NCBI RefSeq assembly: GCF_006345805.1
Contig: NW_021832828.1
Location: 82,276 to 146,275 of the forward strand
DNA: 64,000 bases
Direction of reading: 5' to 3'
Source of the DNA: Octopus sinensis
Taxonomy: Eukaryota
The position numbers and the translations under genes are program-made. The notes under the pieces are model-generated. The model ran no database searches, was not told the origin of the DNA, and worked only from the letters and a program-made list of their open reading frames with translations. Each line of letters opens with the position of its first letter. Positions within the stretch are counted from its first letter, which is position 1. Positions 1 to 64,000 of this stretch are shown here, in pieces.

Positions 1-417
1 TATTACTTCCCCAGGCATGATCGGCTCCTCACTACACTTCGCGTCCTGCTCCGAGAGGCGCGGCAGCCCGTCGAGGAGGTCCGTTAGGCCCCTCCTCCTA
101 TCCGGTCCGCCGCTTCCCCCAAAGAGCTGGGCGAAGTGGTCCTGAAAAGCCTCACACATCTCCTTGGGCTCGTTTATCAACTTACCTTGTTGGTTCGTCA
201 AAGATCGAATTGTGGCATCGTTGCCACGTTGGGCTTCCACCACTCGGGCCCATCTCGCGGCATTAATTCCTTCGCTCCCCATTGCACGTTGTCTAGCCCT
301 GACAATGCAACCCATTTGTTTGGCTTCGAGGTGCTGGTTCAAAACCAGTCTCTTGACCTTCACCTGGGCTGCCGTGCCAGTTCGCATTGATTCGACTAGT
401 CTATTTCCTGTGTTGTC
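1..417 (-). mobile_element. Tx1/L1-clade LINE ORF2 fragment (endonuclease-RT linker), running off the window edge
   Basis: Stop-free minus-strand frame 417->1 (139 codons), absent from the ORF track because it leaves the window: ...LEAKQMGCIVRARQRAMGSEGINAARWARVVEAQRGNDATIRSLTNQQGKLINEPKEMCEAFQDHFAQLFGG...LPRLSEQDAKCSEEPIMPGEVI. It resembles the Tx1/L1 linker and is GC/CpG-rich relative to its flanks. Confidence 0.7.
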
Positions 418-639
418 TTACTGGACTTGCAGTTGTTCAAATTTTTAAATTATTTGTCTATTTCTAACTAACAATTTCAAATAAGGGATAATGGTCTATT
501 CTCAGGGTCTTACTAAAATTATATCTCTTATGAAATAACCAGGGCTAATATGAACAACAACAACAAAAAATTAATGAATAATATCCATCTTTTTTTTCAA
601 AGAAAACATATTATATCAACATCTGTGTAGAATGCTTAT

Positions 640-910
640 CGTCTGTCTCCTGCTAGATCATCTTACCAGAGCTTTAGCTTCATTCAATGCAGCAGCTGCT
701 TGCTTGTAGAGGCCTTGTGTCAGGTTCTGCACCAGATGGCTGGACATGATTGGGGAATATCTCTAGAGGCTTGACATCACCTTGGAGGATACAGAGGGGC
801 TGGTACAGGACTACTAGCGACAGAGAGCAATAGTGGACCTAGTTAGCTCTATGCATGATGATATCTCTAGGACCACTAACCTCAGATGATCCCACCCTCA
901 TCAAGTAAGA
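640..910 (+). mobile_element. old RTE LINE 3' end remnant
   Basis: Translates with stops as DHLTRALASFNAAAACL*RPCVRFCTRWLDMIGEYL*RLDITLEDTEGLVQD, matching the RTE C-terminal pattern (RPRGRPRTRW...AQDR). Ends in a caagtaag-type tail. Confidence 0.5.
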
Positions 911-960
911 GCATAAGCGTGTAGCATACTAAATGCAAATACGTCATTGAAAGGCAATGT

Positions 961-1308
961 TATGTTCGTCCAGAGATAATGTCACTTATGAACATGCTGT
1001 GTTTAAAAACACCATACATATCAAAAGGCAAAAGCAGTGGCTGGCAGGCTCACCTGATGCATTTCAGCCTAGTTGTGCCTTATCAATGTATTGTATTCAT
1101 AACAAGCAACATACCTAAGTGACATTTGTCACTTAGGTGACAATGGGAAGCATTGGATGAAACATTCAATGGCAGGCAAAAAGCTGCCTGTCATTGATAA
1201 AGTCCAACTTGGTCAAAGTTAGCTGCTGCCATGATTTTCATTTTCCTCCAGTATATATTGTTTTCAAACACAGCACATTCATAAGAGATGTTATCTTTGG
1301 ATGAATAC
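961..1308. repeat. degenerate fold-back / MITE-like inverted repeat
   Basis: 961-1010 is an imperfect reverse complement of 1260-1308. Perfect 12-bp arms acctaagtgaca/tgtcacttaggt lie at 1113-1138 near the centre. Confidence 0.5.
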
Positions 1309-1697
1309 TGCAGTAATTTGCCTGTCAACCATGTATATTTATTAAGTATGATACATAGTTGCTCGTAACAGTAATGGCTTTAGGTGCAGGCATAGTTGTA
1401 TAGTTAAGCTCATTTTGCAGCCATGTAAGTTTAGGTTCAGTTCCACTGTGTGACACCTTTGGCTAGTATCTTCTATTATACCCCTGAGCTGACAAATGTC
1501 TTGTTAGTGAATTCAATTGATAGAGACAGTGTGGGAACCTGCTATATATATATATATATATATATATCCTCGTCCTTCTGACTGTTTTGGAGTACCTGAT
1601 TTATGGATTTCTTTCTCTACCTTTAGATTACATTACTTTTTAATTCATTTGGAGTATGATGACATTTCTGCACCTTTTTGATATATATATATATTAT

Positions 1698-2362
1698 ATG
1701 GATGAGGACAGCTGTGTGAAGAAGTGTCACACCCTAACAGTGGAGGGAACCTGTGGAAGAGATAGTTCCAGGAAGATGTGGGATGAGGTGGTGAAGCATG
1801 ACCTTTGAACATTGGGCCTCACCGAGGCAATTACAAGCAACTAAGACCTTTTGAGATATGCTATGCTTGAGAAGACCCGGCAAACCAAATGAGATCGTAG
1901 CTGTGGCTGATGCCAGTGTTGTATAACTGGCTCGTTTAAAAGTATCCTTCAATCACAGGGCAATATGCTGTGCTTGAGAAGACCTGTTGAGTCAAGTGAA
2001 ATTGTAGTTGTGGCTGATGTCAACGCTGCCTGACTAGCACCCCTGCCAGTGGCATGTAAAAAGCACAATTCGAGTGTGGCTGATGCCAGTGCCAGTGGTA
2101 CATAAAACATATCATTTGAGTGTGGTTGATGCCAGTACCACTTGAGTGGCTCCTGTGCCGGTGGCATGTAAAAAGCACCATTCGAGCATTGTTGATGCCA
2201 GTAACACATAAAAAGCACCTACTACACTCTCGGAGTGGTTGGCGTTAGGAAGGGCAGCTGTAGATCAGACTGGAGCCTGGTGCAAACTCCTGGCTTGCCA
2301 ATCCCCAGTCTAACTGTCCAAACCATGCCAGCATGGAAAGTAGATGCTAAATGATGATGATT
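1698..2362 (+). mobile_element. 5'-truncated RTE LINE (same family as 30057-32897): ORF2 C-terminus, 3' UTR and (TGA)n tail
   Basis: MDEDSCVKKCHTLTVEGTCG matches the ORF2 end at ~32020-32080. It is followed by degenerate ggtggcatgtaaaaagcacc units and the shared tail ctacactctcggagtggttggcgttaggaagggc...tgatgatga. Confidence 0.8.
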
Positions 2363-2380
2363 ATATATATATGTGTGTTA

Positions 2381-2762
2381 AGAAGCTAGACACAGATGTT
2401 GCTGGGTAGTAAGAAGCTTACTTTTCAACTACATGGCTCCAGGGTTCAGTGCCACAGTATGGCACTTTAGGCAAGTGTTTTCTACTATAGCTTTGGGCTC
2501 ACCAAAGCCTTGAGAGTGGATTTGGTAGATGAAAACTGAAAGCCCATTGTGTGTGTGTATGTTTGTTCCCCATCCCACAGTGTGACAACCTGTGTTAGTG
2601 TGTTTCTGTCCCCATAACTTAGAGAGGTCGGGCAAAGAGACTGCCAGAATTAGTACCAGGCTTACGGAAAAAACCCCCAAAAAACTATGGGGTTGATTCA
2701 TTTGACTGAAATTCTTCAAGGCTGTGCCCCAGCATGGCCGCAGTATCATGACTGAAACAAGA
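2381..2762 (+). mobile_element. tRNA-derived SINE, family A (degenerate)
   Basis: Similar to the better-preserved copies at 14787 and 42660 (gggttcagt B box, ggcaagtg core, gactgaaacaag tail). Confidence 0.65.
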
Positions 2763-2782
2763 TAATATATATATATATCATA

Positions 2783-3025
2783 ACCATCATCAACATTTAA
2801 CGTCAATTTTCCATGCCGGCATGGGTTAGACAGCTAGACAGTAACTGGCAAGGTCAGGGGCTGCACCAGGTTCCATTCTGTTTTGGCTTGGTTTCTATGG
2901 TTGGATGTCCTTCCTAATGCCAACCACTTTATGGAGTGTATCGGGTGCTTTTTACGTGGCATCAGCACCAGTATTTTTTATATGGCACTAACCCCACCAA
3001 TGTTTTTTTTACGTGGTATCTTGGT
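2783..3025 (-). mobile_element. RTE 3' tail copy
   Basis: catcatcaacatttaacgtcaattttccatg... is the reverse complement of the shared RTE tail. Confidence 0.65.
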
Positions 3026-3523
3026 TTCAGGATGTTAATTGTGTTGTGGTGGACGAGTAAAAAATTCGGGAGGGGGGGTTGAAGAGAGAAAAATACATGA
3101 TAAAACATGCCAAAAAAAATAAACAGTAAAAGAACTTTAAAAGGAAAAGAGTGAATGGGTAGTGATGAATTTCAGAAGCATGGAATGTTTGAAGGTAGCA
3201 AACCACAGCATACATATGTAAACATCGTGTCCATAGACCGTAGGGATCTCGGACAATTGTCTAGTGTACTCATATCTTAAGATAGCCGACGGCTCTGCAT
3301 CTACGCTAAATTGTTACATTAAAAGTAAAGATATCAGACACGCAAGGTGGTTAATTAAGTTGTGAAAAACGGGAGATGGAAATATAAGCAAGGGAGGTAA
3401 TGATGGTGAACATTATATTTCAGACATGCGCAATGCTCTGAAATCTAATGTCGGTCAAATCCGTTCTGGACCAGTTATGGCTTTTATATTGTGTTGAACA
3501 ACGTTGATGTAACTACATTCCTA

Positions 3524-3720
3524 TCATTTCACTCGTAAAATACTCACACACGACAATATATGTAAGCTGAGGTAATTAGAAAGAAAAAATACAGCTGTAA
3601 CAATAATAATAATCCCATCAACTGACTGAAAACGTTGGTTGATTTGCTGAAGTTGTTACAAAACAAGGATATTTTTTGTTTGTTTTTTCCTCTTCGGGTT
3701 TCTTTCCTGCTTCCATTCAG
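3524..3720 (+). promoter_or_regulatory. GET4: putative GET4 TSS, non-coding exon (to 3571) and 149-bp 5' UTR intron (3572-3720)
   Basis: Inr-like TCATTT at 3524-3529, donor GAG|GTAATT at 3571/3572, and a long pyrimidine tract ending ttccattcag at 3720, 53 nt before the ATG. The region is CpG-retaining and repeat-free. Confidence 0.4.
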
Positions 3721-3773
3721 TCTTGAGTTTCTTAGTAATGAGACACTGAACTGTTTTTGGCATTGTTAGCAAC

Positions 3774-3877
3774 ATGTGTGCCGAAAGATTAAGTCGTATT
3801 TTAGCGAAATGTCAGGCCTGTGTGGATGCTAACAACTTCTATGAGGCTCATCAGATGTACCGGACTTTATACTTCAG
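3774..3877 (+). CDS. GET4: GET4 coding exon 1
   Basis: [34 protein letters not shown](R); donor AG|GTAAGA, phase 2. Confidence 0.95.
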
Positions 3878-6800
3878 GTAAGACACAATTTCCTTAACCT
3901 TCGCTTCTTTTTTGTTTCTTTCCTAAAAAACCCAACAGAAATAAAAATATCAACAACAATAAATTCAATTCGCGTTTTGTCATATTCTAACTAAAAGCAA
4001 CAACCTTTTCCTTGTCTGAATTAATGTTTCTCTCCCAAAGTCTGTCCAACCATTCTTCATTCACTTCAATGTTCAACTGTTTCTATAACTTTACATTAAC
4101 AAAAATCGTAAGATCGCCAGTTTTAAAATTGATGTCTAAAATATCCTATTCATGCATTCGTGGCTGTGATCATCACTCAGACATGCCTCTTCTTTATAAT
4201 AATCTTACATCTTATTTATTCAGATCCGTTAATAAGACCAAGTGTCACAGTCTGTCGAATTCTTCTTAAAATTTAGTTTAGGTATAAACGAAAATATTGA
4301 TATAAAATTTCCGATTCCTTAAATATTTTTTTCTGTTTAGTGTTCATTGTAATAATTCAATTGAATTTGGTTAGATAGGTAATTAAAAAAAAAAGTTTAA
4401 TACTTATAATTTCAGTAACTAATTTACGTAGTTATTTAATTTCAACTTTGCACCTCACCACAAACATATTGCTGGAGACATGCTGTACTTTTTAAGCTAT
4501 TTCCGTGCAACATAACTTTGTAATTCCACTCTTTTTTTTTTATACACCAACACTTAAGTGCTTGGAATATAGTCTTTACATATTTGCTGTGATATATGTA
4601 CAGAATAAGAGATCCATTGCTTCTTTCCAGATTAGATTAATTGTAGGGGTTTGATGAATTTACGTACATTTTATTTTTTACGTTAGCACGATTCCTCTTC
4701 ATCAAGATAATACAGACTTGTATCTTCCCTGTTCTATGGCGATATGTTATATCAAAGACTTATAAACTAATGGTTTTCGGAGATTATTCTAGTCGTTGAG
4801 AATTTACTTTCTCGTGTATCTTCGAAACGAACATGTACAGAAACAGTTAGATTCCATATTCTATTAGATTTCTAACTGTATGAATCATTTACTAGTGCCA
4901 ATATCGCATTACTATCATCACTGCACTCGTAACATGGTGTGTGATATGAGGAGGGGGTTTAGCTGTCCTCTTACTTTCTAAAATGTTTGTCTGAAGAATT
5001 TGGTTGAGCTTACAAATGCACAAAGTAGCAGCGTTAACGACATTATGTTACGTTTGTCATTTTGTTTGTATGGGATTGAAACATCTAATATACATAAAGA
5101 ACACCTTTCGTCTCTCTAATGTTTCTTTTCATCGAACAACATGTATATTTTACACGTAGATAGATTTGCCAACTCGAACTGCAGGCAGCCATGTCGTCGT
5201 CGTGTTAGACTTCCGGGCCGATGGTTCATTTCCTCTCTCTCTCTCTAAACATTATCCACAATAAAATCGCACCGAGGAGTAGATATAGCTCTCTCTTTTG
5301 GAAGTAGCAAGAGCACTGTCTAATTTATAACAAGTGTTGCATTATCAATTAAAATAGTCATTCTACAGGCAACCGGAAGCCACTCCAGGTCTCCGTTGCC
5401 TCAATAATCCACGTTTCCATTGGATCCGGATTCTGGTTCTCACTACGCTCGGGCTGTAATGATTAGAAATACTGTCTGTTTTCCCGTTAATCTTATCCCG
5501 GCACAATGATCCATGGCTACCATTACCACCTGGATTTTTGACACATCTTCCAGGATTGTTGCTAACTGGAAATTCTTGCCGGAGTTTTGGGGTAGCAATC
5601 CCTCGGGGTCTCGTGTCTTATGTGAAAGGAAACAGAATGTATTTTTTTAGAGTATTTCTGTGTTTCTCTTGACTGGAAATTACGATTTCGAACAGAAAAA
5701 TTTCCAAGAAAAAAAAAAAAAAAAGAAAATGCTTGCCTTCCACGAGTTACAGCTATTTCGAAACTCAGTCAAATACTTCTTCACTTGGTTTCGGTATATG
5801 TGTGGTCTCATTTAGTTTTATAATTGCTTGTAATATACTGTTTTGAAAGTGATTACTTGATTTAAATACATGCTCCTCTTTATTTTGTAATGAACAAATA
5901 TATATATATATATATATGCACGTGTGTGTGTGTGTTTAGTGTGTACTGCTCCAGTACAACTGTCACAATTGGACTGTTTGCCCAATTTCCTCCCCCAAGA
6001 CAACCCCACTGTTCTTCATCTCTGCAATTTTTTCGTTGATATCACTAATCTTTCTCACCACTCCGGAACCATTTTACTTGATGTATATTCCTCATCCTTA
6101 ATACTTTCCTCTCCATTGACATTTTACATTGCCCCCCCTCTACGGAATCGCCATAGCGTCTCACCTTCTCTACCACCGTACATAGCATATACTGCAGCTG
6201 CCTATCTCCCTTTCTCTCTCTCCCCTTATCTGTTGTATCTTCATTACTATTCTGCCACTCTTCACTCCCCTGCATCATTGATCTCTCCCCCACTTCTTGT
6301 CCCCCATTCACTATATCCCTCTCCCCATCTTATCCGGTTATCCGGTTTACAATTGTCACCTACACTTCCTTACCTCCCCTACCTATCATCTACTCAACAC
6401 TTGTTCTTTATTCATCATATGTTCACCCCCTCACCTATTCCTGTTCCCCAGCTCTCTTCACCTCTGCCTACCTATATTCTTGCCTTTTCTCATTTTCATT
6501 TATACCCCCCCCCCCTTGAGGTCCACACAGACACCTCATCACCACTGTTTTTATTTCTTCTCTGCCCCATGTTGATCATGACCCCTCTCTAGCCATAGCC
6601 ATGTTGTAGCCCCTGGACAACAAGAAAATTGCCCTGCTCCAGTCCCTTATCGCATACATCACCCCTACCTCATCTCCTAGCATACAGCTGCCTCTTTCAG
6701 GGTTTGTAGTCTTGCGAACTACTTACTGACCTTACCAGTGCTGGTGGCACAAAAAGAAAAACACCCAGTACACACTAAAGCAGTTGGCATTAGGAAGGGC

Positions 6801-7238
6801 ATCCAGCCATAGAGACTATTCCAGAGTAGACACTGGAGCACAGTACAGTCCTCTGGTTCATCAAATCCTGTAAAACTGTTCAGCCCATGCCAGCACAGAA
6901 CATGGACATTGAATGACGATGATATATACACACAACTATTACATTGACGAATAAACTTATATACATTTCTACTCAGTAATCAGTGAAATAAATAACTGAT
7001 TAGTCATTATCATCATTATCATTATACGTCCATTTTCCATGCTGGCATGGGTTGGATGGTTTGACCACAGCTGCACCAGGTTCCAGTCACATCATTTAGT
7101 AAACGTCTTTAGCTTTGTCTTGGTCTATTTTTTGATTTGAAGAAGGAAGCACAGCAACCAGGACACAAATTATCTTCTGTACCAGTGGTTCCCAACCTCT
7201 TTACTACCAGGATCCCTTTTAATATGCTTATCCTTATG

Positions 7239-7290
<52 letters not shown>

Positions 7291-7490
7291 ATATAAATAA
7301 ATGTGACCGCATGTGTACCGTTGGCGATTTTTTTTCCTCCGTCTTCCCTTCTTTGGATCTTTCCTTTTCCTATGTTTCTGACGAAGATCCCCGCTCGAAA
7401 CGTTAAACCCTCCTTCTTTCCTTCCTGAGCGTCCAATATTTGTTCCACGTCCTCGCGTTGTTGTGTTTTCTCTTTGTGTTTTCATTGGAT

Positions 7491-7556
<66 letters not shown>

Positions 7557-10151
7557 TATGAAATTTTAAATTTAGTTCATGGATCTCCAATACTACCTTT
7601 GTGGACCACAAGTTGGGGGCCACTGTTCTATCCATTATAATTAAGAAAAGTTCAATCAATGAATAAATCTGTATTTTGAATGGTGATGTTTAACTAATTC
7701 TTTTTCAAACTAAAGGTTTGATGGCTTAGGACTTCTGATAATTATCAATTCCAAACTTTTAAGTTGACATTTTTGATCTGTTGTTTTTGAACATGGTGTT
7801 TCTCAACCTTTTCTTATTCCACACTTTTTTTTTTATTGTATGTCCCTACCAAAAAAAAAACAAAAAAACCCTGCACTCTACTATGAATGGACAAATTTTG
7901 TTTGTTTACAAGTTTTAATTATATATATGCAAATTTTGTTTGTTTATGAGTTTTAATTAAAACTTTATTGCAAGTTTTATTCACTTGTTGCTTATAACCC
8001 ATTTTGAAGTAACCCACATCAAAAACCTGACAAATTCCACTCGTGGGTGGTGCCCTCTTCCATCTTGAAAAACCCTGTTCTAACTTGTTGGGGTTTATCT
8101 CAGTTCATCTTAGCTTCTTTGCTGGACATACCTCTTGGACAGAGGAAATATATTCAAGAATCTGGTAAAAGATCTCATTCAGCCTTAAATCCCTAATACA
8201 ATATATTTATATTAAATGTCCTCTCCTCACTATTCCAGACATTTACCATTCTACTGAATGAAAGATTTCCTTTGTTAACCTGCTCTTTTCCATTCCCCTT
8301 TATTTATTTATTTTTTTGTAAAATCTATTTGAATAGATTAGTTCTTGCATAAAATGGTGTTTTTCAGTCCTTCCCAGAACATCAGTCCTCTGGAATTTCC
8401 TCACCAGCATGTTTACCCCTGCAGATATTAGATGTGCTAGTCTATTCTCCAACATTTACACAACAACAATCTAGTTTTACATTTAAGTGACAATGTAAAA
8501 TGTCATGCATTTGTAAAATAATCCTAAATTTATTTGAAACACATGTAATTTTATTGTATTCTGAATTCTTGTTAGGGCTTCTGTTAGTTGAAGTCAACTA
8601 CATATCTAACCCTAAAAGTGCAGATCTGGGCAAGATTTTATTTTGCTTTTGCAGAAGATTGGTTTATTTGGGCATGTGGGTATGTTATTGTTATTGTCCA
8701 AAGGAAAGGTTGGTTTTGGGTCAATGCAGCTTGACCAATGCAGTTACAAGCATCAACAGCTTCGTCATAATTTAATATCCACTTTTCCATGCTTCCATGG
8801 GTCAGTAAAAAAAATTGTTGAGGTAAATTTTCTGGGGCCCAATGTTACCAACTCACTCCTGTTTCCAAGCAATAATAATATTTCCCCATGGAACAAACAA
8901 CATTTCTTGCATGAAGGTGACTTTCAGAAACATTTCTTCACACTCACAATTACTGAAGCAGGGAATGTAGGACCTGCATCCATTGTCAACTGTCAGGAAA
9001 CTGGGCTCTCAAAAATTCCATGCTTCCTGAAATTTACCTACACTGCATGTGATGAGCCTATGCACCCTTATTCTTTATGACTCTTTTAAACTGGTCATAT
9101 CCAGCTGAAAATGTTTTCCCCTTTTACATTAAAACTGGCCTAGTTCTGCTTTTCACACCTGCCTTACAATGTCAGTGTAAAAATAAACAATAATATTGAA
9201 ATCTCAAACTTGTGAGATAATACCTGTGTAATTAAAAAAAACAAGTGAATAAATGAGTATTACATTTGACAGATAATCTGAATGCCAAGGGGTGAATGTT
9301 CATTTTTCTCTATTTTTGTGTTTTATTCTGTGTACTATGTATGTATTTCTGGCTTTGTTTACTAGACTTTTATGTCTGCTGTTTCCTCTTTTAACCTTCT
9401 CCAACAAATTATATTGCACCTGAACACTATACAATAAAGCTCTTTATATATTGCTGTCAGACTGCAAGTGGCCAGAACTGATACTATAAGGCACTTTTAC
9501 CAATGCTCTAATAGTTCTACCAATGCACCACACTAGATTGGTCACTTTATTCAATGATCCTGAGATGATTTGAACACCAGGCACAGAATCAGAACAAAAA
9601 CTACGAGACATTCTATACTAAGAGTCTACCAGTTTGATACCTTAAGTTTGAAGAAATTCTTCATGACTTTTCACTATCTAGCTTCTATGGACACTAGATA
9701 TGTATGTTTTAGTAAATTAATATGATTTAAAAAGCAAATAATAATAAAAAAAGATATACATGAGAAACTATTGATGAGATTATTTTTGTCTGATTTTCTT
9801 AGATTTACATTTCATTTTGGTAAAATCCCAAGACTCACATAATGCTAAAAAAAATCTGATATATAATTTTTTGCTTAATTTGTATTCATTTCTAGAACAT
9901 AATTTAAAATATAATATTTGTAATAAATTTGCAAATATGATGGGTTAATTAATTTTTTTTTTGTGGCATCTAAAATTTGTTACAAAAATTAAGTGCAACA
10001 CTGATAATATCTCTGAATCATCTAAGGGGTGGGAATTTTTTCAAGTGGCACTTGAGCGTGACTGGTTCAAAACAAATAGATGATTGTCTGTTTTGGGCTA
10101 ATTTGTATGACTACAATATTGGGCATGTCATGTTATCTGACCTGAGATTGC

Positions 10152-10198
<47 letters not shown>

Positions 10199-12055
10199 GC
10201 ACACACAATCAATCATACTGTAAATGTTGTGATGACTAATGTGTCAGTTTGGATTACTAATTAGCTTTTCCATTTAGTTAGCTGTCCTGACTCGTGTGTT
10301 GAGAACAGAAATTCTTAACTTAGGTGGGAGTGCTTCCGTGCGAGTGTTGTGTTCTCATAAAGGGTTGGTGAGTTTGTTATTTTACTTTGAAAAAAATAAT
10401 TTAATCAGATTCAGTCCATAGGTTTTAAATATATTTCCAAAAGCAATTTAAAAAAAATCCTTCTCAGGATTAGAATGAATTGAATATTGTGTTATGAGTT
10501 AGCAGAAGCATGATTGATGATGTAATGAGGTCCAATGTAATTTCATTATGTAAGTCCTCACATTTAGTAGTTTTCATAAGTTTAAAATAGGGGAAACTTA
10601 TCATCTATACAAATATCTAAAAAGAAAACCTGCCCACCACAATAATTGATATCCAAAAACCAAAGTGCCACATAAAAAGCACTGGTGATGGTGTCGTGTA
10701 AAAAGCACTGTAAAGTGGTTGGTGTTTGGAAGGGCATCCAGCTGTAGAAATCAAGCCAAAATACACTACGGAACTTGGTGCAACCCCTGTTCTTGCCAGT
10801 TATTGCTGAGCTGTGCAATCCATACCAGCATGGAAAACAGACATTAAATTTTGATGATCACGAAACACATGGTTGATTATATGGATAATAAACTATTGCT
10901 TGAAATAATTTCCATTTAATAAAAAAATTTTTTTAACCTGCAAAGAAAACATTTTAAAAATTTGTGAAACACTGATGAAAAGCAGCATTATGCTACAAAA
11001 AGTGATATTGTGTCTCAGAAGGTTAGGAAGCACTCATTTAGAAGTTCTGCTATAAATTGTTGCAAAAGTTGGCACACATAGTGTCTTTTGTTCTTCTGTA
11101 TATAATGATGAGAGTTTGGCAGGCCAACAGAGAACTTCAGATTTTGAATTTAGAGGTGAAAATTGGTTATAAGCAGCTGTAGTTATGAATTTCACTGTTC
11201 ATATATCTAGTGTGGATTTTCAGTTAAAGTGTTTTCATTTTGCTCCACATGTGGTTTGTAAGCATAGGTTATGTACAGTCTGTCTTGATGTCAAGATCAT
11301 TGTTTTTGCACTTCATAACAATTATTGATATTCTACAAAGCTTCAGTGATGTCCAGAACAGGGTTTTCCTGTCAAATCTGGACTGCTATTGTTGTCCACA
11401 CAGACCTCCTAGATAGGAGCCACCCAACTGATTGACATAAAATCCTTTACAAACATACTCCAACCTCTTGCTCACAGCCATGCTGTTTTCTCCCTCTGAC
11501 TTTTCTTTTACTACTATAATAGCCTCTGCTCCCACTGTTGACTGGGCTCATGACACCCATACTCAGGCATTCTTATCCTACTTTCCTTTGATCTTCTCCA
11601 TTGTTGTGTCTAACCTCACCATGATCCATACTAATCATTAAACTCATTCCTTTCTTCCCAGAATATTGACCCTTTGGAATTTCCTCCTGCTTGTGCCTAT
11701 CCCACAGAGCGACTTCTAGAGGGTCAAGAGAAACATTAATGGCATCAATTTTACTAGTTTAACCCTTTAGTCTTTAAACCAGCCACATCCTGTTTTATGT
11801 TCAAACTGACCAGCTCTGGCCTCTTACACTTATCCTACAATGTCATTTCAAAAATGAACAAACACTTCATCGAAATTTCAAAACTGAGATAATGCATGAT
11901 TAATTTTAAACAATGTGAATAAGAAAGTATTATATTTGACGAATTAATCTGAATGCTAATGGGTTAAGAGAACTTGTGAAGGCCATGGGCACTTTTCCAT
12001 CCTCCAGACTGAGCAAAAAAGAAAAAAAAAGTTGGGAAACTGAAAGAAGCCTGTC

Positions 12056-12094
<39 letters not shown>

Positions 12095-14722
12095 ACAATC
12101 AAGGAACGGCCATAATAGGCCATTCACCCACTAGAAATAACAGCCAAAGCTTCAACCGCAAATAAAAGTCAATTCCGTAAACAGGAGAAAATTTAAAAAA
12201 ACATTACCCTGTAATTTCTTATACGATGCACCGTTTCGTCTGCTGTTTAATGGTAAACTAACCTGATTAAATTAAATCAAGCCAATCTTCCATAGGCCCT
12301 CAGATTCTTCAGTAAGAAATAGCCACAAGTCGGAACAGATATTTTCACGAGGCATTTCCGACCCTGCCAAGTTATATCTGACCTAAAATTTTCAAATCAT
12401 CGCACTCGCGCCAAATTTATCGGCAGCAAATAAATATAAGCCGTCGATTCCATTACGGAATTAACCAGAAAATTCATAATTAATCAATATAGGGTGCCAG
12501 AAAAAATTTTGTAGAATTTTTTTGCCACCAGCGGCCTAGTGGGGAAAAGATTAAATAGTCATATACCATTTTTAAGTTCAACATCAACAATCAAGGAACG
12601 GCCATAATAGGCCATTCACCCACTAGAAATAACAGCCAAGCTTCAACCGCAAATAAAAGTCAATTCCGTAAACAGGAGAAAATTTAAAAAACATTTACCC
12701 TGTAATTTCTTATACGATGCACCGTTTCGTCTGCTGTTTAATGGTAAACTAACCTGATTAAATTAAATCAAGCCAATCTTCCATAGGCCCTCAGATTCTT
12801 CAGTAAGAAATAGCCAAGTCGGAACAGATATTTTCACGAGGCATTTCCGACCCTGCCAAGTTAATATCTGACCTAAAATTTTCAAATCATCGCACTAGCG
12901 CCAAATTTATCGGCAGCAAATAAATATAAGCCGTCGATTCCATTACGGAATTAACCAGAAAATTCATAATTAATCAATATAGGGTGCCAAAAAAAATTTT
13001 GCAGAATTTTTTTGCCACCAGCGGCCTAGTGGGAAAAAATTAAATAGTCATATACCATTTTTAAGTTCAACATCAACAATCAAGGAACGGCCATAATAGG
13101 CCATTCACCCACTAGAAATAACAGCCAAAGCTTCAACCGCAAATAAAAGTCAATTCCGTAAACAGGAGAAAATTTAAAAAAACATTACCCTGTAATTTCT
13201 TATACGATGCACCGTTTCGTCTGCTGTTTAATGGTAAACTAACCTGATTAAATTAAATCAAGCCAATCTTCCATAGGCCCTCAGATTCTTCAGTAAGAAA
13301 TAGCCACAAGTCGGAACAGATATTTTCACGAGGCATTTCCGACCCTGCCAAGTTAATATCTGACCTAAAATTTTCAAATCATCGCACTCGCGCCAAATTA
13401 TCGGCAGCAAATAAATATAAGCCGTCGATTCCATTACGGAATTAACCAGAAAATTCATAATTAATCAATATAGGGTGCCAAAAAAAATTTTGCAGAATTT
13501 TTTTGCCACCAGCGGCCTAGTGGGAAAAAATTAAATAGTCATATACCATTTTTAAGTTCAACATCAACAATCAAGGAACGGCCATAATAGGCCATTCACC
13601 CACTAGAAATAACAGCCAAAGCTTCAACCGCAAATAAAAGTCAATTCCGTAACAGGAGAAAATTTAAAAAACATTTACCCTGTAATTTCTTATACGATGC
13701 ACCGTTTCGTCTGCTGTTTAATGGTAAACTAACCTGATTAAATTAAATCAAGCCAATCTTCCATAGGCCCTCAGATTCTTCAGTAAGAAATAGCCACAAG
13801 TCGGAACAGATATTTTCACGAGGCATTTCCGACCCTGCCAAGTTAATATCTGACCTAAAATTTTCAAATCATCGCACTCGCGCCAAATTTATCGGCAGCA
13901 AATAAATATAAGCCGTCGATTCCATTACGGAATTAACCAGAAAATTCATAATTAATCAATATAGGGTGCCAAAAAAAATTTTGTAGAATTTTTTTGCCAC
14001 CAGCGGCCTAGTGGGAAAAAATTAAATAGTCATATACCATTTTTAAGTTCAACATCAACAATCAAGGAACGGCCATAATAGGCCATTCACCCACTAGAAA
14101 TAACAGCCAAAGCTTCAACCGCAAATAAAAGTCAATTCCGTAAACAGGAGAAAATTTAAAAAACATTTACCCTGTAATTTCTTATACGATGCACCGTTTC
14201 GTCTGCTGTTTAATGGTAAACTAACCTGATTAAATTAAATCAAGCCAATCTTCCATAGGCCCTCAGATTCTTCAGTAAGAAATAGCCACAAGTCGGAACA
14301 GATATTTTCACGAGGCATTTCCGACCCTGCCAAGTTAATATCTGACCTAAAATTTTCAAATCATCGCACTCGCGCCAAATTTATCGGCAGCAAATAAATA
14401 TAAGCCGTCGATTCCATTACGGAATTAACCAGAAAATTCATAATTAATCAATATAGGGTGCCAAAAAAAATTTTGCAGAATTTTTTTGCCACCAGCGGCC
14501 TAGTGGGAAAAAATTAAATAGTCATATACCATTTTTAAGTTCAACATCAACAATCAAGGAACGGCCATAATAGGCCATTCACCCACTAGAAATAACAGCC
14601 AAAGCTTCAACCGCAAATAAAAGTCAATTCCGTAAACAGGAGAAAATTTAAAAACATTTACCCTGTAATTTCTTATACGATGCACCGTTTCGTCTGCTAC
14701 TTACCACACAGCCACTCCTGCA

Positions 14723-14788
<66 letters not shown>

Positions 14789-17244
14789 TGCAGGAGTGGC
14801 TGTGTGGTAAGTAGCTTGCTTATCAACCACATGGTTCCGGGTCCAGTTCCACTGCGTGGCACCTTGGACAAATGTCTTCTACTATAGCATCGGGCTGACC
14901 AAAGCCTTGTGAGTGGATTTGGTAGACAGAAACTGAAAGAAGCCCATCGTATGTATATATATATATGTCTGTGTGTGTGTTTGAGTGTCTGTGTTTGTCC
15001 CCCCAACATCGCTTGACAACTGATGCTGGTGTGTTTACGTCCCCGTTACTTAGCAGTTCGGCTAGAGAGAGCAATAGAATAAGTACTAGACTTACAAAGA
15101 ATAAGTCTTGGGGGTCGATTTGCTTGACTAAAGGCTGTGCTCCAGCATGGCTGCAATCAAATGACTGAAACAAATTAAAGAATAAATATATGTGTGTGTG
15201 TGTCTATGTTTATTCCCCAGCCATTGCTTGACAACCGATGTCCCTGTAAGTTGGTGGTTTGGCAAAAGAGACCGATAGAATAAGTACTCGTCTTACAAAG
15301 AATGAGTCGATTTCTTTGACTAAAAACCCTTTGATGTTGTGCTCCAGCATGGCTGCGGTCAATGACTGAAACAAATAAAAGAGTAAAAGAAAGAATATTA
15401 AACAGCTCTGGCATATTCTATAATGACTACTTTCTTGCAGTAGAAAATATCTTTTATCTTTTACTTGATTCAGTGTTGGGACTATGGCGAAGCTAGTGCA
15501 CCACCTTAGAGAGTTTAGTTGAAATGGACATAAGCAAACCAGCAGCGGTTGTCAAGACAAACACACACACATGATCTTTTACTCTTTTACTTGTTTCAGT
15601 CATTTGACTGTGGCCATGCTAGAGTATTGCCTTAAGGGTTTTAGTCAAATAAATTGATTCCAGGACTTATTCTTTGTAAGCCTAATACTTTTTCTATTGG
15701 TCTCTTTTGCCAAACTGATAAGTTATGGGGACATAAACACACCGGCATTGGTTGTCAAGCGATGGTGGGAGGACAAACACAGGAACACACACATCACATA
15801 TATATACTAGCTGAATAGGCCGTTGTTGTTGGGCAGTTTTCACAAAATGTATATAAATTTTTGTTTATTCCATGTCAGACCATGCCTTCCCCAACAGATA
15901 GGCCTCTTGATCAGGACAGATTTGTGCAATATTTTGGGAAAAACTTTGTTTGCAATCTTTTTCCATTTTAAATTATTTACATGTTTGTTTGACCGTTTCA
16001 CATGAACTTATTCATTAAAAACTTATTAAAACTTCAGAAGTTCTTACAACTTTGGTTGTTATAATGCTTTGCTTTCGTTTGTTTAATAAAAGTTCCTCCT
16101 GGTAATGATTTTGCTTTCATTTTGTGATAGACAACTTTCATGCAGAAAACACCAGCTTCCAAATCCTGTTTTCTGATTAGGTAAAGTTAATTAAACTTTA
16201 AATCCCAGTAACATTTTCCTGGGACAAATAAATAACAAAATCGGAGTGGAAAATTTTTTCAATATACTAAATTTGAAAATTTTGATGTAATTCTAAAATT
16301 TCACAATGTGACAGCAACTGGGAAGACCCTACAAAATTAGAGAGACAGACTGTTACACGCATTGAAAATTGAAAGATGGATTTGAACATTTTTCTGAACC
16401 ATTAGAATCTTGAGATGATGTAAAATTCCATATAAGTAGTACTGAAGGTGCAATGTAAAGAAACAACACTGAATGTTTTTATATTCTTACATCTTTTAGT
16501 GTGAGTTGTGTGTTATTTTTCAATTTGTGTTAAGAATGAATCAGTTTTAGCTATGGAATAAAATGAATGACATTATCTATAGTTTTATTGTTTCAGTACA
16601 TTGGTAAAGTTCTAATAAATGTTAATATAGTGATATGAAAACAGATATATAAACACTTTACCTTTCACTCGTTAGTTTTACATCTGTTGTTGGACATATT
16701 GTAAAAGTTTTGATTGAGTGTACAATAGTTAATTCACTAAAATGCATGTGTTAACTGATAGGTAAAAAGTAAAGAACAAAGTATTAAAATTTGCTGTTCC
16801 CTTCATTAAACACCTTCTCCTGCTTTATCTTTGTTTCTCATTCTCCTCCCCTTCCCTGATATCAGCCACCCTCATTATGCCACCACATTTCCCTCAACCT
16901 AACACTCTTTGAGCCCTTCTCATTTTATTATATAATAGCCCAACCACTGTAGGGGGCCCATTATTGATTTTTATTGAAATCCATTTAGCCTACAATTGAA
17001 TTGGATGTTAGTTAAACATGTATGCAAAGTTTCGTGAAGACTGGTTCACTGGTATAGGCAGCAAGGTGGTATCAGACAGAAAGATAGAAATTTCCACTTA
17101 TATATAAGACATATGACAGTCTTCTTTCAGTTTCCATCTACCAAATGCACCCACAAGGCTTTGGTTGGTCTGATGCTATAGTAGAAGACACTTGCCCAAG
17201 GTGCCATGTGGTTGGGAAGCAAACTTCTAACCACACGGCCACGC

Positions 17245-17284
<40 letters not shown>

Positions 17285-19173
17285 GTAAATGTAAAAAAAT
17301 ACAAACTGGGACAAGAACGTGAAACATTTAGAAGACGATACAAAAAACACGGACGGGACATTCAAAGCCTTCAATCTTCAGTCAAGAACCGGATCATCTT
17401 CGCAATTTTGGCTGATTAATCTTGAGATTGTTCCAATCTGGCCAGCCCCAAAGGAAAATCTAAGCCAAGCGCATTAGATTCCTTGGAAGAAAGCCTCGAA
17501 TGTATACAAAACAAGGGCAGAAAACCGGACGATGTTACACGAATAAAAATATAAAAATACGTAAAAACAATAATGATAACATGAATAAGAATACAAAAAT
17601 ATGTAAAAACAATAATGATAATAATAATAACAACAAAAACAGGACGTCACAGACAAGTGTCTTTTCGACAGGACAAGTAAATTTTTGAGCTGGCGTTAGA
17701 AAAAAGCCTTAGGGCAAGAGAGAGAAAAAAAATGTGTCTTGCCACAACGGCTGCTGACCACGAAGAGGCTAGCAATCAGTGGCTAGTCACGTGTGAGGGA
17801 AAGAGAGAGGAAAAGAGGGACAGATGAAGAGAGAAAGAAGGGGAACAAGGAACAAAGGAGGAGGGGAATAGAGAGAGAGAGAGAAAGAGACAGATCAAAG
17901 TGGAGTGCAAAGTGTGAAAGGCAGAAAAATGTAGGAGAGGGAGGAAAGAGAGTGTTGTAGAGTCGTATATATGTATGTGTGTATGTATGTAAAATATGAA
18001 GGGCTTCTTTCAGTTTCTGCCTTTCAAATTCATTCCCATGGCTTTGGTCAGCCTTGGGCTATAGCAGAAGATATTCAAGGCGCTGCATAGTAGGTCTGAA
18101 CCCAGGATCACATGGTTGGGAAGCAAGTTTCATAAGCAGCCCACCCCTTGAGAAAGAGAAAGAAAAATAAATTACTAAAGAGGTAGTAGACTTGCAAAAC
18201 CTGTCTTTTTGGGGTTGTTTTCTATTAGTGAAAAAGCAAAGAAAAAAATTTAACATTCTTTGGGTAAATTGTTAAGTTGTTGAATGTTTCAACATTTTGA
18301 AGTGTAAACAGCTGAATATATAGTATATTTTAATAAAAATAGAATTACACACAAGCTAAACTTCCTTGAGCAGGTGAAAAGTTTTAATGGCTAAGGTAAA
18401 GACAGCCTGGTAGTGCAGGATGTAACAAGAATTTTTCACATTCCATCAATGGATAAAAATGTTTAATGGCTACATAAATGTGTGTGTATGTGTGTATATC
18501 TGTATAGGCACACACACACACATATATAAATAAATCCTCTCTACTATAGCCACAAGGCCTGAAATTTCAGGGGGTGGGGACTAGTCAATTATATCGACCT
18601 TACTATTTTATTTGTTTCATTCATTTGACTGCAGCCATGACCCCATGACTCATTCTTTGTAAGCCTAGTACTTATTCTATCGGTCTCTTGCCGAACCGCT
18701 AAGTTATAGGGATGTAAACATACCAGCATCGGTTGTCAAGCAATGGTGGTGGGGGCAAACACACACACACAACGGGCTTCTTTCAGTTTCCATCTACCAA
18801 ATCCACTCACAAGGCTTTGGTTGGCCCAAGGCTATAGTAGAAGACACTTGTCCAAGGTGCCATGCAGTTGGACTGAATCTGGAACCATGTGGTTGGTAAG
18901 CAAGCCACTTACCATACGGCCACTCCTGTGCCTATATCTGCATAAAAAGCATCCAGTACACTTTGTAAAATGGTTAGCATTGGGAAGGACATCCAGCCAT
19001 AGAAACCATGCCAAATCAGACAAACCATCATCCTCCTCATCATCATTTAACATTCGTTTTCCATGCTGGCAAGCCAGAGGGCTGCACTAGGTTCTATTTA
19101 TGCTTGGTTTCTACAACTGGATGCCTATCCCAATGCCAATCACATTGCAGATTGTACTAGGTGCTTTTTATGC

Positions 19174-19205
<32 letters not shown>

Positions 19206-19207
19206 TA

Positions 19208-19252
<45 letters not shown>

Positions 19253-22200
19253 AAAAGAGACCCCCTTTGGAAATGACTGACCATGGGATTGCACCTAGAA
19301 AGTTCCTCTCAGAGGAACAGGTTCCAGCTAGGTTGTTTATGGAAGACCAGCAGTTGCCCATGCATACCAGTCTTCCCTATCTACACCACCAATGTTATCC
19401 AAGAGAAAAGCAAAGGTTGATACAGCTTGGCACCAGTGACATTGCGACTCATTTCTGCAGTCAAGTGAACTGGAGCAACATGAAATAAAGTGTCTTGCTC
19501 AAGAACACAACACACAGCTCGATCTGCGAATTGAACTCACTACCTCATGATTGTGAGCCTGACACTCTAACCACCAAGCCATGTGCCTTCACTAATATAT
19601 ATATATATACACTCACATATACCACACACACACACGCACAAGTTCCTATACAGTGTCTCTGCATCAGTTCCAGTCACAAGGCATCAGTTGGTCTGAGGCA
19701 ATAACAGAAGACTTTTGCTCAGGATGTTGCACAGTGTCATTGAACCTGGAACCATGTAGCTGTGAGGCAAACTTCTTAACCAACCAACCAACCAGACACA
19801 TACACACACATGTGGCCATTAAACATTTTGATCCAGTTTTAACTTTTCACCTGTCCAGAAAGGTTTAGCTTGTGTGTAATTCTATTTTTATGAAAATATA
19901 CTATAAAGTTAATCAGGTACTTAAAGTTCAAAATGTACAGTGTGTATTGGGTGTTTTTTATGTGGCACCCAATACTTTCTTTTAAATGGTTGGTGTTAGG
20001 AAGGGTATATATATATGATATATTCGAATATATCAAGCCGTTGTTCGTACAGTACTTCTCTATGGCTGTGAAACGTGGCCTATGCGGGTGGTCGATCAAC
20101 GAAGGCTGGAAGTCTTCGACAATGACTGCCTCTGGTGCATTCTTCACTGCCGTCGGGTGGATGAAGTTCCCACCACCAATCTCCGACTTCGCCTGTCTCT
20201 ATGGCCTCTTCCATCTGTCCTTCTGCAACGGCACTTCCGGTGGTTTGGCCATGCATGTAGGCGTCCGGTGGGTGAACTGAGCCGTGATGTCCTTCTCCCG
20301 ACTCCACTTCCCAACTGGCGGAAATGCGCGGGCGGGCAGCTGAAGACCTGGGTTACGACGATCAAGGAGGACCTCTCTGTGCTCACGGGTCCGCAGGTGG
20401 TCAGCCTGCGCCGATGGAACCGTGACTGGCTTGCTATCTCCAGTGAACTGGTGCAGGACCGTCGTGTGTGGGCTGCCATGGTTTGAGATGCCTCGAGGGT
20501 GGTAGAAGAAGCCGACTCAACCCGCCCAGGGTGAATGTCGCCACAAGTACAAGTAGGAAGGGTATCTAGCCATAGAAAGGGTTATAACCCAAACTGTCCT
20601 CTAGAAGCACATCTGCTTATTCCAGTATTCCAAAATTTTATAAAGATGTTATATATGTGTGATGCATGCCAAGGGTTGAAAAATACTGAGCAATATTTTT
20701 CACAGAGTAATTACGTATCAAGACAAGAGCTTGGGAAAAAAAGTTTTGATATTATTTATTCGCCATTACACATGTTTCATTTGCTAATAGGTGTTACAAA
20801 ATTGTATATTTAGGAGAAACCTGCTAGATACCTCCTATTAGAAATTTTGCAGAGAATCAAATAATACACAATTTACGTTAGAATGAAGCTTTTATTTATA
20901 GTCAATAACTAGGAGTCCAGTAGACAGGAGGAGTGGAGAATTAGGAACAATACTATTAATATAAAAAGAGAATTGGAGATGAATGTAATAAGTGCACACA
21001 CATAAACATTCAAATTTAGATATATATATATATATATATCAAGTTAATCCAAACATGAAAACACAAAGAGGAAACACAACAATGCGAGGACGTGGAACAA
21101 GTATAGTATTATTGGACGCTCAGGAAAGAAGGAGCGTTTAATGTTTCGAGCGGAGCTCTTCATCAGAAACATAGGAAAAGGAAAGATCCAAAGAAGGGAA
21201 GATGGAGGAAAAAAAATTGCCAACGATACACACATGCACACACATTTGCAAATACACATACACACATACATATAAACTCATACATACACATATTTATGCA
21301 TGTATATATGTATGTATAAGTGAATGTATACGCGTGTGTATATATGTTCTGTTTTGATTATATATATGAACCAAGGATAGGACAGAAAGAACATGACAAA
21401 AACAACACACAGAAAAATAGACGATAACATAACAAACAGGAAACTGGACAAAACCAAGAAACATGGCCCATTCGCAGCATATTTCCTCATCAGTCAGAGT
21501 CTGGAAGATCTTCATGGTTTTGCACATTTTTATCCCTGAGACCACTTGAATCCAGCAAGTGCCAGAGCGTTAAGCTAAAAGCATTAAGCTTCTGGGGAAA
21601 GCAAGCGATTGTATACAAGAATGAAAACAAGAACAAGAAAGCAAGAATTATATGCATACAACAGACAAACGCCTTCTTGCTATACCACAAAATGAAAATA
21701 ATTGTACATTTACAAATGAATAAATAACAGAAAGTGTCTTTTGACTATTAGATGAACAAACATGATGAAATAATAATACAAGTGCAACAGAAAAGGAATT
21801 AGACATATAGAATGGACAAACGCCTTTTGGCTATAAATAACAAAATGAAAATTGTACAATTATGACATAAATAACAAAAAGGGATCTTTTGTCTATCAGA
21901 TGAATGTAGTAAGGATGGTGTGAAGGAGAAATGGGAGGTCTTAACAGACCAAGCAAGAGGATGGACAAACATGACTGCTGGTCAGAAAAGGGCGGACAGC
22001 AATCATGTGGTAGGAGAGGGTAAGAGTTGTAGAGGGCAGAGGGATTAAAGAATTAGAGGGAGGGGAGGAAAGAGGGACTAAGGAATAAGAGAGAGGGGAA
22101 AAGAGATCAAAGGGACTAAAGAATGAGAGGGAGGGGAAGAGAGAGAGAGAGAGAGAGAAAGGTATAAAGGAGACAACTGAAGAAGGAAAGCAGAGGGAGG

Positions 22201-23583
22201 AGATATATATTGCATGCACCTTCTACTATACCTTCAATGAAAATGTTGTGAATGGATATGGTAGAGTGAAAGTGAAACTGAAAGAAGTGCATTGTATATA
22301 TGTATCTGTGTCTGCATACGTCTTGTCTTTACATTGCACACTGTACCTTTTCACTGTGGTCATCCATGGGAGTTGATAAAATAAAGCATCAATCTTCTAC
22401 TGGAATTGACTCTATAATTGACTCTTCATCACCCGACAAATTGTGTCTGAGTTAGAAATTATTATTATTATTAGTGATTTCTTATATAAATACAAAATTT
22501 CAAATTCAAGTCATGGGCTAAAGTCAGTTATATCGATCTTGATTTTATTGCCACTAGAAGGATGGATGGCTCAGTGGTTAGAGCATCGGGCTCACAGTCA
22601 TGAGGTCATAAGTTTGATTCCTGGATCAGGCTGTGTGTTGTGTTCTTGACCAAGACACTTTATTTAATGTTGCTCCAGTTCACTCAGCTGTAAAAATGAG
22701 TTGTGACATCACTGGTGCCATACTGTATCAGTCTTTGCCTTTCCCTTCGATAACATTGATGGTGTGGAGAGGAGAGGCTGGTCTTCCATATATAACCTTG
22801 CCTGAACTTGTGTCTTGGAGGGTAACTTTCTATGTGCAATCCTATGGTCATTCATGACTGAAAGTGGTCTTTACTCTTGACTTGACTTTACTCTAGAAAG
22901 ATGGAAGGTGAAGTTAAGCTTGGTAGGAGTTGAACTCAGAACATAATGAACTCAAATGAAATATTACAAGATATTTGTTTACAGCTCTTAATAGTTCTGC
23001 CAGCTTGCTGCTGTTTTTGCCAAAATTCAGTTAAATTTGTGAGATGTTTTTCAGTAGGAGTCTGGTTAGTTGTACATGTTTGCTGCAGGACAATTTAATT
23101 AGCTGAGACTAGTGTTGCTTCTTAATTGCAGTATTTTCTTTTCTTAGAAGGAAGGGGAAGGGTTTCAATTTGCATGATCTAATTAGGTGGAAGTAAAGTC
23201 CTGGAGATAATTAACAAATGTTGTTTGGTTAGAATATGGTAGAAAAGAAATTTAATGGAAAAACTCAGTCTTTGTTGATGTTTGGCAGTTCTAATAAGGC
23301 ATAAATTATTTAAGCATGACAATTTGAAAGGAAGTTACTTTGAAATGAGGAGTTGTAAGGAGCAAAGATTTTAGTAAGAGCAATATTTTAGAGTAGGATA
23401 ACTAGATTCATATGATTTGGATAATCTTTGGCTCAGGTGTGGCTGTTTGATGAGAAGTTTCCTTCTTAACCACATGGTTCCAGGTTCAGTCCCACTGTAT
23501 GACACCTTTGGCAGTTGTCTTCTACTTGGACTGACAAAGACCTTATGAACGGATTTGGTAGGCAGAAACTGAAAGAAGCTTGT

Positions 23584-23638
<55 letters not shown>

Positions 23639-25565
23639 GAGTGGCTGTGTGGTAAGTAGCATGTTTACCAACCACATGGTTCCGGGTTCAGTCCCACTGC
23701 GTGGCACCTTGGGCAAGTGTCTTCTACTATAGCTTCGGGCTGACCAAAGCCCTGTGAGTGGATTTGGTAGACGGAAACTGAAAGAAGCCCGTTGTATATA
23801 TGTATGTATATATATGTATGTGTGTGTGTGTCTGTGTTTGTCCCCCAACATCACTTAACAACCGATGCTGGTGTGTTTATGTCCCCGTTACTTAGCGGTT
23901 TGGCAAAGAGACCAATAGAATAAGTACTGGGCTTACAAAAGAATAAGACCCGGGGTCGAGTTGCTCGATTAAAGGCGGTGCTCCAGCATGGCCGCAGTCA
24001 AATGACTGAAACAAGTAAAAGAGTAAAACATGTGTTTGTGTGTGTGTTTATGTGTGTGTATATATATATATATATGTGTGTGTGTGTCTGTGCCCCACCA
24101 CTGTTTGACAACTGGTGTTGGTGTGTTTATGTCCCTGTGGTTCGGTAAAAGAAACCAATAGAATAAGTACTAGGCTTAATGGAAAAATAAGTCCTGGGAT
24201 TGATTCATTTTACAAAAAATTCTTCAAGGCAGTGCTCCAGCATGGCCATGGTCTAATGACTGAAGCAAGGTAAAAGGTTAAAAGATGATTGTAGACACCA
24301 GTATGGTCGTGTCGTTTAGCAGTTTGCATCACAACTGCATGGTACATGGTGCATGTATCTTCTACTGGACCTCTAGGCTAACTAATTGCTTTGTGAGTGA
24401 ATTTGTTTGCTGGAAAAGTGTGCAGGAGCCTTGTGAACGTGTGTGTGTGTATGTATGTGTCTTTGCATTGCTCTGTGTCACTCAACGACCAGTGTTGGTC
24501 TGTTGATGTTTCTCTTTTATAAAAAAAAATATAAAAAAATGAGGCTCACAGAATAAATACTAGAGTTGAAATAAGTACTGTGGTTGATTTGTTTGACTAA
24601 ATCCTTCAAGATGGAACTTCAGCTTGGCACATGCAGCCTTTAATGTCTGAAACAAGTAAAAAAAAAGAAATCAGATGTGTTTATGTATTTATTCATGGAT
24701 TAGCTCACAGGAAATGACATTACTCACTATCTCTATAGGCATTCTGAGACTTTTTAAGGATATAGTTTATGTTTAGTTGGACACTGGTCAGGTCGGTTTG
24801 GAAGAAGATGATTGGTGCTGTGGAGGGTGGAAGATAAGGGAGGTGACATAGTATAGGTGCTTAGAGGAGAAAACAGGTGTGAGCTTGAAGTAGAGAAAAT
24901 TTGAGAAGATGAAATATGATTTTTATCTAATATTTGATTAAGTAAAATAGTTACTGAAAGCTGGTGTGAAATTCTTAGAAAGCTGTTCCATTTTAATGAT
25001 GGAAGAAGCTGGCAGAATTGTTTGCACACTGGGCAAAATGCTTAGTGGTATTTTGTCTGTCTGTATGTTTTCAGTTCAAATTATGCTGCGGTCGACTTTG
25101 CCTTTCATCCTTTTGGGGTTGATGAAATAATTACCAGCTGATCACTGGGGTTGATGTAGTTGGCTTACTCCCTTCCCTGAAATTTCTAGCCTTTTGCCAA
25201 AATTTTAAACCAATTGTGGAAGGACACAGATATGTCTAAATTTCTTCTCACAGGCACCAAAGAATAGATTTCAAAGCATATAACCAATGGAGCCTGTCTG
25301 TAACCTGACTGCCCTAAAATATTTCCGTATTGCTTTGATGTAGTCTAAAAATATCTTAGTGTTTCTTCTTTGAAGCTATGAAGAATTGTTTCGCTCCAGT
25401 TGTTGTATAGCTTTTGTTATCTAACTTTATCTACAAGAGAAGGTGCCTCTCAGTCTAGCTGTTTATATTAAAACAGTCCACAAACATTATAATTTCTCTT
25501 TACTCATATCTGTCCCAATGTAAATGTGATGTTACATTTATATATATATATGCATTTGTGTATGA

Positions 25566-25613
<48 letters not shown>

Positions 25614-28600
25614 GTGTGTGTGTGTGTGTGTGTGTGAGTATACATGTAGGTAAAATAGCACTTATGGAATGAGGAGATTAACAGATGGACAGTTGGACAG
25701 CATGACAAGTTACAACTGGTAAATGTAAATTCTAAAGGTGGTGGAAAAATGTAAACCTACAAAAAAATAATATAAGAAGTTGTATGCCTAATAAAAGGAA
25801 AGAAGTAGATGGACGTTTTTGATGAATAAACAAGAAAAGAAAAGTAAAAAATACCTGCTTAAAGCATGTATGTATCTTTTGATGACATGTGCTTTAAACA
25901 GGTATTGTTGTGGTAGCCTGTCCTTGCTATGCTATGTTAATATTCTTGGAACAGTCTGGAAGGGTAAAAATTTTGGCTTTTTTCCATTCTTGAAGTCAAA
26001 GTATCTAATCACTCGTTTAGAAAATATTGGAGGTTACAAGATATATGGAAAAAAAAAATACTTAGAAAATATTTTGTGTACTGTTTTTGACTATCCTTTT
26101 CAGTTTTTTCGCTTGAACTGACTTTTGACATAGCTAGCTAGTTCATGTATTTAGGAACAGGCCATAGCTGTCTTGTGGTCATGTTTGTACATCCACTTAT
26201 TGAGATGATACACACACACACGCTTGAAGTTGAATCATTCTTGATGTTACTCAGAACAAACGAAACAAACTTCTAAGTTCAAGTCTCACTGAGGGTTGAA
26301 TTTAGAATGTAAAGAGCTGTAACCAATACTGCAAGGTATTTTGTGTGACAGTTGAACAGTTCTGCTAATCCCCTAAGCCTCAAATTTGAGGAATGGGTAT
26401 GTTTGGTTGTATTGACTCCAGTACCCAACTGGTTTTTATCATCCCTCCTCGAATTGGCTAAAGTCAAAGTTGATTTTGGCAGGATTTGAACTCAGAATGT
26501 AAAGGTACACAACTGAATACTGAAAAGCATTATATCCAAAACTCTACCGATTCTGAGAATCCACTGCTCTAATAATAAAAATGAAGACAATGATAATAGT
26601 AATTCTTTCTTCTATAGGCTTATGGTCTGAAATTTTGGAGTGAAGGGGCCAGTTGCTTACGTTGACCTTAGAGCATGATTTGTACCTATTTTATTGACCT
26701 CATAAGTATGAAAGGCAAAGTTGACCTCTGGACTTAAAATATAAAGAGCATTGTGTTTGACTTGCCAATGATTCTACCAGTTTGCAGTTCACTACCTTAT
26801 TAATAATAGTAAGAAAGTAAAGTTCCTTCCCAAGTCATATAGACTCACAGGGTTGGCTTCCTGGTTTCCCACCTGGATGAGATACCCGTGCATTGCAGGA
26901 TTACTTATTTTTGCCAGGTCAAGAACACAACACATGACTTGGTCCAGGAATAAAAAGCCACAATCTTGTGATCATGCGTCCAACACCCTAACCACCAAGC
27001 CATGTGCCTCCACTCTTGATAATAATAATAATAATAATAATAATAATAGGGTGATCATTATCAGAATTAATAGAGTTTTGGACTAAAATGTCTCACTGTC
27101 TTTAGTTCCAGCCATTCTAACTTTAAATCTTAGTGAAGTCAAGTTTGCCCTCATTCCACAGTTGTTAAAATAGGTACCAATCAGGTACTGGAGTCAATGA
27201 AATTGTCTAAACCCTTCAATGTTCTTTTCCCAGTTGTTCACATCATTTTTTTTGTTTTAGTAAGGATGCTTGGTTATGTATTTCATTTTATCTTGGCTCT
27301 TTGGGACACTTTTCTCCATACTGTTTATTTGTCAAAAGTTCTTTTGAATTTTTTGTTTCCTTCTTGTGTGCCTCCCCTTTAACCCTTCTATTGAAGACAA
27401 CCTCCTGCATGAACTCTATTCCATTTTTTGGGGGGATTAGACTTGGAGATGTATTAGGTCAACAGAGTTCAAACGGTTCAGCTTGTGATGTTTGTTGTAA
27501 TGATTTACTTGTGACAACACATTCATAATAACTACAGCTGTCATCACCAGTCTTATATATCTTTCTTGAAAACAAACATTCCATAAAAACTAGTTTTACA
27601 TTATTCATTTCAAAAAAAAAAAAAGAAAAGAAAGAAAATTAAATTCTAGAACATTCTTGTATTTCCTGTTGTGTTTGCTTGGCTATATATTTTAATTTTC
27701 TTTTAATTCTTTTTTTAACTTCCTGTTCTGGATCTTGTGTTCTTGCTCCTACTTCTTTCTTCTTGATACCAGAGAACAAGATTAGTAGTAGCAGTTGCCA
27801 TGGTAGTGGTGCTAGTGACAGAAGAATGGATAGTTTGGTTGTTTTAGCACCACACAGTGTCAAAATAACTATTAGATGTATACACCCCCTTGTTTTAGCA
27901 TCATGGTGTGTCGAAATAGCTGTTAGGTGATAGAATGCCATATTTATTATATGGCCTTTATAGTCATTACTTGTAATTCAGCTTTTAAATAAGTAGCCCT
28001 GAGTGTTGAACTTGTGTTTGTTTGCTGGAAGAAAGAATTGAACCAGAATACAAACTGAAACTTTTGTTATTCTTGCTGTTTGATACATAGGATCTGCATG
28101 ATCCATCTAGCAGATCTCTCTAATCAAAATGGTTTCTAGATGTGAACATGTCATTCTTTTCACTCAGACACTGAATATCTAAAACACTATCAACAAATCC
28201 TTTTTTTTTAATTTTCAGTAGGGTGTGGTTCTTTGTAAGTCAAGTGACTTTAGAGAGCGTCTTTTATTTTATTGTTTCAGTGTTTTGAAAACCAAGCTGT
28301 TATCTTATAAGATGCTGTTTAGTTTCTGTTGTTGGCACTTCTATTTAGATAATTACTTTATTGTGAGGTTTTGTTCAATTACATGAAATTTCATTGCCAA
28401 TGTCCTACGTTTCTATTTCTCAGTGCCTTGGGAAGGGCTATGGGGAGTCAACTTCGAAAGCAGATTGAGTGGAATATGTCAAGCAGTCTGGTGCCCTGTT
28501 TGACACTCTTCCAGCAATTCCAGGATAGGTGAAGCTCTCTAGTCCTGTGAAGCAATGCACCAAGGAGAAGGCCACTCCAGCTTCCTGGTCACTACAGCTG

Positions 28601-31600
28601 TCTTAACCTGTTGAGTGACTGTGGTCAGACCCACAAGTCTAAAGGATGGGGGTCAGATTGCATAGGTTCACTCACACTTTAACCTTTTAACATTTAAATC
28701 AGCCATATCTGTCCCAAATATTCTGTCTGTTTTATGTTGGAACTGGCTATATTTCAGTCTCTCACACCTACCATATAATGTCATTTTAAAAATAAATAAT
28801 TACATCATTGAAATTTCAACACAAAAGATAATGCAAATAAATAAGCATTTACATTGAACAAAATAATCCAAATGTTAAAGGGTTAAAACTACTAAGTGCA
28901 GGCAGGAAAACCTCTGCAGTATCAAGGATCAGTTTGCATAGCCACATGAAAGAGTGCCACTCTTTCATGTGGTCTTCAGTCATGATGAAATTGCCATCAT
29001 GTTTCTGTTTGTTACAATCTGTTTTGTTGTTGAGTATCAAAAATAGAGGCATTTTATCTGGTAGTGATGTGACCCTCTGAGTGTTCTCATTAAATTTGCT
29101 GAGTTAATTGCCCCAACATTATGTAATATCCGTTGTTAGTCTCACACCTGACAAAGAAAGAGGTGAAGGTTCAATTCTGGAGGGATGGCTGCTGATTATA
29201 CCAATTGTGCTGGTGTCACATAAAAAGCACCCAACACAGTCTGTAAAACGGTTGGTGTTAGGAAGGGCATCCAGCTGTAGAAACCAAGCCAAAACAGACT
29301 AAAGAACCTGGCGTGGACCCAGCTATTTAACCCATGTCAGCATGGAAAATGGATGTTAAATGCCAATGAATGATGATGATGTAATCTTTCTATTTTTGGC
29401 ACCAGGCTAACAATTTTGAGGGTAAGGCGCAAGTCAATTACATTGACCATTCCCACTTCCCTGGACAATTGACTGGTACTTAATTTTTTTTGACTCCATA
29501 AAGATGAAAGGCAAAGTTCTCTGTGGCAGTATTTGAAATCAACTATAAAGAGCTGGAAGAAATGAAGCATTTTGTTCGACATGCAAACAGTTCTACCAAC
29601 TTGTTAACTGACAGTAAAACACAAGCAAGTATTTGACAACTTCTCATCCTTCCTTGAGAGTATATTACCTTGAACATACACATCTTGAATATTCAAGAGA
29701 CATCTTTAGGTCTAGTTATTGTGGCTTTGCAAGGACAAGTTTTTTTTATTTCTATCTGTAAAATACACGTGAAAAGTTTATGAAAAATTCACGTTGTTTC
29801 TGATGTAATTTTGTTTATGGCAACTGTCAGAAATTTTGGTTAGATTGTTGGAACTCTGCATTTCTGAAATTCCATCCCTGAAACACAAATATGCCACATT
29901 TTTATATATATATATATTAAACTGAATTTTGAAGCTAGTTTTAGGGTAGCTACTGGACATGACTGACAGATTTATTGTAAAGTTTGTGTCGACTGAGACT
30001 TTACTATAAGAAAAAGTGTACATATGTGTATGTGTGTGTATTTATATATATATATACTGGACACTTCTGACAACTGGACGCTTCTAAGGGACAACCTGCT
30101 GAAAGCTACTGACCAGATCTGTGGCTGGTGCAAAGTCCCCTCAAGACCCAAAATAACATGGTGGTGGAACAATATTGTTGACAGGGCTATTAGACAAAAG
30201 AAACAGGCTTGGAAGGACTGGAAGAACGGTGGTAGCAGGGAAGTGTATCAGACTGCCAGAAGGGAAGCTAGGAGGCAGGTGTATTTAGCCAGAGGGGAAG
30301 CAGATAAGAAAAAACTTGCCAATGTTCTGCGCTGTGAGGATGAAAGACTTGAGGTATTTCGTGTTGCAAGACAGTGTGTGAGAGAGAATCATGACGTGGT
30401 AGGAGAGAAATGTGTTCGCAAGGATGTCGGTTCACTTGCGCTAAATGAGGATGCAAAGAGAGAGGTTTGGAGACGCCACTATGAAAGGTTGCTGAATGAG
30501 GAAAATGAATGGGATAAAGAGAGTCTGCCGAATGTCGACCCAACAGAGGGACCAGCAATCCGAGTTAACAGTTCCTTAGTAGTTAAGGCAATTACAAGCA
30601 TGAAAACAGGGAAAGCCCCAGGCCCATCAGGAATTACTGCAGAGATGCTCAAAATATCTGGTAGTGTCGGCTATAGCCTAGTCACCCGTATAGTTAACCA
30701 GGTGATACACGAAGGAGTCATACCCAATGACTGGTGTAGCAGCATAATAGTCAACTGCTACAAAGGTAAAGGTGACGCCCTAGATACAAATAATTACAGG
30801 GGTATCAAGCTGCTGGATCAGGTAATGAAGGTTACGGAGAGGGTTATAGCCCAACTAATTAGAGAGAGAGTTAGCTTAGACGAGATGCAGTTTGGGTTCG
30901 TGCCAGGGAAAAGTACTACTGATGCTATATTCCTGGTAAGACAGCTGCAGGAGAAATACCTAGCCAAAGATAAGCCCCTGTACCTGGCTTTTGTTGACAT
31001 GGAGAAAGCCTTCGACAGGGTCCCCCAATCCCTTATCTGGTGGTCAATGAGGAAACTAGGGATAGATGAATGGTTAGTGAGAGCTGTGTGAGCCATGTAC
31101 AGAGACGCTGCTAGTAAGGTGAGGGTTGGCAACGAGTACAGTGAAGAATTCCGGGTAGAGGTTGGCGTCCACCAAGGTTCAGTCCTCAGTCCCCTCCTAT
31201 TTATCATAGTCCTCCAGGCAATAACGGAGGAATTCAAGACAAGATGCCCCTGGGAGCTCCTCTATGCTGATGACCTTGCTCTAATTGCTGAGTCACTATC
31301 AGAACTGGAGAAGTTTCAGGTGTGGAATCAAGGTTTAGAATCGAAGGGCCTTAGAATCAACCTAGCCAAAACCAAAGTCCTAATAAGTAGGAAGGTAGAC
31401 CAATCACAAACGCCTTCAGGTAGATGGCCCTGCTCGATCTGTAAATAAGGCGTAGGTAGAAACTCTATAAGGTGCACCAAGTGTAAGCTATGGACACATA
31501 AGAGGTGTAGCAATGTCAAAGGAAGGCTAACTAGGAAAATAGTTTTTGTCTGTGGCAGATACTCAGGAGCAATAAACACTGAAAATGTGCAGAGACCAAC

Positions 31601-33283
31601 TTCTACCACGTTCCAGGGAGAAAAACTAGAAGTAGTTGATAGCTTCCGCTACCTAGGTGACCAAGTCAGTAGTGGGGGTGGGTGTGCTGAAAGTGTAACT
31701 GCTAGAGTAAGGATAGCCTGGGCAAAGTTTAGAGAGCTCTTACCCCTGCTGGTGACAAAAGGCCTCTCGCTCAGAGTAAAAGGCAGACTGTATGATGCAT
31801 GTGTACGTACAGCCATGCTACATGGTAGTGAAACATGGGCTGTGACTGCTGAGGATATGCGTAAGCTCGCAAGAAATGAAGCCAGTATGCTCCGATGGAT
31901 GTGTAATGTCAGTGTTCATAATCGACAGAGTGTAAATACCTTGAGAGAAAAGTTGGACCTAAGAAGCATCAGTTTTGGTGTGCAAGAGAGACGTTTGCGC
32001 TGGTATGGTCATGTGACGAGAATAGCTGAAGATAGTTGTGTGCAAAAGTGCCACACCCTAGCAGTTGACGGAACCTGTGGACGAGGTGGTGAAGCACGAC
32101 CTTCGAACTCTAGATCTCACCAGAGAAATGACTAGAGACCGAGACCTATGGAAGTATGCTGTGCACGAGAAGACCCGGCAAGACTAGTGAGACCATAACC
32201 CGTGGCCTCTACCTGGTATGTAGCCAGTTGACTTATACATACCTTTCCTTCTTGGGACACAAAACTCCACTTGTGAAGACCCGTTGAGGCAAGTGAAAAT
32301 CAAAATCGAAATCAAACAAATCAAATCAGATATCAGAAAGCAGAACCAAAATCGAAGTCGATCAACATCAATGGAAATTGCAGCTGTGATACCAGTGCCG
32401 GTGACAAGTAAGCGAACCATCCGATTGTGGCCGTTGCCAGCTCCGCCCCGACTGGCCTCCGTGCCAGTGGCATGTAAAAAGCACCATCCGTTTGTAGCCG
32501 TTGCCAGCCTCGCCTGGCCCCCGTGCCGGTGGCACGTAAAAAGCACCATTCGTTCGTGGCCGTTGCCAGCCCCGCCTGGCCCCCGTGCCGGTGGCACGTA
32601 AAAAGCACCATCCAATCATGGCTGTTGCCAGCCTCGCCTGGCCCCCGTGCCGGTGGCACGTAAAAAGCACCATCCGTCCGTGGCCGTTTGCCAGCTCCGT
32701 CTGGCACCTGTGCGGGCAGCACGTAAAAAGCACCCACTACACTCACGGAGTGGTTGGCGTTAGGAAGGGCATCCAGCCATAGAAACACTGCCAGATCAGA
32801 CTGGGCCTGATGCAGCCTTCTGGCTTCACAGACCCCAGTTGAACCGTCCAACCCATGCTAGCATGGAAAGCGGACGCTAAATGATGATGATGATGATATA
32901 GTAATATGTAAAGGTAAGATTCAAGGATCAATGTGTAGGAAATTAGTAAGCTTCAAGCAGTTTGTACAAAGTATAAAAAAATAACTTTCAGGAACAATAA
33001 TGGTTTATTGACGTAGAAGGTTGTAAATTTTTTCCCATATTGGAGTTTGATAAGCTGAAAAAAATTAATTTTATAGTTTACGGTTAGCAACTGGGGTTGC
33101 TGTGTATGCAAATAAAAATCCAAAATTTGGGAATGGAGTAGATAAAATCCAGGCTACATATGTTTCATAGCTAGCAGAACCTTGAAAGTAGTTATTACCC
33201 AAACAATGGGTAATCCACTAGCTGCTCATCGAGCCAAAGATATATATCATGGGTAGAAGTTATGAAGTGACTCAAGGGTTGAG

Positions 33284-33328
<45 letters not shown>

Positions 33329-36300
33329 CGAGGGGTGTATGAAAATTCTAGAGCCTCAAAAAAAAAAGAAAACAAGGCACAAGACTTCAAGGCTCGGATC
33401 TTTTCCTTTTGAACGGCAGTTTTCAACACAATTTCTAGTAAACTAAACACTTTTAAACTTCGTATACTGGTAGAATGTGTCAAAATAAAACATTTTTTCT
33501 CTTGGCTTTCTTGAGAAAATTGTAATTTGTAAGTTTAATGTAGTTTAATTTTTCGAATTTTAACCAATCCTATGCCCTCTATTTAGCTAAAATCATTTGC
33601 TGTGTCTAAAACAGACAACATCCTGTCCCTAACCTAAATTTTAGCTTTTCGTTTTCTTTTCTTAATTGTTAAATTAATTTAATTGTTACACGTGTGTCTA
33701 AAATTATTCGTTTTGTTTTTGTTTTGAGTTTTTGCTTTCGTTTTTTTTTTCCATTGTTAAATTAAAATTATTTTCCATTGCTTTCGTTTTAGTCTTTCGT
33801 TTTTTTTCTTAATTGTTATCCTTAAATTAATTTAACAATTAAGAAAAAAAACATGAAAGGCTAAAATTTAGGGTTAGGGTTAGTGACAGGATGTTGTCTG
33901 TTTTAGACACAGCAAATGATTTTAGCTAAATAGAGGGCATAGGATTGGTTAAAATTCGTAAAATTAAACTATGTTAAACTTACAAATTACAATTTTCTCA
34001 AGAAAGCCAAGAGAAAAAAATGTTTTATTTTGACACATTCTACCAGTATACGAAGTTTAAAAGTGTTTAGTTTACTAGAAATTGTGTTGAAAACTGCCGT
34101 TCAAAAGGAAAAGATCCCAAGGCTCAAAACATTTCATACATCCCGGTGCAGCCTCCTGGCTTCCCAGACCCTGGTCAAACTGTCGAACCCATGCTAGTAT
34201 GGAAAACAGACATTAAGTGATGATGATATATATATTACTATAAATGGAGAATTTTAATTTGCTTGGCTAGAGTTATTGTCTGTCCAGAAAACTACTGCTG
34301 CATTTTAGCCCCAGGCCAGCTCTCATTTAGACCTGTGGTTCGATCAAAAGTACTCAATACATGACCATGCTGTCTTTTTTCTACCAGCAACAGTGTACTC
34401 TAGATAACATTATGCGATACTTGCTTCTTTTTAAGTGTGATATGAGGGAAATAGATTGTTATTTCTGCCAGGCCTTGTAACAATATAACGGTTCCATTGT
34501 TATTGCTATTGTATGACATAAAGTGGATTGGTAGCAGTGATGAAAATGGGTATTAAGGAACTAAGGGTACACTAAGATCCCAGGGGCTGAGGTTATATGT
34601 GACTAGTTTACTATAAGTTACTCTACATCATGAACTGAAAAAGTTGGCGAATGCCATAGTCTTGTATTTCTTCCCACTGTTTCCATTCTTGATTGGTGGG
34701 TACTACAGTCACTCTGGTTATTGCTTATCTTAATATTCTAGTACATCAACGTATTATATCTAATATATTGAATCCATTGTCAGCTGTTTTTCTAAATACT
34801 GGTGAAAAGTTATGGTCAAGCTGAAAAACAATTGCAGACTATTTTCTTACAAAACAAAAACAAAAAGAAACATTGTATTATGAAGTCTTAGATATACAAA
34901 ATGGTGGAATGGTTATGGATAAAATACCTGTGATTATATAAGCCTGCTTGGTCAGGGCTGACTTGGGGTTAAACAGCAATCACAATTTATTGTTCCTTCA
35001 GCTCCCTTTTGCCAGAATCTTACCATTTTAGTTTATTAATTAAATTTGTTTCTTTCAGTATTTTTTTTAAAAATAATTTTGTAATTTGAAAGAAATATGG
35101 CAATTTTTTTTCTTTTCTACATTTACACTTTTTCTTCCTTTGCTTCTTTTTTTCTTTCCTGTGAAGGACTACCATCTGAAATGTTAAGACACTTTTGTTT
35201 CAACTTCCTTAAACTAATACCATTTTTTGTGAAATTTTGAGCTTCCTTTGTTGTTCTTTTTAATGTTTACTCCCTGTGTGTGTGTGTGTGTGTGTGTATA
35301 TATAGGTACAGATGTGACCATGTGGTTTAGAAGATTGGTTTGGAACCACATGGTTTAGCATTTGTTCCCATGTGGAAGCACATAGCCTAGTGGTTAGAGC
35401 AGCGGACTCACGGTCGAGGGATCGCGGTTTCGAATCTCAGACCGGGCGATGTGTGTGTTTATGAGCGAAACACCTAAGCTCCACGCAGCTCCGGCAGAAG
35501 GTAATGGCGAAACTTCCGCTGATTCTTTCGCCACAACTTTCTCTCACTCTTTCCTTCTGCATCTTGCAGCACACTTGCGATGGACCGGTGTCTCGTCCAG
35601 GTGGGGAACCTATATGCCAAGAAACTGGGAAACCAGCCCTTATGAGCCAGGCATGGCTTGAGAAGGAACAAACAAAAAACAAACAATTTGTTCCCATTAC
35701 TTTGCATTGTCAGTTGGGTACCTTCTATGTCCACAGGCAGTCCAATGCCTTGTGTTTGAATTGGCAGACAGAAACTGTTAGAAGTCTCTCATATGTGTTT
35801 GTGTCTTCACTATGTCTTGACATTGCATGGTGATTGAAACAAACTCACTGTTAATGCAATGTTACTGTTTACAGTTTGCCATGAGGACATGCCCAACCAT
35901 TTAGCTGTTCATTGATTGATAGTTTAAAGCAGTGGTTCTCAACTGGAGTCCACATAAGATTATGTGGGGGTACTCATATACAAAATTACATAGTAAATTG
36001 GGGCCACAATTATTATTTTAAGAGTTCATAAAAAAATTTTGCTATAGATGTATTTATTGACAAGTGAATATGTGATGAGTAAAATAGTAATTTGAAAAGA
36101 AGTACCTATAAAATCAGTTTTTAAACTTTGAATAGCTAGGGAGAAGGTCTACCAGAATAAAATAGTAATGAAAAGGGTCCTTAAATAAAAGAAAATGGTT
36201 GAGAACCACTGGTTTAGAGAAAATGGCATGTAACCTTGTGGTTTGGTATTTGACTCATGATCTTAAGGTTGTGATTTCAATTCCTGGTGGTGCATTGTGT

Positions 36301-39300
36301 TCTTGAGCAAGACACTTTAATTCATGTTACTGCAGTTCACTCAGCCGGTGAAAATGAATAGTACCTGTTATTTCAAAGGGCCAGCCTTGTCACATTCTGT
36401 GTCACAGTGAATCTCTCTCAGAACTAAATTATGGGTATGCATTTCTGTTGAGTGCTCAGCCACTTGTATGTTAATTTCATGAGCAAGCTGTTCTGTTGAT
36501 TGGATCAACTGGAACCTTCATTGATGTAACTGATGGAATACCAGTCAAGACGAAATATTACCTTGTTTGGAAATAGGTTAAGGTTGGTGGTAGGAGAGCT
36601 TCTGAATGTATAATATCTGCTCTAACAAGCATGGAAATGTTAAAACATGGATGTTAAAATAACAAATGATACTCCAGCTTGATTTCCCCTTAAAGCCAAT
36701 GAAGGAGTCTCTATGCAGGTGCTTGATCTGCAGGGTATAGTAGCAGCATCTCCTTAAAGACACACTTTAGTATCTTTAAAAATTAAATGCAAGAAGGTGG
36801 TGAAGTAATCATTATGCCTGAATAAAAAAAAATCAAATACTAAGGGTCATAACTGAAAGTCATATGATCATAGGACTGCCCATTCAAGACTGATCTGGGG
36901 CTAAACAACCATTACAGTTAAAACCTAGTCTGTTGCACTTTTTCAGTTGATATTCTCTTTTCTCCATTCTTCCACAGATACAATGCTCAACATAAATATG
37001 AAGATGCCCTGGAACTACTTTATAAAGGGTCAGTTACACTGCTCCAACACCGTCAGGTTTGTGCTACTCTTTTATATGATTTTAACCCTTAACCCTTTAA
37101 TCTACCTGTTTTATGTTCAGGCTGACCAGATCCAACCTCTCACACCTACCCTACAGTGTTATTCTAAAAATATACAGACACACCTTTGAAATCTTGAAGC
37201 TACAAGGTAATGTGTGATTAATTCAAAATAAGGTGAATAAATGAGCAATACATTTGACAGAAATCTGAATGCTAAAGAGTTAATCTTTCCATTACTATCT
37301 CCTCCCATTTATTTGATTAAATTACAAAGTCATTTTTGAATTTAGTATGAACTTCCCCTTCCCAGTCCTCTGTATTCTCTCATGTACTCACTTTTGTATC
37401 TTGAGAATATTCTCTGACAGCTTGTTACCACCATCTTTGTCTTCTTTCCAGCTACTTTTACACATCCTTATATATATCTCTTTACTACCCACAAGAGGCT
37501 AAACACAGAGGGGACAAACAAGGACAGAAAAAGGGATTGTCGATTACATCGACCCCCAGTGCGTAACTGGTACTTAATTTATCGACCACGAAAGGATGAA
37601 AGGCAAAGTCAACCTCGGCGTAATTTGAACTCACAACGTAACGGCAGACGAAATACGGCTACGCATTTCGCCCAGCATGCTAACGTTTCTGCCAGCTCAC
37701 CACCTTCGATCCTTATATAATGTTCCTATAACTGGCACTCTGTCAGTTATGACAACAAGAGTTCCAGTTAATCTGATCAGTGGAACAGCCTGCTCATGAA
37801 ATCAATGTGCAAGTGGCTGCATGTTCCTCAGACACGTGTAGCCTTAACATAATTCTCAGGGAGATTCAGCGTGACACCAGTGTGACAAGGCTGGCTCTTT
37901 AAGATACAGGTTCTGCTCATTTTTGCCTGCTGAGTGGACCGGAGCAATGTGAAATAAAATGTCTCACTCAAGGACACAATACATTGCTGGTAATCAAACT
38001 GACAACCTTACAATTGTGAGCCAAATGCCCTAACCTAAAAAGTGGTTGGCTTTATGAAGAGTATCCTTACTGGTAAGTAAGGTAAAATTCAGTGAAAAAC
38101 AAAATAATTAAAATTTTGTTTAAATATCACTGTCTAAAAATTTAGTTGTAGGCAGAATGGTTGGTGTCTTTCTCAACCATGCCCCACACATAGTAATCCA
38201 TGGGATTACAATTGGGGTTGGGGGATTAGGGAGGTCCGAAATTGGATCTGTTGAAGTTGTAGAAATTCTCTAACAACCACTTCTGGCTCTTTCTGGTGAT
38301 ATGGCCAGGAGCCAAATCCTGCTGTTACACATGGCCTTCCAGCAGCAGCCCCTCCCAGCCAGGATTTGACTAGTCTCTAGTAGCTTAACATCGCTGTCTG
38401 AATTGAGCCCATGACCCTATTCAAAGATGTGGGGATGAATTCTGGTGTGCTGACATGATCAGAATACTGTGTCCCTTCTTGCTAGCCACAGCTTTGTAGT
38501 CTATGTTGCAGCTGTGCATGTCACATCTTCCAATCTTTACAGTAGTGTTCACAGAGCATTGAATAGCAGTCTTGATGTTGGCAATTTGATACCCAACATA
38601 AATCATCATGAAACCTAACTCTTTTCTACATCAGCTAACATTTTCTCACAACTTTAATCTTTATGCTCTCCATTACTGTTGACTGTTCACTAGTATATCA
38701 TGCTGTTCCTTGAAAAGGGAGACATAAAAAATTGTCAAATTTAACCCAAACACCCTGTGTATTTATGACCAAAAAAGTTACACAAATCTTATGTAGATAT
38801 ATCAAAGTCCATAGTTTGTTTTTGTTTTGTTTACATTGTATAGCAATTTGTTTTTATGGAACTCTTGAATAAACAAAAGTAAATGGACAATTTGATCTTG
38901 TTCTACATTCTTTGGTGAAGCATGCTGGGAAGTAGCTTTCATTTACATTATTTTATACGTGATCATTAGTCCATGTTTTGGAAAAGCATCTTGTTTGGAA
39001 ATATTTGTGTTAACAGTTTAGCTGAATATATAAATTTACAGAACAGTATGAAAAATAGGCGTGAAAGCAAAAGTGGTATCTATGCTGTTACTCAGTATGC
39101 TAGAAGTAGTAGCTAAACTCCCTAAACTTACACTTGCACATTGGTTAATATCGTCCTAGATACACTATGCTGAAGGTAAGATTGGATAGTCAGTCTTGAC
39201 TGGAATGTCTTGTAGTCTACTGGATCAGGACTGGTCTAGGGTTAAACAACAGTGGTGAGAAAAATCAATATTTTTATATCACTATCTTTATATATCTCAA

Positions 39301-40743
39301 CTCAATAACTGAAAGTAAAAATTAAAGAATGTAGAGGAAAACCTCTATATTGTCACTTCCCTGCTAGAAATAGCAGCCTAATTTCCTACATATTATATAC
39401 TACCCACAAAGATGGTTTTAGATACATGGTCTGAAAAAATAACATAGAATGATCATAGCTGTAATATCCTTTCTGATTGTAAGTCTCCTGGATCTGGAAT
39501 GACCCTAGATTAAACAATCACCACCAGGTAAATTCGGAAGAAAATAATCAACCCACACATGAAATTGTTGAGATTCTTCTATCACATGGCCATCTTTGTA
39601 GAATCATGGTGATATACAAGAGTTGAAAGATGAGAGGTATTTTTGGAGCTGAATCTCTTACTTCAAGTATTCGTTGTTGTGGAAATGTTAAGTAAACAGA
39701 CCAACAAGTGCCTTCACATTTGCAGGTTATTTCATTTCTCACCACTGTATAATAGAGCCTATTGTTTCAGCCAAGCCAAGGTATGTAATCTCAGTAAGCT
39801 CATTCTCTGTGCAGCTGAGGTGAAAATGTGAACAGCTATGTTTCACACACAACTTTAAAACAAACTGTTACCTGAAACTTCTAAATTTGAATCTTGTTCT
39901 GTATCTGAACCTGGGAGTGATTGTTGTGCTGTGGTAGCTCTCAACATACGCTGTTGCATAAATCTTGCTAAGCATCTATCGACGTCCATGGCATATAGAC
40001 GGCGTGAACTACTTGATTCACATATATTTCAATGGGTCTTTCATATTCTTCTGCACTTTGTAAACACAGCATAGCATGATATTGTTTAACCCTTTAGCAT
40101 TCATTCTACTCTGTCAAATATAATGCTTATGTATTTACATTATTTTGAATTACGCATGCATTGTCTTGTTGCTTTGAGATTTCAATGATATGATTCGTTA
40201 CTTTTAGAATGACATTGTAGAGTATGTGTAAGAGGCAAAATCTGGCTAGTTTTAACGTAAAATAGGAAAAATATTTGGGCTGGATATGGCTGGTTTAAAT
40301 GCCAAAATGCAAAACCTATGACATTTAATTATTTAATTTATAAAATAATAATAAAATAATATACCTTGTGAGTGATTTGTTAGATAGAAACTGAAAAAGT
40401 GTATGTGTGTGTGTGGTAAAACATCTGCTTCTCAATCACATGGTTCTGGGTTAAGTCCCACTGTGTGGCATCTTCGGCAAGAGTCTTCTGTTGTAGCCTT
40501 GGGCCAACCAAAGACTTGTGATTGGATTTGGTTAACAGAAACTGAAAGAAGCCTGCTGTGTGTTTGCCCCCTACCACTGCTTGATAACCAGTGTTAGTGT
40601 GTTTACGTTCCCATAACAGCAGTCCAGCAAAAGAGACTGATAGAATAAGTACGAGGTTTAAAAAAAAATATTGGGTTTAATTTGTTCAATTAAAATTCTT
40701 CAGGGTGGTGTCTCAGCATGGGCACAATCTAATAACTGAAACA

Positions 40744-40779
<36 letters not shown>

Positions 40780-41392
40780 GTTTGAAATTGAACCAATCCT
40801 ATGACTGGCACCCGGCAGTTGCCAGTGCCGCTGGACTGACTCCTGTGCAGGTGGCAAGTAAAGAAACACCATTTCGACCCTGTGCTTGAGGGAACCTATT
40901 GAGTCAAGTACATCAACATCAAAAATCAATGGAAATTGTAGTTGTGATCCCTGTGCTGGTGGCACGTAAGAAACACCGCCTTGACTAGCTTCCATGCCGG
41001 TGGCACATAAAAAGCACCAATCCGATCGTGGCCGTTGCCAGCCTCTCCTGGCACCTGTGCGGGTGGCACGTAAAAGCACCCACTACACTCTCGGAGTGGT
41101 TGGCGTTAGGAAGGGCATCTAGCTGTAGAAACACTGCCAGATCAGACTGGAGCCTGGTGCAGCCTCCTGGCTTCCCAGACCCCGGTCAAACCTTCCAGCC
41201 CATGCTAGCATGGAAAACGGACATTAAACGATGATGATGATGATGATAGGTATAATATTGTTTGGGAATTAAGAAGGTCACTACTTCCCAACAATGTGGT
41301 TTGGGGTTCAGTCCTACTGCATGGTACCTTGGGCAAGTGCATCTATTAAAGACTTATGAGTGGAATTGGAAAATGAAAACTGAAAGTTCATC

Positions 41393-41433
<41 letters not shown>

Positions 41434-44400
41434 AGATACACATGCGTGCATGATTACATGTATGTTTGTGTCTGCTTCTCTTGACATGATGTGATAGTTG
41501 TAAATGAATGTTATTGTTACAGAAGTGCTATCAGTTGATTGGTTGTTTCCAGTCTTCCGAGAAGGCATGTCCTGGAATGGAATGAAAACAGGTGAGTTTT
41601 AGTGACAAGAAGGGCATCTGGTTGTAGAACATGTATGTATCTCAATAAATTTTGTCTTGCCAGTGCAAGCTTGGAAAGGAGGACATTAAAAGAAAACAAT
41701 TGTATGTGTGTACATAGATATACACATGCATAAAAATACAGGGGTTGGACAAAATAATTGGAACATGTGTTAAATTTAATGAATATTTATTTAATACAGA
41801 GTTGGTCCTCTTTTAGCTTTCTGAACAGCTTCATTGGATCTAGGAATTGATTCATACAACTTCCTGACTTCATTGAGAGGCATCTTGAGCCATTCTTCCT
41901 GCAAAACCTGCTCCAGTTATTGTAGACACAATAGTGGAGGGTAACGACTTCTAACTTGTCACCCCAAGATGCACCACAGATGCTCAATAATATTAAGATC
42001 TGGAGATTGAGTGGAGGGAGGGGGGCACTCCATGTGTTGTAGCTCACTACTATGCTCTTCATACCGATTCTTAACCACATAAGAAGTGTGTATTGGAGCA
42101 TTGTCATCTTGGAAGCTGCACTCACCATCAGGGAATATGGGAAGGACTTGATTTCCCAAAATATTCAGATAATCATTTCTGTTGATCCTACCATGCGGGG
42201 GCACGATTGGACCAAGAGAATTTCAAGAAATGTTTAACAAAAATATACCGTAGTATTTTGACAGCACACTGAAAATAACAAATTCAATGGGTACTATTCA
42301 AAGGAAATTAGTAGTAAGACTTGCATCACATTGAAAATGTGGAGGAAGTATAGGAACCTAAGAACATGTGATGTTAGTGATGTTTGTAATAAATAAGGTA
42401 ACATGAAAGAAATATTAGCTTCAAATTTTGACACAAGGCCAGCAATTTCAGGGGAGGAGCACAGTCGATTACATTGACCCCAGTGCTCAACTTGTACCTA
42501 TTTTATCGAGCCCGAAAGGTTGAAAAGCATAGTCGACCCTGGCAGAATTTGAACTCAGAATGTAAGGATGGATGAAATGCTGCTAAGCATTATGCCTGGT
42601 GTGCTAATGGCTCTGCCAGCTTGCCATCTTGAATAAAAGAAATATTGGAATTATATACTCAGGAGTGGCTGTGTGGTAGGTAGCTTGCTTACCAACCACA
42701 TGGTTCTGGGTTCAGTCCCACTGCGTGGCACTTTGGGCAAGTGTCTTCTACTATAGCCTCAGGCCAACCAAAGCCTTGTGAGTGGATTTGGTAGACGGAA
42801 ACTGAAGGAAGCCCGTCGTATATATGTATATGTATATACGTGTTTGTGTGTCTGTGTTTGTCCCCCAACATTGCTTGACAACCGTGCTGGTGTGTTTATG
42901 TCCCCGTAACTTAGCGGTTTGGTAAAAGATACCGATAGAATAAGTACTAGGCTTACAAAGAATAATTTCCGGGGTCGATTTGCTCGACTAAAGGCAGTGC
43001 TCCAGCATGGCCGCAGTCAAATGACTGAAACAAGTAAAAGAGTAAAGAGAGAGTATACCACACACACACACAGTTGCAGACATGACCATGTTGTTATAAG
43101 TTTGTTTCCCATCCACATGACTTCAGGTTCAGTCTCACTATGTGGCACCTTGGTCAAGTGTCTTCTTTATTCCTGGATTGACCAAATCCTTGTAAGTGAA
43201 TTTGATAGAAAGAAACTGAAAGCACATCGTATATTTTTTTGAAGCTCATCATATATATTTCGATGCATATTTGTGTGTATCTTTGCATTTCCAACATCAT
43301 CTTGTGTTTGCTTATTAATTGTAAACAATGGCCTTGCTAACTGTGTCATTTGTTTGCTGTAGGCTGTGAAAACGTGCGGGTTTCTTGACATGTTGCATGA
43401 TTTTTCTAAACAGAAGGTTCATCCACACAGTTTCATGTTTCCAGTTCGCCATGTTGGCACATCTGGGTTGATAGCTGTTCAGTAAACTGGGAGATTATTA
43501 CCCTACTAATGAGGTCACCTTGTAACTTACAATGAGCCCCTGTGAAGGAGATGGAGTGGATGATTTAAGCAAGGTGTTTAGAGGTTCAAATATGATGGCA
43601 GGGAGTAAGAACATGCTTATTGTTTGTGGAGAAGATTCATGGTTACTTTTGTATTTTACATGGGTGGATGGGGAAGATTGGAAGGGGGCTAATTTTTATC
43701 AATAATATTGTTTTCTGTTATCACATATCTAATGTTACATTTGGTTTTGTAATAGAATGTATATTTTTATCTATTTACAAACATGGACTCTTTTGTGTTG
43801 ATTCACCATTTGAGGAGTCCAGAGCTATACAATAAAGCTGTAGTTCCTAACCTTTTACAGGCTTCGCCTCCTTGACAACCAGACCACACTCCTAGTGCCA
43901 TCTCCTCTCACTACCACAAACATAGACCACTTTTATGGTGGCGAGCTAGCAGAAACATTAGCACACCGGGCGAAATGCTTAGTGGTATTTCGTCTGCCGT
44001 TACGTTCTGAGTTCAAATTCTGCCAAGGTCGACTTTGCCTTTCATCCTTTCGGGATCGATTAATTTAAGTATCAGTTACACACTGGGGTCGATATAATCA
44101 ACTTAATTCCTTTGTCTGTCCTTGTTTGTCCCCTCTATGTTTAGCCCCTTGTGGGCAAAAAAAAATTTTTTTAAATCACTTTCTGCAGCAAATTTAAAAA
44201 CAGTATTTCACAAATAAAACTTAACCTAATTAACACATTATTATTTTTTTTATTAAAAAATAAAATTTTTTTTACCATGCATTGCTCCCTTTTGGCCACC
44301 CTTTTATTGCCTACTTTTCTTCAGCACCCACACTGGATCTTTCCACTGTCCCCAAGGGGGCAGTATCACCCACTTTGGAAGCCACTGAAATTACATAGGC

Positions 44401-46074
44401 TTCACAGAAGACTCCAATTGCTATGAAACAAGAAGAAAATAATGTGCCAGTTGCTTTGTGTAAAAGTAAATACACAAAAAAAAAAAAAAAGATGCCATGT
44501 GAGTAACCTAGTGGTACCATTTCTCTGTCTTCTTCATTCTCAGATGAAGCCCAAATGCCTAAAATGATAGATGCTATATTTGTCACTGCATTTGAATTTA
44601 ATTGTACTGTTCTGTGAATCTTCCCAAGCTGTGAACAGTTTTCTCTCATTCCAGGTTCTAGCACCTGCATTAAGCAAGTCCTTTTCTATTGTTACACAAC
44701 ATGTTGTGATAAGTGGTGTAGCCTTGTGAAGAGGTTCATAAAAGTTTTAAGTTTTATTGCATCCTGTAACTCTTGACTGAAGTGCAGAAATATTACTCCA
44801 GACCCTTCCAAAATCTCTATATATAAACGGCAAAATGCCTCTGTGTGTGTGTCCTTTATACAAATTCACAATCTTTCAGTTAGAGGGTCGCACTTTCTAT
44901 GGTCATTCAAAACCGTCCAAGGGTGGTCGTGCACATCTTTACATTTCCCCAGTCACCCCGTAAAGACATTAAAAAATCAATAGAAGTGATTTTTGGTGAA
45001 TTTTCTATCCAAAACCCAATCAAAATACCCGAAACTTGATACGCCAATTGAATGCCAGCTAGCTGTATGTGATTGATCGGAGATTTGGACAGTACTCGCG
45101 TGTATGTGCACACGCACGCAGCTGTATATGCATGCACTAACACTATGACCCAGCGTTGCCGGGTCATAGTGCTAGTATCTTATATTATATTCTTTTCCTT
45201 TCAGCAAACAAGTGGTACAGACTTAGCTTCTCTGTTCATTAATACGTTAACCAGTTCATCTTCTCCTGTATTAGAAGACCCAGTTAGTAAGTTGTTTTCT
45301 TCTTTTCTTTACGATGCTTGCTGACTTTATTTTTTTCTCTTTCACGTTTAACTCTCTCTTCTCTACTCTCTATCCTGCACACCATTTTTTCTCTACTTAA
45401 CTCTCCTTCTCCAAGTCTTTCTCCCTCCCATTCCGCCAAGTTTTTCTCTCTTTCTCTTCCTCCAGCTTTTTCTCCCTGTCTTCTCGCTCATTACCTGCCT
45501 TCTCTCCATGCTTTCCCTCCCTCTTTTCCACTATCCTTTCCCTTTTCTCTAGTCTTCCCTCATCTGTGTGTCTCCCTCCCTCCCTCTCTCTCTCTCTCCA
45601 TTTATTAGCTCAACAAGGGAAGCTTTATATACTATCTTAACCTGCTTGAAATATCAGCCAAATTTTTCTCAAATTACCTTCTATTGGACACATTAAATCA
45701 GTGATTCCCTGCATGGGGGATATAGGCCCACCAGTAGGGCCTGGGATAATTGTGGTGGGACATGGGATCCAAATTTTTTTCCTTCTCTTTTTTTCAGTTT
45801 GACATAGAATTGTGAAAATGTTTTTTTCCGCAGCAAACATACTACACCTATACACTTTTTCCAACCACTGGTGGGACGTAGACTTTTCTGGAAAATTATA
45901 GTGGGGCCTAGGGAAAAATAGGTTGAGAAACACTGCATTAGATTTTGGAGTTCTGGAAAGTCTGTGGTTGGGAAAGAAAAAAACCAAAAGGAAAAAAAAA
46001 GAAAACAGTTATAGCTGCAGCAGTTTGGATCACAGAATGACCTGTTACAACACAGTTTTTTGTATGCTGCTGCA

Positions 46075-46165
<91 letters not shown>

Positions 46166-46770
46166 CTTTGGTTATCTCTCTTCAGGAATAATGGTAATAT
46201 GCAACTATGAAAATAAATTTTCATAATTGCATTTTATTGAACATATTAATTGAGATGTGAATCAAGCTACACTTAACTCCTCCTTCTTCCCCCGATTCTT
46301 CCTATCTTCTGATTCCTTCCATCTCCCTCTCAGTAAATTAATCAATATTCTATAGTGTTCTATTGATTGGCTGTTTTTTTTTTTTTTGAAATCCATGCTT
46401 CACTGCTTATGAGTAACAAAAACCCGAAGCTCAGTAACAACTCCATCAATCCTTCTACCAACCAACCAGCAGCAGCAGCAACTGACTGACTGGCCACTTC
46501 ACCCAGTCACCCACCCACTGATCCAGTCCACCCTCATATCCATTCAGCCAAGCAACAAACCAGCCACCCAACATTTTTATCCATTGGAAATCCTTCCTGC
46601 TGATGTTGACCTTACCTTTCATTCTTCCCATATTCATAAATTAGCACCATTTGTACAATAGGTTAATTTAATCCCATACCCACAATACCTTGTTTGAATT
46701 GCTTGAAAGAAACTTTTTAGAAACTCATCTCTCTCCTCTTTCTGATATATATATATATATTATATATATA

Positions 46771-46842
<72 letters not shown>

Positions 46843-47517
46843 GTTATGCAGGTATAAGTTAGAGGTGTTTAAAACCTCTAAGGGATAGATCTATCCAAAG
46901 GCACTCTTGGTAATTACCTCAGTCGATATAGTTCTTGGTAAAAGGTATACGGTAGCAGGTAATTTAGCATATAAACCGTAGTTTACAGACGAAAAGAAAA
47001 TGGAGGAAAAATATAGACAAAAAAAATGGAGGAAAAATAACAATAAGAAGTGTGTCTTTTGCGCTAGGAAGACACACTTCTTATTGTTATTTTTCCTCCA
47101 TTTTCTTTTCATCTATATATAGAGAGTGCCTACTTTTCATGCTCCCATGGGTTAGATGGTTCGACTGGATCTGCACTAGGCTTCAGTCAGATTTGGCATG
47201 ATTTCTATGGCTGGATGCCCTTCCTAATACCAACCACTCCAACAATGTAATGTGTGGTTTTTACATGCCACCGGCATGCGTGCTAGTTACGTGATACTGG
47301 CATCGGCCACAACTACAATTTCACTTGGCTTGATGAGTCTTCTGAAGCACAGCTTATTGCCAAAGGTCTCAGTCACTTGTCATCATCTCTATGACGTCCA
47401 ACTTTCGAAGATCATGCTTCATCACCTTGTCATGTCTTCCTGGGTCTACCTCTTCCACAGGTTCCCTCCACATTTAGAGATTGGCACTTCATTACACAGC
47501 TGTCCTCATCCATTTTA

Positions 47518-47563
<46 letters not shown>

Positions 47564-49052
47564 TATGGTATATTCTGTTAAGAACGTAGTAGATACAGTA
47601 TAAAGCTTGTCTACCTTCAGATTTACTCTGTGCTAACCAGTAGTGGTATTATATGTACTTCCAGGTTTGCGTTTGGGCTTCTGTTGTGTGTGAATAGATA
47701 ATTGAAGAAACTGGAGTTGACTCTAATTTTTCCAATTATATACACACACACGTTTTGCGACATTCCTGATGTGAAAACCTGTTGAAACAGATATTGTTGT
47801 ACTTGGGGATACTCTTTTACTTGTTTCAGTCATTTGTCTGTGGCCATGCTGGAGCACCGCCTTTAATCGAGCAACTCGACCCCGGGACTTATTCTTTTGT
47901 AAGCTAGATGTTAAACAATGTTTATGATGATAATGACAACAATAGTTTGCTCATCAATATTTGATGATGGTCTAACAGTGCTAGACAAGCACAAAATTAT
48001 TTTTTTAAAAATAAAAATGAGAAAGAGTGCCATGCACATCTGATTCACTTTTCCTACCTGATATGTCCAGAAGCAAGGTAAAATCAAGACAGCTGTGTGT
48101 GGTATCAGTTTGTTTTCAACAGCTAGGCTACAATGATTAGATAGTAAAGGAATAATTATTTTAAGATCCTAAAACTAAGGTGTCATGTGGAAATTACTGG
48201 TGCCAAATAAAAAGCATCAAATACACTCTGGAATTGTTGACATTAAGGAATGGAATCTAGGTGTAGAAACCAAGACAAAATCTGTCTTATGGAATCTGGT
48301 GTGGCCCCTGGCTTTGCCAGTCCTTGTCAAGCTGTCCAACCCATGCCAGCCTGGAAAACGGACGTTAAATATTGATGATGATGAAAATATCTAATTAATT
48401 TAGAATTATTTTAGTCCCAACACATGATCCCTGATCAAATCATTTAAAAAAAACAAGGGTAATTCACAAATTTCAGTATCTTTCCAATTACAAAAATGTA
48501 TTCTTGCTTCTTTATATATCTTTCTCAAGTACAAAATTTCATTTACATAATTACTTAATTTCCAATTTATTTTACATTTCTTTCTTTTATTTTTTCTTCT
48601 TCTTCAGATAAAGTAGCTCATTTGTTTCAATGCATGGAAAGTGACAACCCTGGCCGGCAGGTTTATTTAATCGAGTCCATAAACTGGACTATCAAAGTTG
48701 ACCCTAAGTACAAATCAGGTCATCCTATTTTACACAAGAAGTATGGTCTTATTTTCTGGACAGGTAAATATCTCTATTTGTGCTGTCTCTTATGTTGTAT
48801 ATATCTATCTATCTATCTGTCTGTCTCCAATCAATCTTTCTTCTTCTCTCTCTCTTTCAATATATATATATAAATATAATATGTGACAATTATTCGGTAG
48901 CCCTGATAAAACTCCGAGTTTCGGTATCCGAAACTCGTAGTTTTATCATGGCTACCGAATAATTGTCACATATTACATTTACAGATAAATTCCTCTATTT
49001 GCATAATATCGAGGTCTCTTTCATTCTTTTGTTGTATTACCATTTTTATCAC

Positions 49053-49102
<50 letters not shown>

Positions 49103-52100
49103 TACTTGTCGGACCCTCTTGGACTGTCCAACGTGTGCCACCAGCACGGAAGGTGGACTATATCACATTAAAATGCCGGTGTCTAACGTTTCTAATAAAA
49201 AAAACAAAGAAAAACACTGTGAACGTCCAACAGGCTGTGAAGGGAGGTAACTTTTAACAGCAGGCTTTAGCACCGCCATTTCCACGTATTACATTTTCTG
49301 TCTTTGGCAATTTGAGCGGCAGAAGACAGCCTCGCTCTATTGGCTCCGTCTCTTTGCAATCGAAGCTCAAATCCCGCCGAGGTTCTCTTTACCTTTCATT
49401 TCTCTCAGAGTCATAAAGTAAAAAAAAAGTACCAGTTTAGGGTGGTAAGAATGTCAGAATATGTCTTGTGGTATTTGTTCCAGCTCTTTTCGTTCTGAGT
49501 TCAATTCCTTATATGGCCTACATGACTGGTAGACTTTTCCCCCTCTTTGTTCCATCAGCTGGCAGCTTGGGTGCCTTTAGTAAAGTCCAGTCTGTTGCAT
49601 TTGTTTGGCCAGATCTTTGGTTTGAGGAGACTGTCCCTGTGTCTGACCAATCTTGAGAACCCTGGTAAAGGGTCATGGGCATTGTCTTCTCTCCTGATGA
49701 AAAGATAAAAAAAACTAAAAAAAACGTTGCCACAGTGGTTAAGAACTCCGCTTGTGATTACAGGTTCAGTCCTACTGCACAACATTTTGGCCAAGTGTCT
49801 ACTATGGGTCCCAGGCGGGCCAATGCATTGTGAGTAAATTTAGTAGGCTGAAGCCTGTTGTGTGTGTTCGTGCCTGTACACACTTGACCGTCCCACCACT
49901 GTTTGATAACCAGTGCTGGCATGTTTATACCCCAGTAACTTAGTAGTTTGATAAAGAGATTGTTAAAATATGTATCAAACTTTTAAAAAAAAAAGTACTG
50001 GGATTGATTTGTTCAACTAAACTCTTCATGCTGGTGCTTTAGCATTGTCATTGTCCAGTGACTAAAACAAGTAAAAGACATGTTAAGCAGTGTCATATAA
50101 AAAGCACTCATGTCGGTGCCATGTGAAGGCGCTCATGCCAGTAGCATGTTAAAAGTACCAAGCACACACTGTAAAGTGGTTGGCATTAGGAAGGGTATCC
50201 AACCATTGAACCCATGCCAAATCAGACAGGAACATGGTGCAGCTCTCTCGCTTGCCAGCTGTGGTCAAACCATCTGATCCATGGAAAATGGACATTAAAG
50301 AATGATGATCTCAGTACTTAATTCACTGGCTGGCACATTCACAACCATTTACAAACTGTAGTAGTTGTGTTAACAGTAACATACCAGTTATAGTCTGTTC
50401 ATTCAACCCCTACTGTCACAGACATCCTGTAAATGCCAGGCCTGCCATCCTCCCTCCTTTGACTATGCCATAAAAAAAAATAAATGAAACAGGGTATAGA
50501 AGGGGTGTGACTAGTCAGTTTGTAGTAGTAGTAGTAGTAGTAGTAGTAGGGAAAATAAATGGCATTTCAGTGATCCTATGGTTGAAATTTGTTGTTGGTT
50601 TGTGATAAAGAAGATAGAGAGAAGAAGAGACATTCTGATGTGATGTTGTGGTTGGAACTAATTGTGATATCTGTGATCTTTTCAGTTGATGATATCTAGG
50701 AATAATTTTTCTCCACGTTTTTTTCCCTTTACAGAAAAGAATTATGAGCAAGCTCGGTACCATTTCCTGCACTCAACAGATGGTGCCAACACTGCTGCTC
50801 TACTCATTGAATATCACGTATCTCGGGGATTTCCTAGCGAGGTCGACTTATTTATTGCCCAAGCTGTGTTGCAGTGAGTTGCTTATTTCTGTAATATGTA
50901 TATATCTGTGTGTGTGTGTGTGTGTGTGTTAATATATATACCTTTTCCAATATTCATCTCTTTTTCCACTTTAATTTCCAGCTCCATACTGATTTCTCCC
51001 ACCTCACTCTTGTATAATGTGAGCAGCCCTGTATCTGCTTTACAACAAGAAACCCATTCTGCGCTCACCCTTCCTACATACTCTAACCTTTCATTACCTG
51101 GCATAAATTTACCTCCCTCTCTACTAGCCTTACTCAGTTGATGAGGGTTTTAGTCTTGTGAGCCACATAGCAACCACATTAGTCCTGCTGCTATGAAAGA
51201 AAAAAAGCATCCAGTAAGTAAACTGTAATGTGATTGGCGTTTGGAGGGTCATCAAACTCTAGAAACCATGCCAAAACAGATATTAGAACATGATGCAGTC
51301 CTATGACCCATTAGATTTTGTTGAATCGTCCAACCCATGCCAGCATGGAAGACAGACGTTAAAAGTGAATGGTGAATTACTTGGCATAAAATTTGGAGTG
51401 AAGGAATGGCACCTATTGTCAGTCAATCAAATAGCGAGAAGAGTTATCTTCCTTGTTTAATGGCACAAAATAGTGACTAGAGCTATCCTCTTTGTGCTAT
51501 ACCCCACTTCAGTTTTTCAAAAAAAGCATGGGTCCCACCATATATGGACAAAGTCAGTACACACAAATTTTCAAATAAAGGTTTAATTAAAACTTTATTG
51601 CAAATTTTATTTAGTCATTACCTACTTACTCTCCATTTTGAAGTAACCCCCATCCTACCAAGATATTGTCATGTCCCTGCCAGTGGGGGCAGGTGTGCTC
51701 CCTCTCCCTCAACACTGGACTAAAGCAGAGTTTGATTTCATAACGACGTAGGTCAGTAAGACAAACAATTGTATTGATCATTGTATGTTATTGAACATCA
51801 CTGACAAGTGGAGAAGTATCTCAAGGTGATATTCATAAATGATGGTAAGTCAGAAGCTGAACTGGATGGTCTTCAGAAGAGGAGAAGTTGGTTGAAATGC
51901 TAAACTCACTATCTTCTGTTTGTTTTCTCATGCCTATCCTCACCTATGGTCATGAATGTGGGGTATTGACCAAAAGAGTAAGACTGAAATGCAGTTCATT
52001 CACACGGTCTTCAGAGTAACATTTCTTGGCCATTTACATAACTTGGAGATCAGGAAGTCTCGCCAAGTGGAGCTGCTACTTCTCTGCACTGAGAAGTCAC

Positions 52101-55100
52101 AGTTCCAGCATTATAGACAAGTGATTAGAATGTCTCATAAAAACAATTGCAAGATGAATTCTTCAAGTTGAGCCAACTAGCAGGAGACCCAACGGGAGAC
52201 TAAGAACAGGATAGTTGGATGATATCCATAGTCTCAGTTGGTTAAACTTGGGGATCCGACTGCTTCTGAAATAGAACCTTGTGGAGGAGGCACCCTAGGA
52301 CTATTTCTCCATGACCCAAAAATAATGGCCAGAGAAGATTGATAGACTGATGGATTAACTATATGTTACTTAATTTTTCACCTCATAACATTTTTGTTTA
52401 ACCCTTTAATATTGAATCTGGCCAATCCAGCCCAAGTATTATACCTATTTTATGTACTGACTGACCATATTCAGCCTCTCACACAAACCCTATAATGCCA
52501 TACTAAAATTAAACAGGCACATCATCAAAATCTCAAAGCTAAGAGATAATGCATGGATAATTCAAAACAATGTGAATAAATCAGTATTACATTAGACAGA
52601 ATAATATGACTACTAAAGGGTTAATATCCCTCTTGTTATGAGTGAAGTGGATTTGTATTGAAGTAATTACTTTAACAACATACTTTGGACCCAGGTTGCA
52701 ATATGGCTTGCTCAGGGATCTCAGTACAATAGTTATGTTGCTAGAGATCCTGTATTTGGATCTCACTTTTATACAAATCTATATTTTGTTAAAAACTGTT
52801 TTTATTTTTCAGGTTCTTGTGCCTTCAAAATAAAGATACAGCTAATATTGTATTCTTGAAGTACACCAAGGAACATCCTCACCTGAAAAAAGGACCACCT
52901 TTCCTGATGCCATTATTGAACTTCATTTGGTTTTTGCTCTTAGCTTTGGACACGTAAGTATAGATTATTCATGGCTGAGAGGCAGAGAGAGAGAGAGAGA
53001 GAGAGATGAATGAATGAATGAATGAATGAACTTTCACTTTAGCTTTATGTCTAAAAGTCGATTGTATTATTTCACAGTAACAGGGCAGTTAAGACGGCCA
53101 AAGCAAATTGCATTAATACCTCACTTTATGATGTTTGGATAAAACTATAATCGCTTTGGTTTAGCACCTGTTTTTCATGTTGTTCCTGAAGATGAAACTA
53201 TTAAGAAAATTGCCTTGTCTTTCAGTACTACTGCTTTTGTAGTACTGATAATATCTGCAGATATTGAGTTTTCATAGCCACACATTTTGTGAAAGGAATA
53301 AACCCATTTATACCACTTTCTTCATGTGCCATATTTTGCTTTTTTTTTATATAAGCATTAGTGTTCAATGGTATATTATATGTGTGTCTGTGTGTGTAAT
53401 TTAAAAACCAGTTGCACTGTATTTGTTTTCTGAAGATGTTAGCATTTCTTGATTAAATATCATTTTTGTTGCAGAGGAAAAGTCAGTCTGTTTACTATCT
53501 TATGTGAAAAATATGAAACTTCAATCAACAGAGATCCAGCTTATAAGGAGGTATGTTTTATTTTTGTTTTGTCATCATTGCTGTTGTTATCTTCCTCCTC
53601 TAGCATCATCACTTCATCCTCCACTACCATCACTTGCACCTCCTCTCTGGCTCTTTACCTTCTCAGTTCAAGGTCAGCTTCAGTCAGCTTCACCTTTGGT
53701 TTTTCTGGGGGTTGACATACTCAACTACACCTACTTCTCAAATTTAAGCCCTTTGTGCCAAAGTTGGGAATTAGTACTGGAAGAAATTCCATTTGCTGCA
53801 CCAAGTGTAAACTATGGACACATAAGAGGTGCAGTGGAATCACAGGTAGATTAACAGATAAAGTTGTCTTTGTATGTAGCAGATGTGCAGGAATAATAAG
53901 CACTAAGAGCACATGGGACTTAGATTCTCTCAAATGCCCAGGAGGCTCTCTTGAGGTTGTGGATGGTTTCTGTTACTTAGGTGACCAAATTAGCAATGGT
54001 GTTCAGAGAGCTATTACCTCTGTTGGCAACAAAAGGACTCTCTTTCTCAGAGTGAAAGATAGACTACATGATGCTTGTATGTGAATGGCTATACTCCATG
54101 GTAGTGAGACATGGGCTCTGAATGCAGAAGATAAGCATAGACTGGAGAGAAATAAAGGTAGTATGCTCTTTTGAATATGCAACAGTGCATATGTACGACA
54201 AAGTGCAAATGTATTGAGAGAAAAGTTAGGTGTGAGAGGAATCAAATGTAGCATGCAAGAGAGAAAACTATGTTGGTTTGGACATGTGATGTATATGAAT
54301 GAGGACAGCTGCATAAAGAAGTACCAGTCATTGAAAGTGGATGGTACCTGTGGAAGAGGGAGACCCAGAAAGAAGTTGGATGAAATGGTAAGGACCAATC
54401 TCAGGATGTTGGGCATCATGGAGGAAATGACAATGGACCAAGATGTCTGATGATATGAAGTTCTAGAGAAGACCTGCCTATGTCAGCGAAACTGAGTTCT
54501 AGAAGCCCTGTGTGTGTGTGTGTCACCCACACTTAACAAGAAAACTTCTCACACGCCCTGCCATAACAAATCAAACTACATCTCTTCTCTTCCTCACATT
54601 TCTGCTTCATGCATTATGCTTACCTCCCACTCCGCAGTCCCCTTCCTCTTGGCCCTGTGCCACTGTATCATTGCTCTCTGCTAGTCCCGACCTGTGTGTT
54701 CCACCCATATGTCCTGCCTCACTGTATTATTACTATCTGCTAGCACACCCAACCTGTGTTCCACCCACATATAACAAGAAAACTTTTTACTCACCCTATC
54801 CCAACAAACCAACCTACATCTCCTCATCTCTTCCTCACATTTCCTCCTTTATACTGTATGCCTAGCTCTCACTTCCCAATCCTGTCCTCATGTCCCTGAT
54901 CCTCTGTATCGTTGCTATTCAGTAGCAACCCCCACTCCAACTCTATATATACCCAGATTTTCACCACTCGCTCCGCCTCCTCTGCACTCTATAATCACAC
55001 TTCCTTTGCAATATCCTGCCACTTATATTATGGTGTTTGAACTTCAAGGGTATGCTCTGGCACTTGCCACCATCTATATCTCTCTCTTCCTTTACTCAAC

Positions 55101-58100
55101 CATCCCATTTATACTTTGATCACCATTCCTTGTGAATATGCCCAGCATTTTACCACCATCTCTATCCTGCTGCCTCCCACTCTCTCCTTCTCCTGCACTT
55201 CCCTCAGGTTGGGTTACCATGTATTTCCTTTGCGGTAGCGCACCTGTTTTTGTCTTCGTTCCTGATCGATCTCTCTCTCCGGCTGGGTAACCCTGTCCCT
55301 CCTCCACAGCAAGACACCTGTATCTGTCTCACCATAACCTTTCATCATTCGACACAAGATCACCTCCTCCAATTGAAAGTTTTTTGTTTTTGTCGTGCAA
55401 GTACTTGGTGACTCTGTCAGTGCAGGTGCCACTTAAAAGCACCCAACTCACACTGTAAAGTGGTTGGTATTTGGAAGGGCATCCAGCTGTAAAAACCTTG
55501 CCAAAACTGACCTCACCTGTGCTTGTGCCACGTAAAAAGCATTTAGTCCACTCTGCTGAATGGTTGGCGTTAGGAATGGCATGCAGCTGTAAAAATCCTG
55601 TCAAAATGGTCACTGAAATCTGATGCAGGCTCCTGCCTGGCCGACTCTTGTGAAACCATCCCACCTATGCTAGCACGGAAGGCAGATGTTAAATGATGAT
55701 GATGATGATGATTATTAAAAGGAGCAGTGGATGGCAAAATCAAGAGAACATTAGAGCAAAAAAAAAATAGACCTAGTTAAATCATGAATGAATATAACTA
55801 AATGTTGAAAGGCTTTTAGGTTGAGATTCATATGCATAGGTAAATGTGTTTAATCAAATTAATTGATTTGCTTTAATGAAGATGATGATGATTGACATAG
55901 GGTAAAAGTGCAGCACTATTATTATAAAAGAATCATAAAAGTTTGATATTATGTATTTGGGTAAAACTGTGATACTATTGTGGCCTCCACTCCTTAGTTG
56001 ATTGGTCTCATGTCACCTAATTTACTGCCTCTTTTCTTGTTGCCTGTATTGTTTCAAGCCTTCAGGTAATGCATTAATCACTATGCCTAGGTTGTCCTCT
56101 CTTCTCCGGGGCCAACAAGAACAGCAACTATGTTGATCTCATTCATTCTGGAAAGTATCATCATCATCGTCTGTTTTCCCTGCTAGCACAGGTTGGATGG
56201 AATGTAAAGTCAAAACAAAAAAAAACTTTTTTTTTTTACTTTTCTAGTCGGGAAGAAAATGTTCTTGACTTTTCACAGGGCCTTGAGATTTGTAGGAGAG
56301 AGAGAGAGAGAGCACGGAGTATATCCTCAAACCAAAAACTTGGCTTAAATGCTTGCAACAGGGTAGACTTAATATTACCAAGAATATCACGTGGTGGTGT
56401 TAAACTCTGACAGTCGAAGTCTACTACAGTCAATGCAGGCCACTGTGGGATTATGAACTTGGGACACAGGAGCTGGAACAAATGTCACAAGGCACCTGGT
56501 CTGATGTTTTTACAGTTTTGCTAATTCACTGACCTGGATTAGTTTTTAAAAAATATTTTTTATCTACTCCTTAAGAATGAAATGCAAAGTTGATTCTACT
56601 GGGATTTGAACTTAGAACACAGAGTATCAGAACAGATATACTCTGAGGTATTTAGGAATTGGTAGAGACTCTGCTATGACTTTGTGCTTCATCATACTTT
56701 TTCGTCACAGTTGTTGAAGTTATAAAAAGTATTGAAGAGAGGTAGAGGTCTCCTCATGTCTACCTGTGCTTACAAACTGTTCGTTGTTGAGTCAGATAAA
56801 CAAGTTGATAAAAGAAAGAGATCTCACGTTAGTGGAACATTATCAGGACTAATTTGCTAATTAGCATCAGGTTTCCACTATATCGTTAATTAAATGCTAA
56901 CACTAAAGGTAATAATTGTAGCAATTTCAAGACGTTGAAGCTTAGGTTTCAGGCTTTACCACTAAAAGTTCGAAATGAGTTACTTCCCTTCTTTCGTTTC
57001 TATAAGGAAAGCCTTGAATTCTCAGTATTTGAACACGAGACAATTTTCTTAACACATTCATCCTTCCGAGAATGGGAGGTTCTTGTAGAATGAAATTGGT
57101 TCTAAACTGAAGCTATTACAATGTTAACCAGACGATAAACAGTTAAGTACCAATGTGATTTGTGTAAAGCTTACAGTTCTACGTTGTTTTTCAACCATTG
57201 ACCATTTGGAAAACTGACTTTTCCATATACATTGTCATAACTGAGCTGCTGATCATTGTAAGCAATCAGCTTTACATAATAATCAATTATCAGTCATCAT
57301 TAGCTACTGTTAATCACCAGCAACCACTATCAATCACAATCAACCATTATCAGTCTCCATTAACCACCATCACCCATCTATAAACAATTGTTACATTTTC
57401 ATTGTTTTTTTTTTCTCCCCCTCAGTATCTTGACAGAATAGGGCAGCTGTTTTTTGGGCTTCCTCCTCCAAAGCAGTCTCCACATGGAATTCTTGGTAAG
57501 TTAATTGGAACAACCTCTCTAAAAAAAAATCTCCTGAATATGCAAATTACTAAATTATAAGTGACTTCTTGTTAAAAAATATTTAAATCACAACTTGTTG
57601 ATTAAAACAAAAATAAAATGAAAAAGTCGCAAAATCGGAATTAATTTTTTTGTTGAAAATTTGTTATTCATTTTGCTTTATGAAGTTAGAAATTGAGAAA
57701 GATTTCAGTGATGTGATTGTCTGTTTTTAGAATGACATTGTAGTGTAGGTGGGAGAGGCCACAGCATTGCTTTTGTACCTTTTACAGAACCTCTGTGATT
57801 AATGGGAGAGAGGGAGGGTAGAAGGAATGTAGGAAGGAAGAAAGCTCTTTAGAAGCTACAGACGTAATAGTCAAAATTCTTGTAGGTGTCCACAAAGTCC
57901 ACCATCTGAGTAGGCCATGGCAAAATTTGAACTCTAAATGCAAAGAACTGAAATAAATTTTGAAAGGTATCCACTCTGACATTCTAATGTCTCTGCAAAT
58001 CTTCTGCTTTGGATAGGTACTTCATTGACTTCTTAAAGCAAAGTTGACTTTAATGATATTTAAACACAAAACATGGGGCAGCAGAACAAACTCTTTGAGG

Positions 58101-59167
58101 CATTCTATCTTGGTACTGTAATGATTTTGCTGCATGGGTCAGACAGAGGTCTGACCCATACAAGCATAGAAATGGCAGACATTAAGATGATGTTAGTTAT
58201 TAGAGAACTGATTTCTAATTACTTTTGCTCGGACGTGTGTACATGTGTGTGTGCTTCAAAATTAATGAAATATTTACTTGGGATTTGGCGCAAAGAAAAT
58301 TTTGGGAATCACTGCTGTAGGTGTTTGTTTTGGCTTGCTAGAAAAAGGGACTAAATTCCCTCAAATTCCATCCTGTTGTCTTGAAAAATGGAAGGTACAC
58401 TGTATAGTGTAGTTATAATTTTGTATATAAAAAAAATGATGGGACGGCCATATATTGTTGTCTGATGACAATCAAATCTCACTTTAGGCTGAACAATAAC
58501 AATGTGGATCAGTCAGTTCTTGTTAAGTAGTTGGTGTTATTTATGGAAAGGACATAAATTCCATGTAATTACAATTATTATAATAGCTACATCTTAGGCC
58601 AGACGTGGTTATACATTTTGTCTTCTAATTTAGCTAGCTTTGCACATGAGTAATTCCCCTTGAGTTATATTGGTTCAGTACGAAAGTTCTATTACTTGGC
58701 AGAATCGTTAGCACGTCGGGCAAAATGTTTATCAGTATTTCGTCTGTTTTTACATTGTGTTCAGATTCTGCTGAGGTCGGCTGTGCCTTTCATCCTTTTG
58801 GGGTCGATATACTAGTCGAACACTGGTGTCGATGTAATCGATTTACCTTCTCCTGCTGGCTTTGTGCCAAAATTTCAGACCATTATTTAAACTGATGGTA
58901 TCAATACTGATATGTTTGTTAATTAATTTATCGCCTTGGTAAGAATTTTGATGAAATAACGACAAACAAGCTAATTAATTAAATAAAAGATCCTTAAAAC
59001 AACACCCCCTCAAAAAAAAAGAAAAAAATTTTTTAACCAATTATTATTTTTTTGGGTTTTCTCTTTCAGGGAACTTATTGCAGAGTTTATTTGGTGCTGA
59101 AGATGATCGTGAACAAGATTCTGCCATGGGAAGCAGTACTGAAGTGACAGCTGAAGAACTGGACTGA
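3774..59167 (+). CDS. GET4: GET4 / TRC35 (Golgi to ER traffic protein 4 homolog), 9 coding exons, 314 aa
   Basis: join(3774..3877,36978..37056,45205..45286,48608..48763,50735..50873,52813..52953,53475..53550,57426..57495,59070..59167) = 945 nt, in phase throughout, all GT-AG. Hallmark motifs: [88 protein letters not shown], and a C-terminal EELD. Confidence 0.97.
5170..5401. promoter_or_regulatory. promoter-like motif cluster in GET4 intron 1
   Basis: CpG-retaining unique DNA with a YY1-like gccatgtc (5188-5195), ETS-like acttccgg (5209-5216) and accggaag (5372-5379). Confidence 0.3.
5960..6922 (+). mobile_element. RTE 3' UTR (pyrimidine-rich subtype) plus shared tail
   Basis: CT-rich tract followed by gtcttgcgaactacttactgacc...taggaagggcatccagcc...tgacgatgat, the same layout as 54480-55712. 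Confidence 0.55.
7183..7625. mobile_element. hAT-type MITE interrupted by (TA)n and a Penelope-like fragment
   Basis: TIRs cagtggttcccaacct / aagttgggggccactg; imperfect 8-bp TSD ttctgtac/ttctatcc. Confidence 0.6.
7300..7495 (+). mobile_element. Penelope-like element terminal fragment with minimal hammerhead motif
   Basis: gttt-CTGACGA-agatccccgctc-GAAAcgtt-aaac at 7374-7408. Flanked by (TA)n; reverse-complement copy at 21037-21235. Confidence 0.65.
10153..10205. repeat. (CA)n microsatellite
   Basis: Direct observation. Confidence 0.95.
10660..10860 (+). mobile_element. RTE 3' tail copy
   Basis: gtgccacataaaaagcac...ggaagggcatccagctgtagaaa...ccagcatggaaaacagacattaaa...gatgat. Confidence 0.7.
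11759..11967. mobile_element. piggyBac-type (TTAA) MITE
   Basis: TTAA|ccctttag ... ctaatggg|TTAA. Related copies at 28679-28886, 37089-37283, 40086-40305 and 52398-52624. Confidence 0.75.
12056..12091. repeat. (TA)n microsatellite abutting the retrozyme array
   Basis: Direct observation. Confidence 0.9.
12214..12320 (-). ncRNA. type I hammerhead ribozyme, copy 1
   Basis: Minus strand: AUUUCUUA (stem I) CUGAAGA A-UCUG..[extended stem II]..CAGA-C GAA ACGG-UGCA-UCGU (stem III) A^ UAAGAAAU (stem I'). Predicted cleavage between + coordinates 12222 and 12221. Confidence 0.85.
12705..12811 (-). ncRNA. type I hammerhead ribozyme, copy 2
   Basis: Same core as copy 1; cleavage at 12713|12712. A 2-nt deletion affects the distal stem I (tagccaagtc vs tagccacaagtc). 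Confidence 0.85.
13195..13301 (-). ncRNA. type I hammerhead ribozyme, copy 3
   Basis: Same core; cleavage at 13203|13202. Confidence 0.85.
13685..13791 (-). ncRNA. type I hammerhead ribozyme, copy 4
   Basis: Same core; cleavage at 13693|13692. Confidence 0.85.
14177..14283 (-). ncRNA. type I hammerhead ribozyme, copy 5
   Basis: Same core; cleavage at 14185|14184. A sixth copy at 14668-14698 retains only the GAAA, stem III and cleavage half. Confidence 0.85.
14696..14815. repeat. perfect 120-bp palindrome: 29-bp SINE head inverted around (TA)31
   Basis: gctacttaccacacagccactcctgcacc (14696-14724) + (TA)n (14725-14786) + ggtgcaggagtggctgtgtggtaagtagc (14787-14815). Confidence 0.9.
14787..15183 (+). 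mobile_element. tRNA-derived SINE, family A, near full length
   Basis: A box tggctgtgtggt, B-box-like gggtccagttcc, core ggcaccttggacaaatgtcttctactatagc, internal (TA/TG)n, and tail ctccagcatggctgcaatcaaatgactgaaac. Confidence 0.85.
15807..17109 (-). mobile_element. degenerate non-autonomous Helitron (ends recognisable; may be two fragments)
   Basis: Minus-strand 5' end TCTTATATATAAG...CTGTCTG...TCTTCACGAAACTTTGCATACATG at ~17109. The 3' end gcccaacaacaacggcctattcagCTAG|T is at 15807. Confidence 0.5.
18615..18920 (-). mobile_element. tRNA-derived SINE, family A
   Basis: Reverse complement of the 14787 family (ttctttcagtttccatctaccaaatccactcacaaggc). Confidence 0.8.
19268..19592 (-). mobile_element. 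tRNA-derived SINE, family C
   Basis: Reverse complement of 22556-22865 (gtgaactggagcaacatgaaataaagtgtcttg; ctctaaccaccaagccatgtg). Confidence 0.7.
20009..20553 (+). mobile_element. 5'-truncated RTE LINE (second family) with 12-bp TSD
   Basis: [36 protein letters not shown]...RWFGHACRR...GGQLKTW...DRRVW. Tail caagtacaag; TSD taggaagggtat at 19997-20008 and 20554-20565. Confidence 0.85.
21037..21235 (-). mobile_element. Penelope-like element terminal fragment with minimal hammerhead motif
   Basis: Minus strand gttt-CTGATGA-a-gagc-tcc-gctc-GAAAcatt-aaac at 21170->21136; reverse complement of 7300-7495. Confidence 0.65.
22556..22865 (+). mobile_element. tRNA-derived SINE, family C
   Basis: A box tggctcagtggtt, B-box-like agtttgattcc, followed by gctccagttcactcagctgtaaaaatgag. 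Confidence 0.7.
23635..24026 (+). mobile_element. tRNA-derived SINE, family A, young full-length copy inserted at (TA)n
   Basis: caggagtggctgtgtggtaag...gggttcagtccc...aaatgactgaaacaagtaaaagagtaaaa. Confidence 0.9.
25005..25215 (+). mobile_element. tRNA-derived SINE, family B (Deu/Nin-like central domain)
   Basis: gagctggcagaattg head; gtcgactttgcctttcatccttttggggttgatgaaataattacc domain. Confidence 0.75.
28679..28886. mobile_element. piggyBac-type (TTAA) MITE
   Basis: TTAA|ccttttaac ... gttaaaggg|TTAA; same family as 11759. Confidence 0.7.
30057..32897 (+). mobile_element. 5'-truncated RTE LINE: disabled ORF2 (RT with inserted PHD finger), 3' UTR minisatellite and (TGA)n tail
   Basis: RT motifs [71 protein letters not shown]. 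Disablements: TGA at 31089-91, TAA at 31446-48, a frameshift near 31500 and an apparent short deletion near 32085. ORF end ~32187. Confidence 0.95.
32416..32735 (+). repeat. five ~62-bp GC-rich tandem units in the RTE 3' UTR
   Basis: Units at 32416, 32483, 32545, 32607 and 32669, consensus accatccgttcgtggccgttgccagcctcgcctggcccccgtgccggtggcacgtaaaaagc. Confidence 0.9.
33329..34145. mobile_element. internally deleted mariner-like element hosting a MITE
   Basis: TA|cgaggggtgtatgaaaa left end; tttcatacatcccg right-end remnant at 34132-34145. Confidence 0.45.
33396..34117. mobile_element. long-TIR MITE (722 bp) with 8-bp TSD, Merlin-like (alternatively MULE/hAT)
   Basis: ~250-bp near-perfect TIRs beginning GGATCTTTTCCTTTTGAACGGCAG; exact TSD caaggctc at 33388-33395 and 34118-34125. 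Confidence 0.85.
35372..35685 (+). mobile_element. young tRNA-derived SINE with V/Meta-like domain, inserted into a family A SINE
   Basis: A box tagcctagtggtt, B box ggtttcgaatc, gcgatggaccggtgtctcgtccagg domain, (AAAC)n tail; TSD atttgttcccat at 35360-35371 and 35686-35697. Confidence 0.8.
35930..36211. mobile_element. hAT-type MITE
   Basis: TIRs cagtggttctcaac / gttgagaaccactg; TSD gtttaaag/gtttagag. Confidence 0.8.
36978..37056 (+). CDS. GET4: GET4 coding exon 2
   Basis: ttccacag|A TAC AAT...CGT CAG|gtttgt; (R)[26 protein letters not shown]; 79 nt. Confidence 0.93.
37089..37283. mobile_element. piggyBac-type (TTAA) MITE, 32 nt downstream of exon 2
   Basis: TTAA|ccctttaa ... ctaaagag|TTAA. 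Confidence 0.7.
37476..37706 (-). mobile_element. tRNA-derived SINE, family B, young copy
   Basis: Reverse complement of 43937-44156; flanking direct repeat atccttatata. Confidence 0.85.
38160..38440 (-). mobile_element. maT (DD37D) Tc1/mariner transposase fossil
   Basis: [47 protein letters not shown]...PP*SP(fs)[16 protein letters not shown]. The second-to-third D spacing is consistent with 37 after allowing the frameshift. Confidence 0.7.
40790..41246 (+). mobile_element. RTE 3' UTR fragment (minisatellite subtype) plus (TGA)n tail
   Basis: ggtggcacataaaaagcaccaatccgatcgtggccgttgccagcc units and the same terminal ~170 bp as 32735-32897. Confidence 0.8.
41739..42235 (-). mobile_element. 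Tc1-like transposon 3' half (DD36E-like catalytic region) with terminal TIR
   Basis: TA|caggggttggacaaaataattgg TIR; [47 protein letters not shown]; C-terminus ...KRGPTLY*. Confidence 0.85.
42415..42630 (-). mobile_element. tRNA-derived SINE, family B
   Basis: caaattttgacacaaggccagcaatttc...gaaaggttgaaaagcatagtcgacc...gccagcttgcc. Confidence 0.75.
42660..43050 (+). mobile_element. tRNA-derived SINE, family A, young full-length copy
   Basis: Near-identical to 23635-24026. Confidence 0.9.
43937..44156 (+). mobile_element. tRNA-derived SINE, family B, young copy
   Basis: ggtggcgagctagcagaaacattagc...gtcgactttgcctttcatcctttcgggatcgat...ttagccccttgtggg. Confidence 0.85.
44814..45175 (+). mobile_element. 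non-autonomous Helitron (~360 bp)
   Basis: A|TC..TATATATAAACGGCAAAATG...(tg)n 5' end; 3' hairpin cactatgaccc-agcgttgcc-gggtcatagtg followed by CTAG|T. Confidence 0.8.
45205..45286 (+). CDS. GET4: GET4 coding exon 3
   Basis: tttcag|CAA ACA...CCA GTT A|gtaagt; [27 protein letters not shown]; 82 nt. Confidence 0.9.
45699..45935. mobile_element. hAT-type MITE
   Basis: Ends cagtgattc / gagaaacactg; TSD cattaaat/cattagat. Confidence 0.65.
46077..46162. repeat. (CA)n microsatellite
   Basis: Direct observation, about 43 units. Confidence 0.95.
47011..47118. repeat. fold-back inverted repeat (36-bp perfect arms, ~49 bp imperfect)
   Basis: 47023-47058 is the exact reverse complement of 47069-47104; 10-nt spacer. 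Confidence 0.9.
48608..48763 (+). CDS. GET4: GET4 coding exon 4
   Basis: ttcag|AT AAA...TGG ACA G|gtaaat; (N)[51 protein letters not shown]; 156 nt. Confidence 0.95.
48877..48975. repeat. 99-bp near-perfect palindrome
   Basis: 48-bp arms with two mismatches and a 3-nt loop (tat). Confidence 0.9.
50735..50873 (+). CDS. GET4: GET4 coding exon 5
   Basis: ttacag|AA AAG...TTG CA|gtgagt; (E)[45 protein letters not shown](Q); 139 nt. Confidence 0.97.
51780..52350 (+). mobile_element. old RTE LINE 3' remnant (third family)
   Basis: Degenerate [13 protein letters not shown]...EMQF...[11 protein letters not shown]...RM...RRP.GR.RT.W motifs. Confidence 0.6.
52398..52624. mobile_element. piggyBac-type (TTAA) MITE
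   Basis: TTAA|ccctttaa ... ctaaaggg|TTAA. Confidence 0.75.
52813..52953 (+). CDS. GET4: GET4 coding exon 6
   Basis: ttttcag|G TTC...GAC AC|gtaagt; [46 protein letters not shown](T); 141 nt. Confidence 0.97.
53475..53550 (+). CDS. GET4: GET4 coding exon 7
   Basis: ttgcag|A GGA AAA...AAG GAG|gtatgt; [25 protein letters not shown]; 76 nt. Confidence 0.96.
53745..55712 (+). mobile_element. older RTE LINE copy (PHD family) with pyrimidine-rich 3' UTR and (TGA)n tail
   Basis: [36 protein letters not shown]...[13 protein letters not shown]...WFGHV...GRGRPRK. CT-rich UTR ~54480-55340; shared terminal tail to 55712. Confidence 0.85.
57426..57495 (+). CDS. GET4: GET4 coding exon 8
   Basis: ctcag|TAT CTT...CTT G|gtaagt; [23 protein letters not shown]; 70 nt. 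Confidence 0.97.
58695..58885 (+). mobile_element. tRNA-derived SINE, family B, in intron 8
   Basis: tggcagaatcgttagcacgtcgggcaaaatg...gtgcctttcatccttttggggtcgat. Confidence 0.75.
59070..59167 (+). CDS. GET4: GET4 coding exon 9 (terminal)
   Basis: tttcag|GG AAC...GAC TGA; (G)[31 protein letters not shown]; 98 nt. Confidence 0.95.
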
Positions 59168-59448
59168 GACCTCCTCTCACCCACAATCTTCCTTTCCCTC
59201 CTCCTTCCCCTCCTCTCCACATTGTTTTCAAAACTATTTCTCTTAACTACTAACTTTAATAATCTTTTTGATGGCAATTTTATGCCATTGTACCCCCTCC
59301 TCCCTTTGATTTTTTTTTGTTTTTGACAAAATTCTGCCACATTCTTCTTTCTCTCCCTCCCTTGTCCTTCACACTTTCTCTACAGTCTCTCCTTTCTCTT
59401 CCTTTCCTACTCTCCCTCCCTCTCCCGTTCTCCTCCATTGCCTCTTGT

Positions 59449-59462
59449 AATAAATAAATAAA
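59449..59462 (+). terminator. GET4: candidate GET4 polyadenylation signal (three overlapping AATAAA)
   Basis: aataaataaataaa about 280 nt after the stop. It could equally be a (TAAA)n microsatellite. Confidence 0.35.
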
Positions 59463-59754
59463 TACTTAAAAGGATTAAACCAATGGCTTCACAGATGAGA
59501 AAAAGACATCAGCATGGCCACAGCCCCTTGTTGAAGCCAGTAAAAGTAAAATGCAAGACCTTTCCCCTCCAATTTTCCAACAGGCAGAAGATAATAAAAA
59601 AACAAAACAAAAAAAAACTTTAATAATACAAGGAAAAAAACAAAAAAACAAAACAAAGAAAAATGAAATTTGAAATTCTTAAAACAAACCTCTTTTAATC
59701 TTTTTTTTTCTTTTCTTTGTCTTACTCTGCATCCGTATTATTTATGTTTTAAGT

Positions 59755-60683
59755 AAGGCTGCAAGCGGATAGAATTGTTTTGGGCAGTGGGGAAAAAAAA
59801 ATGCCTTGCATTATTTGTTCTGGCTCTTTACATTTTTAATTTCAAATCCTACCCAGGTTAACTTTGCCTTTCATCCCTTCAGGGTCGATAAAATATAGCA
59901 CCAGCTGAGTAGTGGTGTTGATAATCAATTAGTCCCTTTCTCTCCTTTTCAAAATTCTTGGCCTTATGCCCAAATTAAAAGTAATTACTATGAAAGGTGA
60001 TGAGCTGGTACAATCATTAGAGTCTTGGTTAAAAAGAAAAATGACTTACCCATTTTTTTTTATTTGACTCTTTATGTTTGAAGTTCAGATCTTGCTGAGT
60101 TCAGTTTTGCCTTTCATCTCTCTGGGGTCAATAAAACATAGCACTAGTTAAGTACTGGGGTTGATGGTATTGACAAAGCCCCCTTCTCTCAAAATTGCTG
60201 GCCTTGTGCCTATTGTAGAAACAGTTATTGTTATTACTAGAGTGATTGAGGTGGTGAGCTGGCAGAATTGTTAGCACACTGGGCGAGATGCTTAGCAGCA
60301 TTCTGTCTTTATGTTCTGAGTTCAAATTCTGCCTAGGTTGACTTTGCCTTTCATCCTTTTAGGGTTGATAAAATAAGTATCATTGAGCACTGGGGGTTGA
60401 TGCAATCAACTTATTCCTCCCTGAAAATGCTGGCCTTGTGCCAAAATTTGAAACCATTATTACTAAAGTGATGGATTGGTAGAATGTTCAGAAAAAAGGC
60501 CATATGGTATTTCTGGCTTTTTACATTCTGAGTTCAAATCTCACTGAGATCAACTTCGCCTTTCATCCCACTGGGGTCACTAAAATAAAGTTATCAGCCA
60601 AATACTGGAGTTGGTTTTATCAAATCCTCCTCCCTTCCCACAAAATTGCTGGTGTTGTATTTAAATCAGAAGCTATTATTAAT
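59755..60683 (+). mobile_element. four head-to-tail family B SINEs
   Basis: Copies at ~59755-59990, 59993-60238, 60249-60462 and 60464-60683, each ending in an (att)n-like tail followed directly by the next head. Confidence 0.75.
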
Positions 60684-61043
60684 GAATTTTAGTTAAATAC
60701 CTCCTTTAATTTGGTAATCCCTTCACTGAAATTTCATTTTATTTATTTTATTTTTTTGATTGCTTTTTGTTGTCATTTATTTATTTTTTGTTTTAAAAAT
60801 ATTTAAAAATTTCTAAAAGTCCCCTTCCCCCTTGTGGAATTATTTTTGTCGTTGCTCTGCTCGACTTTAAAGTTGTGGAACTTGTTTTTATTTAATTGTT
60901 AAATTTTTTCTTAATTTTTATTTATAGTTAAAATTTTTTTATTTATCTTATAACAGTACCCCTCCTCATACTGAATCATTCATCTAACACATTTACTATA
61001 TACCTTTAGTATATATTATATTATATACACACATATACACACG

Positions 61044-61091
<48 letters not shown>

Positions 61092-61969
61092 TTTCTTAAA
61101 AAGCCCTCCCAGAAGATCTAGCTCTTCCTTTTTCTCTCTTTTTCTTTCTCTCCTTCCCCAATTCGTATTCTTTGTCTTAAAAAAAGTATTTCTTTTAGAA
61201 ACACAGTTTTGAATTTTCATTTATTAACATAACTGTTTCCAGAAAAAAGCAAAACAAACAAATAAAGCAAAAACAACAACAGCATATTACGACTTGCCCC
61301 ATGTTTGGCTTAGAAACTCTGAGACTTGTTGTTGAAAGAATTTTTCTCTCTCTCATTTACATATCCTTATAAATATTACACACGCACACACACAGACTCA
61401 CACATACACATACCTACAATATACTTGTGAAGTAAATAAGAAAAAAAAACATAGAAATAAACATGGAAGACTAAATGGAATTGAGTGTCTAAAAATATTT
61501 ACTTCGTTTTATTCCAAACATTTTGTCTTCAACTTGTTAATGAATCTTAATCTTTTCATCAATTGTTCATTTTCGTTTTAATATATCCATCTCAGTTTGT
61601 TTGGGAGATTTAGCACTAAATGTTCAATATTATATATATATATTATATATATATATTATATATATATATTATATATATATATTATATATATATATATATA
61701 TAATATGATATAATAATGAACGGAAACAACTTGTTGAGGACATGACAATCCATCTAGTGCTGGTGCCATGACAAAGTGCACTCAGTATGTCATTCTGTTA
61801 GGCGGTTGGTGTTAAGAAGGGCATCCAGCTGTAGAGACCATACCAAGAGGAACGGACAAAGAGATGTTCCTGAACCAATCTGGGATGGCAATTCCACCAA
61901 ACATATGAGCTGACTCAGACTGAGCATGACGACTCAGCATGGAAAAATGGTCATAAAATAGCACACACA

Positions 61970-62016
<47 letters not shown>

Positions 62017-62719
62017 TGCATACTGTGTTTTCTGGCATACAAATCAAATTTTTCAGACAAAAATTTATGGTTGAAAAAATGGTGCCTGCAGAGAAAAATC
62101 TGTGGTGGAATGCTTATTCAGGAGAAAGGGGGTCGAATTATATGATGAATGTATACGTAAACATTGACTTTTTTTTTTCTTTGACTGAAACATCTACCTC
62201 GACTTAATATTATGTGGACTTGTATGTTGGAAAATATGGTACAGATGAGTACGTGTGTGTATGTATATTTGTTGTCTGTGTATGCATATATATATACATG
62301 TGTGTGCATGTGTGTATATATATAAACACATATAGTTCTGTGTGTGTATTTATATATATAATGTGTAAATGCAGTAACTTGAGGAATGGTATACAGTCAG
62401 CTTAATAAACTTATTAGTGTATTATACTCTAATTTTTGTATTGAGTATTTTTTGCCATCTTTTAATTTCTTCTCTTTACAAGCAAGATCTGTTGTGTGAC
62501 TCTGTGTGTATGTGTGTGTGTGTGCATGAATGCTCAATGTATGTGTACTTCTCTTTTCTGCATGGAAACCTGCAAGTGCTTGTGTATTTGTATATGTACA
62601 CATATGTGTATGTGTTCATTCAGAATGGAAGAAACACATGCATGTATATATGAGCATCCATGCACATACACAAAGACTCAGTCATGCAAACGAATGTTAA
62701 TATTTATATTTTATTAAGG

Positions 62720-62935
62720 CTGAACGAGATGGCAGAATCATTACCACTTCGGGCAAAATGCTTGGCGGCATTTCGACATCTTTATGTTATAAGTGTAAAT
62801 GCTGCCAAAATCGATTTTGCCTTTCATCCTTTTGGGGTCGATAAAACAAGTAGCAATTGAGCATTGGGGTCAACGTAATCAACTTACTCCTAACCAAAGA
62901 AATTGCTGGGTGTGTGCTAACATTTGAAATCAATA
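62720..62935 (+). mobile_element. tRNA-derived SINE, family B
   Basis: gagatggcagaatcatt...tcgattttgcctttcatccttttggggtcgataaaa. Confidence 0.75.
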
Positions 62936-63042
62936 TTTATATCTTACTTTTCGGTTACAGAGACAGAATTATAACTGTTATTCCTTATAACTGACACTGT
63001 TTTATGGATCTTGCAGTGTGGCATGTGTGCATGTATGTGCTC

Positions 63043-63094
<52 letters not shown>

Positions 63095-63200
63095 ATATAT
63101 CATCATTATCGTTTAACGTCCGTTTTCCACGTTGGCATGGGTTGGACGGTATATATATATATATATATAGATGTATGTACATACACGTATGTATATATGC

Positions 63201-63233
<33 letters not shown>

Positions 63234-63887
63234 CACGTATAGATGTAAGTATGTACATACACGTATATATATAAATATATATAATTATATATGATTGAAC
63301 GCCATGCATCCTCTTCCAAGTAAGTTTTATCTTAATTCTGATGCGCACTTTATACGATCTTTTTACTCTTTCATTTTTCTCTCGCTTATTCTTTTACCTC
63401 CTCTTCTCCCACTATCCTATCCTATTACTCTGTCACTCTCCCTCACTCCTCCTCCATTGCTCACGTGACCACCGGTTATCTTTTTTCTAGTGTTTCTCTC
63501 CGTTGTAGCTGGAACAAGAAAGACGTGTTTTTGTCTGTCTCCTGTCCAAGCTGATTTATGCGTTCGCCACCACAACCTCGTTTGGGCTTAGTAGTACTTC
63601 CTGTTTGTTTTCACTGTACTGTTTGTGTTACCAATTTTAACCCTCCGCAAAATCCCAAATTTATTTAATTTGCTTTGCAGGAGCAGCTGTTTTATCGAAA
63701 GCGTATATTGTTAAATGCTCGAAATACGAGAGTAGAAAAACAGCCAACAACTGATGAAAGGTCGTTCTTTATGTTGTTTGTCTTGTTTTTCATTTGTCTT
63801 TCGTTGTTCGAAAAAATAGTTCATATTCCATATACTTCGTATTTTTTTTATTGTACACGTTTCATGACATCCTGTGCCCACATAGGC

Positions 63888-63930
<43 letters not shown>

Positions 63931-64000
63931 ATAGATGTATGTACATATACGTATGTATATATGCATATATATCCTCGTCCGTTATCTCCCTGACCACTGT

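What the first reader, a model, noticed from the sequence alone, without database searches (positions are those of the whole stretch)
12091..14698. Octopus retrozyme: a 5.3-copy ~491-bp tandem array with a complete type I hammerhead ribozyme in every unit
Seen: five full and one partial minus-strand hammerheads with perfect 8-bp stem I (AUUUCUUA/UAAGAAAU), CUGAAGA and GAAA core, stem III ACGG-UGCA-UCGU and a GUA cleavage triplet. Predicted cut sites are spaced 490-492 nt, so a read-through transcript would release monomers. Established: tandem hammerhead repeats in animals (newt satellite 2, schistosome SM-alpha, cricket pDo500, and coral, mussel and axolotl retrozymes) are non-autonomous retroelements that yield abundant circular RNAs. 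Inference: a ~491-nt circRNA-producing retrozyme. I know of no description in cephalopods, but I cannot search the literature.
Basis: partly seen in the sequence, partly recalled or inferred. Interest (0 to 1): 0.95.

Follow-up and report, generated by a model that had tools for sequence, protein, structure and literature searches.

The report
Tandem hammerhead-ribozyme repeat (retrozyme) in octopus-like DNA
A 2.6-kb array of 491-bp repeats carries one hammerhead self-cleaving RNA motif per repeat, the layout of the 'retrozyme' mobile elements known in many animals, but the motif has an unusual helix II, standard RNA-family models miss it, and its activity is untested.

Summary
Window 12091-14698 is a 5.3-copy, 98%-identical tandem array with a 490-492 bp period. 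Its minus strand carries five identical 107-nt type I hammerhead-like motifs plus one 3' fragment. Predicted cut sites are 491, 492, 490, 490 and 491 nt apart.

The core, an 8-bp helix I, a 4-bp helix III with a palindromic UGCA loop, and a GUA cleavage triplet are all present. My descriptor found no such motif in 51 Mb of shuffled sequence.

- Helix II is 68 nt long and opens with an A.C mismatch where hammerheads almost always have G10.1-C11.1.
- Rfam reports no hammerhead family match, even at E<=10 on a 151-nt slice.

The anatomy fits a metazoan non-LTR retrozyme: a non-coding, low-GC, structured monomer, bounded by (TA)n on both sides, with array ends that are not at the cut site. I could not retrieve any other copy, so covariation, copy number, expression and cleavage remain untested.

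Retrozymes are already known in molluscs (mussel), and 235 Hammerhead_1 hits were reported in the giant squid genome. This is therefore a new member of a known kind with an atypical ribozyme. Octopod origin rests only on a SINE-derived ORF matching Octopus vulgaris.

The parts
12091..14698 (-). Tandem array: 23 nt (unit positions 470-492), then 5 full units of 490-492 nt, then 131 nt (unit positions 1-131). Numbering runs from the predicted cleavage site.
14177..14283 (-). Hammerhead motif 1 (107 nt): helix I 5' strand AUUUCUUA, CUGAAGA, 68-nt helix II, GAA, helix III ACGG-UGCA-UCGU, A17, helix I 3' strand UAAGAAAU. Cut predicted after + 14185. A 3-nt bulge (GCU) and a 6-bp closing stem extend helix I to 14171-14292.
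13685..13791 (-). Hammerhead motif 2, identical to motif 1. Cut predicted after + 13693.
13195..13301 (-). Hammerhead motif 3, identical to motif 1. Cut predicted after + 13203.
12705..12811 (-). Hammerhead motif 4, identical to motif 1. Cut predicted after + 12713. This unit lacks 2 nt (TG) in the closing stem just 5' of helix I.
12214..12320 (-). Hammerhead motif 5, identical to motif 1. Cut predicted after + 12222.
14668..14698 (-). Partial motif at the 5' end of the array on the minus strand: the end of helix II 3' strand, GAAA, helix III, GUA and the helix I 3' strand. It has no CUGAAGA, so it cannot fold alone. Nominal cut after + 14676.
12056..12092 (.). (AT)n microsatellite abutting the array end. 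It follows a ~30-nt SINE/LINE tail fragment at 12036-12068.
14696..14724 (-). A 29-nt exact inverted copy of the head of the neighbouring tRNA-type SINE. It overlaps the array end by 3 nt (GCT) and is the left arm of a perfect 120-nt palindrome, 14696-14815.
14725..14786 (.). (TA)31 microsatellite on the other side of the array, followed by a full SINE copy at 14787-14960 (+).

Best explanation
This is a non-LTR retrozyme-type element: a non-coding ~491-bp unit, repeated head to tail, whose minus-strand transcript carries one type I hammerhead per unit.

Proposed mechanism; every step is inferred:
1. Read-through transcription of the minus strand. This is probably by Pol II, because each unit has seven T4-T8 runs that would stop Pol III.
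2. Each hammerhead folds as helix I (8 bp, a GCU bulge, then a 6-bp closing stem), helix II (a 68-nt extended hairpin) and helix III (4 bp with a UGCA loop). It cuts after GUA.
3. Helix III is barely stable alone, and together with its palindromic loop it can form a 12-bp intermolecular duplex. Neighbouring units may therefore cut as double hammerheads, as in newt and axolotl repeats.
4. Double cleavage releases 490-492-nt linear monomers with 5'-OH and 2',3'-cyclic phosphate ends.
5. An RtcB-type tRNA ligase circularises the monomers.
6. A Penelope-like element's reverse transcriptase and endonuclease copy the circle, or an uncleaved multimer, into a more-than-unit-length cDNA and insert it into a (TA)n tract.

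Shown here: the array, the motif, the in-phase cut sites, the folds and the flanks. Not shown: transcription, cleavage, circles and mobility. The A.C mismatch at 10.1/11.1 makes catalytic efficiency uncertain.
For: - Array and in-phase motifs are present.
- The full catalytic core, A15.1-U16.1 and a GUA site are present, and all three helices can form. The hammerhead-constrained fold is -33.5 kcal/mol against an MFE of -34.3.
- The descriptor hits only the array in the window and nothing in 51.2 Mb of shuffles.
- Helix III alone is -0.2 kcal/mol; the 12-bp dimer duplex is -17.5. A short helix III with a palindromic loop is the stated hallmark of metazoan type I hammerheads (PMC4209133; PMC7229834).
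- There is no ORF over 66 aa and that ORF has no protein homologue.
- GC is 36%, and the circular monomer folds to -131 kcal/mol, z = -3.8.
- Unit length and copy number lie within published ranges: 51-972 bp, with 75% of families having at most 7 units. Cricket pDo500 repeats are 463-505 bp.
- Both array ends abut (TA)n, which covers only 1.3% of the window. PLEs insert preferentially into microsatellites (PMC8557442).
- The array starts at unit position 470 and ends at 131, not at the cut site. This is expected for cDNA made from a circle or a multimer.
- All 15 variable alignment columns among the units lie outside the 107-nt hammerhead. This is only marginal, P about 0.03-0.05.
- A mismatch at the base of helix II occurs in the axolotl HHR_Amex2 hammerhead, which still self-cleaves.
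Against: - No Rfam hammerhead family matches at gathering score, at E<=10 over 3.2 kb, or at E<=10 over a 151-nt slice.
- Position 10.1/11.1 is A.C, although G10.1-C11.1 is described as highly conserved.
- Helix II is 68 nt, against a typical 4 bp plus a loop.
- The known loop 1-loop 2 contact nucleotides cannot be recognised.
- Only about 5% of the predicted ensemble is hammerhead-compatible.
- Only one locus is available and its five motifs are identical, so there is no covariation evidence.
- No relatives turned up in any searchable collection.
- The window contains no PLE coding sequence.
- Low GC does not discriminate, because the whole window is 37.6% GC.
Confidence: 0.65

Rival explanations
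1. A dead or crippled retrozyme relic. The array descends from a hammerhead retrozyme, but a G10.1-to-A change happened before the array was amplified. The motif no longer cleaves efficiently, and the array now behaves as an ordinary young satellite, expanded at the DNA level or copied from an uncleaved multimeric transcript.
For: - One transition (A back to G) would restore a canonical G10.1-C11.1 pair.
- All Rfam hammerhead models miss the motif.
- All five copies share the change.
- The array ends do not coincide with cleavage sites, which also fits an uncleaved multimeric template.
- The hammerhead is not significantly better conserved than the rest of the unit, P about 0.03-0.05.
Against: - The units are 98-99.8% identical, so the array is young.
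- Every other core position and all three helices are intact in all copies.
- The axolotl HHR_Amex2 hammerhead, with a U.U mismatch at the base of helix II, still self-cleaves (22% in one hour as a monomer) and cleaves much more efficiently in dimeric constructs.
- An A.C pair can form a protonated wobble (my own knowledge, not tested here).
Confidence: 0.2
2. An ordinary satellite or tandem duplication whose unit resembles a hammerhead by chance.
For: - There is only one independent occurrence.
- Rfam finds no hammerhead.
- Helix II is atypical.
- My back-of-envelope estimate is about 1e-10 to 1e-9 per position. A genome of several Gb could therefore hold roughly one to ten chance matches somewhere.
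Against: - There were no hits in 51.2 Mb of shuffled sequence, which gives a 95% upper bound of about 6e-5 for one 492-nt unit on both strands.
- The motif sits in the repeat class, polarity and phase that define retrozymes.
- It has a palindromic helix III loop and a bulged, closed helix I, features my descriptor did not ask for.
- The array lies in a (TA)n tract.
Confidence: 0.07
3. The repeats are the terminal repeats (pLTRs) or tandem debris of an autonomous Penelope-like element, not a separate non-autonomous element.
For: - PLE pLTRs carry type I hammerheads and PLEs insert in partial tandems, often into microsatellites.
- Non-LTR retrozymes are reported to be related to PLE pLTRs.
- A PLE-style minimal hammerhead-like motif lies 6.4 kb away, at 21135-21172.
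Against: - There is no reverse-transcriptase or GIY-YIG reading frame inside or next to the array. The longest stop-free stretches within 6 kb are SINE-derived or low-complexity.
- The only RT in the window is a LINE relic 15 kb away.
- Five uninterrupted 491-bp units are not the ORF-flanking arrangement of a PLE.
- PLE hammerheads are minimal variants with little or no helix III; this one has a 4-bp helix III.
Confidence: 0.03

Closest known systems
Metazoan non-LTR retrozymes (coral, mussel and axolotl; Cervera & de la Pena 2020, PMC7229834)
   Same: Head-to-tail repeats of a few hundred bp with one type I hammerhead per unit in a single polarity. Non-coding, low GC, no LTR, and a structured monomer.
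   Different: The 491-bp unit is above the 150-450 bp range given in that paper, though inside the 51-972 bp range of the 2026 preprint. Helix II is 68 nt with an A.C at its base. Expression as circular RNA is not shown here. Only one array is known.
Cave-cricket pDo500 satellite (PMC2837043)
   Same: A ~500-bp (463-505 bp) tandem unit with one embedded hammerhead. Both single- and double-hammerhead cleavage modes have been proposed.
   Different: The pDo500 hammerhead is a compact 49-nt motif with documented in vitro cleavage and compensatory changes across 12 species. None of that is available here.
Newt satellite 2 / axolotl HHR_Amex1 and HHR_Amex2
   Same: A weak helix III capped by a palindromic tetraloop, which favours cleavage as dimers in multimeric transcripts. 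HHR_Amex2 also has a mismatch at the base of helix II.
   Different: The amphibian helix III is 1-2 bp, here it is 4 bp. Amphibian helix II is short and keeps recognisable loop-loop contacts. Amphibian units are 330-350 bp and present in 10^4-10^5 copies.
Penelope-like element minimal hammerheads (Cervera & de la Pena 2014, PMC4209133)
   Same: Type I topology, a longer-than-usual helix II, a palindromic helix III region and association with microsatellite targets.
   Different: PLE motifs keep G10.1-C11.1 and usually have an extra nucleotide after A9. They lack a real helix III and flank an RT/GIY-YIG reading frame. None of this applies to the array.
Plant LTR retrozymes (PMC4918200)
   Same: Non-autonomous hammerhead-bearing retroelements proposed to move through circular RNA.
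   Different: The plant elements have type III hammerheads inside LTRs, a PBS and PPT, GC above 55%, 4-bp target duplications and a dimeric rather than multimeric arrangement.

Membership tests
Hammerhead ribozyme, type I | Conserved core strand C3-U4-G5-A6-N7-G8-A9 | tested here: met
   CUGAAGA is present in all five motifs.
Hammerhead ribozyme, type I | G12-A13-A14 followed by an A15.1-U16.1 pair, with cleavage-site H17 not G | tested here: met
   GAA-ACGG..UCGU-A gives the triplet GUA.
Hammerhead ribozyme, type I | Three helices around the core, with helix I open and helices II and III closed | tested here: met
   Helix I is 8 bp, plus a bulge and a 6-bp closing stem. Helix II is a closed 68-nt hairpin. 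Helix III is 4 bp with a tetraloop. The constrained fold is -33.5 against an MFE of -34.3 kcal/mol.
Hammerhead ribozyme, type I | G10.1-C11.1 pair at the base of helix II | tested here: not met
   This position is an A.C mismatch, followed by UCUG/CAGA. The pair is described as highly conserved. A U.U mismatch at the same place occurs in an axolotl hammerhead that still self-cleaves.
Hammerhead ribozyme, type I | Typical helix sizes (I about 6 bp, II about 4 bp) and loop 1-loop 2 tertiary contacts | tested here: inconclusive
   Helix I has a GCU bulge after 8 bp. Helix II has an internal loop after its A.C mismatch and the 4 bp that follow, then a long extension. The geometry is plausible, but the known contact nucleotides cannot be recognised. 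Mussel hammerheads also lack them.
Hammerhead ribozyme, type I | Match to the Rfam hammerhead covariance models (Hammerhead_1 and related) | tested here: not met
   No hammerhead family is reported at gathering score, at E<=10 on 3.2 kb, or at E<=10 on 151 nt. The likely cause is the roughly 58-nt insertion in helix II plus the 10.1 mismatch, but I could not test that.
Hammerhead ribozyme, type I | Covariation in the helices among homologues | not testable with these tools
   The five copies are identical. No relatives were found, and no eukaryotic genome collection is searchable by DNA.
Hammerhead ribozyme, type I | Site-specific self-cleavage | not testable with these tools
   This needs in vitro transcription.
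Metazoan non-LTR retrozyme | [quoted passage not shown] | tested here: met
   The array has 5.3 copies of 491 bp. Published ranges are 150-450 bp and 51-972 bp.
Metazoan non-LTR retrozyme | One type I hammerhead per unit, all in the same polarity | tested here: met
   No motif occurs on the plus strand.
Metazoan non-LTR retrozyme | No LTRs and no coding capacity (non-autonomous) | tested here: met
   ORFs are at most 66 aa and that ORF has no homologue. The only direct repeats are the units themselves. PBS and PPT were not searched separately.
Metazoan non-LTR retrozyme | Low GC (below 45-50%) | tested here: met
   The unit is 36.2% GC. This does not discriminate, because the window is 37.6% GC.
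Metazoan non-LTR retrozyme | Monomer predicted to form a stable, highly self-paired circle | tested here: inconclusive
   The circular MFE is -131.3 kcal/mol, z = -3.8 against shuffles, with 58% of bases paired. The opposite strand gives z = -3.4. The monomer is more structured than chance but not rod-like.
Metazoan non-LTR retrozyme | Many dispersed genomic copies and co-existence with Penelope-like elements | not testable with these tools
   There is one array in 64 kb. The only hint of PLEs is a minimal-hammerhead-like motif at 21135-21172.
Metazoan non-LTR retrozyme | Expression as linear and circular monomer RNA | not testable with these tools
   No transcriptome data are reachable by nucleotide search.
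Penelope-like element (autonomous) | RT plus GIY-YIG endonuclease reading frame between the repeats | tested here: not met
   No such frame lies in or within 6 kb of the array. The only RVT_1 hit is a LINE relic at 30024-31448.

The most novel reading that the evidence does not exclude
The genomic A at position 10.1 sits opposite C11.1 at the foot of a long, largely double-stranded helix II. An A.C mismatch in double-stranded RNA with a 5' A neighbour is the context that ADAR enzymes prefer, and coleoid cephalopods edit RNA on a very large scale (both points are my own knowledge). Inosine at 10.1 would pair with C11.1 and restore the canonical purine-C pair. The hammerhead, and with it circular RNA production, might therefore be switched on by A-to-I editing. 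A more modest version is that this is an active hammerhead subclass with a 68-nt helix II domain that family models miss, so cephalopod retrozymes are systematically under-annotated. Nothing here tests either idea.
Probability: 0.06. Interest if true: 0.85.

Novelty: new member of a known kind. Interest (0 to 1): 0.35.

Why it matters
If active, this would extend hammerhead retrozymes and their abundant small circular RNAs to octopods. I found no description of them there in the searchable literature. It would also give a natural hammerhead with a greatly extended helix II and a non-canonical 10.1/11.1 pair. Standard covariance-model annotation misses this motif, so retrozyme and ribozyme counts from Rfam-based genome annotation may be too low. 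It does not change the general picture: retrozymes are already described from cnidarians to amphibians, including a mollusc.

Tried and rejected
- **Rfam.** I ran it on the whole window at gathering score, on 11800-15000 at E<=10, and on a 151-nt slice around one motif. No hammerhead or other ribozyme family appeared. The only 'hits' are microRNA models matching the (TA)31 palindrome, which are artefacts.
- **Protein route to other copies.** The 66-aa ORF of the array has no homologue in the 5.8-billion-protein collection.
- **DNA pattern scans.** I scanned for the core plus helix III and for helix I plus the core.
- **Sequence strings in papers.** Searching for pieces of the unit and of the SINE returned nothing.
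- **Species identification through the LINE reverse transcriptase.** Best hits are only 55-64% identical and mostly unnamed. The named ones are Elysia chlorotica and Argonauta hians, and the source contigs are ENA assemblies whose records name no organism. The window's own RT product is not on record. A SINE-derived ORF did hit an Octopus vulgaris protein.
- **Pfam on six-frame translations of the flanks.** I listed stop-free stretches instead.
- **ARAGORN.** It finds no tRNA in the window, so the tRNA-like SINE head is too diverged to be called.
- **Alternative registers for helix II or a second core** (for example CUGAGGG). I rejected these by inspection, because A9 would be lost.
- **G in place of A at 10.1.** Substituting it in the folding model did not change which fold wins, so that calculation says nothing about activity.
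Full report
**1. The observation**

Tandem Repeats Finder reports one long-period array in the window: 12091-14698, period 491, 5.3 copies, 98% matches. I read the minus strand and located the landmarks by script.

- The helix I 5' strand plus first core box (AUUUCUUA-CUGAAGA) occurs five times.
- The second core box with helix III, the cleavage triplet and the helix I 3' strand (GAAACGGUGCAUCGUA|UAAGAAAU) occurs six times.
- Predicted cuts fall after + coordinates 14676, 14185, 13693, 13203, 12713 and 12222. Their spacing is 491, 492, 490, 490, 491.
- The five complete motifs are 107 nt and identical. The sixth, at the array's minus-strand 5' edge, has only the 3' half.

**2. Is it more than chance?**

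I wrote a type I hammerhead descriptor: helix I >=5 bp, CUGANGA, helix II >=4 bp and up to 90 nt, GAAA, helix III >=3 bp closed by A-U, and H17 not G.

- It hits only the five array motifs in the window, and nothing on the plus strand.
- It hits nothing in 400 dinucleotide-preserving shuffles of the window on both strands, 51.2 Mb in total.
- That bounds the chance of such a motif in one 492-nt unit at about 6e-5 (95% upper limit).

The five copies are one independent event. Across a multi-gigabase genome a few chance matches are conceivable. The argument therefore rests on the motif sitting in the repeat class, polarity and phase that are characteristic of hammerhead repeats.

**3.

- **Helix I** is 8 perfect base pairs. 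In the multimer or circle it continues, after a 3-nt GCU bulge on the 5' strand, into a 6-bp closing stem (CUUGUG/UACAGG). This gives the bulged, closed helix I typical of type I motifs.
- **Helix III** is ACGG/UCGU (one G.U) with a palindromic UGCA loop. As a hairpin it is worth only -0.2 kcal/mol. Two copies can form a 12-bp duplex worth -17.5 kcal/mol. This is the double-hammerhead arrangement described for newt, axolotl and PLE hammerheads.
- **Helix II** is 68 nt. It starts with an A.C mismatch at 10.1/11.1, then UCUG/CAGA, an internal loop, AUGG/CCAU, and a 14-bp hairpin. Canonical metazoan motifs have a helix II of about 4 bp and a highly conserved G10.1-C11.1 pair.
- **Rfam** reports no hammerhead family. 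This holds at gathering score on the window, at E<=10 on 3.2 kb, and at E<=10 on a 151-nt slice. The long insertion and the mismatch plausibly explain this, but I could not test that, because custom sequences cannot be given to the Rfam scan.
- **Competing folds.** The hammerhead-compatible fold (-33.5 kcal/mol) is within 1 kcal/mol of the MFE (-34.3). It makes up about 5% of the predicted ensemble.
- **Precedent for the mismatch.** The axolotl HHR_Amex2 hammerhead has a U.U mismatch at the base of helix II. It still self-cleaves, 22% in one hour as a monomer and much more efficiently in dimeric constructs.

**4. The unit and the array**

- The 492-nt consensus is 36.2% GC. As a circle it folds to -131.3 kcal/mol, z = -3.8 against shuffles, with 58% of bases paired. 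The opposite strand gives z = -3.4.
- The longest ORF is 66 aa and has no homologue.
- Units are 98.8-99.8% identical to the consensus. The 15 variable alignment columns are mostly homopolymer-length changes. All lie outside the 107-nt hammerhead, which is only marginally non-random, P about 0.03-0.05.
- The hammerhead strand has seven T4-T8 runs per unit. Pol III read-through of multimers is therefore unlikely.
- The unit occurs nowhere else in the 64 kb.

**5. Flanks and insertion site**

- On the minus strand the array begins at unit position 470, inside the helix II 3' strand. It ends at unit position 131. Neither end is at the cleavage site.
- The 3' end runs into an (AT)n tract that follows a ~30-nt SINE/LINE tail fragment.
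- The 5' end overlaps by 3 nt (GCT) a 29-nt exact inverted copy of the head of the neighbouring SINE. Then come (TA)31 and the SINE itself, which together form a perfect 120-nt palindrome at 14696-14815.
- (TA)n tracts of at least 8 repeats cover only 1.3% of the window. Lying between two such tracts therefore suggests targeted insertion.
- Penelope-like elements show this microsatellite bias, which obscures target duplications (PMC8557442).
- Ends at arbitrary unit positions fit a more-than-unit-length cDNA made from a circular or multimeric RNA, as proposed for PLEs and retrozymes.
- The inverted 29-mer with junction microhomology looks like a template switch at the 5' junction. That is my inference only.

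**6. Surroundings**

- There is no RT or GIY-YIG reading frame within 6 kb of the array.
- A degraded LINE reverse transcriptase lies at 30024-32135.
- A tRNA-type SINE occurs in about 18 copies or fragments.
- A second hammerhead-core motif lies on the minus strand at 21135-21172: AUGUUU-CUGAUGA-A-GAGCUCCGCUC-GAA-ACAU-U-AAACG.
  - It has the extra nucleotide after A9 and the G10.1-C11.1 pair described for PLE minimal hammerheads.
  - Its ACAU is one CpG-to-CpA step from the palindromic ACGU.
  - The relaxed descriptor that found it gives 0.01 hits per shuffled window. Rfam does not see it either.
  - It may be a relic of a PLE terminal repeat, which hints that the presumed autonomous partner family exists in this genome.

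**7. Organism**

The window could not be placed directly.

- The LINE RT's best hits are 55-64% identical. The few named ones are molluscs, Elysia chlorotica and Argonauta hians.
- A SINE-derived ORF matches a 'Hypothetical predicted protein [Octopus vulgaris]' at 51% identity over 99% of the query, E = 1e-25.
- From my own knowledge the SINE resembles the abundant tRNA-derived SINEs of octopus genomes.

An octopod origin is likely but not proven.

**8. Comparison with what is known**

Cervera & de la Pena (2020) define metazoan non-LTR retrozymes by these features:
- low GC;
- one type I hammerhead per unit;
- no LTR, PBS or PPT;
- expression as linear and circular monomers, ligated by RtcB;
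- likely mobilisation by co-resident PLEs.

A 2026 preprint reports unit lengths of 51-972 bp, at most seven units in 75% of families, and sequence relatedness to PLE terminal repeats. Cricket pDo500 repeats are 463-505 bp. The array meets every structural criterion I could test. The criteria I could not test are copy number, PLE relatedness, expression and cleavage.

For cephalopods I found no retrozyme description. The giant squid genome paper does list 235 Hammerhead_1 hits. Retrozymes are documented in a mollusc, the mussel, and reported 'from molluscs to arthropods'.

**9. Verdict**

- Retrozyme-type element with an atypical type I hammerhead: about 0.65.
- Same origin, but crippled by the 10.1 change: about 0.2.
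- Chance motif in an ordinary satellite: about 0.07.
- Part of an autonomous PLE: about 0.03.

This is a new member of a known kind. It is moderately interesting for its hammerhead variant and for being invisible to Rfam.

The most novel reading still open is that A-to-I editing of A10.1 restores the canonical pair and gates cleavage. This is speculative, at about 0.06.

Noticed in passing
window 21135-21172 (minus strand): A second hammerhead-core motif of the Penelope-like 'minimal' type: CUGAUGA, an extra A, a G-C-closed 4-bp helix II, GAA, ACAU and a 5-bp helix I. The relaxed descriptor gives 0.01 hits per shuffled window. Rfam does not detect it. It lies about 100 nt from a (TA)10 tract. 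It may be a relic of a PLE terminal repeat or a solo retrozyme monomer.
   Followed up: partly
window 14696-14815: A perfect 120-nt palindrome: a 29-nt inverted copy of the SINE head, (TA)31, then the SINE head. It shares 3 nt (GCT) with the end of the hammerhead array. It may record a template switch at the insertion's 5' junction, or a hairpin-mediated rearrangement. Rfam microRNA models match it spuriously.
   Followed up: partly
window 14787-14960 (+) and about 18 other sites (for example 23636-23805, 42660-42829, 18765-18928): An abundant tRNA-type SINE family, often directly preceded by a (TA)n tract. ARAGORN does not call its head as a tRNA. An ORF that runs across one copy matches an Octopus vulgaris predicted protein, which is the only taxon evidence I obtained.
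   Followed up: partly
window 30024-32135 (+): A degraded non-LTR (LINE) reverse transcriptase split over three reading frames (RVT_1). Its best database relatives are 55-64% identical and include gastropod and argonaut proteins.
   Followed up: partly
window 32445-32734: A GC-rich 62-bp tandem repeat (4.7 copies, 87% matches) immediately downstream of the LINE relic, in contrast to the AT-rich surroundings.
   Followed up: no
window 12036-12068 (+): A ~30-nt fragment matching only the 3' tail of the SINE, preceded by an A-rich tract and followed by the (AT)n that borders the array. It looks like a severely 5'-truncated SINE or LINE insertion.
   Followed up: no
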